Shown one piece after another: positions 1 through 41,046 of a stretch of DNA of 41,046 bases (position 1 is its first letter; the number at the start of each line of letters is the position of its first letter). The position numbers and the translations under genes were made by a program. The DNA lies in IMG/VR virus record IMGVR_UViG_3300037044_000222, positions 1 through 41,046 of that record; one strand, given 5' to 3'. The notes beneath the pieces were generated by a model. That model was not told where the DNA came from, made no database searches, and saw nothing but the letters and a program-made list of their open reading frames with translations. The stretch is from a virus. Taxonomy: Duplodnaviria; Caudoviricetes.

Positions 1-321
1 ATGGAAGTCAAATACCAGGAATACGAGAAAGCGCTTTGGCAAAAGCGTCAGTGGCGTGTTGAGCTCAGTGGTGTTTCTGCTGCCGACGTGGATGGTCTGC
101 GCGATGAGTTGCTCAGAATGCGCCAGCGGGCGCTTCGAGGCGGAATAGTAGAAATCTATGTTGACGGGCATTCGGAGCCCCTTGGACCTTGGAAGTCGGG
201 AGACTTGTGGAGGCCGACAGGTTACTACCGCGACGATGGTGAACACTACATCCGTGGCTTCTTTCTCGGATTGAAGATCTCCGGGAATCCGAAGGGCGAC
301 TTCAAGCTCAACGGTCTCTGA
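1..321 (+). CDS. Hypothetical protein (106 aa, possibly 5'-truncated), lower GC than the phage core
   Basis: Open frame from the window edge with protein-like composition; no recognisable motif. Confidence 0.55.
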   Translation: MEVKYQEYEKALWQKRQWRVELSGVSAADVDGLRDELLRMRQRALRGGIVEIYVDGHSEPLGPWKSGDLWRPTGYYRDDGEHYIRGFFLGLKISGNPKGDFKLNGL

Positions 322-522
322 GGGAGTCGGGTTGTCGGCCCTCGCGAGGATGGCCGACTGGGACTCGTTTCCGAGAGAGGCGGTGTTTACGGTTCATCTG
401 CGACATGTTTCTGAAGTCGCGCTTGTCCCAATCCGTGTGCGCAGGGAGGACGTACTTTCGTGAATCTCGTGTTGGCTGGTTCTCCATAGTCGTGTTGCGG
501 TTTTTCGAGCTGCAACGGACTC

Positions 523-538
523 TGCAGGAAGTGTGCCA
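523..538 (-). promoter_or_regulatory. Putative sigma54 (-24/-12) site pointing left
   Basis: Minus strand TGGCAC-ACTTC-CTGCA versus consensus TGGCAC-N5-TTGCW. Confidence 0.4.
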
Positions 539-628
539 ATCGATTTTGTAACATGTTGATAAGCAATATGTTATGTATTTGTCTTTTTGTAACTTAAGAA
601 TGCGAAACCTACTTTATCGCGATAATAG

Positions 629-732
629 TCTAACTTCTCAAACGAGAATCTAACTTCTCAAACGAGAATCTAACTTCTCAAACGAGAATCTAACTTCTCA
701 AACGAGAATCTAACTTCTCAAACGAGAATCTA
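629..732. repeat. Perfect tandem repeat, 5 x 20 bp (TAACTTCTCAAACGAGAATC)
   Basis: Identical units at 631, 651, 671, 691 and 711; each has an internal inverted repeat TTCTC-aaac-GAGAA; AT-rich context. Confidence 0.97.
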
Positions 733-765
733 GTTCGTTTCAAGCGGGTAGCATTACATTCTGTG

Positions 766-781
766 TGGCACGGATAGTGCT
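766..781 (+). promoter_or_regulatory. Putative sigma54 (-24/-12) site pointing right
   Basis: TGGCAC-GGATA-GTGCT. Confidence 0.4.
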
Positions 782-931
782 CTAACTTGATTCGTGCCAA
801 GTGTGCATGGGTGCCGCAGACACGGATGAATGGCGGTTGAGAAGAGGAGCGCCTCTTGGAGGCGGGCGCAAGAAACCACCTCCACCTAGCGATGCAAAGC
901 ATCATAGGGCAACGACTTAAAGACCGGTTAT

Positions 932-959
932 CCGCTGGAGTGCTCTTCGCCTCCAGCGG
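932..959. terminator. GC-rich hairpin downstream of the tail operon
   Basis: CCGCTGGAG-N10-CTCCAGCGG; no clear U-tract. Confidence 0.3.
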
Positions 960-1122
960 GGAGCTCACCAGAAGGTGTCACGTTGCGCCCGAGAGATTGC
1001 GGTGATGTGCCCGTGCCCGGCCTTTGGCCGGGCAGCCAATCAAAGACAGCGTACATGCTTGAAGAAGCCCGGCCCCAGCGGCATGTCTAGACGCGGCGTA
1101 CGCTCGACCGGTCGCCCGTGCG

Positions 1123-1215
1123 CTATGCCTCCGGCACCTCCCACACGTATCCGCCGGCGTGGCGCTTGATGCGGCCGGTGGTGACGTTGAGGATGAGGTA
1201 GCCGGCACGGATCAT
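1123..1215 (-). pseudogene. 30-aa remnant duplicating an internal segment of the tail fibre (alternative short C-terminus)
   Basis: MIRAGYLILNVTTGRIKRHAGGYVWEVPEA versus TIPTGYLILNVTTGHLKHHAGGYSWTT; DNA 1141-1218 versus 2090-2167 matches at 62/78 by hand alignment. Confidence 0.7.
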
Positions 1216-1219
1216 CCCG

Positions 1220-2455
1220 CTAGGCATACTGCCCCCCGGTGGCGGTGATTCCGGCGGAGTTGCCGGGGAGGAGGTTGACCCCACCGCCGGCGGTCTGGAT
1301 GACGGCATTGGTCACGATGTCGAACCGCTTTCCCGTGGCCGAGCCGCTGAAGGTGCTGCCGTTGAACATCATCAGCGAACATTCCGATGCAATGGCAAAG
1401 GCCGAGGAAAACGCCGGCGTTCCGCTGACCGTGACCGTTTTGTAGCGGCAATCATAGACCCCCTGGCCCCAGAGCATTACATGCGCGAGGCCGCCCGCCG
1501 TGATGGCGTAGTTGCCGATCGCCCGGATGATGCCGCACCGCTGGGCGGTGATCTGAGGCTGCCCCGCCGCCACGGTGCCCAAGACGACGTTGCTGATGTC
1601 GATGATCCCGTTCAGTTGAGCCGTCACCAGGGCGTAGCCCGAGGCGTTCCCCTCTAGCTTGAGGTCTTTGAGGGTAAGGAACGCGCCCGCGCTGGCGGTG
1701 ACGGTGGCGTTGAGGCTCGTGCCCCGCACGATGACGGCGGACGCATCGGCGGCATTTCCCTGGATGGTGACGGTCCCGGCGCCGACCAGGAGGCGGGCGT
1801 TCAGCGGTTGCTCATAGGTGCCGTCGGCGACCTGGACGGTCACGTTGTAGATGACGGTGTCCAGGGCGGCGGCGGCGTCAATGGCCTTCTGGATCGTGAG
1901 GAAGGGGGAACCGGCGGACAGGCCGTCATTGTTGTCGTTGCCGGTGGTGGCGACGTAGTAGGTGCGGTTGGCGGTCAGGGCCTCGCGGCCGCCAGACCCT
2001 GATCCCGGAGGTCCTTCAGGTCCTTGCGGTCCTTGCGGTCCCTCTGGGCCTGTTGCGCCTGGGGGACCTTCAGGCCCTGTTACGGTCGTCCAAGAGTACC
2101 CGCCGGCATGGTGCTTTAGGTGCCCGGTGGTTACGTTGAGGATGAGGTAACCGGTCGGGATCGTCCCGCTCGAGGGGTCCGCCGTCACGGCCGCCGGCCG
2201 GATCTGCAACCACGTCCCCGGCGTCCCGGCCCCGGTACAGCGCCACTCCCCGCCCAGGGCATCGCGCCAGAACTCGTTCAGGACCCTGGAGCCGGAAGTC
2301 GGCGGGCCGATGATCGTGGTCGGGCTGCCGTTCTGGTAAGTGGCCACCCGCTTGGCGATGTCCTCGGCCAGGAGGGTGAAGTTGTCGGCCGTCAGCTCGC
2401 GGAACAGGGCTGCGTTGCTGACGTCGTTTAGGCGGCTTGGTGCGATGGTGCTCAT
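1220..2455 (-). CDS. Tail fibre / receptor-binding protein with collagen-like linker and beta-helix-like C-terminal domain
   Basis: Last tail gene; (Gly-X-Y)8 at about 2006-2077; YYVATTGNDNNDGLS..PFLTIQKA..V.VADGTY motif typical of pectin-lyase-like beta-helix caps. Confidence 0.8.
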   Translation of the reverse strand: MSTIAPSRLNDVSNAALFRELTADNFTLLAEDIAKRVATYQNGSPTTIIGPPTSGSRVLNEFWRDALGGEWRCTGAGTPGTWLQIRPAAVTADPSSGTIPTGYLILNVTTGHLKHHAGGYSWTTVTGPEGPPGATGPEGPQGPQGPEGPPGSGSGGREALTANRTYYVATTGNDNNDGLSAGSPFLTIQKAIDAAAALDTVIYNVTVQVADGTYEQPLNARLLVGAGTVTIQGNAADASAVIVRGTSLNATVTASAGAFLTLKDLKLEGNASGYALVTAQLNGIIDISNVVLGTVAAGQPQITAQRCGIIRAIGNYAITAGGLAHVMLWGQGVYDCRYKTVTVSGTPAFSSAFAIASECSLMMFNGSTFSGSATGKRFDIVTNAVIQTAGGGVNLLPGNSAGITATGGQYA

Positions 2456-2460
2456 GGGAG

Positions 2461-2488
2461 GGTCAGAGGTCAGAGGTCGGAGGTCAGG
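2461..2488. repeat. Heptamer tandem repeat (GGTCAGA)n upstream of the tail fibre start
   Basis: ggtcagaggtcagaggtcggaggtcagg. Confidence 0.8.
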
Positions 2489-4775
2489 TTTTCCAGACTG
2501 CAACCGAGTCGTAATCCAGGCTGCGGTGTCCGCCCAGGGCGAGGTAAGCCCGGACGGTGAAGTCGGTCTCGGCCCCCAGCGCGGCGATCAGGGCCGCGTT
2601 GGTCAGGGTGTAGGGGCCGGCCCGGTTCACGTAGAGGGTCCCCTTCAGGACCGCGCCGGCCCACAGCTCGAGGACCGCCTGGTCCGCGCGACATTCGAGG
2701 TCAACCTCAGGCTCGGCCTCGTCCCGGCCCTCGCTGGTCAGGTCCCAGTCCAGGACCACGTTCTGGCCGCTCGAGTAGGTCGGGGCCACGCCATCCCCGT
2801 TGGCCGTCAGGTTGGCCGGACCCAGGGGTCGAAGGGCGCGGAGCAGGATCGGGTGGGTGATCTTCTCCACGTCCGCGAGGCTCACCTCGAGGTGGAGCAT
2901 TCGGGGCTGGAGCTTCAAACCCACTGCCAGCGCCCACTTCGGCGCGTCCCACTCGAACAAGGGCTGGTCCCCGAGCTGGACGCACCAGCACTCGGCTCCG
3001 AGGGCATGGCTGCGCCGCACGGTTCCGAATTGACCACGGACCACGCTCAGGGTGTAGCGGCCGGCGGACACCAACGTCGGGGACCAGCCAAGCAGGATCT
3101 CGTCGCCGAGGAAGATGAGGAACCGCCGGGCGCCCACGCCCTCATCGAAAGGCATGTCATCGAGGTCATCGTCCGGGCTGGTGAACGTCACATCGAGGCC
3201 CCCCTCCAGGTAGAACAGGCCAGCCGCATCCAGACCGGTATTCAACTCGCCCCGGCGTCCGAACAGGCCACTTTCCCCCACGGCCGAGAAGCTATTCGTG
3301 GACCGCTCCCACCAGAGCGTCCAGGCGTTCGAGAGCGCTTCACCGCGGGCCGGCAGCACCAGCAGCCGCGCGGCCGTCTTCCCGGTCCAGGTCAGGGGCA
3401 GTTCGAACACCAGGACGTCATGACAGGGCAGCGGGGTGTAGATGACGGGTTCGAGCGCGGAGTCGGCCGGGACCGGATAGTCGTTGACCATCAGGTGGGC
3501 GGAGTCCTCCCGGACCGTCAGCAGCACGTCCGGCGATTCCGGCCCGGGCACCTCGACCCCGAGGACCCGGAAACGCACGTCATCAATCCCGGCCGTCGGG
3601 TACGTCAGGGCGACCACATCCCCAGGCCGCAGACCGGCAGCCACCGACCGCCTGGCCCGGAGTTGGCCTTCCAGCCAGGGCAGGCTGTGACTCTTGCCGT
3701 AGGCCATGGCCACCTTCCAGGCCACGGCTGGGTCGGTGATCCAATCGCATTCGAGGGCCTGGGTCAGCGGCCGGCCCGTGACGTTGAACGCCGCCGGGTT
3801 GCGCCAACTCACCGCATCCGTCTGCCAGTTCCGGTCCCGGTTCTTGAACCGGACCACCACCTCGTTGACCACTTCCGTCCATCCGTGCGCCGTCAGGTCG
3901 GGAGGATCGAGCAGGCTGCCGGTGTCCAGGGCGACCGGCGTGACGTTATCCCGAAGGAGCCGCAGGCTGAGCTGGCCTGCCGGGGTGTGGTACAGGGCGG
4001 CGTCGAGGTATTCGAGGAAGTCGTTGAGCAGCCCGTCCAGGCGGGTGACCTGATCCAGGAACACCGAGAGGCTGAAGCCGTCGGTGAACAACTGGGTCGC
4101 CACCGCGTTCCAGCCTACCGTGTCCAGGGCCGAGGAGGGCAGGCCGGCGCCAAAGCGGGTATCGGTCATCAGCTCACCCAGGGCGGCAATCGGGTTGACC
4201 TCGCCGTTGAGGCCCGCGCTGACGTTCAGCCAGCTCACCACCGGGAGCCGGGTCAGCTCGAACTGGATGCCGGGCACCTGGTTGCGGTTCTCGCCGAGCA
4301 ACCAGTCGTTGAAGACCACGTAACACTGGCCCCGGTAGGCGGGATGCTCGACGCCGCTGCCGGTCAGTTCGGCATCCACCGTCTGCGTGGCCGTGCCCCA
4401 GTAGAGGGTGAGACTGCCGCGGCCCTCGACGGTGATCTCCGCTGAGTCGTTGCTCCCCGCGTTCAGCGGGCCTTCCCAGGCGCTCTCATCGTCCACGAGG
4501 ATGGCGTGCAGGGTCTGGACCGGCCCAACGCAGAGCATTCCGGCGAAGCTGGCGAAGTAGTTGTAGCCGACGGTCTGCTTCTTCTTGCCGACCTTCTTGC
4601 GGACGGGAACAGAGCGCACGCCCCAGGGCTCGCTGATCCAGGTCAACCCGAGCCGCGCGCGGCCGGCCAGGTATGGGACGGGCCGGCCATGCTCATCGGT
4701 GGCCAGGGTGGACGGGTCTTTCCCTAGGGCCTTGGGCGGCGGAGGTGGGAGGATGTCACTGGCGCTGTTGAACAT
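2484..4775 (-). CDS. Tail tip / host-specificity protein (Phage-tail_3, GTA gp15-like)
   Basis: 763 aa; PVPYLAGR, PAYRGQCYVVF, NEVVVRFKNRDRNW, LRPGDVV and VVRGQFGT..H motifs; follows NlpC/P60. Confidence 0.85.
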   Translation of the reverse strand: MFNSASDILPPPPPKALGKDPSTLATDEHGRPVPYLAGRARLGLTWISEPWGVRSVPVRKKVGKKKQTVGYNYFASFAGMLCVGPVQTLHAILVDDESAWEGPLNAGSNDSAEITVEGRGSLTLYWGTATQTVDAELTGSGVEHPAYRGQCYVVFNDWLLGENRNQVPGIQFELTRLPVVSWLNVSAGLNGEVNPIAALGELMTDTRFGAGLPSSALDTVGWNAVATQLFTDGFSLSVFLDQVTRLDGLLNDFLEYLDAALYHTPAGQLSLRLLRDNVTPVALDTGSLLDPPDLTAHGWTEVVNEVVVRFKNRDRNWQTDAVSWRNPAAFNVTGRPLTQALECDWITDPAVAWKVAMAYGKSHSLPWLEGQLRARRSVAAGLRPGDVVALTYPTAGIDDVRFRVLGVEVPGPESPDVLLTVREDSAHLMVNDYPVPADSALEPVIYTPLPCHDVLVFELPLTWTGKTAARLLVLPARGEALSNAWTLWWERSTNSFSAVGESGLFGRRGELNTGLDAAGLFYLEGGLDVTFTSPDDDLDDMPFDEGVGARRFLIFLGDEILLGWSPTLVSAGRYTLSVVRGQFGTVRRSHALGAECWCVQLGDQPLFEWDAPKWALAVGLKLQPRMLHLEVSLADVEKITHPILLRALRPLGPANLTANGDGVAPTYSSGQNVVLDWDLTSEGRDEAEPEVDLECRADQAVLELWAGAVLKGTLYVNRAGPYTLTNAALIAALGAETDFTVRAYLALGGHRSLDYDSVAVWKT

Positions 4776-4777
4776 GG

Positions 4778-5224
4778 TCAGTCGGCCCCGGGCGGGCTGA
4801 ACGCGATGGCAAACCGGCGGGCATAGGTCGGGTCATCGAGCCGGGAGATCAGGACCCCGTGCCCGCGCAGGCAATGGCAGAACCGCTGGTCCCCGAGGGC
4901 AACCCCGACATGGTTGACCACCCGGCCGACCCGGAACAGGACCACGTCCCCGGGCGCGATGTCTTCGGCCGGGACCGGGGTCCATTCGGGCCGGGCCTTG
5001 AACCAGGCCAGGACGGGCGAGCTGTCGGCGTGGTCGCCGAAGTCCACGGTGTAGGGCGGGAACTCGAGGTCGGTGGCCAGGCCCGATTCCTCGAGGAGCG
5101 CGGCGGCCAGTTGAACGCAGTCCACCCCGACCCCGCAGATCCGCGCGTGCTCGCGGAACGGGGTGCCCTTCCAGCGGAGGGCCGCCGCCAGGAGGGTCGG
5201 GTTTGCCTGGACCGCGGCCGTCAC
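4778..5224 (-). CDS. NlpC/P60 family tail-associated peptidase
   Basis: WKGTPF..H...GVGVDC, PGDVVLF, HVGV, FCH motifs. Confidence 0.92.
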   Translation of the reverse strand: MTAAVQANPTLLAAALRWKGTPFREHARICGVGVDCVQLAAALLEESGLATDLEFPPYTVDFGDHADSSPVLAWFKARPEWTPVPAEDIAPGDVVLFRVGRVVNHVGVALGDQRFCHCLRGHGVLISRLDDPTYARRFAIAFSPPGAD

Positions 5225-6663
5225 TTCTTGCCTCCGTTGACCTGGGGGACTTCGAGAGCCTTGATGGCGAGGTTGCGCAGGGCGAACCGGTGCCCCCCGT
5301 AGCGGACCGTGTTGCCGAATTTCCCGTCACAGGTCCCCCAGCGGCCGTCACAGCCGGGCACCAGCGTCACCCCGGCATCCACGCCGCTGAATCGGAGCGG
5401 GGCATTGAGCGTGAGGGTCAGGGCGCCGCCAGACTCTGCCTCGTGCTTCAGGATCAACCGGACCTCACGGCTGATCCCGGACCCGACCTCGAGCCAGCCC
5501 TCGGCAAACCAGTTGACGATGATACCCGAGAGGGCCGGCCCAGCGACCGTCACGTCCCGGCCGGCCAGCGCCGTGATCGTGGCGGCTTTCTCCCACTCCG
5601 CCCGATCCAGGCCGCAGGTGGAGGGTTCAAAGACCCGATACTGGCAGCGGGTGGAGAAGTAGAACGCCGGGACCCGGGTCTGCTCCCCGCCCCAAAGCGT
5701 AACGCACCGGGCGCGCAGCTTCCGGCCCTCGGCCCGGACCGAGGTGACCACGCCGCTGAACAGGACCACCTGGGCGGTCGGGTTCGAGTAGTCCGCGGTG
5801 GCGATCTCGACATGCAACGGCTGGCAGCCGTGCGGCGGGAAGGCCAAGCCGAAGGGTGAGTCCTCGAGGCGCTCGACCTCGATCTCGACCCCCTGCCGGA
5901 CCCCGGTGGTGTCATAGCCGATGGTTCCGTGGGTGATCCGGCGCGCCGTGTAGGTCAGCTCGTTCACGTCCTCGAGGTCCCAGGCAAAGCTCGTCCAGTA
6001 CCAGTCCACCCGCTCGGCCCCCTCCCCGACCCAGAGATGGTACAGGAACACGGGTCGGGTGCCGGACTCGATCTCGGCATACTCCGCCGGCAACTCGATG
6101 ACCTTGACCGTGCGGACCTGGCGGCCCTCGGCGGTGAACTCGCCCCGTTCGGTGTCTTCTGCCAGGCGCACGTAGGCCAGGGTCCACGCCTGCCAGGACT
6201 CATCCACGGTGACGGATTCCTCGAACGTGACCCGTTCGGTGCCGTCGCCGTTGTCGGTGACGCTGATGATCTTCGCCCCCCTGCCGGCCTGGCCCGCCTT
6301 GGTGAACCAAGCAACGGGAGGAAGATGGTCCGCCCAAGACGCAGCCAGGCCAGCGTCTGCAACATCACATTCGGTTGCCGAATGTCCAACCACGATGCGG
6401 AAGGCGGCCACCGGCGTCGGGAGCCAGAACCCGACCAACCGACCGCCGAGGTCCTTCGTGAAGGTGTCGAACTCCTCGATCTCCTCTGGCGTGTCCAGCC
6501 AGACGCGCAGGTCCCAGCCGTGAACCGGGTGTTCCTGCTCGCCGTAGAAAGCCTCGGGCCCGAACCCGAGCGCCACCTCGCGCAAGTCATACTCGATCCG
6601 GCCCGCGGGCAGGGCGGTCCAGTCCACGGTCAGCTCGAAAACGGGGCGGTCGCGGTAGGTCAC
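5221..6663 (-). CDS. Tail hub protein (DUF2163/BR0599-like)
   Basis: C-terminal C..vF...CGL, WFAEG and PGCDG..GTC..KFGN...YGG motifs. Confidence 0.85.
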   Translation of the reverse strand: MTYRDRPVFELTVDWTALPAGRIEYDLREVALGFGPEAFYGEQEHPVHGWDLRVWLDTPEEIEEFDTFTKDLGGRLVGFWLPTPVAAFRIVVGHSATECDVADAGLAASWADHLPPVAWFTKAGQAGRGAKIISVTDNGDGTERVTFEESVTVDESWQAWTLAYVRLAEDTERGEFTAEGRQVRTVKVIELPAEYAEIESGTRPVFLYHLWVGEGAERVDWYWTSFAWDLEDVNELTYTARRITHGTIGYDTTGVRQGVEIEVERLEDSPFGLAFPPHGCQPLHVEIATADYSNPTAQVVLFSGVVTSVRAEGRKLRARCVTLWGGEQTRVPAFYFSTRCQYRVFEPSTCGLDRAEWEKAATITALAGRDVTVAGPALSGIIVNWFAEGWLEVGSGISREVRLILKHEAESGGALTLTLNAPLRFSGVDAGVTLVPGCDGRWGTCDGKFGNTVRYGGHRFALRNLAIKALEVPQVNGGKK

Positions 6664-7628
6664 GGGATGAGACAGTAACCGATGTCCATGACCTCCATGC
6701 TGTTGTCAGGGTAGCGGCTGAATGCTTCGATGTATGCCTCCTGGCCTGTGGGGACGAGGTAGATGTGCGGGAACAGGGTGTGATCCCCGTTGGCGATACT
6801 GCTAAAGGTCGCTGCGTTCATCCCCGCAATCGGCGTGACCAGGGGATCAGGGTACTTCAGCACGCTCAGGAACTTGTCTTTGGTGAAGTTGAGCCCCCGC
6901 CAGACTCCGTTCGTCAACCTCCACGTTCCGTCGGTCGTATTCTTGTGATACTCGAGGAAGAAGCCGCACGGGTGGTCGCGGCTCGCCGCAATCGTGTAGG
7001 GGCTGATCGTGCCGTTGATGTTGCCCCAGCTCGCAGCGGCTTTCCACTGCACGTAGTAGTCCGTGCTGCTCTTGTAGATGTACGCTGGTGGCGTCGAGGT
7101 GTAATTGTGCCCGCCGGACGTACCGCTGGTCATCCCGGTCCACCAAACGCAGTTGGGGGATGAGACGGGGTATTGCCCCAGACTGACTCCAAAACCCCAG
7201 GCATAGGACGGGCCGGTCACGGTGGTCGTTGCCGTAATCGCGCAGCGCATCCCAATGCGCAGGCGCGTCCACCCAAGCAGACAGATCCGACCGGCGGTGT
7301 CCTCGGTGATGGCCTCGGTGTATGAACTCGCCCCGGTGTACGACACCTTGTTGGGAGCCGGCACCGCCGTCACCGGGAAGACCCGGTAGTTGGTCGTCAT
7401 GTTATAGGCCGCCGGCATTCCGCCCGGAACGATGAGGTCTCCGACAATCATGTTGTGACTATCGGCGAAGGTCAGCGTGCGGGTGGTGCCCGCACTCTCC
7501 CGGTGCGTCGTCGCGAGGATAGCCGCCCGCGGCCAGGTCATCCTGGCCCGCACGCCATACTGGTTCGCAACAAGGATGGCCGTGTTGGCTTCACTGGCTG
7601 ACGTCGCTGTGATCTTGGAAAGTCCCAT
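6660..7628 (-). CDS. Putative accessory tail/receptor-binding protein, lower GC
   Basis: 322 aa, Thr/Tyr/Trp-rich beta-type sequence; lies between distal tail and hub genes, 1 nt after the upstream stop and overlapping the next start. Confidence 0.6.
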   Translation of the reverse strand: MGLSKITATSASEANTAILVANQYGVRARMTWPRAAILATTHRESAGTTRTLTFADSHNMIVGDLIVPGGMPAAYNMTTNYRVFPVTAVPAPNKVSYTGASSYTEAITEDTAGRICLLGWTRLRIGMRCAITATTTVTGPSYAWGFGVSLGQYPVSSPNCVWWTGMTSGTSGGHNYTSTPPAYIYKSSTDYYVQWKAAASWGNINGTISPYTIAASRDHPCGFFLEYHKNTTDGTWRLTNGVWRGLNFTKDKFLSVLKYPDPLVTPIAGMNAATFSSIANGDHTLFPHIYLVPTGQEAYIEAFSRYPDNSMEVMDIGYCLIP

Positions 7629-7629
7629 A

Positions 7630-8652
7630 TCATGAAGCGGAAAAGGCCGCGGCCACCCAAATGACCAAACCATCCACCGGCTGATCCTGGCTGAGCGTCA
7701 ACCGCCCCCCGGTCCAGGATGCTTCGGGGACACCATCCTCCAGGTTGCTCCACGTTTCATACACCCCGCTGATCCCAAAGGCATTCCCCGTCCAGAACGG
7801 GAAGGTTTGGGGCAGGTTCCACGCCTCGCCGTTGGCGGTGAACGTCTTCACCATTCCGATGAAGGCAAAGTCGGCCAGCCATGTGAATGAGTCCACCTCC
7901 CCCGCGGAACCCGCGGCGTGTCCGAACCAGACACCCATGCATGCATAGCTGAGCGAAGACAATGGATGCCCGGCATCTGCGAAGCTCAGAGCAAAAGCCT
8001 GATCGGCGAAGTTGTTCCAGGATTCGCACGCACCCCACGGATCAATGAAGCAGATGCTCTCCCATTCGGGCGGATCGGGTCGGACCACCAGTTCGGCCAG
8101 GGTAACGGTCACGCCCGCGTGCCAGTCGGTGCGGTGGCTCAAGTCCGAGAACGTGAGCCGGCCGAAGACCAGCGGCCAGGCCCAGGTGCCCTCGCCCCAG
8201 GTCCCGATCAGGGCCGCCTTGAGCGTGAGCGTGTCGCCGTTGACCGCCTCGGCCTGGGCCAACTCGAAGGCCTCGACCGGGTCGGCCTCGAGGGACCGCA
8301 GCAAGAGGAAGTCATCCGCCTCGAACCACGGCCACGCCTCCTCCTCGATGACCAATTCGGTGCCGGCGGCCGACACCACGCGCCGGCCTCGGCCCCAGTA
8401 GGGCGCACAGGCCAGGCCCGACTTGGCCGCCGCCCGGAGCCGGGCCAGCAGCGGCGTCTGCTCGGTGACATCGAAGGGCAGGACCCGCCAGGACAAGGAC
8501 CCGCGCGGCTTCGGGCGCAGGGCCCGCCGTTCCTCGGCGCCGGTCAGGACCCGCTGCACATCGGTCCGCCAGGCGCGCGACCATTGGACCGGCCGCGACC
8601 AGTCGGGCAGGTGCGGCAGCAGGACGTGGGCGTTGACCTCGGTGACAGGCAT
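7630..8652 (-). CDS. Distal tail protein (DUF2460-like) with an aromatic-rich C-terminal extension
   Basis: PDWSRPV...WRTDV..TGAEERRALRPKPR motif; starts just after the tape measure stop. Confidence 0.75.
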   Translation of the reverse strand: MPVTEVNAHVLLPHLPDWSRPVQWSRAWRTDVQRVLTGAEERRALRPKPRGSLSWRVLPFDVTEQTPLLARLRAAAKSGLACAPYWGRGRRVVSAAGTELVIEEEAWPWFEADDFLLLRSLEADPVEAFELAQAEAVNGDTLTLKAALIGTWGEGTWAWPLVFGRLTFSDLSHRTDWHAGVTVTLAELVVRPDPPEWESICFIDPWGACESWNNFADQAFALSFADAGHPLSSLSYACMGVWFGHAAGSAGEVDSFTWLADFAFIGMVKTFTANGEAWNLPQTFPFWTGNAFGISGVYETWSNLEDGVPEASWTGGRLTLSQDQPVDGLVIWVAAAFSAS

Positions 8653-8653
8653 C

Positions 8654-11380
8654 TCAGGTGGGGATGCCGACCTGCATCCGGCGTTTGCGGATGATCTCGA
8701 CGAGCCGGGCCTCGCCCTCGGCCGACTCGAGGAACTGCCGGGCCTGATTGCGCGAGTCCACGAGCACCAGGCTGAGGTTGAGCTTAGACGGGTCAGTGGT
8801 CCCCCCGCCGGTGTCTCCACGGGCTCCGGCCGGTGACGCCCCACCGAACGCGCCTCCGCTGGCCTGGGGACCCAACCGGGCGCCCAGGGCCTGCAAAGCC
8901 GGTTCGCCGTAATGGCGGAACGCCTCGGGATCGACCCGGAGCCCGCCGCTGGCCAACCGGCCGAAGATCGTGCCTTCCTGCCAAGCCAACCGGTTCTGCT
9001 CGGTGAGCACTTGGGCCAGCCCCGGAGGAGTCCCGATTTGCCCTTGGGAGCCTTCCGGCGCCGCGCCGGGGGTGTTGGGGTTCCCCAGGCTTGCGTGGTG
9101 CGTGGGAGAGCCTTGGGTGCGTGGGATGGGGCGTGTTTGGGCCCCGGTGAGGTCCTGGATGCCGGCGAAAGCAGCCGCGATGCCCAGGTTGACCACGTCC
9201 TCCCCCCGCCGGATGCGCTCGAAGAACTCCGTCCCGTACTGGCTGACCCGTTCGGCAGGGATGACGTACTCGCCGGGGGACAACCGGGCCAGGACCCGAT
9301 CTTCCTTCGGCCCGCCAGGACCTCGGACCATGCCGCCCTGGGCGAACGCGCCGGACATGGCGGCGATGGCGGCGAATAGGGCCGCCGTGCCCACCAGGGC
9401 GGCGACGCCGTAGCTGGAAATGGAGGACATGAGGGCGCCGGGCGCCTTGGCGGCGGCATCGGCTGCCCCTTCCTTTTGCGAGAACAGGATGTTCTTCACC
9501 GCCATCATGGCCCGACCCACGAGCCACTCGGCGAACATTCGGGAGATCGCGTTGACTACCGCCGTCCCGAGGGTCTGGGCCACGTTCCGCAGGGCATCCG
9601 CCCAGTCCATCGTGCCCCGGATCAGCCCGGACATGCTCTCGGCGATCCCGTCAATGGCCGAACCGACGACGGACGTGAAGCTCCGCGCGATCTGCTGGGC
9701 CAGGGTCCCGATTCGCCGGGCCATGTCATCGGCCGCGACGAACAACTGGTCCCGGATCGAAGCCGGGTCACCCTGGCTCTGCTGCTTGGCGAGGTCCGTC
9801 CCGAGGCTGGCCTGATCGCGCTCGGCCGTGCGGATCTGCTGGATGAGCAACTGGCGGGTCTGCTCATCCTGTTCGAGTTCGAGCCGCTGCTTGAGCTTGC
9901 GGATGTGCTCCTCGATCAGGGCCAACTCCTCCCGCTTCCAGGCGAGGGTCTGCCGGTAACGCTCGGTGTCGGAGGCGAACCGGTCGGCGTCGAGCCGGGC
10001 AATGGACGTGTGGAGATCGAGGCGCCGGTCGGCGAGGGTCTGGGCCTGCGTTTCGAGTTCGAGCTTGGTCCGTTGGCGGACGATGGTCGTCGAGTCGAAC
10101 TCGCCCGGCTCGAAGGCCCCGGCCTCGAGGGCGGCGGCGGGCGGCTTGGCGTGGTCCATCTCCCACTCGAAACGGATCATGGCCGTGCCGGTGGCATCGA
10201 GGGCGTCGGACCACTTGCGCATCGCCCGGTGGTGGGTCTCGAAAGCGTACTCCCCGACCTCGACCACGGTGTCCATGACCCGCGCCACCCCGCCGGCGAT
10301 GTCGGCGGTGGCCTTGGCCGCCGAAACGGTCATGTCCTTGAGGGCGGTCTTGGCGAGCCTGGCGGCCACTCCGAACTGCCGGGCGAACACCGCAGCCATG
10401 ATGGTCCCGAGGGCCTCGAACTGCCGGAGCATCTCCCCGACGCTCGCGGTTACCACCTTCCCCAGGTCGTAAATCGCCCCGGCGAACCGCCCCAGGGCGA
10501 ACAGGGGTACGGAGAGGTAATCGGTCAGGATGTCGAACGCGGTGGCCAGGACCTTGACCGCTTCGGCCGCGCCGACCAGGAACCAGGCCAGCTCCTTCAA
10601 CACCACGGAAAGCGCCCGCCCAACGACACCGAGGGCCTGGCTCGACTTGGCCAGGGCCACGATCCGGTCGGTCAACGCCACCAACGCCGGCAACAACTCG
10701 GCCGCGATCTGCTGGAACATGCCCCGCACCGCGTACTGCAACCGTTGCAGGTTGTCATTGAAGTCCCCGGCCGCCTGGGCCGCCTGCGGGGTCACCTCGA
10801 CGCCGAAGACCCTGGCTTCCTCCTGCAACCCGCGAATGGCTTCGGCTCCCTGGTTCAGGAACGGGATCAGCTCAGAACCCGATTTCCCGAGCAACTGCAT
10901 CGCCAGCGCCGTTTTCTGAGCGCCGTTGGGCATTTCGGCGAACCGGTTGGCGATTTCCAGCATGACATCGCTCGAGGACCGCAGCGACCCGTCCTCATTC
11001 CGAACCGACACCCCGAGCGCCTGATAGGATTCAGTGTAGGCTTGGGCTCCCTGGGCCGCCTCAAAGATGCTTCGGTTGAGGAACCGCAAGCCCACCTCCA
11101 ACTGTTCGACATTGGCCTTACTGATTGCCGCCGCGTAACCGAGCGTCGAAAGCTCCTGCACCCCCACGCCGGCCTTCTGGGCGGCAGCGCCCGCAGCATC
11201 CAGCGTGTTGACCGCCTCCTGAAGCCCACGGGTCAACTCGCGCACCGACAACCCTGCCCCGACCAGGGCGCCGAGGCCTCCGACCCATGACTTCACACTC
11301 GAAAGCACGCCACCGAGCGCCTTCTGGACGGCCGAGGCGCCCTTGGTCGTCAGCTCGATCTCGATGCGCGGTTTGGCCAT
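8654..11380 (-). CDS. Tape measure protein
   Basis: 908 aa, Ala-rich helical; KTALAMQLLGKSGSELIPFLNQG; C-terminal GG.VRGPG...D.VLARLS.GEYV. Confidence 0.95.
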   Translation of the reverse strand: MAKPRIEIELTTKGASAVQKALGGVLSSVKSWVGGLGALVGAGLSVRELTRGLQEAVNTLDAAGAAAQKAGVGVQELSTLGYAAAISKANVEQLEVGLRFLNRSIFEAAQGAQAYTESYQALGVSVRNEDGSLRSSSDVMLEIANRFAEMPNGAQKTALAMQLLGKSGSELIPFLNQGAEAIRGLQEEARVFGVEVTPQAAQAAGDFNDNLQRLQYAVRGMFQQIAAELLPALVALTDRIVALAKSSQALGVVGRALSVVLKELAWFLVGAAEAVKVLATAFDILTDYLSVPLFALGRFAGAIYDLGKVVTASVGEMLRQFEALGTIMAAVFARQFGVAARLAKTALKDMTVSAAKATADIAGGVARVMDTVVEVGEYAFETHHRAMRKWSDALDATGTAMIRFEWEMDHAKPPAAALEAGAFEPGEFDSTTIVRQRTKLELETQAQTLADRRLDLHTSIARLDADRFASDTERYRQTLAWKREELALIEEHIRKLKQRLELEQDEQTRQLLIQQIRTAERDQASLGTDLAKQQSQGDPASIRDQLFVAADDMARRIGTLAQQIARSFTSVVGSAIDGIAESMSGLIRGTMDWADALRNVAQTLGTAVVNAISRMFAEWLVGRAMMAVKNILFSQKEGAADAAAKAPGALMSSISSYGVAALVGTAALFAAIAAMSGAFAQGGMVRGPGGPKEDRVLARLSPGEYVIPAERVSQYGTEFFERIRRGEDVVNLGIAAAFAGIQDLTGAQTRPIPRTQGSPTHHASLGNPNTPGAAPEGSQGQIGTPPGLAQVLTEQNRLAWQEGTIFGRLASGGLRVDPEAFRHYGEPALQALGARLGPQASGGAFGGASPAGARGDTGGGTTDPSKLNLSLVLVDSRNQARQFLESAEGEARLVEIIRKRRMQVGIPT

Positions 11381-11381
11381 G

Positions 11382-11594
11382 TCAGCGGTGGCCCGCCTTC
11401 AGCGCCCGGTTGACGGCTTCGAGCCGTTCGAGGGCGAGGCGGGCGAAGTGGAACAGTTGGCGGACGGTCATCCCCTCGGTGTCGGCCAGCGAGTAACCCT
11501 GGTTCACCAGCAGATCAATCAGCCGTCCCCAGGAGACCGGGTCTCGACGCCGAGCGCCTTGCTGAGCGCCTGGCCGACGCCGCGGGCTTTTCCC
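11382..11594 (-). CDS. gpT-like extension of the tail assembly chaperone, made by -1 frameshift
   Basis: In-phase G GGA AAA at 11594-11588; the -1 frame reads ...VSWGRLIDLLVNQGYSLADTEGMTVRQLFHF... and stops 1 nt before the tape measure ATG. Confidence 0.8.
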   Translation of the reverse strand, partial: GKSPRRRPGAQQGARRRDPVSWGRLIDLLVNQGYSLADTEGMTVRQLFHFARLALERLEAVNRALKAGHR

Positions 11595-11920
11595 AGCAGG
11601 TCCTCGTGCAGGTTGACTTCGACGGCCGCGGCCATGAGATCGAAGACCTCGACGGGTCGGAGGTCATCGAGCCACTCCCGGCCCTTGCCGGTGGCCCGTT
11701 CGAGTAACTCCGTCGCCAGGTCCCCGCTCCGGGCGATGACCGCGCCGAGCTTCTCAGGGGTCACCACCAGCCGGCCGTCGGGTTCGGTGAACTGGCCCAT
11801 CAGCCCGGAGAGCTTCTCGGTGAACGCAATCGCGTCCTTCCAGCGCATCTCGCGCACGGTGACGGTCTCATTGCGGAGGGACACCTCCCGGACGGGGTGA
11901 AGGATGGCAAAGTCAGTCAT
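11519..11920 (-). CDS. Tail assembly chaperone (gpG-like)
   Basis: Lies between tail tube and tape measure genes; slippery site near its 3' end. Confidence 0.85.
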   Translation of the reverse strand: MTDFAILHPVREVSLRNETVTVREMRWKDAIAFTEKLSGLMGQFTEPDGRLVVTPEKLGAVIARSGDLATELLERATGKGREWLDDLRPVEVFDLMAAAVEVNLHEDLLGKARGVGQALSKALGVETRSPGDG

Positions 11921-11984
11921 GGGTCAGTGGCGAAGGGCCGGGGCGAGGCTTTACCCCCGCCCCGGCTTGGGTGGGGGGGCTGTG

Positions 11985-12731
11985 CTATGCGGCGGAACGG
12001 CGCTTGATCGTCGGCTTGCTGGTGGCCGTGGCCCGGACCTTCCAGACGCCAAACTCGCCTGACTGAGTCGGGAACTCCGTGGCCCGGAGGACCCCGTTGA
12101 ACGTGGTGGTCCGCAGCGGGACCCGGGAGAACTGGTTCGTCTCGAGGATCATGACATCCCCGCGCAGGGTCGGCACCGAGTTGCCGCCGGTGAACACCTC
12201 CCAATCCAGAGCCGCGTTGCCGAAGGTGAGACTGACATCGTCGCCGGCGACCAGCGTGGTGCCGTAGAACCGGATCAGGCCGGCATCGAGATCCACATCG
12301 TAATCGGTGCCCTCGACCAGCGGAGTCACCCCTTTGGTGGCGACCACGGTGTTGAGCCCGACCTTCCCAATCGGATACCAGCGGTTGGGCACGAGGTCGG
12401 TGATCGTCGCCGTGCCGGCCGGGGCCGTGGCCGCCGCCTGCTCGACGTTCGCGCCCTGGGTGGACGCATCCTTGATCTTGAGGAGTTCAGCGTCCAACTC
12501 GTCGAGGGTGAAGTCCCAGGCGTAGGAGAGCACATCAGTCTGCTCGTCGTTGGTCCGGCGGAAGCCCGCCTCGGCCACGACGCGGGTGACCGCGGTGCGC
12601 TCGTGCGCCTCGCTGTACTCCTTGACGTTGCCCAGGTCCACGTAGGCCGACTGGCCATTGGGCTTGAAGAGGACGCGGGCGGTGAGTTTCTCGTGGGCCT
12701 CGATGTGGCCGAGGGTGATGGCGCTGGGCAT
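11985..12731 (-). CDS. Major tail tube protein
   Basis: YVDLGNV, FTLDE and LVEGTDYDVDLDAGLIRF motifs; position. Confidence 0.8.
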   Translation of the reverse strand: MPSAITLGHIEAHEKLTARVLFKPNGQSAYVDLGNVKEYSEAHERTAVTRVVAEAGFRRTNDEQTDVLSYAWDFTLDELDAELLKIKDASTQGANVEQAAATAPAGTATITDLVPNRWYPIGKVGLNTVVATKGVTPLVEGTDYDVDLDAGLIRFYGTTLVAGDDVSLTFGNAALDWEVFTGGNSVPTLRGDVMILETNQFSRVPLRTTTFNGVLRATEFPTQSGEFGVWKVRATATSKPTIKRRSAA

Positions 12732-12746
12732 AGGTGAGTTTCGGGG

Positions 12747-12953
12747 TTACGGGGTTGACTCTGGTTCGGAGGGTTCGGTCGCCGGCTCAGGGGCTGCGAC
12801 CGAGGGAAGCGGGTCCGCCAAAACGCCGACGCCCAGGTTCACCACGAACTGGGCCGACGGGGCCGGCAGGTTCACGACCATGCCCGCCTTGAAGGTCCGG
12901 GCATTGACGATGTGCTCGCGCAAGAGGCGCACGCGGATGGCGGAAGAGATCAT
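12747..12953 (-). CDS. Small virion-associated hypothetical protein
   Basis: 68 aa, VRLLR..FKAG.VV.LP...A..VV.LG; coupled to the upstream gene. Confidence 0.55.
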   Translation of the reverse strand: MISSAIRVRLLREHIVNARTFKAGMVVNLPAPSAQFVVNLGVGVLADPLPSVAAPEPATEPSEPESTP

Positions 12954-12954
12954 G

Positions 12955-13275
12955 TCAGCGGCGGGCTTTGTCGGACGGAGGCGGGTTGGTGTAGATGCAG
13001 GGGCGGGTGCCCAGCTCGTCCCGCAGATCCTGGAGCGCCTTGACCACGAGCGCCTGCTGGTTGACCAACTGCCGCACCAGCCAGGCCGAGAACCCGATGG
13101 CCACAATAGCCGTCGCCAGCGAGAGCCACACCACGTCCTTCTCGCGGGCCAGGTCGATGGCCTGGATCGCCTCGTTCACCTCGGGGGTCACCGCCAACGC
13201 CACCAGGCTGGCGCCATGGACGGCCCAGAGCCCCGTTGCCAGGAGGGTCAGTTTTCGCACCTTAGCCGGTTCCAT
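12955..13275 (-). CDS. Membrane protein, possible holin
   Basis: Two hydrophobic segments plus a coiled-coil, basic C-terminus. Confidence 0.5.
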   Translation of the reverse strand: MEPAKVRKLTLLATGLWAVHGASLVALAVTPEVNEAIQAIDLAREKDVVWLSLATAIVAIGFSAWLVRQLVNQQALVVKALQDLRDELGTRPCIYTNPPPSDKARR

Positions 13276-13717
13276 GGGGGACAGTGGTCAGGAGCGTGGA
13301 CGCGCAGACCAGCACGCGGTTGACTCCGTTGACCCGGCCGTCATTGATGAACGGCGGGTCCTCGAGCGTGATCCGGTCCGCCCCCACTTTGGCCCCGGAC
13401 AACGCTTCCATGACGTACTCGGTGGCGTCTTCGTGCTTGAGTCCGACTCCCTGCTCGGACCGGCAGACCGCCACGTTCTCCTCGACGAACACGAAAACAT
13501 CCAGGCGCTGGACCACCGCCCCCGTTCGGGACATGTCCACGAGCCCGCCACTCTCGACCCGCCACACCAGCAGGCACAGGCCCGCCTTGCGCAGGACGGT
13601 CTGCCGCTGCTGATTCGCCTCACCGGTGCCGTCATCCAATACGACGCCCGCATCCCGCAGCCCCGGGTGAGCTTCCAGCAGGGTCTTCACGTGCGTCTGG
13701 ACCTCGCTGATCCTCAT
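13262..13717 (-). CDS. Putative tail terminator
   Basis: 151 aa, ATGA-coupled, upstream of the tail tube gene. Confidence 0.55.
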   Translation of the reverse strand: MRISEVQTHVKTLLEAHPGLRDAGVVLDDGTGEANQQRQTVLRKAGLCLLVWRVESGGLVDMSRTGAVVQRLDVFVFVEENVAVCRSEQGVGLKHEDATEYVMEALSGAKVGADRITLEDPPFINDGRVNGVNRVLVCASTLLTTVPHGTG

Positions 13718-14460
13718 GCCAGTCCCGCCTTTCGCGCCTGGGCCACCAGGGCGCCTTCGATCCAGCGGCGCATCCGGCCCTCCCGCCGGGTCATGGCCTT
13801 GCGCACCACGATGCCGGCCAGCCGATCTCCCGCCCAATGCGCCTCGTTCTGCATCGTCAGCGACGGTTCAGCCTGGTCGGTCCGGTCAATCAACCTTCCG
13901 TACCGCAGGTGTGGTGTCAGCCACGCCTGCACCCGCCGACCCAGGGCTTTCTGCGACGCTGCCCAGCCACCCTTGGCCAGGCCGACCCGCGCCTTGATCC
14001 GCTTCACGTAGGCCACGTGCTCGGCCAGGTCAGGCGTCGCGCGGCCCGTGTCCCTGCGCACCCGGCCCTCCGGGTCTCGCGCCTCCTGATGCAACCGGGG
14101 CGAGAACGGCACGATGCGCAGCGAGCTGAACCGGCTGAAGACCTTTTGCAGCGCGTCGTAGTTCTTGGAGCGGATCAGCTCGGCCATCCCATCGGAGGTC
14201 CACTTCCGGGGATCCAGTGGCCGGACCGCCCGGCGGATGTCCCGCTCGACCCGGGCCTCCCCCGCCTTCCGCGCGCCGTAGGACTTGCCCCCGACCGTCC
14301 CGGCCTGGGGCGGCGTGTCGCGGACCAACTCATCGGCCAACAGACCCGCCTGGAGCCGGAGCCCTTCGGCCAGCGAGATCCGCTTGAGGGCGATAAACCG
14401 GTTCATCGCCGCCTCGAAGGTGGACGTGTCCACCCGCACGCCGTCAGGCAACTCGCTCAC
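13714..14460 (-). CDS. Neck / tail-completion protein
   Basis: Basic 248-aa protein, RDTPP and RVGLAKGGW motifs; position. Confidence 0.6.
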   Translation of the reverse strand: MSELPDGVRVDTSTFEAAMNRFIALKRISLAEGLRLQAGLLADELVRDTPPQAGTVGGKSYGARKAGEARVERDIRRAVRPLDPRKWTSDGMAELIRSKNYDALQKVFSRFSSLRIVPFSPRLHQEARDPEGRVRRDTGRATPDLAEHVAYVKRIKARVGLAKGGWAASQKALGRRVQAWLTPHLRYGRLIDRTDQAEPSLTMQNEAHWAGDRLAGIVVRKAMTRREGRMRRWIEGALVAQARKAGLA

Positions 14461-14804
14461 GACCCCTCCCGCTCACAGGTGAACCGGTCCAGGATGTCCA
14501 CCCCGCCCCGTTCGATCCGCACCACCCGATAGAACCCCCCCGCGGTGTCGTCTCGGAACACCGAGCCGATCGCCACACTCTTGCCCACCAGGGCCGAGCG
14601 GAGGACGGCCAGCCGGACCGCGGTGCGCTGGTCTTCGTCCACAAGGCGGGGGCCAAAGTCCGCCGGGGACCCGGGTAACGGACTCTGGTACTGCTCGACC
14701 AGGGCAAGGAACGAATCCCCGTCGGGCAGCAGTGTAAGGGTCACCCCCCGTTGAGTCGCCAAAGCCTGGAACCCGGCGACCCGCGCTTGTTGGACGGCGG
14801 TCAC
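14457..14804 (-). CDS. Head-tail joining (stopper-like) protein
   Basis: 115 aa, GTGA-coupled, beta-rich C-terminus. Confidence 0.55.
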   Translation of the reverse strand: MTAVQQARVAGFQALATQRGVTLTLLPDGDSFLALVEQYQSPLPGSPADFGPRLVDEDQRTAVRLAVLRSALVGKSVAIGSVFRDDTAGGFYRVVRIERGGVDILDRFTCEREGS

Positions 14805-15040
14805 GGCTTCTTGCGGGACTCGAACCGGCCCAGCAACCAGGCCACATCCGGGTTGCTCCGGGCCAGTGTCCGCAGGCGGGTGAGCCGGCCTTGCTCGGTC
14901 TGGGTCCGCGACACCGCCGCCACCATCCCGGCGGTGATCGGCGGGGCCGGCGGACACGGATCCACCGACGCGGCGGCCGGCTTCGGCTCCTGCGCGACCG
15001 TCGGCGCCGTCTCGACCTTCAGCGGCTTGGAGGTCTTCAT
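14801..15040 (-). CDS. Hypothetical protein (79 aa)
   Basis: Fills the gap between neighbours with tight spacing. Confidence 0.55.
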   Translation of the reverse strand: MKTSKPLKVETAPTVAQEPKPAAASVDPCPPAPPITAGMVAAVSRTQTEQGRLTRLRTLARSNPDVAWLLGRFESRKKP

Positions 15041-15042
15041 GA

Positions 15043-15510
15043 TCAACGCGGCAGCGCGACCGTCGCCGGGGCTTTGCGGACGGCGGTGACGGTGAGGTTG
15101 GTGATGGGTACCGTCGCGGCGTTCGCGATCGAGAGCAGCCTCAGGTACCCCGCGCCGGGGACGCTGATGTTCGTCCACACGGTCTGGACCGTGGCGTTGG
15201 TGCTGGTCGGGATCGTGATCGTCACCGAACCGGTGGTCTCAACCTCGCTGGCGGAGATGCCCCGGGCGAAGGTGTAGACCACGTTGGCCTGGAGATTGGT
15301 CGCCGCCGGTTTCTGCATGATGAGCAGACCGACGTTGTCGATCCGCGCCACCGACACCCCGCCCCCGGCGGTGCCCGAGGTGATCGTGGTCGAAGCGGCG
15401 ACATGGTTGGTGCCGCCCGCGACGATGGGGACGCGGTCGAAGGAACCCTGGCCCAGGGCGGTGATCGCCAGGGCCAGAACGGCGGAGAGCAGAAGGAACT
15501 TGGTGTTCAT
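15043..15510 (-). CDS. Beta-rich protein with a Sec-type signal peptide, in the head-decoration position
   Basis: MNTKFLLLSAVLALAITALG/QG; Thr/Ala/Gly-rich mature part. Confidence 0.7.
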   Translation of the reverse strand: MNTKFLLLSAVLALAITALGQGSFDRVPIVAGGTNHVAASTTITSGTAGGGVSVARIDNVGLLIMQKPAATNLQANVVYTFARGISASEVETTGSVTITIPTSTNATVQTVWTNISVPGAGYLRLLSIANAATVPITNLTVTAVRKAPATVALPR

Positions 15511-15574
15511 GGGGTGATCGAGGTTGTGTGTGGAGGACGGCGCCACGAGGTCACCGCCCCCGCTCCGGGTTCAA

Positions 15575-16615
15575 TCAGCCGTTGGTGCGGATGCAGATGC
15601 CCCCGACGCGGTTGGGGGTCTGGTACATCAGTTGCCAGTTGCCGACGGTCTGAAGCTCGGCATTGGTCGGGCTCTCGGCCACGGGCGTGCCCTTCCACTT
15701 GAGGCCGTTGAGGTGGAGGACGAACCGGGTGCGGTCGTAGATGATCTCGTTGTTCTTGCCCAGGTCTTTGTCCAGTTGCAGCGCGGCCACATCGACCACC
15801 TCGCCGGCCACCTGCGGTTTCTCGCCGTGGGCCAGCACCGCCGGGGCCAAGAGGTAGGTGTCATAGACGTAGCCGTTGCCCGTGCCGGCCCGCGCCAGGG
15901 CCTCGCTCACGTAGAGCGGGATGCTGCGGTACGTGCGCACGGTCCAGGCCCCCATCGAGACCTCCTTGAAGGCCGACGTGGTCGAGTCGGCCTTCTCAAG
16001 ACCGGCCACCACATTCGGGTGGACCAGGAGCGCCCCCGAGGCGAGGTCACCCATCAGTTCGCCCATCAGGGCCTTGGCCTCGATGAACAGGTCCACGTTC
16101 AGCAACTGGTCGGGCGTGGCGTCCAGCCCGCTCTCATCGAACCGGTCCACCTTCAGCGCATGCAGACAGCCCTCGGCGTTGTTGGGCTCGCCCGCGCCGG
16201 AGCCGAACGCCCCGCGCAGGATCGCCAGGAGGGTCCGCTGGCGCTGCTTGAGCCGGCGGGTGGCCATCTGCGCCAGCATCTCGCCCACCGGCTCGCCCCC
16301 GGACAACTGCGCCGAGAAGGCCGTGGCCGAGTTCTTGGTGACCCGGTTGCAGGCGATGCACTTCATCAGGCCGGCGGTGATCTTGTTGTCCACCTGCGGC
16401 TCGGCGTTCTCGACCTGGATTTCGTCTTCCTGGTCGGTGATGTCCCGCCAGAACGGGAGGGTCGCCGTTTCGCCCGGGCCGCTGGCCAGTTCGGTGGCCT
16501 TCTCGCTGGCCGCCACCACGGGGCTGTTGAAGAGGCTCGGCAGCGTGGCGAGCTTTTCCCGCATCGTGGCCAGCCAGATGTCGGGAACCCAGAGATCAGA
16601 GATGGTCGTGGGCAT
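15575..16615 (-). CDS. Major capsid protein
   Basis: 346 aa; TISDLWVPDIW, G.T.TLPFW.D, RTRFVLHLNG.KW and SPTNAEL...NW motifs. Confidence 0.93.
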   Translation of the reverse strand: MPTTISDLWVPDIWLATMREKLATLPSLFNSPVVAASEKATELASGPGETATLPFWRDITDQEDEIQVENAEPQVDNKITAGLMKCIACNRVTKNSATAFSAQLSGGEPVGEMLAQMATRRLKQRQRTLLAILRGAFGSGAGEPNNAEGCLHALKVDRFDESGLDATPDQLLNVDLFIEAKALMGELMGDLASGALLVHPNVVAGLEKADSTTSAFKEVSMGAWTVRTYRSIPLYVSEALARAGTGNGYVYDTYLLAPAVLAHGEKPQVAGEVVDVAALQLDKDLGKNNEIIYDRTRFVLHLNGLKWKGTPVAESPTNAELQTVGNWQLMYQTPNRVGGICIRTNG

Positions 16616-16620
16616 GGGCG

Positions 16621-16659
16621 TCAGAGATCAGAGGTCAGCGGTCAGAGATCAAAGGTCAG
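16621..16659. repeat. Degenerate heptamer tandem repeat (TCAGAGR)n upstream of the capsid start
   Basis: tcagagatcagaggtcagcggtcagagatcaaaggtcag. Confidence 0.8.
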
Positions 16660-17102
16660 TTCTGGGGCGATTGGGAGAGTTCGGCCAGCGAGCTCACACC
16701 CTTGGCACGGAGGACCTTCTCGGTCGGCGTGAGGTCTTCCTCGCGCTTGCCCGCCGCGGCGTCGCTGGGTGCGGGCGTCCGGGCCAGGCCCAGGCGCTGG
16801 ACCTCGGCGGCGACCCGGGCGTTGAAGTCGGTGAGTTGGGCCTCCGCGGCGGCTTTCTCCGCCACTGCCCGCTCGGTGAGCGCCCGGGCGGCCACGGCGG
16901 CCGCTTCGGCTTGCTGGGCCCGGGCGAGGGCCGCCTCCCGCTCGCCCTCGAGTCGCTTGATCGTGTCCTGGGCCTCGAGCAACAGCGCGCTCGAGGCCTC
17001 CTGATCGGTCTTCAGGGTCGCGAGTTCGGTCGTCAGGGCGGTGCGCTGGGCCTCGGCCGCTTGCAGGCGGGCCAGCAGATCGGCTTGGTCGGGCAGTTGC
17101 AT
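16656..17102 (-). CDS. Capsid scaffolding protein
   Basis: 148-aa Ala/Glu coiled coil between protease and capsid genes. Confidence 0.75.
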   Translation of the reverse strand: MQLPDQADLLARLQAAEAQRTALTTELATLKTDQEASSALLLEAQDTIKRLEGEREAALARAQQAEAAAVAARALTERAVAEKAAAEAQLTDFNARVAAEVQRLGLARTPAPSDAAAGKREEDLTPTEKVLRAKGVSSLAELSQSPQN

Positions 17103-17137
17103 GCGCGTGCTTTCGTTCGTCACTAAAGGGGGGGACG

Positions 17138-17965
17138 CTAAGATTTCCCGGCCAGCATCCGGGCCACCGAGCGCGCGTAATCCAACCCTCCCAAAGCATC
17201 CACCAACCCGCGTTCCCGCGCTTGCTGGCCATCGAAGACCTGGCCCCGCATCGCCTCCGCCCCCACCCCGGGACGCGCCCGCAAGACATCGGCCCGGAAC
17301 ACCTCGAACGCCCGTTGGGCCGACCGTTGGAACTCCTCGCCGTGCTCGCGGGGGATCTCCGCTCCCCGCAACCCCGCCGCCTTGAAGGTCCCCTCGGCGT
17401 TGCGGAACACCTTCACCTCGATGCCGACGTTGGCCAGCATCCGGTGGAAGTCCACCACCGACACATACGCCCCGATGCTCCCCACCATCGCGCTGCGCGC
17501 CGCCACGACCGCGTCGGCCTGGGACCCGATCCAGTACGCCAGGCTGCACATCATCCCCCCGGTCCAGGCCACCGTCGGCTTGCTCGCCGCAAACACCGCG
17601 TCGGCAACCTCCGCGCCCCCGACCGAGAACCCGCCCGGCGAGTTCACGTTGAGCACGATCGCCGTCACCCGCGGATTGGCCTCCAGCGCGCGGAGCGCCC
17701 CGGCCACCTCGGCGCTGTCCTCGACCCCCGCGAACGCCAGCTCCTCCAACTCGGGCCGGTACGCCAGCATCCCGTGGATTTCGAGCACGCCCACGCCGTC
17801 CGTGATTTCGGTCCGCGGAGCGAACAGTTCGCGCGCCTTGCGCCAACGCTCGGGCTCACCCGCCCGGGGTGCGGTCGAGAGCCGGGACAGGAACGCCGCG
17901 GCCGCCCGGGGCTCAAGCAGCATCGTCTGCGCGGCCAGCATCGCCGGTAGCTTCATCTCGTTCAT
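17138..17965 (-). CDS. Head maturation protease, S49 family
   Basis: IVLNVNSPGG, MCSLAYWIGSQAD, VGSIG, GLVD motifs. Confidence 0.93.
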   Translation of the reverse strand: MNEMKLPAMLAAQTMLLEPRAAAAFLSRLSTAPRAGEPERWRKARELFAPRTEITDGVGVLEIHGMLAYRPELEELAFAGVEDSAEVAGALRALEANPRVTAIVLNVNSPGGFSVGGAEVADAVFAASKPTVAWTGGMMCSLAYWIGSQADAVVAARSAMVGSIGAYVSVVDFHRMLANVGIEVKVFRNAEGTFKAAGLRGAEIPREHGEEFQRSAQRAFEVFRADVLRARPGVGAEAMRGQVFDGQQARERGLVDALGGLDYARSVARMLAGKS

Positions 17966-19448
17966 CGGACTTCTCCTTCGTCGGGGGAACCGACTTGATG
18001 CCGAACATCTGCATGACCGACTCGATCGGAACGCCGTGCTCGGCCGCCACGGCGTGCGCCCGGTCCAGGATGTAGTCCATTTCCTCGAACACCTGGTCGG
18101 TCTCCCGCTGCCACATCTTGCCGCGGGCCCCGTAGTGATCGCGGCGGCTCATCAAACCGAAGGCCACATCCTCCCGTTCCTGGGCCATCTCGCGCCCCAC
18201 GTCGATCGTCAGCCGGGCCGGGGCGATGAAGTCGCACCGTTCCCAGCCCGGGACCGCCGGCAGCCGCCCGCTCTGGATCCCGCCGGCGATCACCCGCAGC
18301 CAGGCGTCCCGACCCAGCCGGGCCATGACCGCTTTGCGTTTGTCGAACCGCTTCTGGGCTTTGCCGTTGACCGCCCGCTGGTTGGGACCGGTCAACTTCT
18401 CGTCGAGGTAGAACGCCGGCGGCAACCCCAGCCCGGCGACAAAAGACCCGGCCAGGAACTGGATCACTTCGATGTTGTTGCCCGGCGCCGCCGGGGTGGT
18501 CACCTGCTTGAGTTCGAGCCCCTCGTCCAAGACCGGGATGTCGCCGGCCAGGAGCTCGGCGACAGTGTAGCTGCGCGGGGTTTGAGCGCCCTCCTCCTCC
18601 GGCGGGATCTCGTTGGCCGCCTCTCCGGGCACCACCGCCGGGGTGCCCCACGGGTCATCCTGCACGGGGATGCCCTGGATGACGGCGGTCAGGGTGGTCG
18701 AGAGCTTCGAGAGGACCTTCTGAAAGCCCTTGATGTCCTGCCCATCCCGCATGTCATTGGACCCGCGCCGGATCGGGCTCAGGCCCCGGGCCACGCTCAT
18801 CCGGTCCCACTCGGCCAGGTGCGAGATCGTGTCCGCCGGCAGCAGGGTCTTCTGGTCCAGCCAGTACCCGACGACCCGGCCGGCGGCGTCGAGTTGGAGG
18901 CCGTCCTCGATCCGCTCCTGGCGCGAGCTGCGCTTGTCGATGCGCCAGCAGTCCAGGAGCTGCAACTGCGGGATCCCGTCCGGGTCGACCCAGTGCGCAA
19001 AGGACTCCCCGTCGGTGTCCAGGCTGAAGGACGCCGCCCGTTGCAGCCCGTAGAAGTCCGAACGCCCGTAGAAGTCGGCCCGGGCGGCCCAGTCATCGAA
19101 CCAGGCGTTGGCGGCCTCGTTCCACTGCCGATCCTGGGTCGCCGCCCGCGGGATCATCGGGGTCGAGTAGTTGGCGATCAGGTCGGTGGCGTAGTACACC
19201 ATGCCCGCGTTGTCCCAGAGCCAGCGAGCGATCTGGGCCAGGCGTTGGCGGCTGTAGTAGGCGAGCAGCCAACCGCCAAACGCCGGCACCGGGGTCCGGT
19301 GGTCCACGACGTTGAGCGCCTCGAAGTAGTGGCGGTAGGGCTGGGCGGTCTCCCGGGGCAGGTGTGCCGCGGGCTGGGGCGGCCGGGGGATCGGCCCCGC
19401 GGGCCGGGGTCGATCCAGGCCGAGGAGGCTGCGGAGGGCGCGGATCAT
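17913..19448 (-). CDS. Portal protein (lambda-like)
   Basis: 511 aa; DGESF, G.QLDAAGRVVGYW, RGLSP, IDVGRE motifs. Confidence 0.9.
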   Translation of the reverse strand: MIRALRSLLGLDRPRPAGPIPRPPQPAAHLPRETAQPYRHYFEALNVVDHRTPVPAFGGWLLAYYSRQRLAQIARWLWDNAGMVYYATDLIANYSTPMIPRAATQDRQWNEAANAWFDDWAARADFYGRSDFYGLQRAASFSLDTDGESFAHWVDPDGIPQLQLLDCWRIDKRSSRQERIEDGLQLDAAGRVVGYWLDQKTLLPADTISHLAEWDRMSVARGLSPIRRGSNDMRDGQDIKGFQKVLSKLSTTLTAVIQGIPVQDDPWGTPAVVPGEAANEIPPEEEGAQTPRSYTVAELLAGDIPVLDEGLELKQVTTPAAPGNNIEVIQFLAGSFVAGLGLPPAFYLDEKLTGPNQRAVNGKAQKRFDKRKAVMARLGRDAWLRVIAGGIQSGRLPAVPGWERCDFIAPARLTIDVGREMAQEREDVAFGLMSRRDHYGARGKMWQRETDQVFEEMDYILDRAHAVAAEHGVPIESVMQMFGIKSVPPTKEKSDERDEATGDAGRADDAA

Positions 19449-19777
19449 AGGACGGCGCGATGGAAGGTCGGGTGCACCCGGCGGTAACGGGGCACGTCCA
19501 GGGGCGGATGCTCGGGATCGGGCAGGGTGTTCACCCATTCGAGGGCCTCCTCGGCCATCACGGCCAACTCGGCGGGGGTGTAGGCCCGCTCAAAGGTGAA
19601 CGTGACCGTGCCGCCCGCCTCGCTGGCCGTCAGGACGGTCTGGCCGTTGACCACGTTCGCGGTCCACTTGGACGTGAGCAGACCCTCCAACGCCCCGACC
19701 AGTGTCTGCTCGCCGGTGAGCTGGAGCTTCAGGGCCCGGACCAACATCCGAACCTCGACCCGTGGAGGCGCTGCCAT
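19445..19777 (-). CDS. Head-tail adaptor (gpW position)
   Basis: Between terminase and portal genes, ATGA-coupled to the portal. Confidence 0.55.
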   Translation of the reverse strand: MAAPPRVEVRMLVRALKLQLTGEQTLVGALEGLLTSKWTANVVNGQTVLTASEAGGTVTFTFERAYTPAELAVMAEEALEWVNTLPDPEHPPLDVPRYRRVHPTFHRAVL

Positions 19778-19794
19778 CTACCAGAGCGGGCACG

Positions 19795-21597
19795 CTAAGC
19801 TCCGGCCGGACCCTCCGCCGAGTCCAGGGCCGCCCCTTGCAGCGGGGTGTAGCGCAGGATGCCGCAGCCGATTGCCGCGACGTGGATCATCAGCTCGCAG
19901 TCCAGGTAATGGTTGTCCCGGCCCTTGCGGACCCACACCGTCCGCTGCTGCCCCAGGGCGTCTTCCTTCACTTCGCGCACCTCGGCGGTCATCTGCCGGA
20001 GGTAATCCACGCCCACCTTCCGCGGCAGGGTCCACTGGCCGATCACCCCGTGGGTGAACATGGCCAGGTGATCCTTCACGCTCGGGTTGGACCACTGGAA
20101 GAGCGGCAGGAGCCGCCGCCGGTGCCGCCCCTTGGCCGCCCCGAGGCTCGGGTCCACCATCACCATGCGCCACACCTGGCGCACCGGTTTGCGCAGGCGC
20201 GCGTCCAGGAGCAGGAACCACTCGGCGTGATCGCCCTTCATCGCTTTCCAGCCCGTCGCCTGGCAGAACCGGTACACTTCCGAGGCCTTGAACCCGGAGT
20301 CGATCAGCGCCCGCTCCCGCGGCACGCCCAGCTTGAGCCGGATCTCCTCAAGTTCCTCGGGCGTGTTGCACCGCCCGTAGGCCAGGAGCCGGCTCGCACC
20401 CCCCGCCCCGTAGGCCCGACAGACCCAGAAGTAGTGTTCGCCCCCGCGCGCCTGCCGGTCGGCGGCCAGGAAGCGGGCCGCCTCGAGGGGCCAGCGGTCG
20501 CCGAAGTCATACGCCTCCCGCCGTGCGAGCAGGTACTCGTCGTCGTTGGACAGCCAGCGGTCCAGGTCCCAGGGCTCCCCCAGCGTCTCGGTGACGAAGG
20601 TGAGCATCGGCTGGATGTCCCCGGCCCGCATCGCCTCGACCGCCGCCAGGAACTCGGTCACGACCGAGCGCCACGGCACCCAGGGCGCGATCAGTGCCGA
20701 CCAGGTGAACGAGACGCATTCGCGCGGCGCATTCGGGTTCTGGGCCACGTACCGGCCCCGCTGGGCGATGTGCCGGCGGTCGACGGCGGTGTCCCGGATC
20801 CCGCGACCGCAACCAGCACACTCGTAGCGGATCGTCTCCGCCAGGGCGTCCAGCCGCCAGCGCCCGCCGGGCTTGGTCCGCTCGTTGGCGTCCCACTTCA
20901 ACTGCTCGAACTTGAGCGGCTGGAGGTGGCGGCACTTGGGACACTCGAAGTGCCAGACCTGCTGGTTGCCCTCCGCATAGGCCCGGTCCATCGCGTCACC
21001 CTTGGTCCCGGGGGTCGAGAGCAGGAAACGGCGCGAGTTCCAGTAGGCTCGCGTCCGCTTGAGCACCATCTCCAGCCGGCCGGGCGCATAGTTGCGCACC
21101 TCATCGCAGAACAACCACCGGATTGGCTTGGACTGAAGCCGCTTCTTGGAGCCACTCCAGGCGTGGTAGAGCACCATGCCCACGAACGCCGTCCGACCGG
21201 CGTCGTGTGCGAGCACCGCCCGGCGCACCGGCGGGCAGAGGTCGAAGGTGGGCTCAAGCCGGTCCCGCGCGAACTCGACCATCTCCTGGCGCGTGGAGGT
21301 TACCCACATGGCGTGGCCCGGATCCTCGGCGATCACCCAGCACAGACAGGCGATGGCCGTCTGGCTCTTGGCGGTCTGGGCCGAACACTGCACGACGAGG
21401 TTGCGGACGTCGTTGTCCGCGAACGCCTCCATCACCGCCCGCACCCAGGGCGAGTGGGCCGCACGCCACCGACCGGGGAAGGGCGAGGACTCATCGACGG
21501 TCAAGTGCTCCTCGCACCACGCCCACGGCGGCCGGCGGTCGGCGGGCTTGCAGGCCGCGCAGAACCCTTCAATCAGCGGATGGATCCGGTACATCAT
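19795..21597 (-). CDS. Terminase large subunit, GpA family
   Basis: PGRWR...PW, SAQTAKS, FCDEV, STPG, CPKC, LIDSG, NHYLDCE motifs. Confidence 0.95.
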   Translation of the reverse strand: MMYRIHPLIEGFCAACKPADRRPPWAWCEEHLTVDESSPFPGRWRAAHSPWVRAVMEAFADNDVRNLVVQCSAQTAKSQTAIACLCWVIAEDPGHAMWVTSTRQEMVEFARDRLEPTFDLCPPVRRAVLAHDAGRTAFVGMVLYHAWSGSKKRLQSKPIRWLFCDEVRNYAPGRLEMVLKRTRAYWNSRRFLLSTPGTKGDAMDRAYAEGNQQVWHFECPKCRHLQPLKFEQLKWDANERTKPGGRWRLDALAETIRYECAGCGRGIRDTAVDRRHIAQRGRYVAQNPNAPRECVSFTWSALIAPWVPWRSVVTEFLAAVEAMRAGDIQPMLTFVTETLGEPWDLDRWLSNDDEYLLARREAYDFGDRWPLEAARFLAADRQARGGEHYFWVCRAYGAGGASRLLAYGRCNTPEELEEIRLKLGVPRERALIDSGFKASEVYRFCQATGWKAMKGDHAEWFLLLDARLRKPVRQVWRMVMVDPSLGAAKGRHRRRLLPLFQWSNPSVKDHLAMFTHGVIGQWTLPRKVGVDYLRQMTAEVREVKEDALGQQRTVWVRKGRDNHYLDCELMIHVAAIGCGILRYTPLQGAALDSAEGPAGA

Positions 21598-22222
21598 CGG
21601 CCGGGCCGGCCTGCCAGGCGCCCAGGCGCTGATCCAGCAAGTGCAACTGGCGCAGCGTCTCGTCCTCCGCCTCCTTGAGCCGGTCCTCGATCTCGCGCAC
21701 CCCCAACCCCACCAGCGAGGAGGCCAGGCGGTGGACCGAGAGCGTCTTGCGGATGGCCGCCCCCAGTTCGGCCCCCAACTGGCGTACCGAATCGACCGAA
21801 ACCAGTTCACCCCGCTGCCGGTCCAGCTCGAGCTCCGCCATCGCCACCTTCACGGCCATCAGCTTCGAGCGCAGTTGCGGCTCCAGTTCCTCAAACTCGT
21901 CCTCGTCCACCCCGCCGAACTGCGCCAGGTACGTGCGCCAGGCCGCCACGTCATAGCGGCCGTCGGGCTTGCGGCCCGGGTTGCCCTCGCGCTTCAGATG
22001 CCGCTGGACCGTGCGCCGGTCGCAGCCCAGGGCCTGGGCCAGCTCGACGATGGTCTGGACGTGGCTCGCCCCCGCCAGGTCCTTCCCGGCCAGGTACGCG
22101 GTGACCAGCGCCCGTTGACTCGCGGTCAGGGGACTGCCCACCGCCGTCCGCTTGACGATGTTCGCCAGGTCCCGGCGCAGCAGCATCTCCGCTTCCTGCG
22201 GAGCCAGCCCGATCTTCTCCAT
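21569..22222 (-). CDS. Terminase small subunit (Nu1-like)
   Basis: HTH ELAQALGCDRRTVQ, GRYDV, and ELELDRQRGELVS coiled coil. Confidence 0.88.
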   Translation of the reverse strand: MEKIGLAPQEAEMLLRRDLANIVKRTAVGSPLTASQRALVTAYLAGKDLAGASHVQTIVELAQALGCDRRTVQRHLKREGNPGRKPDGRYDVAAWRTYLAQFGGVDEDEFEELEPQLRSKLMAVKVAMAELELDRQRGELVSVDSVRQLGAELGAAIRKTLSVHRLASSLVGLGVREIEDRLKEAEDETLRQLHLLDQRLGAWQAGPADDVPDPSAD

Positions 22223-22281
22223 ACCATAGGGGCCACGGTGAAGTCCTGGGGGAGACCGGCCGGGAGGGGGCCGGGGAAGCG

Positions 22282-22554
22282 TTAGGAAGCCCGGGAAGGC
22301 GGGCGGGCCGGCGCCCGGGGGGTGGTTGGGGTCTGGCGGGAACGCGAAGGCTTGGGAGGCTCACCCAGATCCGCGGCGAACCGGTCCAGAAGCAGCCGCT
22401 GGAGGATCGAGGCGGGCCGGGTCCGGCTGATCTCCCAGTTCTGGAGCGTCTTCAGCGGGCACCCCAGCACGATGGCCGCGCGCGACTGGGAATGCCCCAG
22501 CGCCGCCCGCCACGCCTTGATCGCCCGCTCGAAGCTCCGGTCGATGCCTGCCAT
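22282..22554 (-). CDS. XRE-family HTH regulator
   Basis: IKAWRAALGHSQSRAAIVLGCPLKTLQNWE.SRTRP. Confidence 0.85.
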   Translation of the reverse strand: MAGIDRSFERAIKAWRAALGHSQSRAAIVLGCPLKTLQNWEISRTRPASILQRLLLDRFAADLGEPPKPSRSRQTPTTPRAPARPPSRAS

Positions 22555-22616
22555 ACGCGAATAGAGTTGGTGGACTACCGCCCGCAGTGACCCGACACAC
22601 TGGCCACTACTACGAG

Positions 22617-23645
22617 TCACACATCCTCCCGGAATGGCAAAGCCATAGTGGTATTCATCTTGGGGTATGCTTTGTCAACCAGCCGTTTGAACTGTTCCCA
22701 GGCTGAGGCAGCTCGCATCAGCGCTATGATCCCACTTAGATGATCGCGCAGTTTGGGATGGCCAACGTCGGGCGTGAGCCATTGATGATGCTTGTGCTTT
22801 CGGTGGCCGGCCTCATCGGGTGGGTTGAGTCGTCGTAGTTCCTCAAGAACCCCAGGCGCAAGCCTGTCGTAGACCAAGTCGTTTGTATAGTGGCCTACAA
22901 CTGCAGGCCGATTAATCCTCATGCCTCGCCACTCCCAGTTCTTAAGGCGGAACATCTCACGGTAGAAATCATCCGGAAATCTCTTCGCCCACTTGGCAAG
23001 TTCTCTGCTTATAAAGGCGTCGAGAATTCTCTGCAGAGCAAGTCGATCACGGACCTCTTGGTATCCAGTGGCTTCATCAATTAAGGCGATTATGCCCACT
23101 GTCGCCAGCCCACGAATGATCGCCTCGGCAGCCAGGACCATGTGTCGCTGTGATGGGAGAATCACACCGGCTTTGTCAGCATCGACGTAAGCGTAGCACA
23201 CCATCGGCAGTATTTCGGCCTTGTAACCGAATGCCATAGACCCTCCCGACACTGGTTTGTAGGAAATCGGGTTCTTCGAAGCCATTAATTCCCTTGTAAT
23301 GAAAGGCTTGAGGTTCTTGGACGGCAGAAAAGGAGGGGGTTCTTCAGAACCCCACTCCTCCTCCATCGCGCGGGAGAGCGTCGTGCTTCCCTGTCCTGCT
23401 GCAGGTCGAATGGACCTCCCCAAGGCCTTGAGGAACGAGCTCTGGTTGATGACTCGCGTTCCGTCCTCAAGCACCGCGCACTCAATCGTAGCTTGACCGA
23501 TCTTGAGTGGTCCCGCGTGTGTAGCCTTTGGGAGGCTATGCCGTGCCCGAGCGGCTCGGCGAGCGATTTCGGATCGCTGCTCAGGCGTCAACGCTTCTGC
23601 CCGCGCCTTGCCGCCCATTGACTGAATCGAATCGTCAGTAAGCAT
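22617..23645 (-). CDS. P63C-domain protein
   Basis: GGKARAEALTPEQRSEIAR, ATHAG.L.IG..IECAVLEDGTRV, VGIIALIDEATGYQ, W.KRFP..FY, HHQWLT motifs; lower GC. Confidence 0.9.
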   Translation of the reverse strand: MLTDDSIQSMGGKARAEALTPEQRSEIARRAARARHSLPKATHAGPLKIGQATIECAVLEDGTRVINQSSFLKALGRSIRPAAGQGSTTLSRAMEEEWGSEEPPPFLPSKNLKPFITRELMASKNPISYKPVSGGSMAFGYKAEILPMVCYAYVDADKAGVILPSQRHMVLAAEAIIRGLATVGIIALIDEATGYQEVRDRLALQRILDAFISRELAKWAKRFPDDFYREMFRLKNWEWRGMRINRPAVVGHYTNDLVYDRLAPGVLEELRRLNPPDEAGHRKHKHHQWLTPDVGHPKLRDHLSGIIALMRAASAWEQFKRLVDKAYPKMNTTMALPFREDV

Positions 23646-23670
23646 GTGGCAAGGATACTCAGGCCGTGCC

Positions 23671-23682
23671 TGCTTGCAAGCA
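23671..23682. promoter_or_regulatory. 12-bp palindrome upstream of the P63C gene
   Basis: TGCTTGCAAGCA, plus a half-site TGCTTGC near 23703. Confidence 0.4.
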
Positions 23683-23794
23683 CAAATACTATGTGATGGA
23701 CGTGCTTGCTAACAAAGAGGCCGCTTCATGCACATCATAATCGCTGGCCTACACACAAGGTACCGCGATCGTGAGTCGGTTCATGGCCCCTCCT

Positions 23795-24322
23795 TCAATA
23801 CCCGGCGGCCTCGGCCGTGAAGTCCCGCTGACGGCAATGACACCGCCGCCACTCCGGCCGGGCGACCGGGATCGCCACCAGCCCGGGCCCCGCGTCCACC
23901 GGCGGCCGGGCCTTCAACTCGCACACCCAGGCCAGGTAGCTCTCCTCGCTCTGCATCCGGCCATCGCAATCGGTCCCGTCCGAGCTGTAGACCCCCACCA
24001 CCGATCTCCCGTCGTACTCCCACGCCTCGGCCCGCACACTCCACCCTTCCTCATCTCGGCCCCCCTGCACGTGACGGAGGGTCTGCTCCGGCCGCAACGT
24101 CAGCTTCACCCAGCCATCGTTCACATACTCCCAGAACCGGGCGTTGATGCGGCGCACCCGGCCCGCGGCGGCCACCGCCACCATCGCGCCCAGCTCGCGG
24201 GCTTCCGAGGGCTGCGTCACCACCAAAGCCCCGCCGTCCATCCTCACCACCACCTGCGGGCCTTCGGTCACGGACACCGACCCGGCCAACTCCATCGCTT
24301 CCCGCACTGTCTTGAGTTCCAT
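23795..24322 (-). CDS. Hypothetical protein
   Basis: SD-like GGAAGG upstream; conserved-looking NARFWEYVNDGWVKLTL, DCDGR and QRDFTAEAAGY; alternative start at 24355. Confidence 0.7.
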   Translation of the reverse strand: MELKTVREAMELAGSVSVTEGPQVVVRMDGGALVVTQPSEARELGAMVAVAAAGRVRRINARFWEYVNDGWVKLTLRPEQTLRHVQGGRDEEGWSVRAEAWEYDGRSVVGVYSSDGTDCDGRMQSEESYLAWVCELKARPPVDAGPGLVAIPVARPEWRRCHCRQRDFTAEAAGY

Positions 24323-24406
24323 GACCTTACCTTCCGTTGACTGTGCTTTGTTCATTTGAGGTTGCCCCAGGAAGCGGCTTGAGGCCGCTGGTCCGGGGAT
24401 AAGTGA

Positions 24407-24440
24407 GGGGCCCGAGGAGCCCCGAAGCCCCTCGGGCCCC
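24407..24440. terminator. Strong intergenic hairpin
   Basis: GGGGCCCGAGG...CCTCGGGCCCC just after the stop at 24448. Confidence 0.45.
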
Positions 24441-24447
24441 GTTTGGC

Positions 24448-25056
24448 TCACACGTTCTCCCCCACATCGTCCGGGCACTCGGCCGGCGCCGGAGCCCGGG
24501 TCGCTTCCAGGTCGATGGCCCGGGCGTCGTTGACCGCGTCACTGCTCTCCGGGGGTGCCATGCCCGTGACCTCCCAGGGGACGGGCATCGCCGTCTCCGG
24601 TCGCAGGATGAAGTTGCCCCGCCGCACCATCCGCGCCGCCGAGCGCCGGAAGATCCGCTGGTAGAGGTTCACCGACCACTCGAACGCCCGGGCCTCGCTC
24701 GGCCCGAAGAGGACATGCGCCCACTCGTGCAGGAAGGTCACCACCGAGAGCTTGCCCACCAGCCCGATCTGGGTCCGGTCGCCCGCCGCCCACCCGTTGC
24801 CCACCGGCGTCTCGGGCTCGTCCACGTCGAAGTGGAGTTCCACCTCCCGCTCGTAGATCAGGCACAGGGCCGCGTGGAGGGTCTGGAACTTCACCTTCCG
24901 TTCCTCGACCGTCCCGCGCCAGGGCCGGCTGTGCCGGAACTCGCGCAGCGCGGCGAGGACCGCGGGCTTGTACTTGGGCCGCTCCGGGGTGATGGGGGCC
25001 GGACTGACCTCACTGACTTCACTGACTTCACTGACTGGGTTCTCGATCTCTGGCAT
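24448..25056 (-). CDS. Zincin-like (HExxH) metalloprotein
   Basis: VVTFLHEWAHVLFG.SE; N-terminal SEV x3 encoded by a 9-bp tandem repeat. Confidence 0.7.
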   Translation of the reverse strand: MPEIENPVSEVSEVSEVSPAPITPERPKYKPAVLAALREFRHSRPWRGTVEERKVKFQTLHAALCLIYEREVELHFDVDEPETPVGNGWAAGDRTQIGLVGKLSVVTFLHEWAHVLFGPSEARAFEWSVNLYQRIFRRSAARMVRRGNFILRPETAMPVPWEVTGMAPPESSDAVNDARAIDLEATRAPAPAECPDDVGENV

Positions 25057-25093
25057 ACTCTGTTCCTTTCTCTCTGACTGACTGGTCGACGAT

Positions 25094-25855
25094 TTACCGA
25101 TTCTTACTCACCGGCTTGGGAAACCGGCTGTAGAAGTCCTTTGCCGTCTGGTTGCGCTCATAGAGCCAGTCCAGCTCGGCCTCGAGTTTGGTGATGTGAC
25201 GGGCGGGCCGCTCGGGCTCCCCCCGGGTGAGATTGGGCTTCGGGGTCTTCGCCTTGGGCTCGTACCGCCACACCGGCGGCGCCTCCCGCGGCAGCGGCTC
25301 CCAGTTGAGGTTCGAGAACTGGATGCCGTCGGCTTCGTGCCACTGACCGAAGGTCTCGGTGCTCTCGGCCGCGAACCACACCCAGCGCGAGGGACTGGCC
25401 ACCTGGCCGAAGAACGCCGCCCGCTCCGCCGCCGTGGCTCCGTGCGCGAGCAGGGCCGCCGCCCGCGTGTCGGACCACTCGCCCGCCGGGATCTCCAGCC
25501 CGGCCTTCGCGGCCCGGTTCAGCGCCTCCTGCCAGTTGAACCATGTTCCGTTCTGGAACAGGACGCTCCGGGCCGACCCAGCCACGGCCAACCCCGCCCG
25601 GGGCGACACCGGAAAGGGGTGGCGCAGGGCGGGGGTCACGCCGCCGACGCTGGCGATGCGAAAGTGGATGACGACCTCCCCGGCCTTGCGCCGGGTCAGC
25701 AGTTCGATCTGGTCGAGCTTGTCGGTCTTGAACCAGTGGACCATGCCCGCCTCCCGCCACGCGATCCCCGCTCCGTGCGGGTTACCGAGTTCGCAGAGTT
25801 CGAGGACGCGCCGGCTGGGCCGGACCTTGGGGGGGCAAATGAGGATCACGCACAT
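25094..25855 (-). CDS. Class II (Ntn) glutamine amidotransferase-like protein
   Basis: N-terminal MC, NPHGAG, HFRIASVG, HPF, QNG, SDTR motifs. Confidence 0.88.
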   Translation of the reverse strand: MCVILICPPKVRPSRRVLELCELGNPHGAGIAWREAGMVHWFKTDKLDQIELLTRRKAGEVVIHFRIASVGGVTPALRHPFPVSPRAGLAVAGSARSVLFQNGTWFNWQEALNRAAKAGLEIPAGEWSDTRAAALLAHGATAAERAAFFGQVASPSRWVWFAAESTETFGQWHEADGIQFSNLNWEPLPREAPPVWRYEPKAKTPKPNLTRGEPERPARHITKLEAELDWLYERNQTAKDFYSRFPKPVSKNR

Positions 25856-25885
25856 GGCTTTGTCCTGGGGTTCGGGGTGGCGGGC

Positions 25886-26905
25886 TCAAGCGGCCACCGG
25901 CGGTTGCTCCGGGGTCGAAGGTTGGGGGGGAACCGGCGGCGGAACCGCCGGGGTGAAGAAGGGGGCCGGCCACTTCCGATCGAAGGTGTGGGCGGCATTG
26001 GTGACTTCTTCCTTGATGTTCGCGAACTGCTCGTGCGCCAGGCCGAACAGCCCGTAAGCCGGTTCACTGGAAGTCCCGCTCACCGACCACCGCAGCAGGT
26101 GCCACATCCGCTCGAGGGCCTCGACCGCCGTCTTGGTCCGCAGCCGGGGGGCGTCCGGCTTCCAGGGGCAGACCCGCTTGATCGCCTTGCACTTGCTCAC
26201 CAGCCCCAGCGCGGTGGCCACGTGGTGGAGGATCTTGTACTCGTTCAAGGTGGCCGCGAACGCGCGGAACTCGGCGCAGGGGGCCGCGTTGAGCAGCTTC
26301 TGGAAGTTGACCATCCCCCGCCCCGTGGACCGCACCAGTTCCACCACCCGTTCGCTCGGCGCTTTGGTCGCCTTGGCCAGGTTCTCGAAGGCCGGCTTGC
26401 TCAGCGGCAGGCAATAGTGGTTGCGGTGCCGGTCGGTGCCTGTCTGGGCGAAGATCGGCCAGGCGTTGTCGTGCGCGTTGCTCGCCAGGCGATAGGCGAA
26501 CTCGAGCAGTCCCTTGGGGTCGTTCGCGAGCCAGCCCAGGCCGACGGTGACGTGCAGCCCGCAGCTCGGGTTGACCCGGCCGCCGATGGCCACGATGAAC
26601 CGGACCATCTCGATCAGCGCCCGAATGCCCGCGTCGCCCTTGAGCCGGGGGCTGACGAACTCGCACGGCTGGTAGCCGCGAGGGACCGTGATGCTGGCGT
26701 CCCGGTCGGCCCGCCAGAGCTCCCCGTTGAAGGTGGGGGCATGGAGGACTTCGCCCGCCGGGGTGCGGCCCACGGTCACCCGGCTGCCCCGGTGGTAGCT
26801 CCCCACTTGAAGGCCACTGCTGTGCGGAATGACGGTCTCGATCTCGACCCCGAACTCGAGGAGGGCCGCCGTCTCATCTGGTGCTGCTAGCTTCCTTGGT
26901 TGCAT
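25886..26905 (-). CDS. Putative amidoligase (COOH-NH2 ligase type 2, Amidoligase_2)
   Basis: FGVEIET, DASI, EFVSPRL, NPSCGLHV, EFR motifs. Confidence 0.88.
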   Translation of the reverse strand: MQPRKLAAPDETAALLEFGVEIETVIPHSSGLQVGSYHRGSRVTVGRTPAGEVLHAPTFNGELWRADRDASITVPRGYQPCEFVSPRLKGDAGIRALIEMVRFIVAIGGRVNPSCGLHVTVGLGWLANDPKGLLEFAYRLASNAHDNAWPIFAQTGTDRHRNHYCLPLSKPAFENLAKATKAPSERVVELVRSTGRGMVNFQKLLNAAPCAEFRAFAATLNEYKILHHVATALGLVSKCKAIKRVCPWKPDAPRLRTKTAVEALERMWHLLRWSVSGTSSEPAYGLFGLAHEQFANIKEEVTNAAHTFDRKWPAPFFTPAVPPPVPPQPSTPEQPPVAA

Positions 26906-26945
26906 CTGTTACTCCTTCTGTTTCCGCAGCTTATGTTTTGCTGCT

Positions 26946-27038
26946 GTTAAAGGGATATACGCTGACAGCGTATGGTGACAATGGAAAAAAACGTCCCCGG
27001 CTAATTTTGTGCCGGGGACGTTGAGGGAAGGCAGGTTA
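26946..27038 (-). promoter_or_regulatory. Promoter/operator module, copy 1
   Basis: -35-like TTGTCA; palindrome ATACGCTG-A-CAGCGTAT (26957-26973); AGGCAGGTTA at 27029-27038. Confidence 0.75.
26985..27021 (-). terminator. Rho-independent terminator
   Basis: 11-bp stem ACGTCCCCGGC/GCCGGGGACGT followed by a T-run on the minus strand. Confidence 0.8.
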
Positions 27039-27091
27039 GGCGAGCTCTGTTAGGCGTGGGTGAGACTCTCCCTGCATCGCTGACAGGCGCC

Positions 27092-27772
27092 TCAGATCAG
27101 GGAAAGCTGCTGGGGCCGGCCCAACGCCGGCCCGGGAGCCGGCAAGGGGGCCTCCGCGTGCACCTGCCGCCGGATCGCCTCCCAACCGTCCCGGAGCACC
27201 AGCTTGCCCAGCTCATCATGCTGGCGGTAGTGCCCCGAAAGGAGAGTCACCAACGTGCGGCGCTCCCGGCCCTCCGGCGTGTGCGCGTCCAGGAAGACGG
27301 GCAGCATCCCGTGCCACTCGGCTTCATCGACCGTGCGCTGGGGCTGCGGCGGTTGCGGGAGCATCGCCAGCCAGGTCCAGAAGCAGTTGAGCGAACGTGG
27401 CGGCAGCCAGAGCTTGTACCGCTTGGCTTCCGCGTACAGCCGGCCCTGTTCGCTGCGCGCCCCGCGGACGGCGTGATACTCCAGCCCGCAGAACTGGGCG
27501 CTCATCCCGCGGCCGTGGTGGGTTTCCCGCCGGCACAGCGCGCCGTAGTCCCGGCGGGCGATCTCATCGAGGGCTCGGGCCAGCTCGCGCTGGGGCGGGA
27601 ACACGTCCTCGAACAGCCCGCAGATCAAGAGCGGCTTCATGCCCGAGGCCGTGAGCGCCCGCTCGGCCCGCGCCAACCCGGCCGGCCACCCCAGGCGCAG
27701 GGACTTCACCGCCACCGATTTCCAGGCCGCCTCCGACCAGCCTTCGGTGTCGCGCTTCTCCATCGTGTTCAT
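27092..27772 (-). CDS. Hypothetical helical protein with a C-terminal clamp-binding-like motif
   Basis: KS.AVKSLR.G, FED, LDAHT.EGR; ends in QQLSLI; ATGA-coupled. Confidence 0.7.
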   Translation of the reverse strand: MNTMEKRDTEGWSEAAWKSVAVKSLRLGWPAGLARAERALTASGMKPLLICGLFEDVFPPQRELARALDEIARRDYGALCRRETHHGRGMSAQFCGLEYHAVRGARSEQGRLYAEAKRYKLWLPPRSLNCFWTWLAMLPQPPQPQRTVDEAEWHGMLPVFLDAHTPEGRERRTLVTLLSGHYRQHDELGKLVLRDGWEAIRRQVHAEAPLPAPGPALGRPQQLSLI

Positions 27773-28152
27773 GCGATCTCCTCTCGTTGGGGGACACGGT
27801 ACTGCTTCGGGCACCGGGCCACGGCCTGGCACCGTTCCGGCAGCCCCCGCATCTGCGCCCGCTCCTGAGCCTGCCTGCGGGAACCTGCCCAGACGCGGCT
27901 CACGCAGATCCCGTCCACCAGGATGTCGAAGGCTTGGTCAGGCTTAAGGGATGCCTTCTTGGCCCGCGCCTGACGGATGGACTCAAACATGAGCGCCGCC
28001 CAGGTGGTGCCTGGCGGGAGCTTCAGCGGGTTCTGCCGGCGAGCACCCGACAGTGGCACGGGCCGCTCCGGGGTGGGGTTGAGCCATTCCCGGCTCAGCT
28101 CAACGGTGATGGTTGTCTCGGGCAGCTTCTGTTCTTTGCCTGTCTGGTTCAT
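27769..28152 (-). CDS. Hypothetical protein (127 aa)
   Basis: AAAGGA SD, downstream of promoter copy 2. Confidence 0.65.
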   Translation of the reverse strand: MNQTGKEQKLPETTITVELSREWLNPTPERPVPLSGARRQNPLKLPPGTTWAALMFESIRQARAKKASLKPDQAFDILVDGICVSRVWAGSRRQAQERAQMRGLPERCQAVARCPKQYRVPQREEIA

Positions 28153-28186
28153 CTTCTGTCCTTTCACTGTCCTGGTTGTTTCCACA

Positions 28187-28278
28187 GTTAAAAGGTATAC
28201 GCTGACGGCGTATAGTGACAATGGAAAAGGTGCCTGGCGCATCCGTTTGTTCCCAAGACTGGTAGGAGAGGCAGGTTA
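28187..28278 (-). promoter_or_regulatory. Promoter/operator module, copy 2
   Basis: TATACGCTGACGGCGTATA (28196-28214), GTGACAATGGAAAA, AGGCAGGTTA at 28269-28278. Confidence 0.75.
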
Positions 28279-28306
28279 CTATCCCTGAAACGACTCTCCT
28301 TACCTC

Positions 28307-29065
28307 TCAAAAGGTCCAGGGGAGGGCAATCGAGCGGGCACTGGGGTTGCGTTCCTGCTTGGTCGCCGTCCGGCTCCGCCGCTTGGGCACCACCGCCGCC
28401 CCGAAGTAGCGCTTGAGCAAGGCCGTCGCCCCTTCCTCGCCCCCGCCGGCCCGGAACTCCGCCATCCCGCCCCGCCCGGTGTACGTGTCCTTGAACCCGA
28501 ACGCGAAGCGGCCGTCCAACCAGGCATAGCGGTGGTGGTAGGCGTTGAGCAGACAGACCCAGTAGTCGTCCATCGGCAGCGTGCAGTCCTTCGGGAACCA
28601 GAGCTGGTGCCCCGCGAGGAACCCAATCGCCCCGGCCGGCGAGTACCCCCCGAACCGGAAGGGCCGGTGTTCCCGGTACGTCAACGGGTTGGCATGGCTG
28701 GCGAACCCGAAGAAGTGCGCCCCCAGTTGGCGGGCCGTGGCGGCGGCGTTCTGGATCACCTCGGCCGCCACCTCCGGCGGGGCAATCGCCGGCACCGGCG
28801 CCCCCCGGTAGCGCCAGACCCGGTAGAGCCCGATGCTGTCGTCATCGAGCTGGAAGTTGGAGGGGTACCGCTCGAGGACCCACTGCCGTTTGGCCGGCAG
28901 GCCCACCACGCTGTCGGGGTGGGTGAGGATCTGCTCGGGCGGATGGTGCCGGGCGTACGCGGCGGCCTGCGACTCGGGCACCAGCACCCGGGCGCCGGCG
29001 ACATGCCGGTGGGTCGTCACCCGGCCGGCCCGCTTGTGCGAGAGGATCAGGATCGGGATTTCCAT
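28307..29065 (-). CDS. GT-A fold glycosyltransferase of the TAGT/GREB1-like type
   Basis: ILSHKRA..VTT, V.ESQ..AY, RQWVL, QLDDD, DDYW.CL, GG.A..R motifs. Confidence 0.8.
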   Translation of the reverse strand: MEIPILILSHKRAGRVTTHRHVAGARVLVPESQAAAYARHHPPEQILTHPDSVVGLPAKRQWVLERYPSNFQLDDDSIGLYRVWRYRGAPVPAIAPPEVAAEVIQNAAATARQLGAHFFGFASHANPLTYREHRPFRFGGYSPAGAIGFLAGHQLWFPKDCTLPMDDYWVCLLNAYHHRYAWLDGRFAFGFKDTYTGRGGMAEFRAGGGEEGATALLKRYFGAAVVPKRRSRTATKQERNPSARSIALPWTF

Positions 29066-29841
29066 AGCGCGTGGAATCGGCGGAAGTCCAGGACCTGGGT
29101 CACACCCACCGTCCCCCGGCGGTCGAGCCCCTTCTGGAGGTCGAGCATCGTGCTCAGGGCTGCCCATTCCTGGCCGGTCCGGGTGAAGATCAGGACCCCG
29201 TTGTAAGCCTCGTCGATGGTCGGCACCAGTTCGTACACCCCGGCCGCCGGTTTGCCTTCCTCCTCCCCGGCCTCCAGGTCCCGCAGGATCGCCGCCATGC
29301 GTTCGGACACTCCGTCGGCTTCGAGCTGTTGGACCAGGGCGGCAAGCTGCTCCTCCCCGACCACCCCCAGCTCGGCCAGCTTGTTGTCCGCCAGCAGGTG
29401 AGCCAACTCGTCGGCCGGCGAGCCAAAGTCCTGGAACTCGACGGGCACCTGCTCGGCCCCGAGCGATTCCAGGGCGAGCAACTGGCCGTGGCCCACCACC
29501 AGGAACCCGCTGGCCTGCGAGATCACCAGCGGCCGGCGGATGCCCTGGAACCGCAGGATCTCGGCGAACAGGGCCACCTGCGGTTCGGGGTGCTTCTTGG
29601 GGTTCTGGGGATGCGGACGCACCTGGGCCGGCGGCATCAGCGTGTCGTAGCGGCAGCGGATCGGGATCGGACCGGCCGCTGCGACAATCGCGGTGACCGG
29701 GTGCGACACCCCCGCCGGAGTGTCGCACTTGGGCGCAGGCATCGGGGCGAGCGGCTGGACCTCGAGTTCAGGGCCGCCGGCATTGGCGGGAGCGGGCGTT
29801 CTGCCCCCCGCGGGGCGTGTGGGCTTCTTCGAGTTTTTCAT
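29047..29841 (-). CDS. ParB-N (ParB/Srx) domain protein
   Basis: PHPQNPKKH, G.RRPLVI, VVGHG, LLADNKLAE motifs. Confidence 0.88.
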   Translation of the reverse strand: MKNSKKPTRPAGGRTPAPANAGGPELEVQPLAPMPAPKCDTPAGVSHPVTAIVAAAGPIPIRCRYDTLMPPAQVRPHPQNPKKHPEPQVALFAEILRFQGIRRPLVISQASGFLVVGHGQLLALESLGAEQVPVEFQDFGSPADELAHLLADNKLAELGVVGEEQLAALVQQLEADGVSERMAAILRDLEAGEEEGKPAAGVYELVPTIDEAYNGVLIFTRTGQEWAALSTMLDLQKGLDRRGTVGVTQVLDFRRFHALWKSRS

Positions 29842-30334
29842 GGGACACCGTTTTTTCGGCCGTGGCGCGCGAAGTCAGGGATGGCTTTAACCCTGTCGTG
29901 GGGGGGCTGGCCAAAGAGATTTCCTCGGATGCGCCGCCGCCGTCCTTCCGCCAGTTCTTGGCCCGCTGCTGCGCGCGATTGCGCCACTCGGCCAGGCGCG
30001 ACATCTGGCCGGTGAGCTTGGCCATGTGCTCGGGCGTGACACCGCAGCGGCGGGCCAACTCCTTCACCGAGGGGCTCCCGGCGATGTTGCCCGGGTTCAG
30101 GGTCCAGGCCAGGGCGATGACCCGCAGGCCGACGATGTGGCGGACGGGGCGACCGTCGGGCAGCAGGGCCCGAAGCAGCCGGCTGAACGCGATCAGGGCC
30201 TTGGGACAGGCGCCGGGCTGCGGGGTGCCGTCGAGCCGTTCGTAGACCTCCTCGTAATCGAACTGGGCGCACCCAGCGCAGTCGGCCGGGTCGCAGTCGG
30301 GGTGCAGGCGGGTTTCGTCGAAGGGCGCTTTCAC
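29768..30334 (-). CDS. HTH protein, possible late-gene regulator
   Basis: GTGA-coupled start; SVKELARRCGVTPEHMAK helix-turn-helix. Confidence 0.6.
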   Translation of the reverse strand: MKAPFDETRLHPDCDPADCAGCAQFDYEEVYERLDGTPQPGACPKALIAFSRLLRALLPDGRPVRHIVGLRVIALAWTLNPGNIAGSPSVKELARRCGVTPEHMAKLTGQMSRLAEWRNRAQQRAKNWRKDGGGASEEISLASPPTTGLKPSLTSRATAEKTVSHEKLEEAHTPRGGQNARSRQCRRP

Positions 30335-30432
30335 TTGCGGCGACGGCGGGTCAGCAGCCACCAGCGCAGGGCGGTGGCGGTGACGGTGATCCGGAACCAG
30401 AGCCGGGACACGAGGCGACGCAGGGCATTCAT
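30331..30432 (-). CDS. Small basic/hydrophobic protein (33 aa)
   Basis: MNALRRLVSRLWFRITVTATALRWWLLTRRRRK; ATGA and GTGA overlaps on both sides. Confidence 0.6.
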   Translation of the reverse strand: MNALRRLVSRLWFRITVTATALRWWLLTRRRRK

Positions 30433-30821
30433 GGGCTGATCGAGACCACTACCCCCTCGGCCCCGCCGGTGGCAACCTGGGCGTACTCCCAGGCGACCTG
30501 GGCGTCGGCATCGTCGAGCCTGAGCCAGGCGGCGATGGCATCCCGGAGGTGCTTGCAGCCGGCGACGAGGTTGTCCCCGTCGGGCAGGAGACGGCGCCGG
30601 TGGACGACGAGCGTGACGGTGGGACGAGGCCGGCGACCGCCCGCGCCCATGCCCGCCGGGCAGCCTGGGCGTCGCGGTGGCTGCGGCTCCAGTGGGCCCC
30701 CAGGAGCCGGTTCAGCGACGGGGGCAGGTAGCCGACCCAGACGACGATGCGGCCGGGCCCAGGTTCCGGGGCTGACTTCGACATAGCCGAGGGCTTCGAG
30801 TTGAGGGCGGGTCAGGGTCAT
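30429..30821 (-). CDS. RusA-like Holliday junction resolvase, catalytic half
   Basis: DGDNLVAGCKHLRDAI....LDD motif. Confidence 0.75.
   Translation of the reverse strand: MTLTRPQLEALGYVEVSPGTWARPHRRLGRLPAPVAEPAPGGPLEPQPPRRPGCPAGMGAGGRRPRPTVTLVVHRRRLLPDGDNLVAGCKHLRDAIAAWLRLDDADAQVAWEYAQVATGGAEGVVVSISP
30449..30784 (-). CDS. Nested +1-frame ORF encoding a RusA-like N-terminal half
   Basis: IVVWVGYLPPSLNRLLGAHWSRSHR...RRAW; near-total G/C at third codon positions over about 30750-30625. Confidence 0.55.
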   Translation of the reverse strand: MSKSAPEPGPGRIVVWVGYLPPSLNRLLGAHWSRSHRDAQAARRAWARAVAGLVPPSRSSSTGAVSCPTGTTSSPAASTSGMPSPPGSGSTMPTPRSPGSTPRLPPAGPRG

Positions 30822-30830
30822 GGCGATGGC

Positions 30831-31442
30831 CTACGCCAGGGGGGCCATGTCCTCCTCGAGGTCCATGTCATCCAGGGGGTCATCGAGGGGCAGGAGGCCG
30901 GCCCGCGCGCGACGCCCCAGCTCGGCCAGCGCTTCCTCGTCGCTGACCGTGGCACGCAGTTGGTCCAGGGATTCGGTGGGGACCGCTCGGACGGTCAAAC
31001 CTTCGGCGGGCGGGTACATCACCAGGAGGGTCAGGCCGGCACCCGGCCCCGAGGTGATGGCGGGGCGAGCGCGCGCGCCGGCTCCAGGGTAGGCCCGGCG
31101 CAGGGCGACGCTGAGGCGAAGCTCGTCGATGACCTCGCGGTAGAACTGGGCTGCGAGCTCTTCGATGGGGGTGTCATGGCAGTCGGGAACAGGGTTCGTG
31201 TGCATGGTGACTCCGGGATGTTGGGTTTGAACGTTGAGGGGAGGGCGAAAGCGGGGATGGGTTGGGGGTAGGGGGCCAGCACCCTTGGCGTAAGTAAGTC
31301 CTCCTCCCTTTAGGGAGGACTTACTTACGCCGTGCTGGTGGCGAAAGGAAATAAGTATATTTGCCGCTTTTGCCGTAGCGGCGTAAGGCAGCACGGCACA
31401 AGTGGCTTTCACCGGTTTAGCGATGGGGTTTTGCCGGTTCAT
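30831..31442 (-). CDS. Hypothetical protein (alternative start at 31205)
   Basis: ATGA overlap with the primase stop; the C-terminal 124 aa are protein-like with an acidic tail. Confidence 0.55.
   Translation of the reverse strand: MNRQNPIAKPVKATCAVLPYAATAKAANILISFRHQHGVSKSSLKGGGLTYAKGAGPLPPTHPRFRPPLNVQTQHPGVTMHTNPVPDCHDTPIEELAAQFYREVIDELRLSVALRRAYPGAGARARPAITSGPGAGLTLLVMYPPAEGLTVRAVPTESLDQLRATVSDEEALAELGRRARAGLLPLDDPLDDMDLEEDMAPLA
31287..31331. other. 18-bp perfect inverted repeat, candidate replication origin
   Basis: GGCGTAAGTAAGTCCTCC-N9-GGAGGACTTACTTACGCC beside an AT-rich patch, just downstream of the primase-helicase. Confidence 0.6.
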
Positions 31443-33388
31443 GACTTGCCCTCCTGACGCAGCCACGGGGCGAGGTGTCGCTCGGCGGTGCGTTCGTGTA
31501 CCCCCCACGTCTCGGCGGCCGTCCTGATGGCTGCGGCCTTGCTGGGGAACCCCAGGGCTGCGTAGTTGGACGCCCCCCCAATGAAGGCGTTGACCATCTC
31601 CTCGCTGACCTTCGGCGGCCGGTGCGACGGCATGGCCGGGTCCGCTGCAGGCCTGGTTCTGAGCGGCCGGCGGTGGGCCATTGGATCCGCGTCCAGCGTG
31701 CGTTCCCAGACCGGGTACTGCCAGCGAACGACAAAGGGGGCGATGGGAGCAAAGTTGCGCAGGTGCATCTCGACGATCATGTGCTCGTCCTCCTGATGCG
31801 GGCTCAACGTGATGATGGCGTCCGGATCCCGGGCCCACACTCCTGACCCCGAGGCCCGGTCGATGCTCTGCTTCTCCGCGGCCGTCCCCTTGGCGAAGTG
31901 ATGGCAGAAGACCACCGTCGCGTTCGCCTCCCGGCCCACCTGCTCGAACTCGTTCATGAGCCGGCCCACGTCCTCGGCGGCGTTCTCCTGGCCTGACTGG
32001 TTCAGCTTGTAGGTCGGATCCAGGATGATCAGCCCGATCCCCTCGGTCTCGCAGTGCCGCATCAACCGCCCGCGGATCAGCGGCAGCGTCACCCCGTACC
32101 CGCGCAGGTGCCAGCTCCAGAGCGGGTAGTCGCCCACCCCGCCGCTGAGCTTGGCCTTCTCGATCTCCTGCCGGCGGTGACGGAAGGCGAAGTTCTGCAA
32201 CTCGAGGTTCACGTACAGCACCGGGACCTGCGTGGTCGGGATGCCCAACCAGCCCACGCCGCCGGCCACGCTCACGGCCAGGTCGGTCAGCAGGTACGTC
32301 TTCCGTGCCTTCGAGGGGCCGGCGATCATGCCCTTGGCCCCACGGTAGAGCACCCCCTGCACGATCTCGACCGGCGTGGGCCAGTCGGCCGCTTCCTCCT
32401 GCTCCAGGGAGAGGATGGGAGGCAGCACCGGGGAGGCCTGGGAAGCGTCCTGGGAGCCTCCGGGGAGCGTCGGAACCGACTGGGGAGAGGTAGGGGAGGC
32501 TGGGCCCGGCTCCAGGCGCCGGGGAGCCCCGTAGCCCAGTTCGGCCAGGCGCCGCGCCGCCGTGGTGAAGTCGCCGCCACACTCGAGGACGGCAAACACA
32601 TGCCAGGGCCGGTAAACGTGCTGGGCCTCGAACGCCGTCGAAGTCGTGAACACCCAGAACCGGCCCGGGACGATGTCCCACGAGGCCGAGATCCCCCGGT
32701 CCTTCCCCGGCCGGGTCCAGTAGTGCCCGCTGCCCTCGGCCCGTGTCCAACCATGCTTGAGCAACAGACCCGGCACGTCCCCACGCGCATCGAAGTCATC
32801 GCCCGGCGTGGTGGCGGCGCCGGCCGGAACCTGGGGACGAAACTCGCGGGGCTGGTGTTCGTTGAACGACCGGGCCACCGCCAAGAGATCGTCCCGCTCG
32901 TCCTCGCTCAGGCTCGGGATCGCCGACCAGTCGCCCTGGATCAGCCGGTACCCGGGCGAAGGGCAGATCAGGAAGTACCCGCCGGTTCCCCGGGTTTCGA
33001 GGAGCACTTCCTTCCGCGGGTTCTCGGCGAGCTTCAGGTTGCGGAGCTCCGCGTCACACCGCCAGACCAGGTGATAACCGCCCGAGGGTGTGCGCTGGAT
33101 GAGTAGTCGTTCGAGCAACGGCCCCAGCCCGAGGTCCTCACACCGCTGGAGCAACCGGTCCCACAGACCGGGGTCGGCGTGCTTGGTGTCCACGTCCAGG
33201 CACTGGATCTTCCCGCCCAGCACGGCGAGGGACGCCCCGTTGTCGAACCACCGCTGACACTCGGCCTCCGTCGGCAGGGTCTCGGCGTACCGGCTCCAGG
33301 CCACCCTCGGGCGCTTGTCGGGCCCGACCGGGATGCAGGCGGCCTGCTCGACCCGGAGCAGGTGCAGGGCGGTTTCGAGCGAGGTCAT
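31439..33388 (-). CDS. Bifunctional primase-polymerase (Prim-Pol) fused to an AAA_25 helicase
   Basis: KRP..W, LDVD, RTPSGGYH, ETRGTGGY...PS; GPSKARKT, IILDP, HHFAKG, SGS motifs. Confidence 0.92.
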   Translation of the reverse strand: MTSLETALHLLRVEQAACIPVGPDKRPRVAWSRYAETLPTEAECQRWFDNGASLAVLGGKIQCLDVDTKHADPGLWDRLLQRCEDLGLGPLLERLLIQRTPSGGYHLVWRCDAELRNLKLAENPRKEVLLETRGTGGYFLICPSPGYRLIQGDWSAIPSLSEDERDDLLAVARSFNEHQPREFRPQVPAGAATTPGDDFDARGDVPGLLLKHGWTRAEGSGHYWTRPGKDRGISASWDIVPGRFWVFTTSTAFEAQHVYRPWHVFAVLECGGDFTTAARRLAELGYGAPRRLEPGPASPTSPQSVPTLPGGSQDASQASPVLPPILSLEQEEAADWPTPVEIVQGVLYRGAKGMIAGPSKARKTYLLTDLAVSVAGGVGWLGIPTTQVPVLYVNLELQNFAFRHRRQEIEKAKLSGGVGDYPLWSWHLRGYGVTLPLIRGRLMRHCETEGIGLIILDPTYKLNQSGQENAAEDVGRLMNEFEQVGREANATVVFCHHFAKGTAAEKQSIDRASGSGVWARDPDAIITLSPHQEDEHMIVEMHLRNFAPIAPFVVRWQYPVWERTLDADPMAHRRPLRTRPAADPAMPSHRPPKVSEEMVNAFIGGASNYAALGFPSKAAAIRTAAETWGVHERTAERHLAPWLRQEGKS

Positions 33389-33591
33389 GTGAACATCTCC
33401 CCCAGACCGCGCGCGTAGAGCTTGGCCAGGTGGAACGAGACCACCGGCTGGCTCCGCGACCGCTTCGGCCGGATCGTCAGCGTCCCGTTCGGGTGGAGGG
33501 TGAAGACCAGCGCCGGATTGACGCCGTGCGGCGTCTGCTTCGGATCGCACTCGACGGCGCGAACCAGTTGTTTTCTTCGGATCGTGGTCAT
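33385..33591 (-). CDS. Hypothetical protein (68 aa)
   Basis: GAGG SD; ATGA-coupled to the primase. Confidence 0.7.
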   Translation of the reverse strand: MTTIRRKQLVRAVECDPKQTPHGVNPALVFTLHPNGTLTIRPKRSRSQPVVSFHLAKLYARGLGEMFT

Positions 33592-33594
33592 ACC

Positions 33595-33687
33595 TCAGAG
33601 CTCTCCCGGCCACAGCAGGGCCATCACCCCTCCCGCCACCACACCCAGCAGCAGGAGGACAAAGACCGCGAGGATCACGCTGCCCAT
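33595..33687 (-). CDS. 30-aa single-pass membrane peptide
   Basis: MGSVILAVFVLLLLGVVAGGVMALLWPGEL with GGAGG SD; fills the gap between neighbours. Confidence 0.65.
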   Translation of the reverse strand: MGSVILAVFVLLLLGVVAGGVMALLWPGEL

Positions 33688-36119
33688 GCCGGTTCCTCCC
33701 TTTCGACCCGCGTCTTGTGTGTCCCGCCGAAGTTCCGATCAAGGAACTCGCCCGCCTCGGCAAACGTGGCCGCGTACGGATCGGGGTGGCCCAGCTTTAC
33801 CAGCCACTTCACCTGCTTGGGCGTCGCCAGTCCCAGATCCCGCCGCGCGAAGAGGATCTCCAGGAGCTTGTTCGCATGCCCCTTGCAGGTCACCCGCTCC
33901 AGGCCAAAGCCCATCCGCTCCAACGCCGCCGCCTGCTTCGGGCTCACGGGCTCACGCTCCCAGGCCATGGTCGGTTCGTAGTCCAGCAACAGCGGGCTGC
34001 CCAGGCCGACCGCGAACTCGATGGCGTCCACCACCCGCATGTTGCGTTGGGCCTGCGCCGCCAGTTGCTCGGCCAGCTTCCGACGCCGCTCTTCGGTGGC
34101 CACCGCGTCCACTTCGAGCAGGTCCATCTGTTCACCCAGGGCGAGGACCTCGGTCATCGCCTGGTCCTGCTGCGGGGTCTGCGCAATCAGCCGGGCCGGC
34201 CGGATCAGGTCCATCGAGTCCGAGAGGAAGAGCGGATCGAGCACCAGCAGGTTCTCCTTCCCGGGGTGGATCCGCGTCCCTCGGCCGATCATCTGCGAGT
34301 AGAGGACCAGCGACTTGGTCGGCCGCAGCACCATGACGCAGTCCAGCGAGGGTTCGTCCCAGCCGGTGGTCAGCAGCGAGGCGTTGCAGATGATGTCCGC
34401 CCCCCGCCGCCGGAAGGTCTCCAACTCGCTCCGGTCCTCCCCATCCACATGCACCGCCCGTAGCCCGATCTCGCGGCAGGCCGCGACGAACCGCTTGCTG
34501 GTCTCGATCAGGGGCAGGAACACCACCGTCCGCCGGCCGCGCGCGTGCTCGGCCAGGATCTCGGCGCACTCGGCCAGGTGCGGCTCGATGGCATCACCCA
34601 GGTCCTCCTCTCGAAAGTCACCGCTGCGAGTCTTGACCGCGGACAAGTCCACTTGCACCGGCACCGACTGGATGACGATGCGGGCCAGGTAACCCTCCTT
34701 GATGAGTTCAACCAGGCTGATCTCGCACGGGATCGTCTGGTAAAAGGTCGCGAGCTGCTGTTTGTCCGAGCGGAACGGGGTGGCGGTGATCCCGATGACC
34801 TGGGCGGAGGCGAAGTGACCGAGCACGGCCTGCGCCTGGGTGCCGAGCGTATTCCGATGGCAGTTGTGGACAACAAACCCGTTGGCAACGTAGGTGTGCA
34901 GTCCTTCAACGGTCAGATTGAAGACCTCGACTTCACCGCTTCCAGCACCTGACTGGCAATGCTCAGCGGTGCCGCCAGCACCTCTCGGTTGGTAAACCTC
35001 AACAAGTACCACCCGCGCGACTCGAGGAACCCGACTTTCTTGGTATCCTGGGCGCGTCGGCTCCTGGCCTTGTGACTGGCGCCGTCCACCTCCACCGCCG
35101 TGCGTGTCACCGGATCGGCGAGGTCCAGTTTGTAGCAAGTCGGATAGCTGCAGCCGCGGGGCATCCTCGTCGGAACTGCATACTCCGTGCGCAAGCCCGT
35201 CAGCTCTGCCAAGAGCTTCTGGGCCCGCGTCGGACCGGTGCCATTCCCCCCACGAATCAGTGGTCGGTGCCCGATTTCCCGCAACCGGAGGCCAACCTTC
35301 TCCGCCACGCTGGGAGAGAACATCGGGTTGTGAACCTTCCGGTGCGCCGACATGAGCGCATTCTGGCAGTCGCGGGAACAGCACCACCGGGCGGTCGGAT
35401 TCCGCCTGTGCTGGGCTCGCTGGTTGGCGGTGGGAGCGAAGGGATTCCGACAATGATCGCACGTGACGCTCATCATAGACATAGATTTCATCTCCAGGTT
35501 CGATCAGGCCCGCCGGGGTCCAGCGGCACCGCGAAGGGCCGGTCTCCTGGACCACGGCAAAGGGATGGTTGATCGTTGCGGTCACAGTGAGTCCGCACGC
35601 CGTTCGCACCTTGACGAGCCGATCAACCGACGTGCGCTGGCGGATCACTCTCCGGATGCGCCGCCGCTCCATCGACCCGGTCGTCTCATTCCACGAGTCA
35701 ACGAGGTCTCCCGCACGGAGTGTCTCGATGGGCCTGCCATCCACACGCGTGCCCGCCGGAAAACACTCATCGACGATGACCAGGCTGAAGTAGTCCCGCG
35801 GCCATTTACCCAGACGTCGGGCCAGGCTCTGGGTCGTGGCCACCACCAGGCGGTCCCCTGGCTGGGCGTGTTCCTCCGCCATCTCGACCTGCGGGATCAC
35901 GCCGGCCCAGATCCCCAGCTTGTCGGCGGCCTGTTTGACCAACTCCTGCGCGTCGGCCAGGAACAGCACCGGACCAAAGGGCAGACACCGCCGGCAGATC
36001 TCGCCGGAAACTACGGTTTTCCCAGATCCGGTGGGGGCCACGCCCAGCACCCGGTCGAACTCGACCAAGGCGCCGAGCATGGCGTCCACGAAGCGGGGCT
36101 GGTAGGGACGGAGCTTCAC
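33675..36119 (-). CDS. SF2 DExH-box helicase precursor containing an intein
   Basis: LRPYQ, APTGSGKT, DE|CH after splicing, TATP, LTTGWDEP, QMIGRGTR motifs. Confidence 0.95.
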   Translation of the reverse strand: MKLRPYQPRFVDAMLGALVEFDRVLGVAPTGSGKTVVSGEICRRCLPFGPVLFLADAQELVKQAADKLGIWAGVIPQVEMAEEHAQPGDRLVVATTQSLARRLGKWPRDYFSLVIVDECFPAGTRVDGRPIETLRAGDLVDSWNETTGSMERRRIRRVIRQRTSVDRLVKVRTACGLTVTATINHPFAVVQETGPSRCRWTPAGLIEPGDEIYVYDERHVRSLSESLRSHRQPASPAQAESDRPVVLFPRLPECAHVGAPEGSQPDVLSQRGGEGWPPVAGNRAPTTDSWGEWHRSDAGPEALGRADGLAHGVCSSDEDAPRLQLSDLLQTGPRRSGDTHGGGGGRRQSQGQEPTRPGYQESRVPRVARVVLVEVYQPRGAGGTAEHCQSGAGSGEVEVFNLTVEGLHTYVANGFVVHNCHRNTLGTQAQAVLGHFASAQVIGITATPFRSDKQQLATFYQTIPCEISLVELIKEGYLARIVIQSVPVQVDLSAVKTRSGDFREEDLGDAIEPHLAECAEILAEHARGRRTVVFLPLIETSKRFVAACREIGLRAVHVDGEDRSELETFRRRGADIICNASLLTTGWDEPSLDCVMVLRPTKSLVLYSQMIGRGTRIHPGKENLLVLDPLFLSDSMDLIRPARLIAQTPQQDQAMTEVLALGEQMDLLEVDAVATEERRRKLAEQLAAQAQRNMRVVDAIEFAVGLGSPLLLDYEPTMAWEREPVSPKQAAALERMGFGLERVTCKGHANKLLEILFARRDLGLATPKQVKWLVKLGHPDPYAATFAEAGEFLDRNFGGTHKTRVEREEPAWAA
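34863..35765 (-). mobile_element. Intein (301 aa) inserted in helicase motif II
   Basis: Block A CFPAGTRV, block B TINHPF, block F/G VFNLTVEGLHTYVANGFVVHN followed by Cys+1. Confidence 0.95.
34913..35491 (-). CDS. Zn-finger + Vsr/DUF559-type endonuclease nested in the intein in the +1 frame
   Basis: CDHC...CCSRDC, NPM motif, YKLDLA...AVEVDGASH...D..K..FLESRGW.LLRFTN.EV; GGAG 9 nt before the ATG at 35482. Confidence 0.88.
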   Translation of the reverse strand: MKSMSMMSVTCDHCRNPFAPTANQRAQHRRNPTARWCCSRDCQNALMSAHRKVHNPMFSPSVAEKVGLRLREIGHRPLIRGGNGTGPTRAQKLLAELTGLRTEYAVPTRMPRGCSYPTCYKLDLADPVTRTAVEVDGASHKARSRRAQDTKKVGFLESRGWYLLRFTNREVLAAPLSIASQVLEAVKSRSSI

Positions 36120-36120
36120 C

Positions 36121-36513
36121 TCAGTTCGCGGAGGGCTTGCCCTTCCGCAACTTGGCCACCGCCGCCTTCATGACGCCCAGCGGCGCCGTGGCCGAGCCGT
36201 GCGGTGTCTTGATCGTGACCTTGGTCTGGTCGGTCTCCCCCTCCAAGGGCAGGAGCGGCTGGTCCGGGTCCGGGATCGACGCCACGGCACTGAGCCGATG
36301 ACGGATGCCGAAGGTCAGGTCGTGCTCCGCGTTGTTCTTGTCCAGGTCCAGCGTGATCGCGAAGGTCAGGCGCAGCTTGGGCTTCTGCTCCTGGACCTGC
36401 GCCTCCTCGAGGCACGCCGCCCACGCGGCCAGGATGTCTTCCTCACCCTCCCGGACGAGGGCCTTCAGATTGTCCGCCGCCTGGTCGGCGATGGCTTGGA
36501 GTTTTGGACTCAT
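36121..36513 (-). CDS. Hypothetical protein (130 aa)
   Basis: Tight spacing to both neighbours, typical codon bias. Confidence 0.75.
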   Translation of the reverse strand: MSPKLQAIADQAADNLKALVREGEEDILAAWAACLEEAQVQEQKPKLRLTFAITLDLDKNNAEHDLTFGIRHRLSAVASIPDPDQPLLPLEGETDQTKVTIKTPHGSATAPLGVMKAAVAKLRKGKPSAN

Positions 36514-36515
36514 GG

Positions 36516-36971
36516 TCAGAAGGGGATGTCGTCGTCGTCGTCAGGTGCCGGGGCGACCGAGGGGACCGCGGCGGGTGCCGCTTTCGGTTGACCCTGCAAG
36601 AGGGACCGCGCCCTTCCGGTGAGCATCGACAGGAACGCCTTGTCGGCGGCCTTGGCCTGCTCCGGGTTGATCCAGCGCACCCGGACCTTCAGACCGAAAC
36701 CGTCGTCTTCCTCCTCGGCCACGATCGAACACCGCTTGCCCACGAGCTGGCGGCTGATCGTGTCGAAGTCCCCGTCGAAGCCGAACGCCTCGCTGAGGGC
36801 CTTGAGCGTCCGCTCGAACGCTTTTTCGCTCAGGTACAGGTAGGCGTCGGTCATCTCCCGCTCGTCGGTGCGCAGGAGCAGGAACACATAGGGGGTTCCG
36901 GTCTGGGCGGTGCCGATGCTGCATTCCATCACGGTGGCCTTGTAGCGGCCGGGCATCTTCAGGTTAGGCAT
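36516..36971 (-). CDS. Phage single-stranded DNA-binding protein (DUF669-like)
   Basis: PGRYKA.V, LVGKRC, acidic DDDDDIPF tail. Confidence 0.82.
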   Translation of the reverse strand: MPNLKMPGRYKATVMECSIGTAQTGTPYVFLLLRTDEREMTDAYLYLSEKAFERTLKALSEAFGFDGDFDTISRQLVGKRCSIVAEEEDDGFGLKVRVRWINPEQAKAADKAFLSMLTGRARSLLQGQPKAAPAAVPSVAPAPDDDDDIPF

Positions 36972-37638
36972 GGGTGGTCCTTACGGTGGCGACCGGGGCG
37001 GTGGTCACCCGCACCCCGGGCAGTTCCTTGGTGGTCAGGAGCGCCTCTTTGATGGCGGCGATCCTGGGTTTGAGTTCAACCAGGTCCGGCCGCGCCGCGT
37101 AAAGCGCCGCCGGATTGAAGACTTCGATGGTGATCGCGCTGCGCAGGCCGGTGCCCGCGATCTTCAACGGGGCCGCCTGCGCGACCGCGTCGTTGGTTTC
37201 CTGCACCGCCGCACGGATGAGCTCCGCGGCCTTCTCGTCATCCGGTTCCTTCGCCGCCGCCGCGATCCGGGCCGCTTCCTCCGCCCGGGCCTTGGCCTCG
37301 ACCTCGGCCTGGAGCCGGCGCTGCTGGTCCAGCCAACCGCCGAGCAACCGCTGGAGCCGCAGGACCTCCGGTGCGAGCGGATCGGTGATCTTCCTGGCCA
37401 CCCCGTCAATGGACCGGCCCAGTTCGAGCACCGGCGCCTTGACCTCGGTGCGGGACTTCTCCACCCCGCGCGTCAGGCTCACCGCCTCGGCGAGCACCCC
37501 GCCCGCGCAGTCGGCGTCCATCTGGTCCTCAATCCCGAGGATGGCGCGGCATTCGGCGAGCACGGTGTCGCGCTTCACCAGGATCTCAGCCACCGGCGAG
37601 AACGTCGGCAGGTCGCCGACGCGAACCAGGGCGTTCAC
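36964..37638 (-). CDS. Coiled-coil recombination-module protein (Gam/Gp157-like)
   Basis: GTGA-coupled; EKSR.EVK.P, IKEAL...ELPGVRV motifs. Confidence 0.65.
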   Translation of the reverse strand: MNALVRVGDLPTFSPVAEILVKRDTVLAECRAILGIEDQMDADCAGGVLAEAVSLTRGVEKSRTEVKAPVLELGRSIDGVARKITDPLAPEVLRLQRLLGGWLDQQRRLQAEVEAKARAEEAARIAAAAKEPDDEKAAELIRAAVQETNDAVAQAAPLKIAGTGLRSAITIEVFNPAALYAARPDLVELKPRIAAIKEALLTTKELPGVRVTTAPVATVRTTHA

Positions 37639-38870
37639 TTGACACCTCCCATCGGCGGGATGCCCGACGCCCGCGCAAACCGCTCCGGTCGGACCTCGAT
37701 GGCGGTGGCCCTCTCCTTGGCAAGCTGGCGCCAGGTCTGATCGGGTTCGACCCACTTGATCCGCCGCAGGTAGCCGTTGACCTCGTCCTCGTTGGCCCCG
37801 AACCACTCGGCCAGGGCTGCCGGGACCACACACGCCGCCGGGGGCGTGGCAGGGGACGGGTCGCTCAGGTTTGGCGGACTGACCTTCGGCTCCTCGAAGC
37901 CCGCGCCCGGAGTCGCCGGCTCCTGCTGAGCGGCCAGCGCGTTCATCTGCTCCTGGACCTTCGCCACGAGCTTCTGCGCCTGCTCCTCGGTCAACTCGGC
38001 GAACGTGCTGCCCGTGCACCCCGTCCACTGAACGGCCTTGGGGACCGCGCTGGGGCTCTTGCCCAGGCCGATCCAGTACCGTTCGAGCTTGGCGAGCGTT
38101 TCGGGCGTGATCCCCTGGGCCGGGACGGGCGCAGACGCGGGAGCGGCTGGCGCCGGTTCGGATTTCTTGTCCGGGATCCCCGGCGAGGCCACCGCCCCTT
38201 TGAGCCACTCGGCCAACAGCCGGCCCTCGACTTCGGTCAACTCCACCGTCTTGCTGTCGAAGAGCCGGGTCCGGTCCTTCGAGGCCATCGCCCGGTGCGA
38301 GGCGTCCAGGTCCCATACCAGCGTGAACTCGTACTCCGTGCCGTCGCGGGTGATCGGCGCCAGCCCGACTTTCTTGGGCACCATCTTCCCCTTCTCGTTG
38401 GGCTCCAAAACGTAGTCCGTCTTCGAGCGCAGACAGGCGATGACGTGCAGTTTCGAGTTGAGCAGGGCGCTGATGACCGCGCGCCACTTCTCTCCCGCCG
38501 CGGCCCAGTTCGAGAACCCACTGCCGCCCCGCCGGTCCAGGGCGTCCTTGTACTCCAGGACGGCCTCCCAGGCGTGCGAGAGCGTGTCCACGATCAGGGC
38601 ATCGAACCCCTGGGCCTCCGCCGACTTGATGGCCTCGGCGAAGGTCGGCGCGTCGTAGGGCGGGTCGAGGTTCAAGGCCTCGAACGTGTGCTGGTCGGCG
38701 TAGAGGGACGCGCTGCGGTGCTCGGTGTCGATCACCCCGATCCGGCCCTGGGGCCCGACCAGCCCCCGGGCGAGGCGCAGCGCGGCCGTGGTTTTCCCCG
38801 AGCCCGAGGGCCCGGTGACCGCCAGCTTCAGGCTGACGGTGTCTTTCTTGGCGGGGGTGAACGTCAGCAT
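37635..38870 (-). CDS. AAA ATPase (AAA_24/Sak4-like)
   Basis: GPSGSGKT, VIDTE, IVDTLSH.W, EYEF, SKDRT motifs. Confidence 0.88.
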   Translation of the reverse strand: MLTFTPAKKDTVSLKLAVTGPSGSGKTTAALRLARGLVGPQGRIGVIDTEHRSASLYADQHTFEALNLDPPYDAPTFAEAIKSAEAQGFDALIVDTLSHAWEAVLEYKDALDRRGGSGFSNWAAAGEKWRAVISALLNSKLHVIACLRSKTDYVLEPNEKGKMVPKKVGLAPITRDGTEYEFTLVWDLDASHRAMASKDRTRLFDSKTVELTEVEGRLLAEWLKGAVASPGIPDKKSEPAPAAPASAPVPAQGITPETLAKLERYWIGLGKSPSAVPKAVQWTGCTGSTFAELTEEQAQKLVAKVQEQMNALAAQQEPATPGAGFEEPKVSPPNLSDPSPATPPAACVVPAALAEWFGANEDEVNGYLRRIKWVEPDQTWRQLAKERATAIEVRPERFARASGIPPMGGVK

Positions 38871-39106
38871 GACGGGACCCTCCGGTTCCTTTTGGGTTTC
38901 ATGGTTTGGTAACTGGACCGGTTCAGCCGGTCCAAAATCGTGGGCGCATGGAAGCGGAGCACCCGGTCGTTGAGCCGGACCACCGGCACCCGCCCTTCCC
39001 GCACCATGCGCAGCAGCGTGGGCTTCTTGATGCCGATCCAGGCCGCGCACTGTTCGGGCGTCAGGAGCACCGCGGGCTCAGGGGCGGGTGGGGCTGGGGC
39101 AGTCAT
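38864..39106 (-). CDS. Excisionase-like HTH protein
   Basis: LLTPEQCAAWIGI...TL.RMVREGRVP.VRL...LRF. Confidence 0.85.
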   Translation of the reverse strand: MTAPAPPAPEPAVLLTPEQCAAWIGIKKPTLLRMVREGRVPVVRLNDRVLRFHAPTILDRLNRSSYQTMKPKRNRRVPSC

Positions 39107-39288
39107 GAGGTAGCGAGGGGTTCCGAGCCACGCGAGGCCTCAGGGCGGCTGGCCAGGACCAATTCGGCGACCATGCCGCTGATCGAGCGACGATTCGCAC
39201 TGGCCAGCCGGAACAGGCGCCGCTTCACCGAGAGCGGCACGTACAGGTTGAGCTTGACGCCTTCTTTGATGGTGCGTGGTCGGGCCAT
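39103..39288 (-). CDS. Ribbon-helix-helix regulator (Cro position)
   Basis: KLNLYVP.SVKRRL..LA....RSISGMVAELV. Confidence 0.8.
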   Translation of the reverse strand: MARPRTIKEGVKLNLYVPLSVKRRLFRLASANRRSISGMVAELVLASRPEASRGSEPLATS

Positions 39289-39296
39289 GTGACGGG

Positions 39297-39364
39297 TTAA
39301 ATATGCGCATAATATGCGCTCTTCAACTTAAAACTCGCTCCCAACAGTTTTTGGCGTATAAAAT
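39297..39364. promoter_or_regulatory. Divergent promoter/operator region
   Basis: AT-rich; AATATGCGC twice (39300, 39311), palindrome TATGCGCATA, TATAAAAT just upstream of the GTG at 39371. Confidence 0.6.
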
Positions 39365-39370
39365 GCCCCC

Positions 39371-39595
39371 GTGAGGCCGAAGATTAAGAATGCCGTGCGC
39401 TTGAACGTCTACCTGGACCGGGCCGTCGTGGACGCGCTGGACCGCGCCTCCGCCCAGCGCAAGCTCTCCCGCTCCGCCCTCATCGAGGAGTTGGTCAATT
39501 CCGCCCCAGCTCGCTCGGCCGCAGACGAGGCAGCCTCCGTGGCCGCGCGGAGGGCGGTTGCGAAAGTACGTGGGCGGAAACCTGGAGCTGCCTGA
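39371..39595 (+). CDS. Ribbon-helix-helix (CopG-like) regulator (repressor position)
   Basis: RLNVYLD..VVDALD..S....LSRSALIEELV; the only plus-strand gene in the prophage. Confidence 0.82.
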   Translation: MRPKIKNAVRLNVYLDRAVVDALDRASAQRKLSRSALIEELVNSAPARSAADEAASVAARRAVAKVRGRKPGAA

Positions 39596-39704
39596 CCCAC
39601 CGGGCGAGCTTCTGCGCCATCTCCACGCGCTCCCGCGGGTCCAGATGACCCGCGATCTCCTCAAGCTCCGGTTCCATCCGGACGCGAACAACGACTTTCG
39701 TCAT
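39495..39704 (-). CDS. Hypothetical protein (69 aa) overlapping the repressor antisense
   Basis: Protein-like N-terminal 47 aa with high G/C at third positions. Confidence 0.5.
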   Translation of the reverse strand: MTKVVVRVRMEPELEEIAGHLDPRERVEMAQKLARWVRQLQVSAHVLSQPPSARPRRLPRLRPSELGRN

Positions 39705-39873
39705 GACCCTTCTCCGACCCAGCCCGGCGGTTTCGCAGGATGCTCAAGGTTCTCGCCGTGCCTGCAAGTGAGGGTCGCACAGGGGGTGGGACATCTACGG
39801 GGTTACCCCACCACAAACTTACTCACAGGATGTGAATAACTAACGTGCCGGCAGGTGAGGACCGGGCGGTGGT

Positions 39874-41046
39874 TCAGGGCTGCGCCGCCGGGGCCGCCTC
39901 GGTGACCGGAGCGGCGGTTGGCCCCGGCCGGATGCCCCAGAACGCCACCGCCTCGTCACGGTCCACCAATTCCTGGTACGAGCGCAGCAGGATGCCCGGC
40001 GAGTTGCCGAGTTGCCGCGCCACCTTGCCCGCATCCTGGTGCAGCGCCAGCAGGTAACTCGCGGCGCTGTGGCGCAGGATGTCATGGGGCCACTCCTCCC
40101 AACGCATCGCCTCACGGAGACGGCGTTGGTAGTTCCTCCGAGAAGGGCGCGGCAAAGGGAGACGCGCGGACACAGCGCTGGCGGCCGTCAGCCATTCAAC
40201 CGCGGCCGGTTCGAGCGTGACGATCCGACGCCGCCTCACCTTGCTGGCGGCAGCATCCACGCTCACGTGGCCGCGTCCCAAGTTGACGTCCTCCCACTTG
40301 ATCTGGTCGCACTCTTCGGGACGCAGGCCGGCCAGCAACCCCAGGGCGACCCAGGCGAGCAGCGCGGGGACTTCCCGCCCGCAGGTCTCGAGGAGATTCG
40401 CCGCCTCGACCGGGGTGAGGATCTTCGGCGGTTGATGCTCCAACCGCGGGCGCGCAAGGGCCTCGCAGGGATTGGACCAAATCAATCCCGACCGCTGAGC
40501 GAAGCTGAACAAAGCGGACAACCGCCCCAGGTTGGAGGCTCGTGTCGACGGGGCGCAGGGTCGCGCCGTGAACCATTGCTCAATCTCCCGGGGGCCGATG
40601 GATTGGATCGGTGTGCTCTCACGGCCACGTGCGAAACTCGTCAAGTACGCTGCCAAACCGTCGACGTAGCGATCGCGCAAGTTCTCCGCCCGCTTCGCCT
40701 CGACACAGCGCATGATGACCTGCTCAAGTGTGGAATCGGCGTTGGGCTCGATGGCGGCCGTCCCCCGGGGTCTGACGTTCGCGCGGCGCCAGAACTCCCA
40801 CACCTCCTGCAGCGTGCACCCCGCCTCACGGATTTCTGCGAGCACCAAGTCGCTCTCCGCTCGCTGACGATTCGTGAGCGGCGCGGGCGTCGTGCTCGTC
40901 GCGAACGCGTGGCGAATCTCGCCGGCGGCCTGTTCGGCTGCTGCCGCGGTGGTGTAGAACTTCCGGCTCCGACGGCCGCGGTTCCGCACATCGACCACCC
41001 ATTCCACACGCCCTCGCCTGCGCTGTCTTCGTACCGTGACACTCAC
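39874..41046 (-). CDS. int: Tyrosine recombinase / integrase
   Basis: GLRPEE (R), SK, HDILRHS (xxLRH), LGNS, SYQ (Y); N-terminal arm-binding-like region. Confidence 0.95.
   Translation of the reverse strand: MSVTVRRQRRRGRVEWVVDVRNRGRRSRKFYTTAAAAEQAAGEIRHAFATSTTPAPLTNRQRAESDLVLAEIREAGCTLQEVWEFWRRANVRPRGTAAIEPNADSTLEQVIMRCVEAKRAENLRDRYVDGLAAYLTSFARGRESTPIQSIGPREIEQWFTARPCAPSTRASNLGRLSALFSFAQRSGLIWSNPCEALARPRLEHQPPKILTPVEAANLLETCGREVPALLAWVALGLLAGLRPEECDQIKWEDVNLGRGHVSVDAAASKVRRRRIVTLEPAAVEWLTAASAVSARLPLPRPSRRNYQRRLREAMRWEEWPHDILRHSAASYLLALHQDAGKVARQLGNSPGILLRSYQELVDRDEAVAFWGIRPGPTAAPVTEAAPAAQP

Follow-up and report, generated by a model that had tools for sequence, protein, structure and literature searches.

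The window analysed here is a whole virus record of 41,046 bases (67% GC). Its genes include those for an integrase, a terminase, major head and major tail proteins and a tape-measure protein, and from this gene content the virus was judged to be a temperate tailed phage. A split RusA-like locus lies on the minus strand downstream of genes for a Sak4-like annealing protein, an exonuclease, a helicase and a primase; a profile search of the 41,046-base window returned no second RusA-like region. The phage likely has its host in the phylum Verrucomicrobiota, since the closest protein (88%) came from a Verrucomicrobia MAG and the named genomes carrying split loci were mostly Verrucomicrobiota MAGs. 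Elsewhere on the minus strand, a ParB-like gene, a TET-associated glycosyltransferase (PF20691, E 1e-6) and an uncharacterised 246-aa ORF adjoin (27092-29841), possibly as a DNA modification module. An amidoligase-like gene (phrog_2443) lies at 25886-26905 (minus strand) and, beside it, an Ant-like gene at 22617-23645.

Two ORFs of 130 and 111 aa, offset by +1, were found at the split locus, as the preliminary description had them; both lie within one stretch of 393 bases. The frame-0 ORF (30429-30821, minus strand), referred to as chain B, encodes a short leader and a Pro/Arg/Gly shadow linker, followed by RusA strand 2, an Arg loop, D81-x-D83-N84, K90, helix 2, D103-D104 and strands 3 and 4; the first Asp of DxDN lies at 30581-30579. 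Its TGA overlaps the ATG of the next gene (ATGA), a small basic, hydrophobic ORF of about 33 aa (30332-30432, minus strand) that is thereby coupled to the chain B stop. The +1 ORF (30449-30784, minus strand), referred to as chain A, begins at its own ATG (30784-30782), upstream of which the +1 frame is closed by in-frame TGA codons at 30820-30818 and 30814-30812, and ends at a TAG (30451-30449) 43 codons past the catalytic Asp (D+43). Its working core (30620-30751, minus strand), defined by profile matches and strain silent sites, holds strand 1, PPSLN (Asn at 30712-30710), HW and helix 1. The remaining Ser/Thr/Pro tail (30449-30619, minus strand) is unconserved, shadows the catalytic half and is stop-free across the family.

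GC content by codon position reproduced the third-position bias switch between frames that had been noted earlier: in B codons 14-66 it was 0.87-0.93 at B position 1, which is the third position of A, against 0.61-0.67 at B position 3, and in B codons 67-130 the latter position had 0.90-0.93. The lack of a canonical slippery heptamer at the junction also held, with no X XXY YYZ found before strand 2 in the window. The open +1 frame of the window alone was not significant (p about 0.34 by synonymous recoding) and could be due to chance, so the case rests on relatives.

Relatives were collected with a DNA pattern of S-L-N followed 90-120 bases later by L-D-x-D-N-L in any frame. This dual-frame pattern occurred at 120 viral loci (about 210 estimated), with 76 at an Asn-to-Asp spacing of 101 nt and 92 in the +1 class. 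Widening the gap to 121-151 yielded 59 loci, including 24 distinct ones judged RusA-like by eye, all in frame; scans seeded with proteins recovered loci of both kinds, split and in-frame. A profile from the 24 in-frame loci placed the catalytic half in 203 loci (118 split, 72 in frame and 13 without an Asn anchor, which were dropped). After loci had been dereplicated at 80% and three mis-anchored ones (L262, L268 and L049) excluded, 47 split and 45 in-frame loci remained. Asn-to-Asp spacing was 98-131 nt in the former and 129-171 nt in the latter, and mean GC was 0.56 in both.

Both frames were open across the split set, which was collected by motifs and whose loci share ancestry, so that the nulls given here overstate independence. 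The +1 frame was open over strand 2 in 47/47 split loci (11.9 expected; 16/45 in the in-frame control) and for 20 codons past the Asp in 46/47 (13.7 expected; 12/45 in the control). Between D and D+40, 11 stops were counted in the +1 frame against about 113 expected, compared with 124 against 130 in the control, and stops returned to the expected rate by strand 4. Frame 0 was open over the N-terminal half in 47/47 split loci (21.6 expected), as it was in 21/45 control loci, where 13.6 were expected and the null therefore underestimates openness of the -1 shadow frame. A +1 frame that proved unconserved or closed in homologs had been proposed beforehand as a refutation of the overlap; the frame is conserved and open in relatives.

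Several observations were made on individual relatives. At three loci (L232, L126 and L054) the order of starts is reversed, with chain A first and chain B starting inside strand 1; chain B still begins well before strand 2. In one locus (L079) part of the catalytic segment is repeated in tandem immediately upstream of the split gene, and this holds for both frames; gene overlap can arise by duplication, among other routes. Four proteins (P0044, P0074, P0130 and P0008) switch between chain A and chain B sequence after the catalytic motif, and are probably indel errors or frameshift-aware gene calls. A limited database query did not find the main split type in any cultured phage.

Searches of Pfam, PHROG and the PDB with the window ORFs and halves gave no direct RusA match, and PF05866 matched neither ORF nor either half. 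This model is weak for the group, matching only 4/43 in-frame relatives at E<0.01. Chain A alone returned no match in a protein search, the chain-A profile found nothing relevant in the PDB, and the chain-B profile reached 1q8r only at E 0.35. Profile searching of each ORF, as had been suggested, thus gave no direct link to RusA and an indirect one through the relatives. The profile of in-frame relatives (43 aligned) matched 1q8r at E 2.8e-5, and a predicted model of one in-frame relative superposed on 1q8r with Z 8.9 (rmsd 3.7, 104 residues), in agreement with the RusA fold of a four-stranded sheet and two helices. The chain-A profile matched positions 2-44 of the in-frame profile (97.4%, E 1.2e-11), in keeping with the resemblance to the RusA N-terminal half first noted in the +1 frame, and a profile built only from in-frame relatives found the chain A core in the window at E 2.7e-4. 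The chain-B profile matched positions 53-121 (99.7%). The in-frame profile also located the catalytic half within chain B of the window (30432-30629, minus strand; E 5.8e-17), confirming that the 130-aa ORF carries it, and phrog_34 was matched by 36/47 chain-B halves. Chain B alone was modelled with pLDDT 92.6; its best structural match was 1q8r residues 52-116 (Z 4.7), top-ranked but tied with unrelated folds, and Foldseek returned nothing for the model at E<=0.001.

The catalytic residues of E. coli RusA are D70, D72, N73, K76 and D90/D91, and S13 and N15 contact DNA (PMC1636454). The catalytic set aligned to D81, D83, N84, K90 and D103/D104 of chain B, so that all catalytic residues lie in chain B and the DNA-touching S13/N15 region lies in chain A. 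The residues D, D, N, K, D and D were invariant in 47/47 chain-B halves, as were P, S and N in 47/47 chain A cores, the latter partly because loci were found by motif. An Arg-rich loop precedes the first Asp (R75-R77 in chain B of the window), but the exact R69 position is not Arg: it is Pro in the window and Leu in most relatives. Three residues are inserted between the catalytic Asn and Lys relative to E. coli RusA.

The split locus was judged from its sequence to be real and conserved, and not an assembly error. A single-base error near 30625 had been raised as a refutation, and no junction indel was found in independent assemblies: contigs from two other studies covered 30447-31300 with 57 substitutions and 0 gaps and 30437-31300 with 55 substitutions and 0 gaps. 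One contig spanning 30000-31300 had 0 differences and may be the source of the window itself, and two low-depth short contigs carried indels at 30764/30773, upstream of strand 1. Among the 40 of 79 strain differences listed, 17/27 in the A core left A unchanged, each of these 17 altering B; 6/9 in the B core were silent in B, and none created a stop in either frame. Silent sites of the strain variants switched frame near 30625. That open shadow frames are likely in GC-rich DNA speaks, for the window alone, in favour of a pseudogene or an assembly error; the junction without indels, together with an unvarying frame offset and purifying selection acting on each frame at 47 distinct loci, leaves this explanation with next to no likelihood.

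Start codons were found for both ORFs. A +1 ATG was present at 40/47 split loci (13.8 and 9.0 expected under two nulls), any +1 start codon at 46/47, and a frame-0 start upstream at 47/47; some loci have tandem starts such as GTGAATG. A 4-nt SD-like motif preceded the chain-A ATG in only 6/40. The chain B stop was coupled to the next gene in 20/42 split and 20/44 in-frame loci, after loci that were too short had been left out (5/47 split and 1/45 in-frame). One RNA run with a small share yielded 0 contigs. In three loci frame 0 is closed 12-13 codons ahead of the Asn (within strand 1 or immediately before it, upstream of PSLN), so that chain A cannot be fed from chain B there.

The relation of helix 1 to strand 2 was scored in 41/47 loci, leaving out 6 without an HW anchor. 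In 40/41 of these loci the start of strand 2 fell within helix 1, at index 11-19 after HW; the exception was the window. The overlapped part of the helix scored better on the in-frame matrix than stop-free recodings did in 39/41 (mean z 2.3), and alignment columns show Ala-Leu-Leu-Ser-Ala-Leu encoded beneath strand 2. With helix 1 and strand 2 on the same bases, one ribosome pass would be unable to read both.

The locus is therefore best read as two overlapping genes, each encoding half of a RusA-like Holliday-junction resolvase, whose products are likely translated separately and would assemble. This was one of two explanations offered in the preliminary description, and the comparative data, with both frames open in relatives, favour it. 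The other, that recoding joins the halves, is disfavoured for the family, while the geometry of the window alone would permit a -1 fusion. Under such recoding, a ribosome starting at the +1 ATG would undergo a programmed -1 shift near 30630 to frame 0 and make a full-length RusA, possibly in the window subgroup only or beside separate chains. Consistent with this, the halves of the window are colinear without overlap, at 131 nt against 129-138 nt in compact in-frame relatives; silent sites switch near 30625; and chain A stops early, at D+8, in the nearest relatives (L243-L246). The slippery heptamer is missing from the window and present in 1/47 split loci, and neither frame has stops on either side of the junction. 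A shift would also remove half of helix 1 or strand 2 in 40/41 loci, and it leaves unaccounted for both the frame-0 start and upstream openness (47/47) and the openness of the +1 frame to D+40, some 40 codons beyond any useful shift site. Deleted-profile-column scores of conceptual -1 fusions were noisy from local trimming and were not used. Overall, programmed frameshifting was considered improbable.

A full-length single chain would also result if ribosomes read frame 0, then +1, and then slipped back about 50 nt to strand 2. The open frame 0 from an upstream start in 47/47 loci would suit this double recoding, but no conserved signal or take-off/landing repeat was found, frame 0 is closed within or immediately ahead of strand 1 in three loci, and the +1 ATG enrichment and open tail would be left unaccounted for. 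We know of no precedent for backward bypass and regard this route as very unlikely.

If both chains are made, chain A could instead be a regulator, an antidote or a protein with a role of its own, and chain B could work alone, for example as a half-domain oligomer. The confident model of chain B, which holds all catalytic residues, is compatible with such an arrangement, as is the long tail of chain A, which lacks an explanation and is basic in many relatives. Chain A nonetheless keeps the exact RusA N-half pattern, including the equivalents of the DNA-contacting S13/N15 (PMC1636454); it is present at every split locus with upstream DNA scored, and natural in-frame forms bear both parts. An independent role for chain A was accordingly rated unlikely.

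Under the favoured reading of two assembling halves, chain A and chain B would each be translated from their own start codons. Chain A (+1) would supply strand 1, the PSxN turn, a loop and helix 1, and chain B (frame 0) strand 2 with the Arg loop, the catalytic set Asp/Asp/Asn/Lys/Asp, and helix 2 along with strands 3-4. The two would assemble into one RusA subunit and, because RusA, whose symmetric junction cleavage depends on Mg, is a dimer, the enzyme is proposed to be A2B2. We infer translation of both ORFs, assembly and activity, with a putative role in resolving branched DNA when the phage genome is replicated, recombined or packaged.

The window has the longest Asn-to-Asp spacing of the 47 split loci (131 nt, against 101 in most relatives), and helix 1 ends before strand 2 starts. 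Its spacing falls within the in-frame range (shortest 129) and within one or two codons of the compact in-frame relatives: Bcep22 gp23 at 129, Mx8 p24 at 135 and several at 138. Among cultured phages, the catalytic half is closest to gp23 of Burkholderia phage Bcep22 and p24 of Myxococcus phage Mx8 (45-46% identity), which, unlike the window, have both halves in one frame. The window and the compact in-frame relatives fell on the same branch of a quick tree (SH-aLRT 91, unstarred). Only in the window would the geometry suit a -1 fusion; against a shift there are its own chain A ATG, a frame 0 open from the conserved leader and a family-like +1 stop at D+43. The window looks like the form left by loss of one base from the linker of a compact gene, before further deletions would slide the helix onto the strand. 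The quick tree, which does not give the direction, has 3 changes of split/in-frame state. The split state may have a single origin; split rows also occur outside the Bcep22/Mx8 branch, which would mean re-fusion. One natural in-frame protein (P0129) has a split-type N-half, the full helix, a linker and strand 2. A further protein (P0005, protein sequence only) carries 20 additional frame-0 codons in the linker.

Complementation alone does not account for the long, open chain A tail. Chain A extends a median of 80 residues past the Asn, and no conserved residues were found in the tail across relatives; Lys/Arg were only slightly raised (215 vs 194) and hydrophobics lowered. Coupling of the chain A stop to the next gene was rejected (2/42), as was a late -1 shift adding strand 4 to chain A (heptamer in 1/47). 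The ribosome exit tunnel holds 30-40 residues. Because the roughly 50 codons after helix 1 slightly exceed this capacity, our preferred guess is that the tail tethers chain A for co-translational hand-over to chain B, with stability or mRNA protection as alternatives. Early chain A stops in L243-L246 (D+8), L001 (D+21) and L163 (D+27) weaken the tether idea. Tentatively, the locus might belong to a widespread phage family in which the halves slid over each other in two frames to give an obligate A2B2 enzyme, the tail tethering chain A to the ribosome for hand-over on the same mRNA, and in which the window stands near the first step or the last step back.

A second nested +1 layout occurs in the same phage. 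An intein recognised from sequence features (Cys...His-Asn; 34863-35765, minus strand) interrupts the helicase gene (33675-36119) and contains a nested +1 ORF (34913-35491, minus strand) with a DUF559 endonuclease domain (E 3e-9), a GC3 of 0.77 and GGAG before a cluster of ATG codons. The endonuclease (Vsr-like) is preceded by a Cys-rich segment, and sequence searches returned no relatives. This nested ORF suggests that nested starts may be usable in the host of the phage. Out-of-frame homing endonucleases in inteins have been described (bioRxiv 10.64898/2026.09.14.751524), with the same nested layout as the helicase intein here; those found were of LAGLIDADG or HNH types, and that of the window is of DUF559 type. 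The parallel drawn earlier between the intein and the resolvase stands for the +1 nesting and not for the product: the intein ORF would encode a free-standing, selfish nuclease independent of its host protein, whereas chain A would be half of an enzyme.

The split locus offers a small natural test system for dual coding from a single gene, nested start choice and co-translational assembly. It also bears on annotation: "hypothetical proteins" of phages number in the hundreds (501 clusters resembling chain A at E<0.001) that are annotated as just one resolvase half. Of the 150 database proteins best matching chain A, 146 lacked the catalytic half; gene callers have thus often recorded chain A by itself, which points to two chains, although these are gene predictions and do not report expression. 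Overlaps usually combine an old gene with one newly overprinted on it; in this locus each frame holds ancient parts of the same enzyme. In the literature covered on RusA and overlap, with few subscription papers, no paper described overprinted halves of an enzyme domain. Nested +1 partner genes (Rz/Rz1, PMC6139136) and RusA are already known, and overprinted halves of one domain are apparently new.

E. coli RusA (PDB 1Q8R, 2H8C, 2H8E; PF05866; PHROGs 34 and 1682) has the same elements in the same order, but as one chain in one frame; the split locus places the halves in different frames on shared bases, and each chain carries extra shadow sequence. Its product would function like RusA without being a single polypeptide, and if obligate co-translational assembly is true it would be more than a RusA variant. 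A similar layout is that of the Rz/Rz1 spanins of lambda, in which a gene embedded in the +1 frame encodes a product that complexes with that of its host gene, the nested gene being missed by gene callers (PMC6139136) and the complex being a heterotetramer (PMC5295617). Like Rz1, chain A is a nested out-of-frame gene with its own start and under selection. Rz and Rz1 are two different membrane proteins, whereas the split RusA encodes on shared bases two folded elements of one domain, the halves of a globular enzyme that has single-chain homologues read in one frame.

What the first reader, a model, noticed from the sequence alone, without database searches (positions are those of the whole stretch)
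34863..35765. Intein with a complete endonuclease gene nested in a different reading frame (dual-coding intein)
Seen: the helicase frame runs unbroken through a 301-aa intein (CFPAGT...HN/C) sitting in the DE|CH motif. The roughly 190 codons between the splicing blocks look like low-complexity shadow sequence in that frame. The same DNA in the +1 frame (35491/35482-34913) encodes a CxxC..CSxxC Zn-finger, a NUMOD-like segment and a Vsr/DUF559 nuclease (D..EVDG.SH..D..GW..RF.N). It has its own AT-rich ATG cluster with GGAG right at the end of the N-terminal splicing region, and its stop lies inside block F. Known: intein homing endonucleases are normally in-frame domains, and free-standing Vsr-like nucleases occur between split-intein halves. 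Inference: this is a separately translated homing nuclease riding inside a contiguous intein, which uncouples nuclease expression from helicase synthesis. It may be an intermediate towards split inteins or fractured genes. Caveat: high G/C at third positions of the nested gene itself makes stops rare in the intein frame.
Basis: partly seen in the sequence, partly recalled or inferred. Interest (0 to 1): 0.9.

Follow-up and report, generated by a model that had tools for sequence, protein, structure and literature searches.

The report
Intein hiding a shifted-frame homing nuclease
A phage helicase gene carries an insert with the hallmarks of a self-splicing intein, and the same DNA, read one base out of step, encodes a complete nuclease gene that likely spreads the insert between phages; this double coding is real and recurs in over two hundred related sequences, but the general layout has already been described.

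Summary
Observation confirmed. A provirus SF2 helicase (36119-33675, minus strand) has a 301-aa intein at DE|CH, and a 189/192-aa +1-frame ORF inside it is a DUF559/Vsr-like nuclease folding like homing endonuclease I-Bth0305I. It is not an error: contigs of three runs show no indels, and 218 of 219 related loci with both intein blocks have the nuclease at +1 in an open intein frame. GC content does not explain the open frame (0 stops against about 986 expected). Selection acts on the nuclease frame (dN/dS 0.18, against 1.52 in the intein frame). Empty, mini and full alleles coexist in Vibrio phages, and a close empty allele of this helicase exists. Separate translation and homing are inferred, not shown. 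The layout is in print (Gosselin 2025, Phillips 2026) for other nucleases, strands and hosts; I found no paper on this sense-strand Vsr-like helicase family. This scan noted the same layout at least seven times on other DNA. It looks stable rather than transitional, though the same nuclease also occurs free-standing, in a split intein, and in frame in UvrD-type inteins.

The parts
35766..36119 (-). Helicase N-extein (SF2/ResIII-like; Walker A GSGKT; ends in motif II ...VIVDE)
   Evidence: PF04851 E 5e-19
34863..35765 (-). Contiguous 301-aa intein (C1, T64-x-x-H67, H300, N301), in frame with the helicase
35466..35765 (-). N-terminal splicing region (intein residues 1-100), Hint fold
   Evidence: pLDDT 80-98; top hits are solved inteins, best E 3e-6
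35492..35495 (-). GGAG Shine-Dalgarno-like motif, written by the intein's Gly-Asp codons (GGA GAT), 9 nt upstream of ATG 35482
   Evidence: sequence
34913..35491 (-). Nested +1-frame gene, 192 aa (likely start 35482, 189 aa): Cys4 zinc-finger-like N-terminus, NPM/GGNG segment, Vsr-like/DUF559 (EDxHD-type) nuclease domain; stop inside intein block F
34863..35024 (-). C-terminal splicing region (intein residues about 248-301, blocks F and G), overlapped by the 3' end of the nuclease gene
   Evidence: sequence
33675..34862 (-). Helicase C-extein, starting with the +1 Cys (CHRN...), Helicase_C domain

Best explanation
This is a dual-coding intein in motif II of a phage SF2 helicase: the helicase frame stays open through a disordered filler between the two splicing halves, the same DNA in the +1 frame encodes a selected Vsr-like nuclease, and that nuclease is likely translated from its own start and likely cuts empty helicase alleles so that the intein is copied in (homing). 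Steps: (1) Shown: both frames are open and conserved, with purifying selection on the nuclease frame and strict stop avoidance in the intein frame. (2) Predicted: the precursor folds a Hint domain with the filler looped out and splices at C1/N301/C+1, restoring a DECH helicase. (3) Inferred: ribosomes initiate internally on the helicase mRNA at GGAG-9 nt-ATG 35482 and make a protein of about 21 kDa. (4) Inferred from its fold and the tested relative I-Bth0305I: it cleaves intein-less alleles near the DExH codons, and repair from the intein-bearing genome copies the intein plus some flanking bases, which would bring the Cys+1 into DEAH alleles. Likely origin: a free-standing endonuclease gene entered a mini-intein in the +1 phase without breaking the frame.
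For: No indels over the stretch in contigs of X1 and X2 (whole stretch; possible source samples) or X3 (pieces covering the whole intein, depth 2.9-7.7). 218 of 219 loci with both intein blocks, of 248 examined, have the +1 offset and no stop in the intein frame; 7 of 7 cultured-phage records fetched agree. 0 stops against 986 expected from synonymous shuffling in 146 representatives, while the third frame has 1769 against 1629 expected; T in third position before AA/AG/GA is 0 of 5260 against 29% elsewhere. The Tyr of the invariant YK motif is TAC in 135 of 135 nested copies (23 of 23 at low GC3, where other Tyr codons are TAT 101:14) but TAT in 5 of 12 non-nested copies. dN/dS is 0.18 in the nuclease frame and 1.52 in the intein frame over the same DNA in 31 pairs. 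The catalytic motif pattern is intact in 137 of 148 representatives. An in-frame ATG precedes the first conserved motif in 116 of 133; SD energy <=-4 kcal/mol in 59% against 24% of control ATGs and 55% of helicase starts (p 4e-10). The nuclease model (pLDDT 92) matches 3HRL Z 13.0 (rmsd 1.4, 86 aligned), I-Bth0305I 3R3P Z 11.2 (2.5, 90) and Vsr 1CW0 Z 9.7 (2.2, 96). Mobility: run X4 holds a helicase about 92-95% identical with the site empty (916 skipped, 13 replaced, net 903 bases; one contig); Vibrio phages hold empty, mini and full alleles at this site; some pairs have near-identical inteins in diverged exteins (L067/L238 pS 0.016 and 0.039 against 0.373).
Against: Translation of the +1 ORF, splicing and cleavage were not measured. 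The SD signal is modest: 41% of representatives lack a good one and 17 of 133 have no ATG in the tested span. The closest empty alleles of this helicase read DEAH, not DECH (X4; 5 of the 8 closest viral helicases), so the target must tolerate this or these alleles are immune. A filter for strongly discordant intein/extein pairs among 116 DE|CH loci found none, and identity correlations between parts were uniformly low (0.25-0.30), so ongoing homing rests on a few pairs and on patchiness. The window's intein has no close relative (best 48-49% identity), so its own recent movement is not shown. Foldseek E-values for the nuclease were weak (best 4.7e-3).
Confidence: 0.8

Rival explanations
1. The nuclease is made by a programmed +1 ribosomal frameshift at the end of the N-terminal splicing region, giving a helicase-N/IntN/nuclease fusion, perhaps released by N-terminal cleavage at C1, and not by its own initiation.
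For: The +1 frame opens close to the end of IntN in most loci. 41% of representatives lack a good SD. One database protein (P0165) is exactly such an in-frame helicase-IntN-nuclease product.
Against: 116 of 133 have an ATG just upstream of the first conserved motif, with SD strength like true helicase starts. Free-standing relatives have the same domain content as stand-alone ORFs. I did not search for slippery sites.
Confidence: 0.1
2. The layout is real, but this copy is inherited vertically and no longer mobile; the nuclease is kept for another role (for example cutting competing phages) or is on its way to decay.
For: No close intein relative of the window's copy and no strongly discordant pair; the nearest empty alleles are DEAH.
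Against: A helicase about 92-95% identical lacks the intein, which needs a recent gain or a precise loss together with the Cys-to-Ala change. All catalytic residues are intact here, and the family is under purifying selection.
Confidence: 0.08
3. An ordinary intein with an in-frame nuclease, shifted by two compensating sequencing or assembly indels, or a chance open frame caused by high GC.
For: 67% GC makes stops rare (3.7 expected in this copy). In-frame versions of this nuclease do exist in inteins of UvrD-like helicases.
Against: No indels in three runs; 218 of 219 loci share the phase; AT-rich copies (GC3 below 0.35) expect 11 stops each and have none; 0 of 105 SF2 helicase inteins carry the nuclease in frame while 102 carry the shadow signature.
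Confidence: 0.01

Closest known systems
Non-canonical actinobacteriophage inteins (Gosselin, Arsenault, Gogarten; bioRxiv 10.1101/2025.01.02.630785)
   Same: Contiguous phage inteins whose endonuclease is a separate overlapping ORF; includes a Vsr-like/EDxHD-like type matching 3R3P; the in-frame filler is unstructured; they propose invasion of an intein by a free-standing endonuclease, and later shift into frame by indels.
   Different: Their Vsr-like type is antisense and their same-strand type is endonuclease VII-like in frame 3; hosts are DNA polymerase, minor capsid, terminase and thymidylate synthase, not helicase; they call the layouts rare. Here it is sense strand, +1, Vsr-like, in helicase motif II, and common.
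Cyanobacterial dnaX intein with out-of-frame endonuclease (Phillips, DeSimone, Gogarten; bioRxiv 10.64898/2026.09.14.751524; earlier Gorbalenya 1998 as cited there)
   Same: Overlapping '+2 ORF' with putative Shine-Dalgarno motifs, a disordered intein-frame filler, frame-dependent dN/dS, and coexisting empty, mini and full alleles.
   Different: LAGLIDADG nuclease in a chromosomal dnaX gene; here a Vsr-like nuclease in phage helicases.
[quoted passage not shown] 2009, PMC2677866)
   Same: Same nuclease superfamily, same strand, between the intein halves, with the 3' end overlapping the C-terminal intein part.
   Different: There the host gene is broken into two ORFs; here one continuous frame. 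Locus L139 is the fractured form of this family.
I-Bth0305I / EDxHD homing endonucleases (Taylor et al. 2011, PMC3239194; PDB 3R3P)
   Same: C-terminal Vsr-like catalytic fold (Z 11.2), E-x-D...H...D residues, N-terminal putative DNA-binding region.
   Different: I-Bth0305I sits in a group I intron and has NUMOD2 repeats; here the N-terminus is a Cys4 motif plus an NPM/GGNG segment with no NUMOD hit. Cleavage and dimerisation are untested.
ShiLan out-of-frame HNH insert in phage methylases (Arsenault et al. 2025, PMC11855218)
   Same: An out-of-frame nuclease whose DNA stays open in the host frame.
   Different: No splicing domain, HNH type, and no detectable ribosome-binding site.

Membership tests
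Contiguous (cis-splicing) intein | In-frame insert with C1, block B TxxH, terminal His-Asn and a +1 Cys/Ser/Thr | tested here: met
   C1, T64/H67, H300, N301, +1 Cys; C1, H67, H300, N301 invariant in 59 aligned inteins. The residue list is textbook knowledge, recalled.
Contiguous (cis-splicing) intein | Hint fold made of the N- and C-terminal parts | tested here: met
   PF14890 above its cut-off; the model matches solved inteins, 35 matches at E<=0.001
Contiguous (cis-splicing) intein | Protein splicing activity | not testable with these tools
   Needs a splicing assay
Canonical full intein | Homing endonuclease domain in frame with the splicing domain | tested here: not met
   Nuclease is in the +1 frame; the in-frame filler is low-confidence coil
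Non-canonical intein with out-of-frame endonuclease (Gosselin 2025; Phillips 2026) | Intact endonuclease ORF in another frame or strand inside an open intein frame | tested here: met
Non-canonical intein with out-of-frame endonuclease (Gosselin 2025; Phillips 2026) | Purifying selection in the nuclease frame, not in the overlapping intein frame | tested here: met
   dN/dS 0.18 against 1.52 in 31 pairs of related loci; the window itself had no close partner
Non-canonical intein with out-of-frame endonuclease (Gosselin 2025; Phillips 2026) | Patchy, horizontally spread distribution | tested here: met
   Empty, mini and full alleles; empty close relative; a few discordant pairs; none in the stricter filter
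Antisense VSR-like intein type of Gosselin 2025 | Nuclease on the antisense strand | tested here: not met
   Same strand in all 219 loci with both blocks; no antisense N-block hit in the other 29
Fractured gene / split intein (Dassa 2009) | Host gene broken into two ORFs around the nuclease | tested here: not met
   One 814-aa ORF here; met only by L139
EDxHD (I-Bth0305I) homing endonucleases | C-terminal Vsr-like catalytic fold with E, D, H, D residues | tested here: met
   (3R3P E 0.0025)
EDxHD (I-Bth0305I) homing endonucleases | N-terminal NUMOD-like repeats | tested here: inconclusive
   No NUMOD Pfam hit in 33 members at E<=0.05; weak zinc-ribbon hits instead. Short motifs can be missed.
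EDxHD (I-Bth0305I) homing endonucleases | Cleaves the uninterrupted host allele near the insertion site; homodimer | not testable with these tools
   Needs cleavage and sizing assays

The most novel reading that the evidence does not exclude
One nuclease family is caught in every state of the proposed route by which inteins gain endonucleases, all around the helicase DExH site: free-standing gene directly upstream of an intein-less helicase, +1-nested inside a contiguous intein (dominant), between split intein halves (L139), fused to the N-terminal half (P0165), and fully in frame in inteins of UvrD-like helicases (P0159-P0170). If a rooted tree shows free-standing to nested to in-frame or split, this is a natural series showing how canonical in-frame inteins and split inteins arise, and one of the commonest hidden overlapping genes in phage replication modules.
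Probability: 0.4. Interest if true: 0.68.

Novelty: new variant of a known kind. Interest (0 to 1): 0.45.

Why it matters
It shows a stable overlapping gene of about 190 codons that annotation misses: none of the 7 GenBank phage records I fetched annotates the nested gene, including Vibrio phage CP-T1, Pseudomonas phage MR14 and Corynebacterium phage phi673. Many helicase inteins that look as if their endonuclease had decayed are probably active homing elements (102 of 105 carry the shadow signature). With over a hundred diverse copies, cultured carriers, and free-standing, split and in-frame relatives, the family makes the old question of how inteins acquire endonucleases directly testable. 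The surprise is limited because the layout and the hypothesis are already in print for other nucleases.

Tried and rejected
Single-sequence scans of viral contigs with the intein and the nuclease found no relatives; alignment queries were needed. No RNA holder was listed, which says nothing on expression. No sigma-70 promoter or terminator was found in 34800-36300. The RNA around the nuclease start folds no better than shuffles (z -1.15), so there is no support for a Dassa-type hairpin. NUMOD was not detected. Pairwise identity correlations between nuclease, IntN and extein were uninformative, and the discordant-pair filters returned nothing. The nuclease-core tree (FastTree, 160 rows, midpoint root only) cannot give the order of events; representatives without a usable core were left out (135 of 148 kept). 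The N-terminal 84 residues of the nuclease were barely tested by the fold searches and were not folded alone. Rejected: indel artefact and GC-chance explanations. No earlier notes exist for this genome.

Full report
Setting. The window is a whole 41,046-base virus record classed as a provirus, with integrase, Sak4-like annealing protein, primase, terminase, portal, head and tail genes (23 ORFs scanned). The best-holding runs are groundwater metagenomes. The helicase lies in the replication module, upstream of the primase.

Observation. The helicase ORF 36119-33675 (-) is 814 aa without a stop. The 301-aa segment 35765-34863 lies between DE and CHRN, starts CFPAGT, ends HN, and passes the Pfam intein cut-off. 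Its model has confident N- and C-terminal parts that match solved inteins, and a low-confidence coil in between. The +1 frame holds a 192-aa ORF, 35491-34913, with DUF559 at E 3e-9. Its model (pLDDT 92) matches 3HRL, the I-Bth0305I catalytic domain and Vsr at Z 13.0, 11.2 and 9.7; Foldseek ranked 3R3P first but only at E 4.7e-3, and a profile search gave 3HRL 1.5e-10 and 3R3P 0.0025. GGAG at 35495-35492 suits ATG 35482 (9-nt spacing), and the public gene call P0003 starts there too. The NUMOD label is not supported by Pfam.

Not an artefact. Contigs of X1 and X2 span 33600-36200 with no difference or gap (they may be the source), and X3 covers the intein in pieces with none. The nuclease hit 40 GenBank phage records; I fetched 7 records (6, 1), and all have it at +1 inside an open helicase intein, unannotated. 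Alignment searches kept the best 80 loci each from viral, genome and metagenome collections (of 341, 99 and 254 confirmed). Of 248 loci in all, 219 had both intein blocks; 218 of these had the +1 offset and no stop in the intein frame, and 29 lacked one or both blocks. The 218 fall into 166 clusters at 90% and 148 at 70% nuclease identity. Caveats: the intein profiles were built from this family, and loci were chosen by similarity to the nuclease. Of the 29, those checked with one block (L064, L138, L142, L150, L215) and L134 also had an open frame; 11 with no block and away from contig ends had 1 to 32 stops in that frame. From the other side, 105 of the 120 listed helicase-like proteins had an extractable intein; 102 carry the shadow signature and none carries the nuclease in frame.

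Both frames are maintained. In 146 of the 148 representatives, synonymous shuffling of the nuclease gene predicts 986 stops in the intein frame; none is seen, while the third frame has 1769 against 1629 expected. These representatives were drawn from the open loci, so the unbiased figure is 218 of 219. The test still shows that GC does not explain it: copies with GC3 below 0.35 expect 11 stops each. For the window alone p is about 0.015. The Tyr of the invariant YK motif is TAC in 135 of 135 nested copies, because TAT would create TAA in the intein frame; 5 of 12 non-nested copies use TAT. In 31 pairs of related loci (a few are near-duplicates), dN/dS is 0.18 in the nuclease frame, 1.52 in the intein frame over the same DNA, 0.21 for IntN and 0.19 for the C-extein. 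The value above 1 is a by-product of synonymous change in the other frame, as Phillips et al. also argue. So the intein frame is constrained only to stay open.

Expression. An ATG precedes the first conserved motif in 116 of 133 representatives, at a median of intein codon 86, and SD strength there matches true helicase starts and exceeds controls (59%, 55% and 24% at <=-4 kcal/mol). In the window and several relatives the SD is written by the intein's own Gly-Asp or Asp-Glu-Val codons. This favours internal initiation over frameshifting but does not prove it. No promoter, terminator or notable hairpin was found, so translation from the helicase mRNA is the simplest reading.

Mobility. Run X4 holds a helicase about 92-95% identical whose site is empty: 916 bases skipped and 13 put in, net 903, exactly the intein, reading D-E-A-H (one contig, depth 5.6). 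Five of the 8 closest viral helicases (43-56% identity) are also empty with DEAH; for the other three the site was not read. Among six Vibrio phage relatives of L007 that I fetched (one search listed 116 records), three are empty (two DECH, one DEAH) and three have a mini-intein of about 150 aa at the same site. Some pairs have near-identical inteins in diverged exteins, but a stricter filter on 116 DE|CH loci found none. Homing is therefore well suggested for the family and plausible for this copy; the DEAH alleles imply either co-conversion of the Cys codon or immunity.

Other states of the same nuclease. L139 is a fractured gene: IntN, nuclease and IntC are three ORFs in the same phase, with 23 stops in between. 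Thirteen loci have the nuclease free-standing; in 9 of them, by my reading of the motifs, the next gene is an intein-less helicase-like ORF (DExH read in six; some of the nine are close kin). A search among longer proteins found 17 hits; 11 are UvrD-like helicases with the nuclease in frame in an intein at DE|CQD, with no Cys4 motif in the sequences printed, and one (P0165) is an SF2 helicase ending in an IntN-nuclease fusion. Eight in-frame copies form a clade (support 0.81); free-standing copies are scattered among nested ones. The tree is not properly rooted, and the DNA behind the in-frame proteins was not seen. Nested copies also occur in UvrD-like helicases (L138, L119) and in a few other sites.

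What is known. Gosselin et al. (bioRxiv 10.1101/2025.01.02.630785; abstract, passages, sections 8 and 15 read) report antisense Vsr-like, antisense LAGLIDADG and frame-3 endonuclease VII-like inteins in four host proteins, none a helicase, and propose the free-standing origin and later shift into frame. Phillips et al. (bioRxiv 10.64898/2026.09.14.751524; first quarter and passages) report the dnaX intein's out-of-frame LAGLIDADG with frame-dependent selection. Dassa et al. 2009 (PMC2677866; passages and section 16) describe fractured genes. Taylor et al. 2011 (PMC3239194; passages) tested I-Bth0305I. Arsenault et al. 2025 (PMC11855218; abstract and section 4.3) describe an intein-less analogue. 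PMC9403480 (passages) only mentions a DUF559 gene. Gorbalenya 1998 was seen only as cited. Six searches showed no paper on a sense-strand +1 Vsr-like nuclease in helicase inteins; the library lacks most subscription journals, and the two preprints' supplements, which could list such cases, were not seen. This scan has noted the same layout in at least seven other genomes; those notes are not independent support.

Verdict. A real, selected dual-coding intein with a likely separately translated homing nuclease (confidence 0.8). It is a new variant of a known kind. Interest 0.45, rising to about 0.68 if the free-standing, nested, split and in-frame forms prove to be an ordered series.

Noticed in passing
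L139:2238-4517: Fractured helicase gene in a Lacinutrix MAG contig: helicase-N plus IntN, the nuclease, and IntC plus helicase-C as three overlapping ORFs, with the nuclease in the same +1 phase as the nested family.
   Followed up: partly
L043, L087, L088, L109, L140, L157, L176, L209, L228: Free-standing copies of the nuclease lie directly upstream of, and mostly overlap the start of, intein-less helicase-like genes; this suggests a free-standing homing gene that targets the neighbouring helicase.
   Followed up: partly
proteins P0159-P0170, P0037: The same nuclease in frame within inteins, mostly at the DE|CQD site of UvrD-like helicases and without the Cys4 N-terminus; P0165 is an SF2 helicase ending in an IntN-nuclease fusion.
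   Followed up: partly
L259:801-3932, L261:801-3302, L258:801-2882: Vibrio phage helicases with a mini-intein at DE|CH; L259 and L261 carry a second intein in Walker A (GK|T), long in L259 and short in L261.
   Followed up: partly
L025, L051, L124, L126, L132, L143, L156, L166, L167: The same +1-nested intein sits at shifted sites (after DExH, or one residue further) and in non-DExH contexts (...DELSF|C, ...DICW|C), which suggests target-site shifts.
   Followed up: no
window 34850-35767 against run X4: The close empty allele differs over 13 bases at the site and has Ala where the intein-bearing gene has the +1 Cys, a possible trace of co-conversion.
   Followed up: partly
window 7633-9459 and 8657-11380 (-): Two long same-strand ORFs overlap by about 800 bases (tail assembly hit and tape measure hit); probably an over-long start call in GC-rich DNA, not checked.
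   Followed up: no
window 25889-26905, 28310-29728, 29050-29841 (-): Accessory genes between the replication and packaging modules: amidoligase-like, glucosyltransferase-like and ParB-like or methyltransferase-associated ORFs.
   Followed up: no
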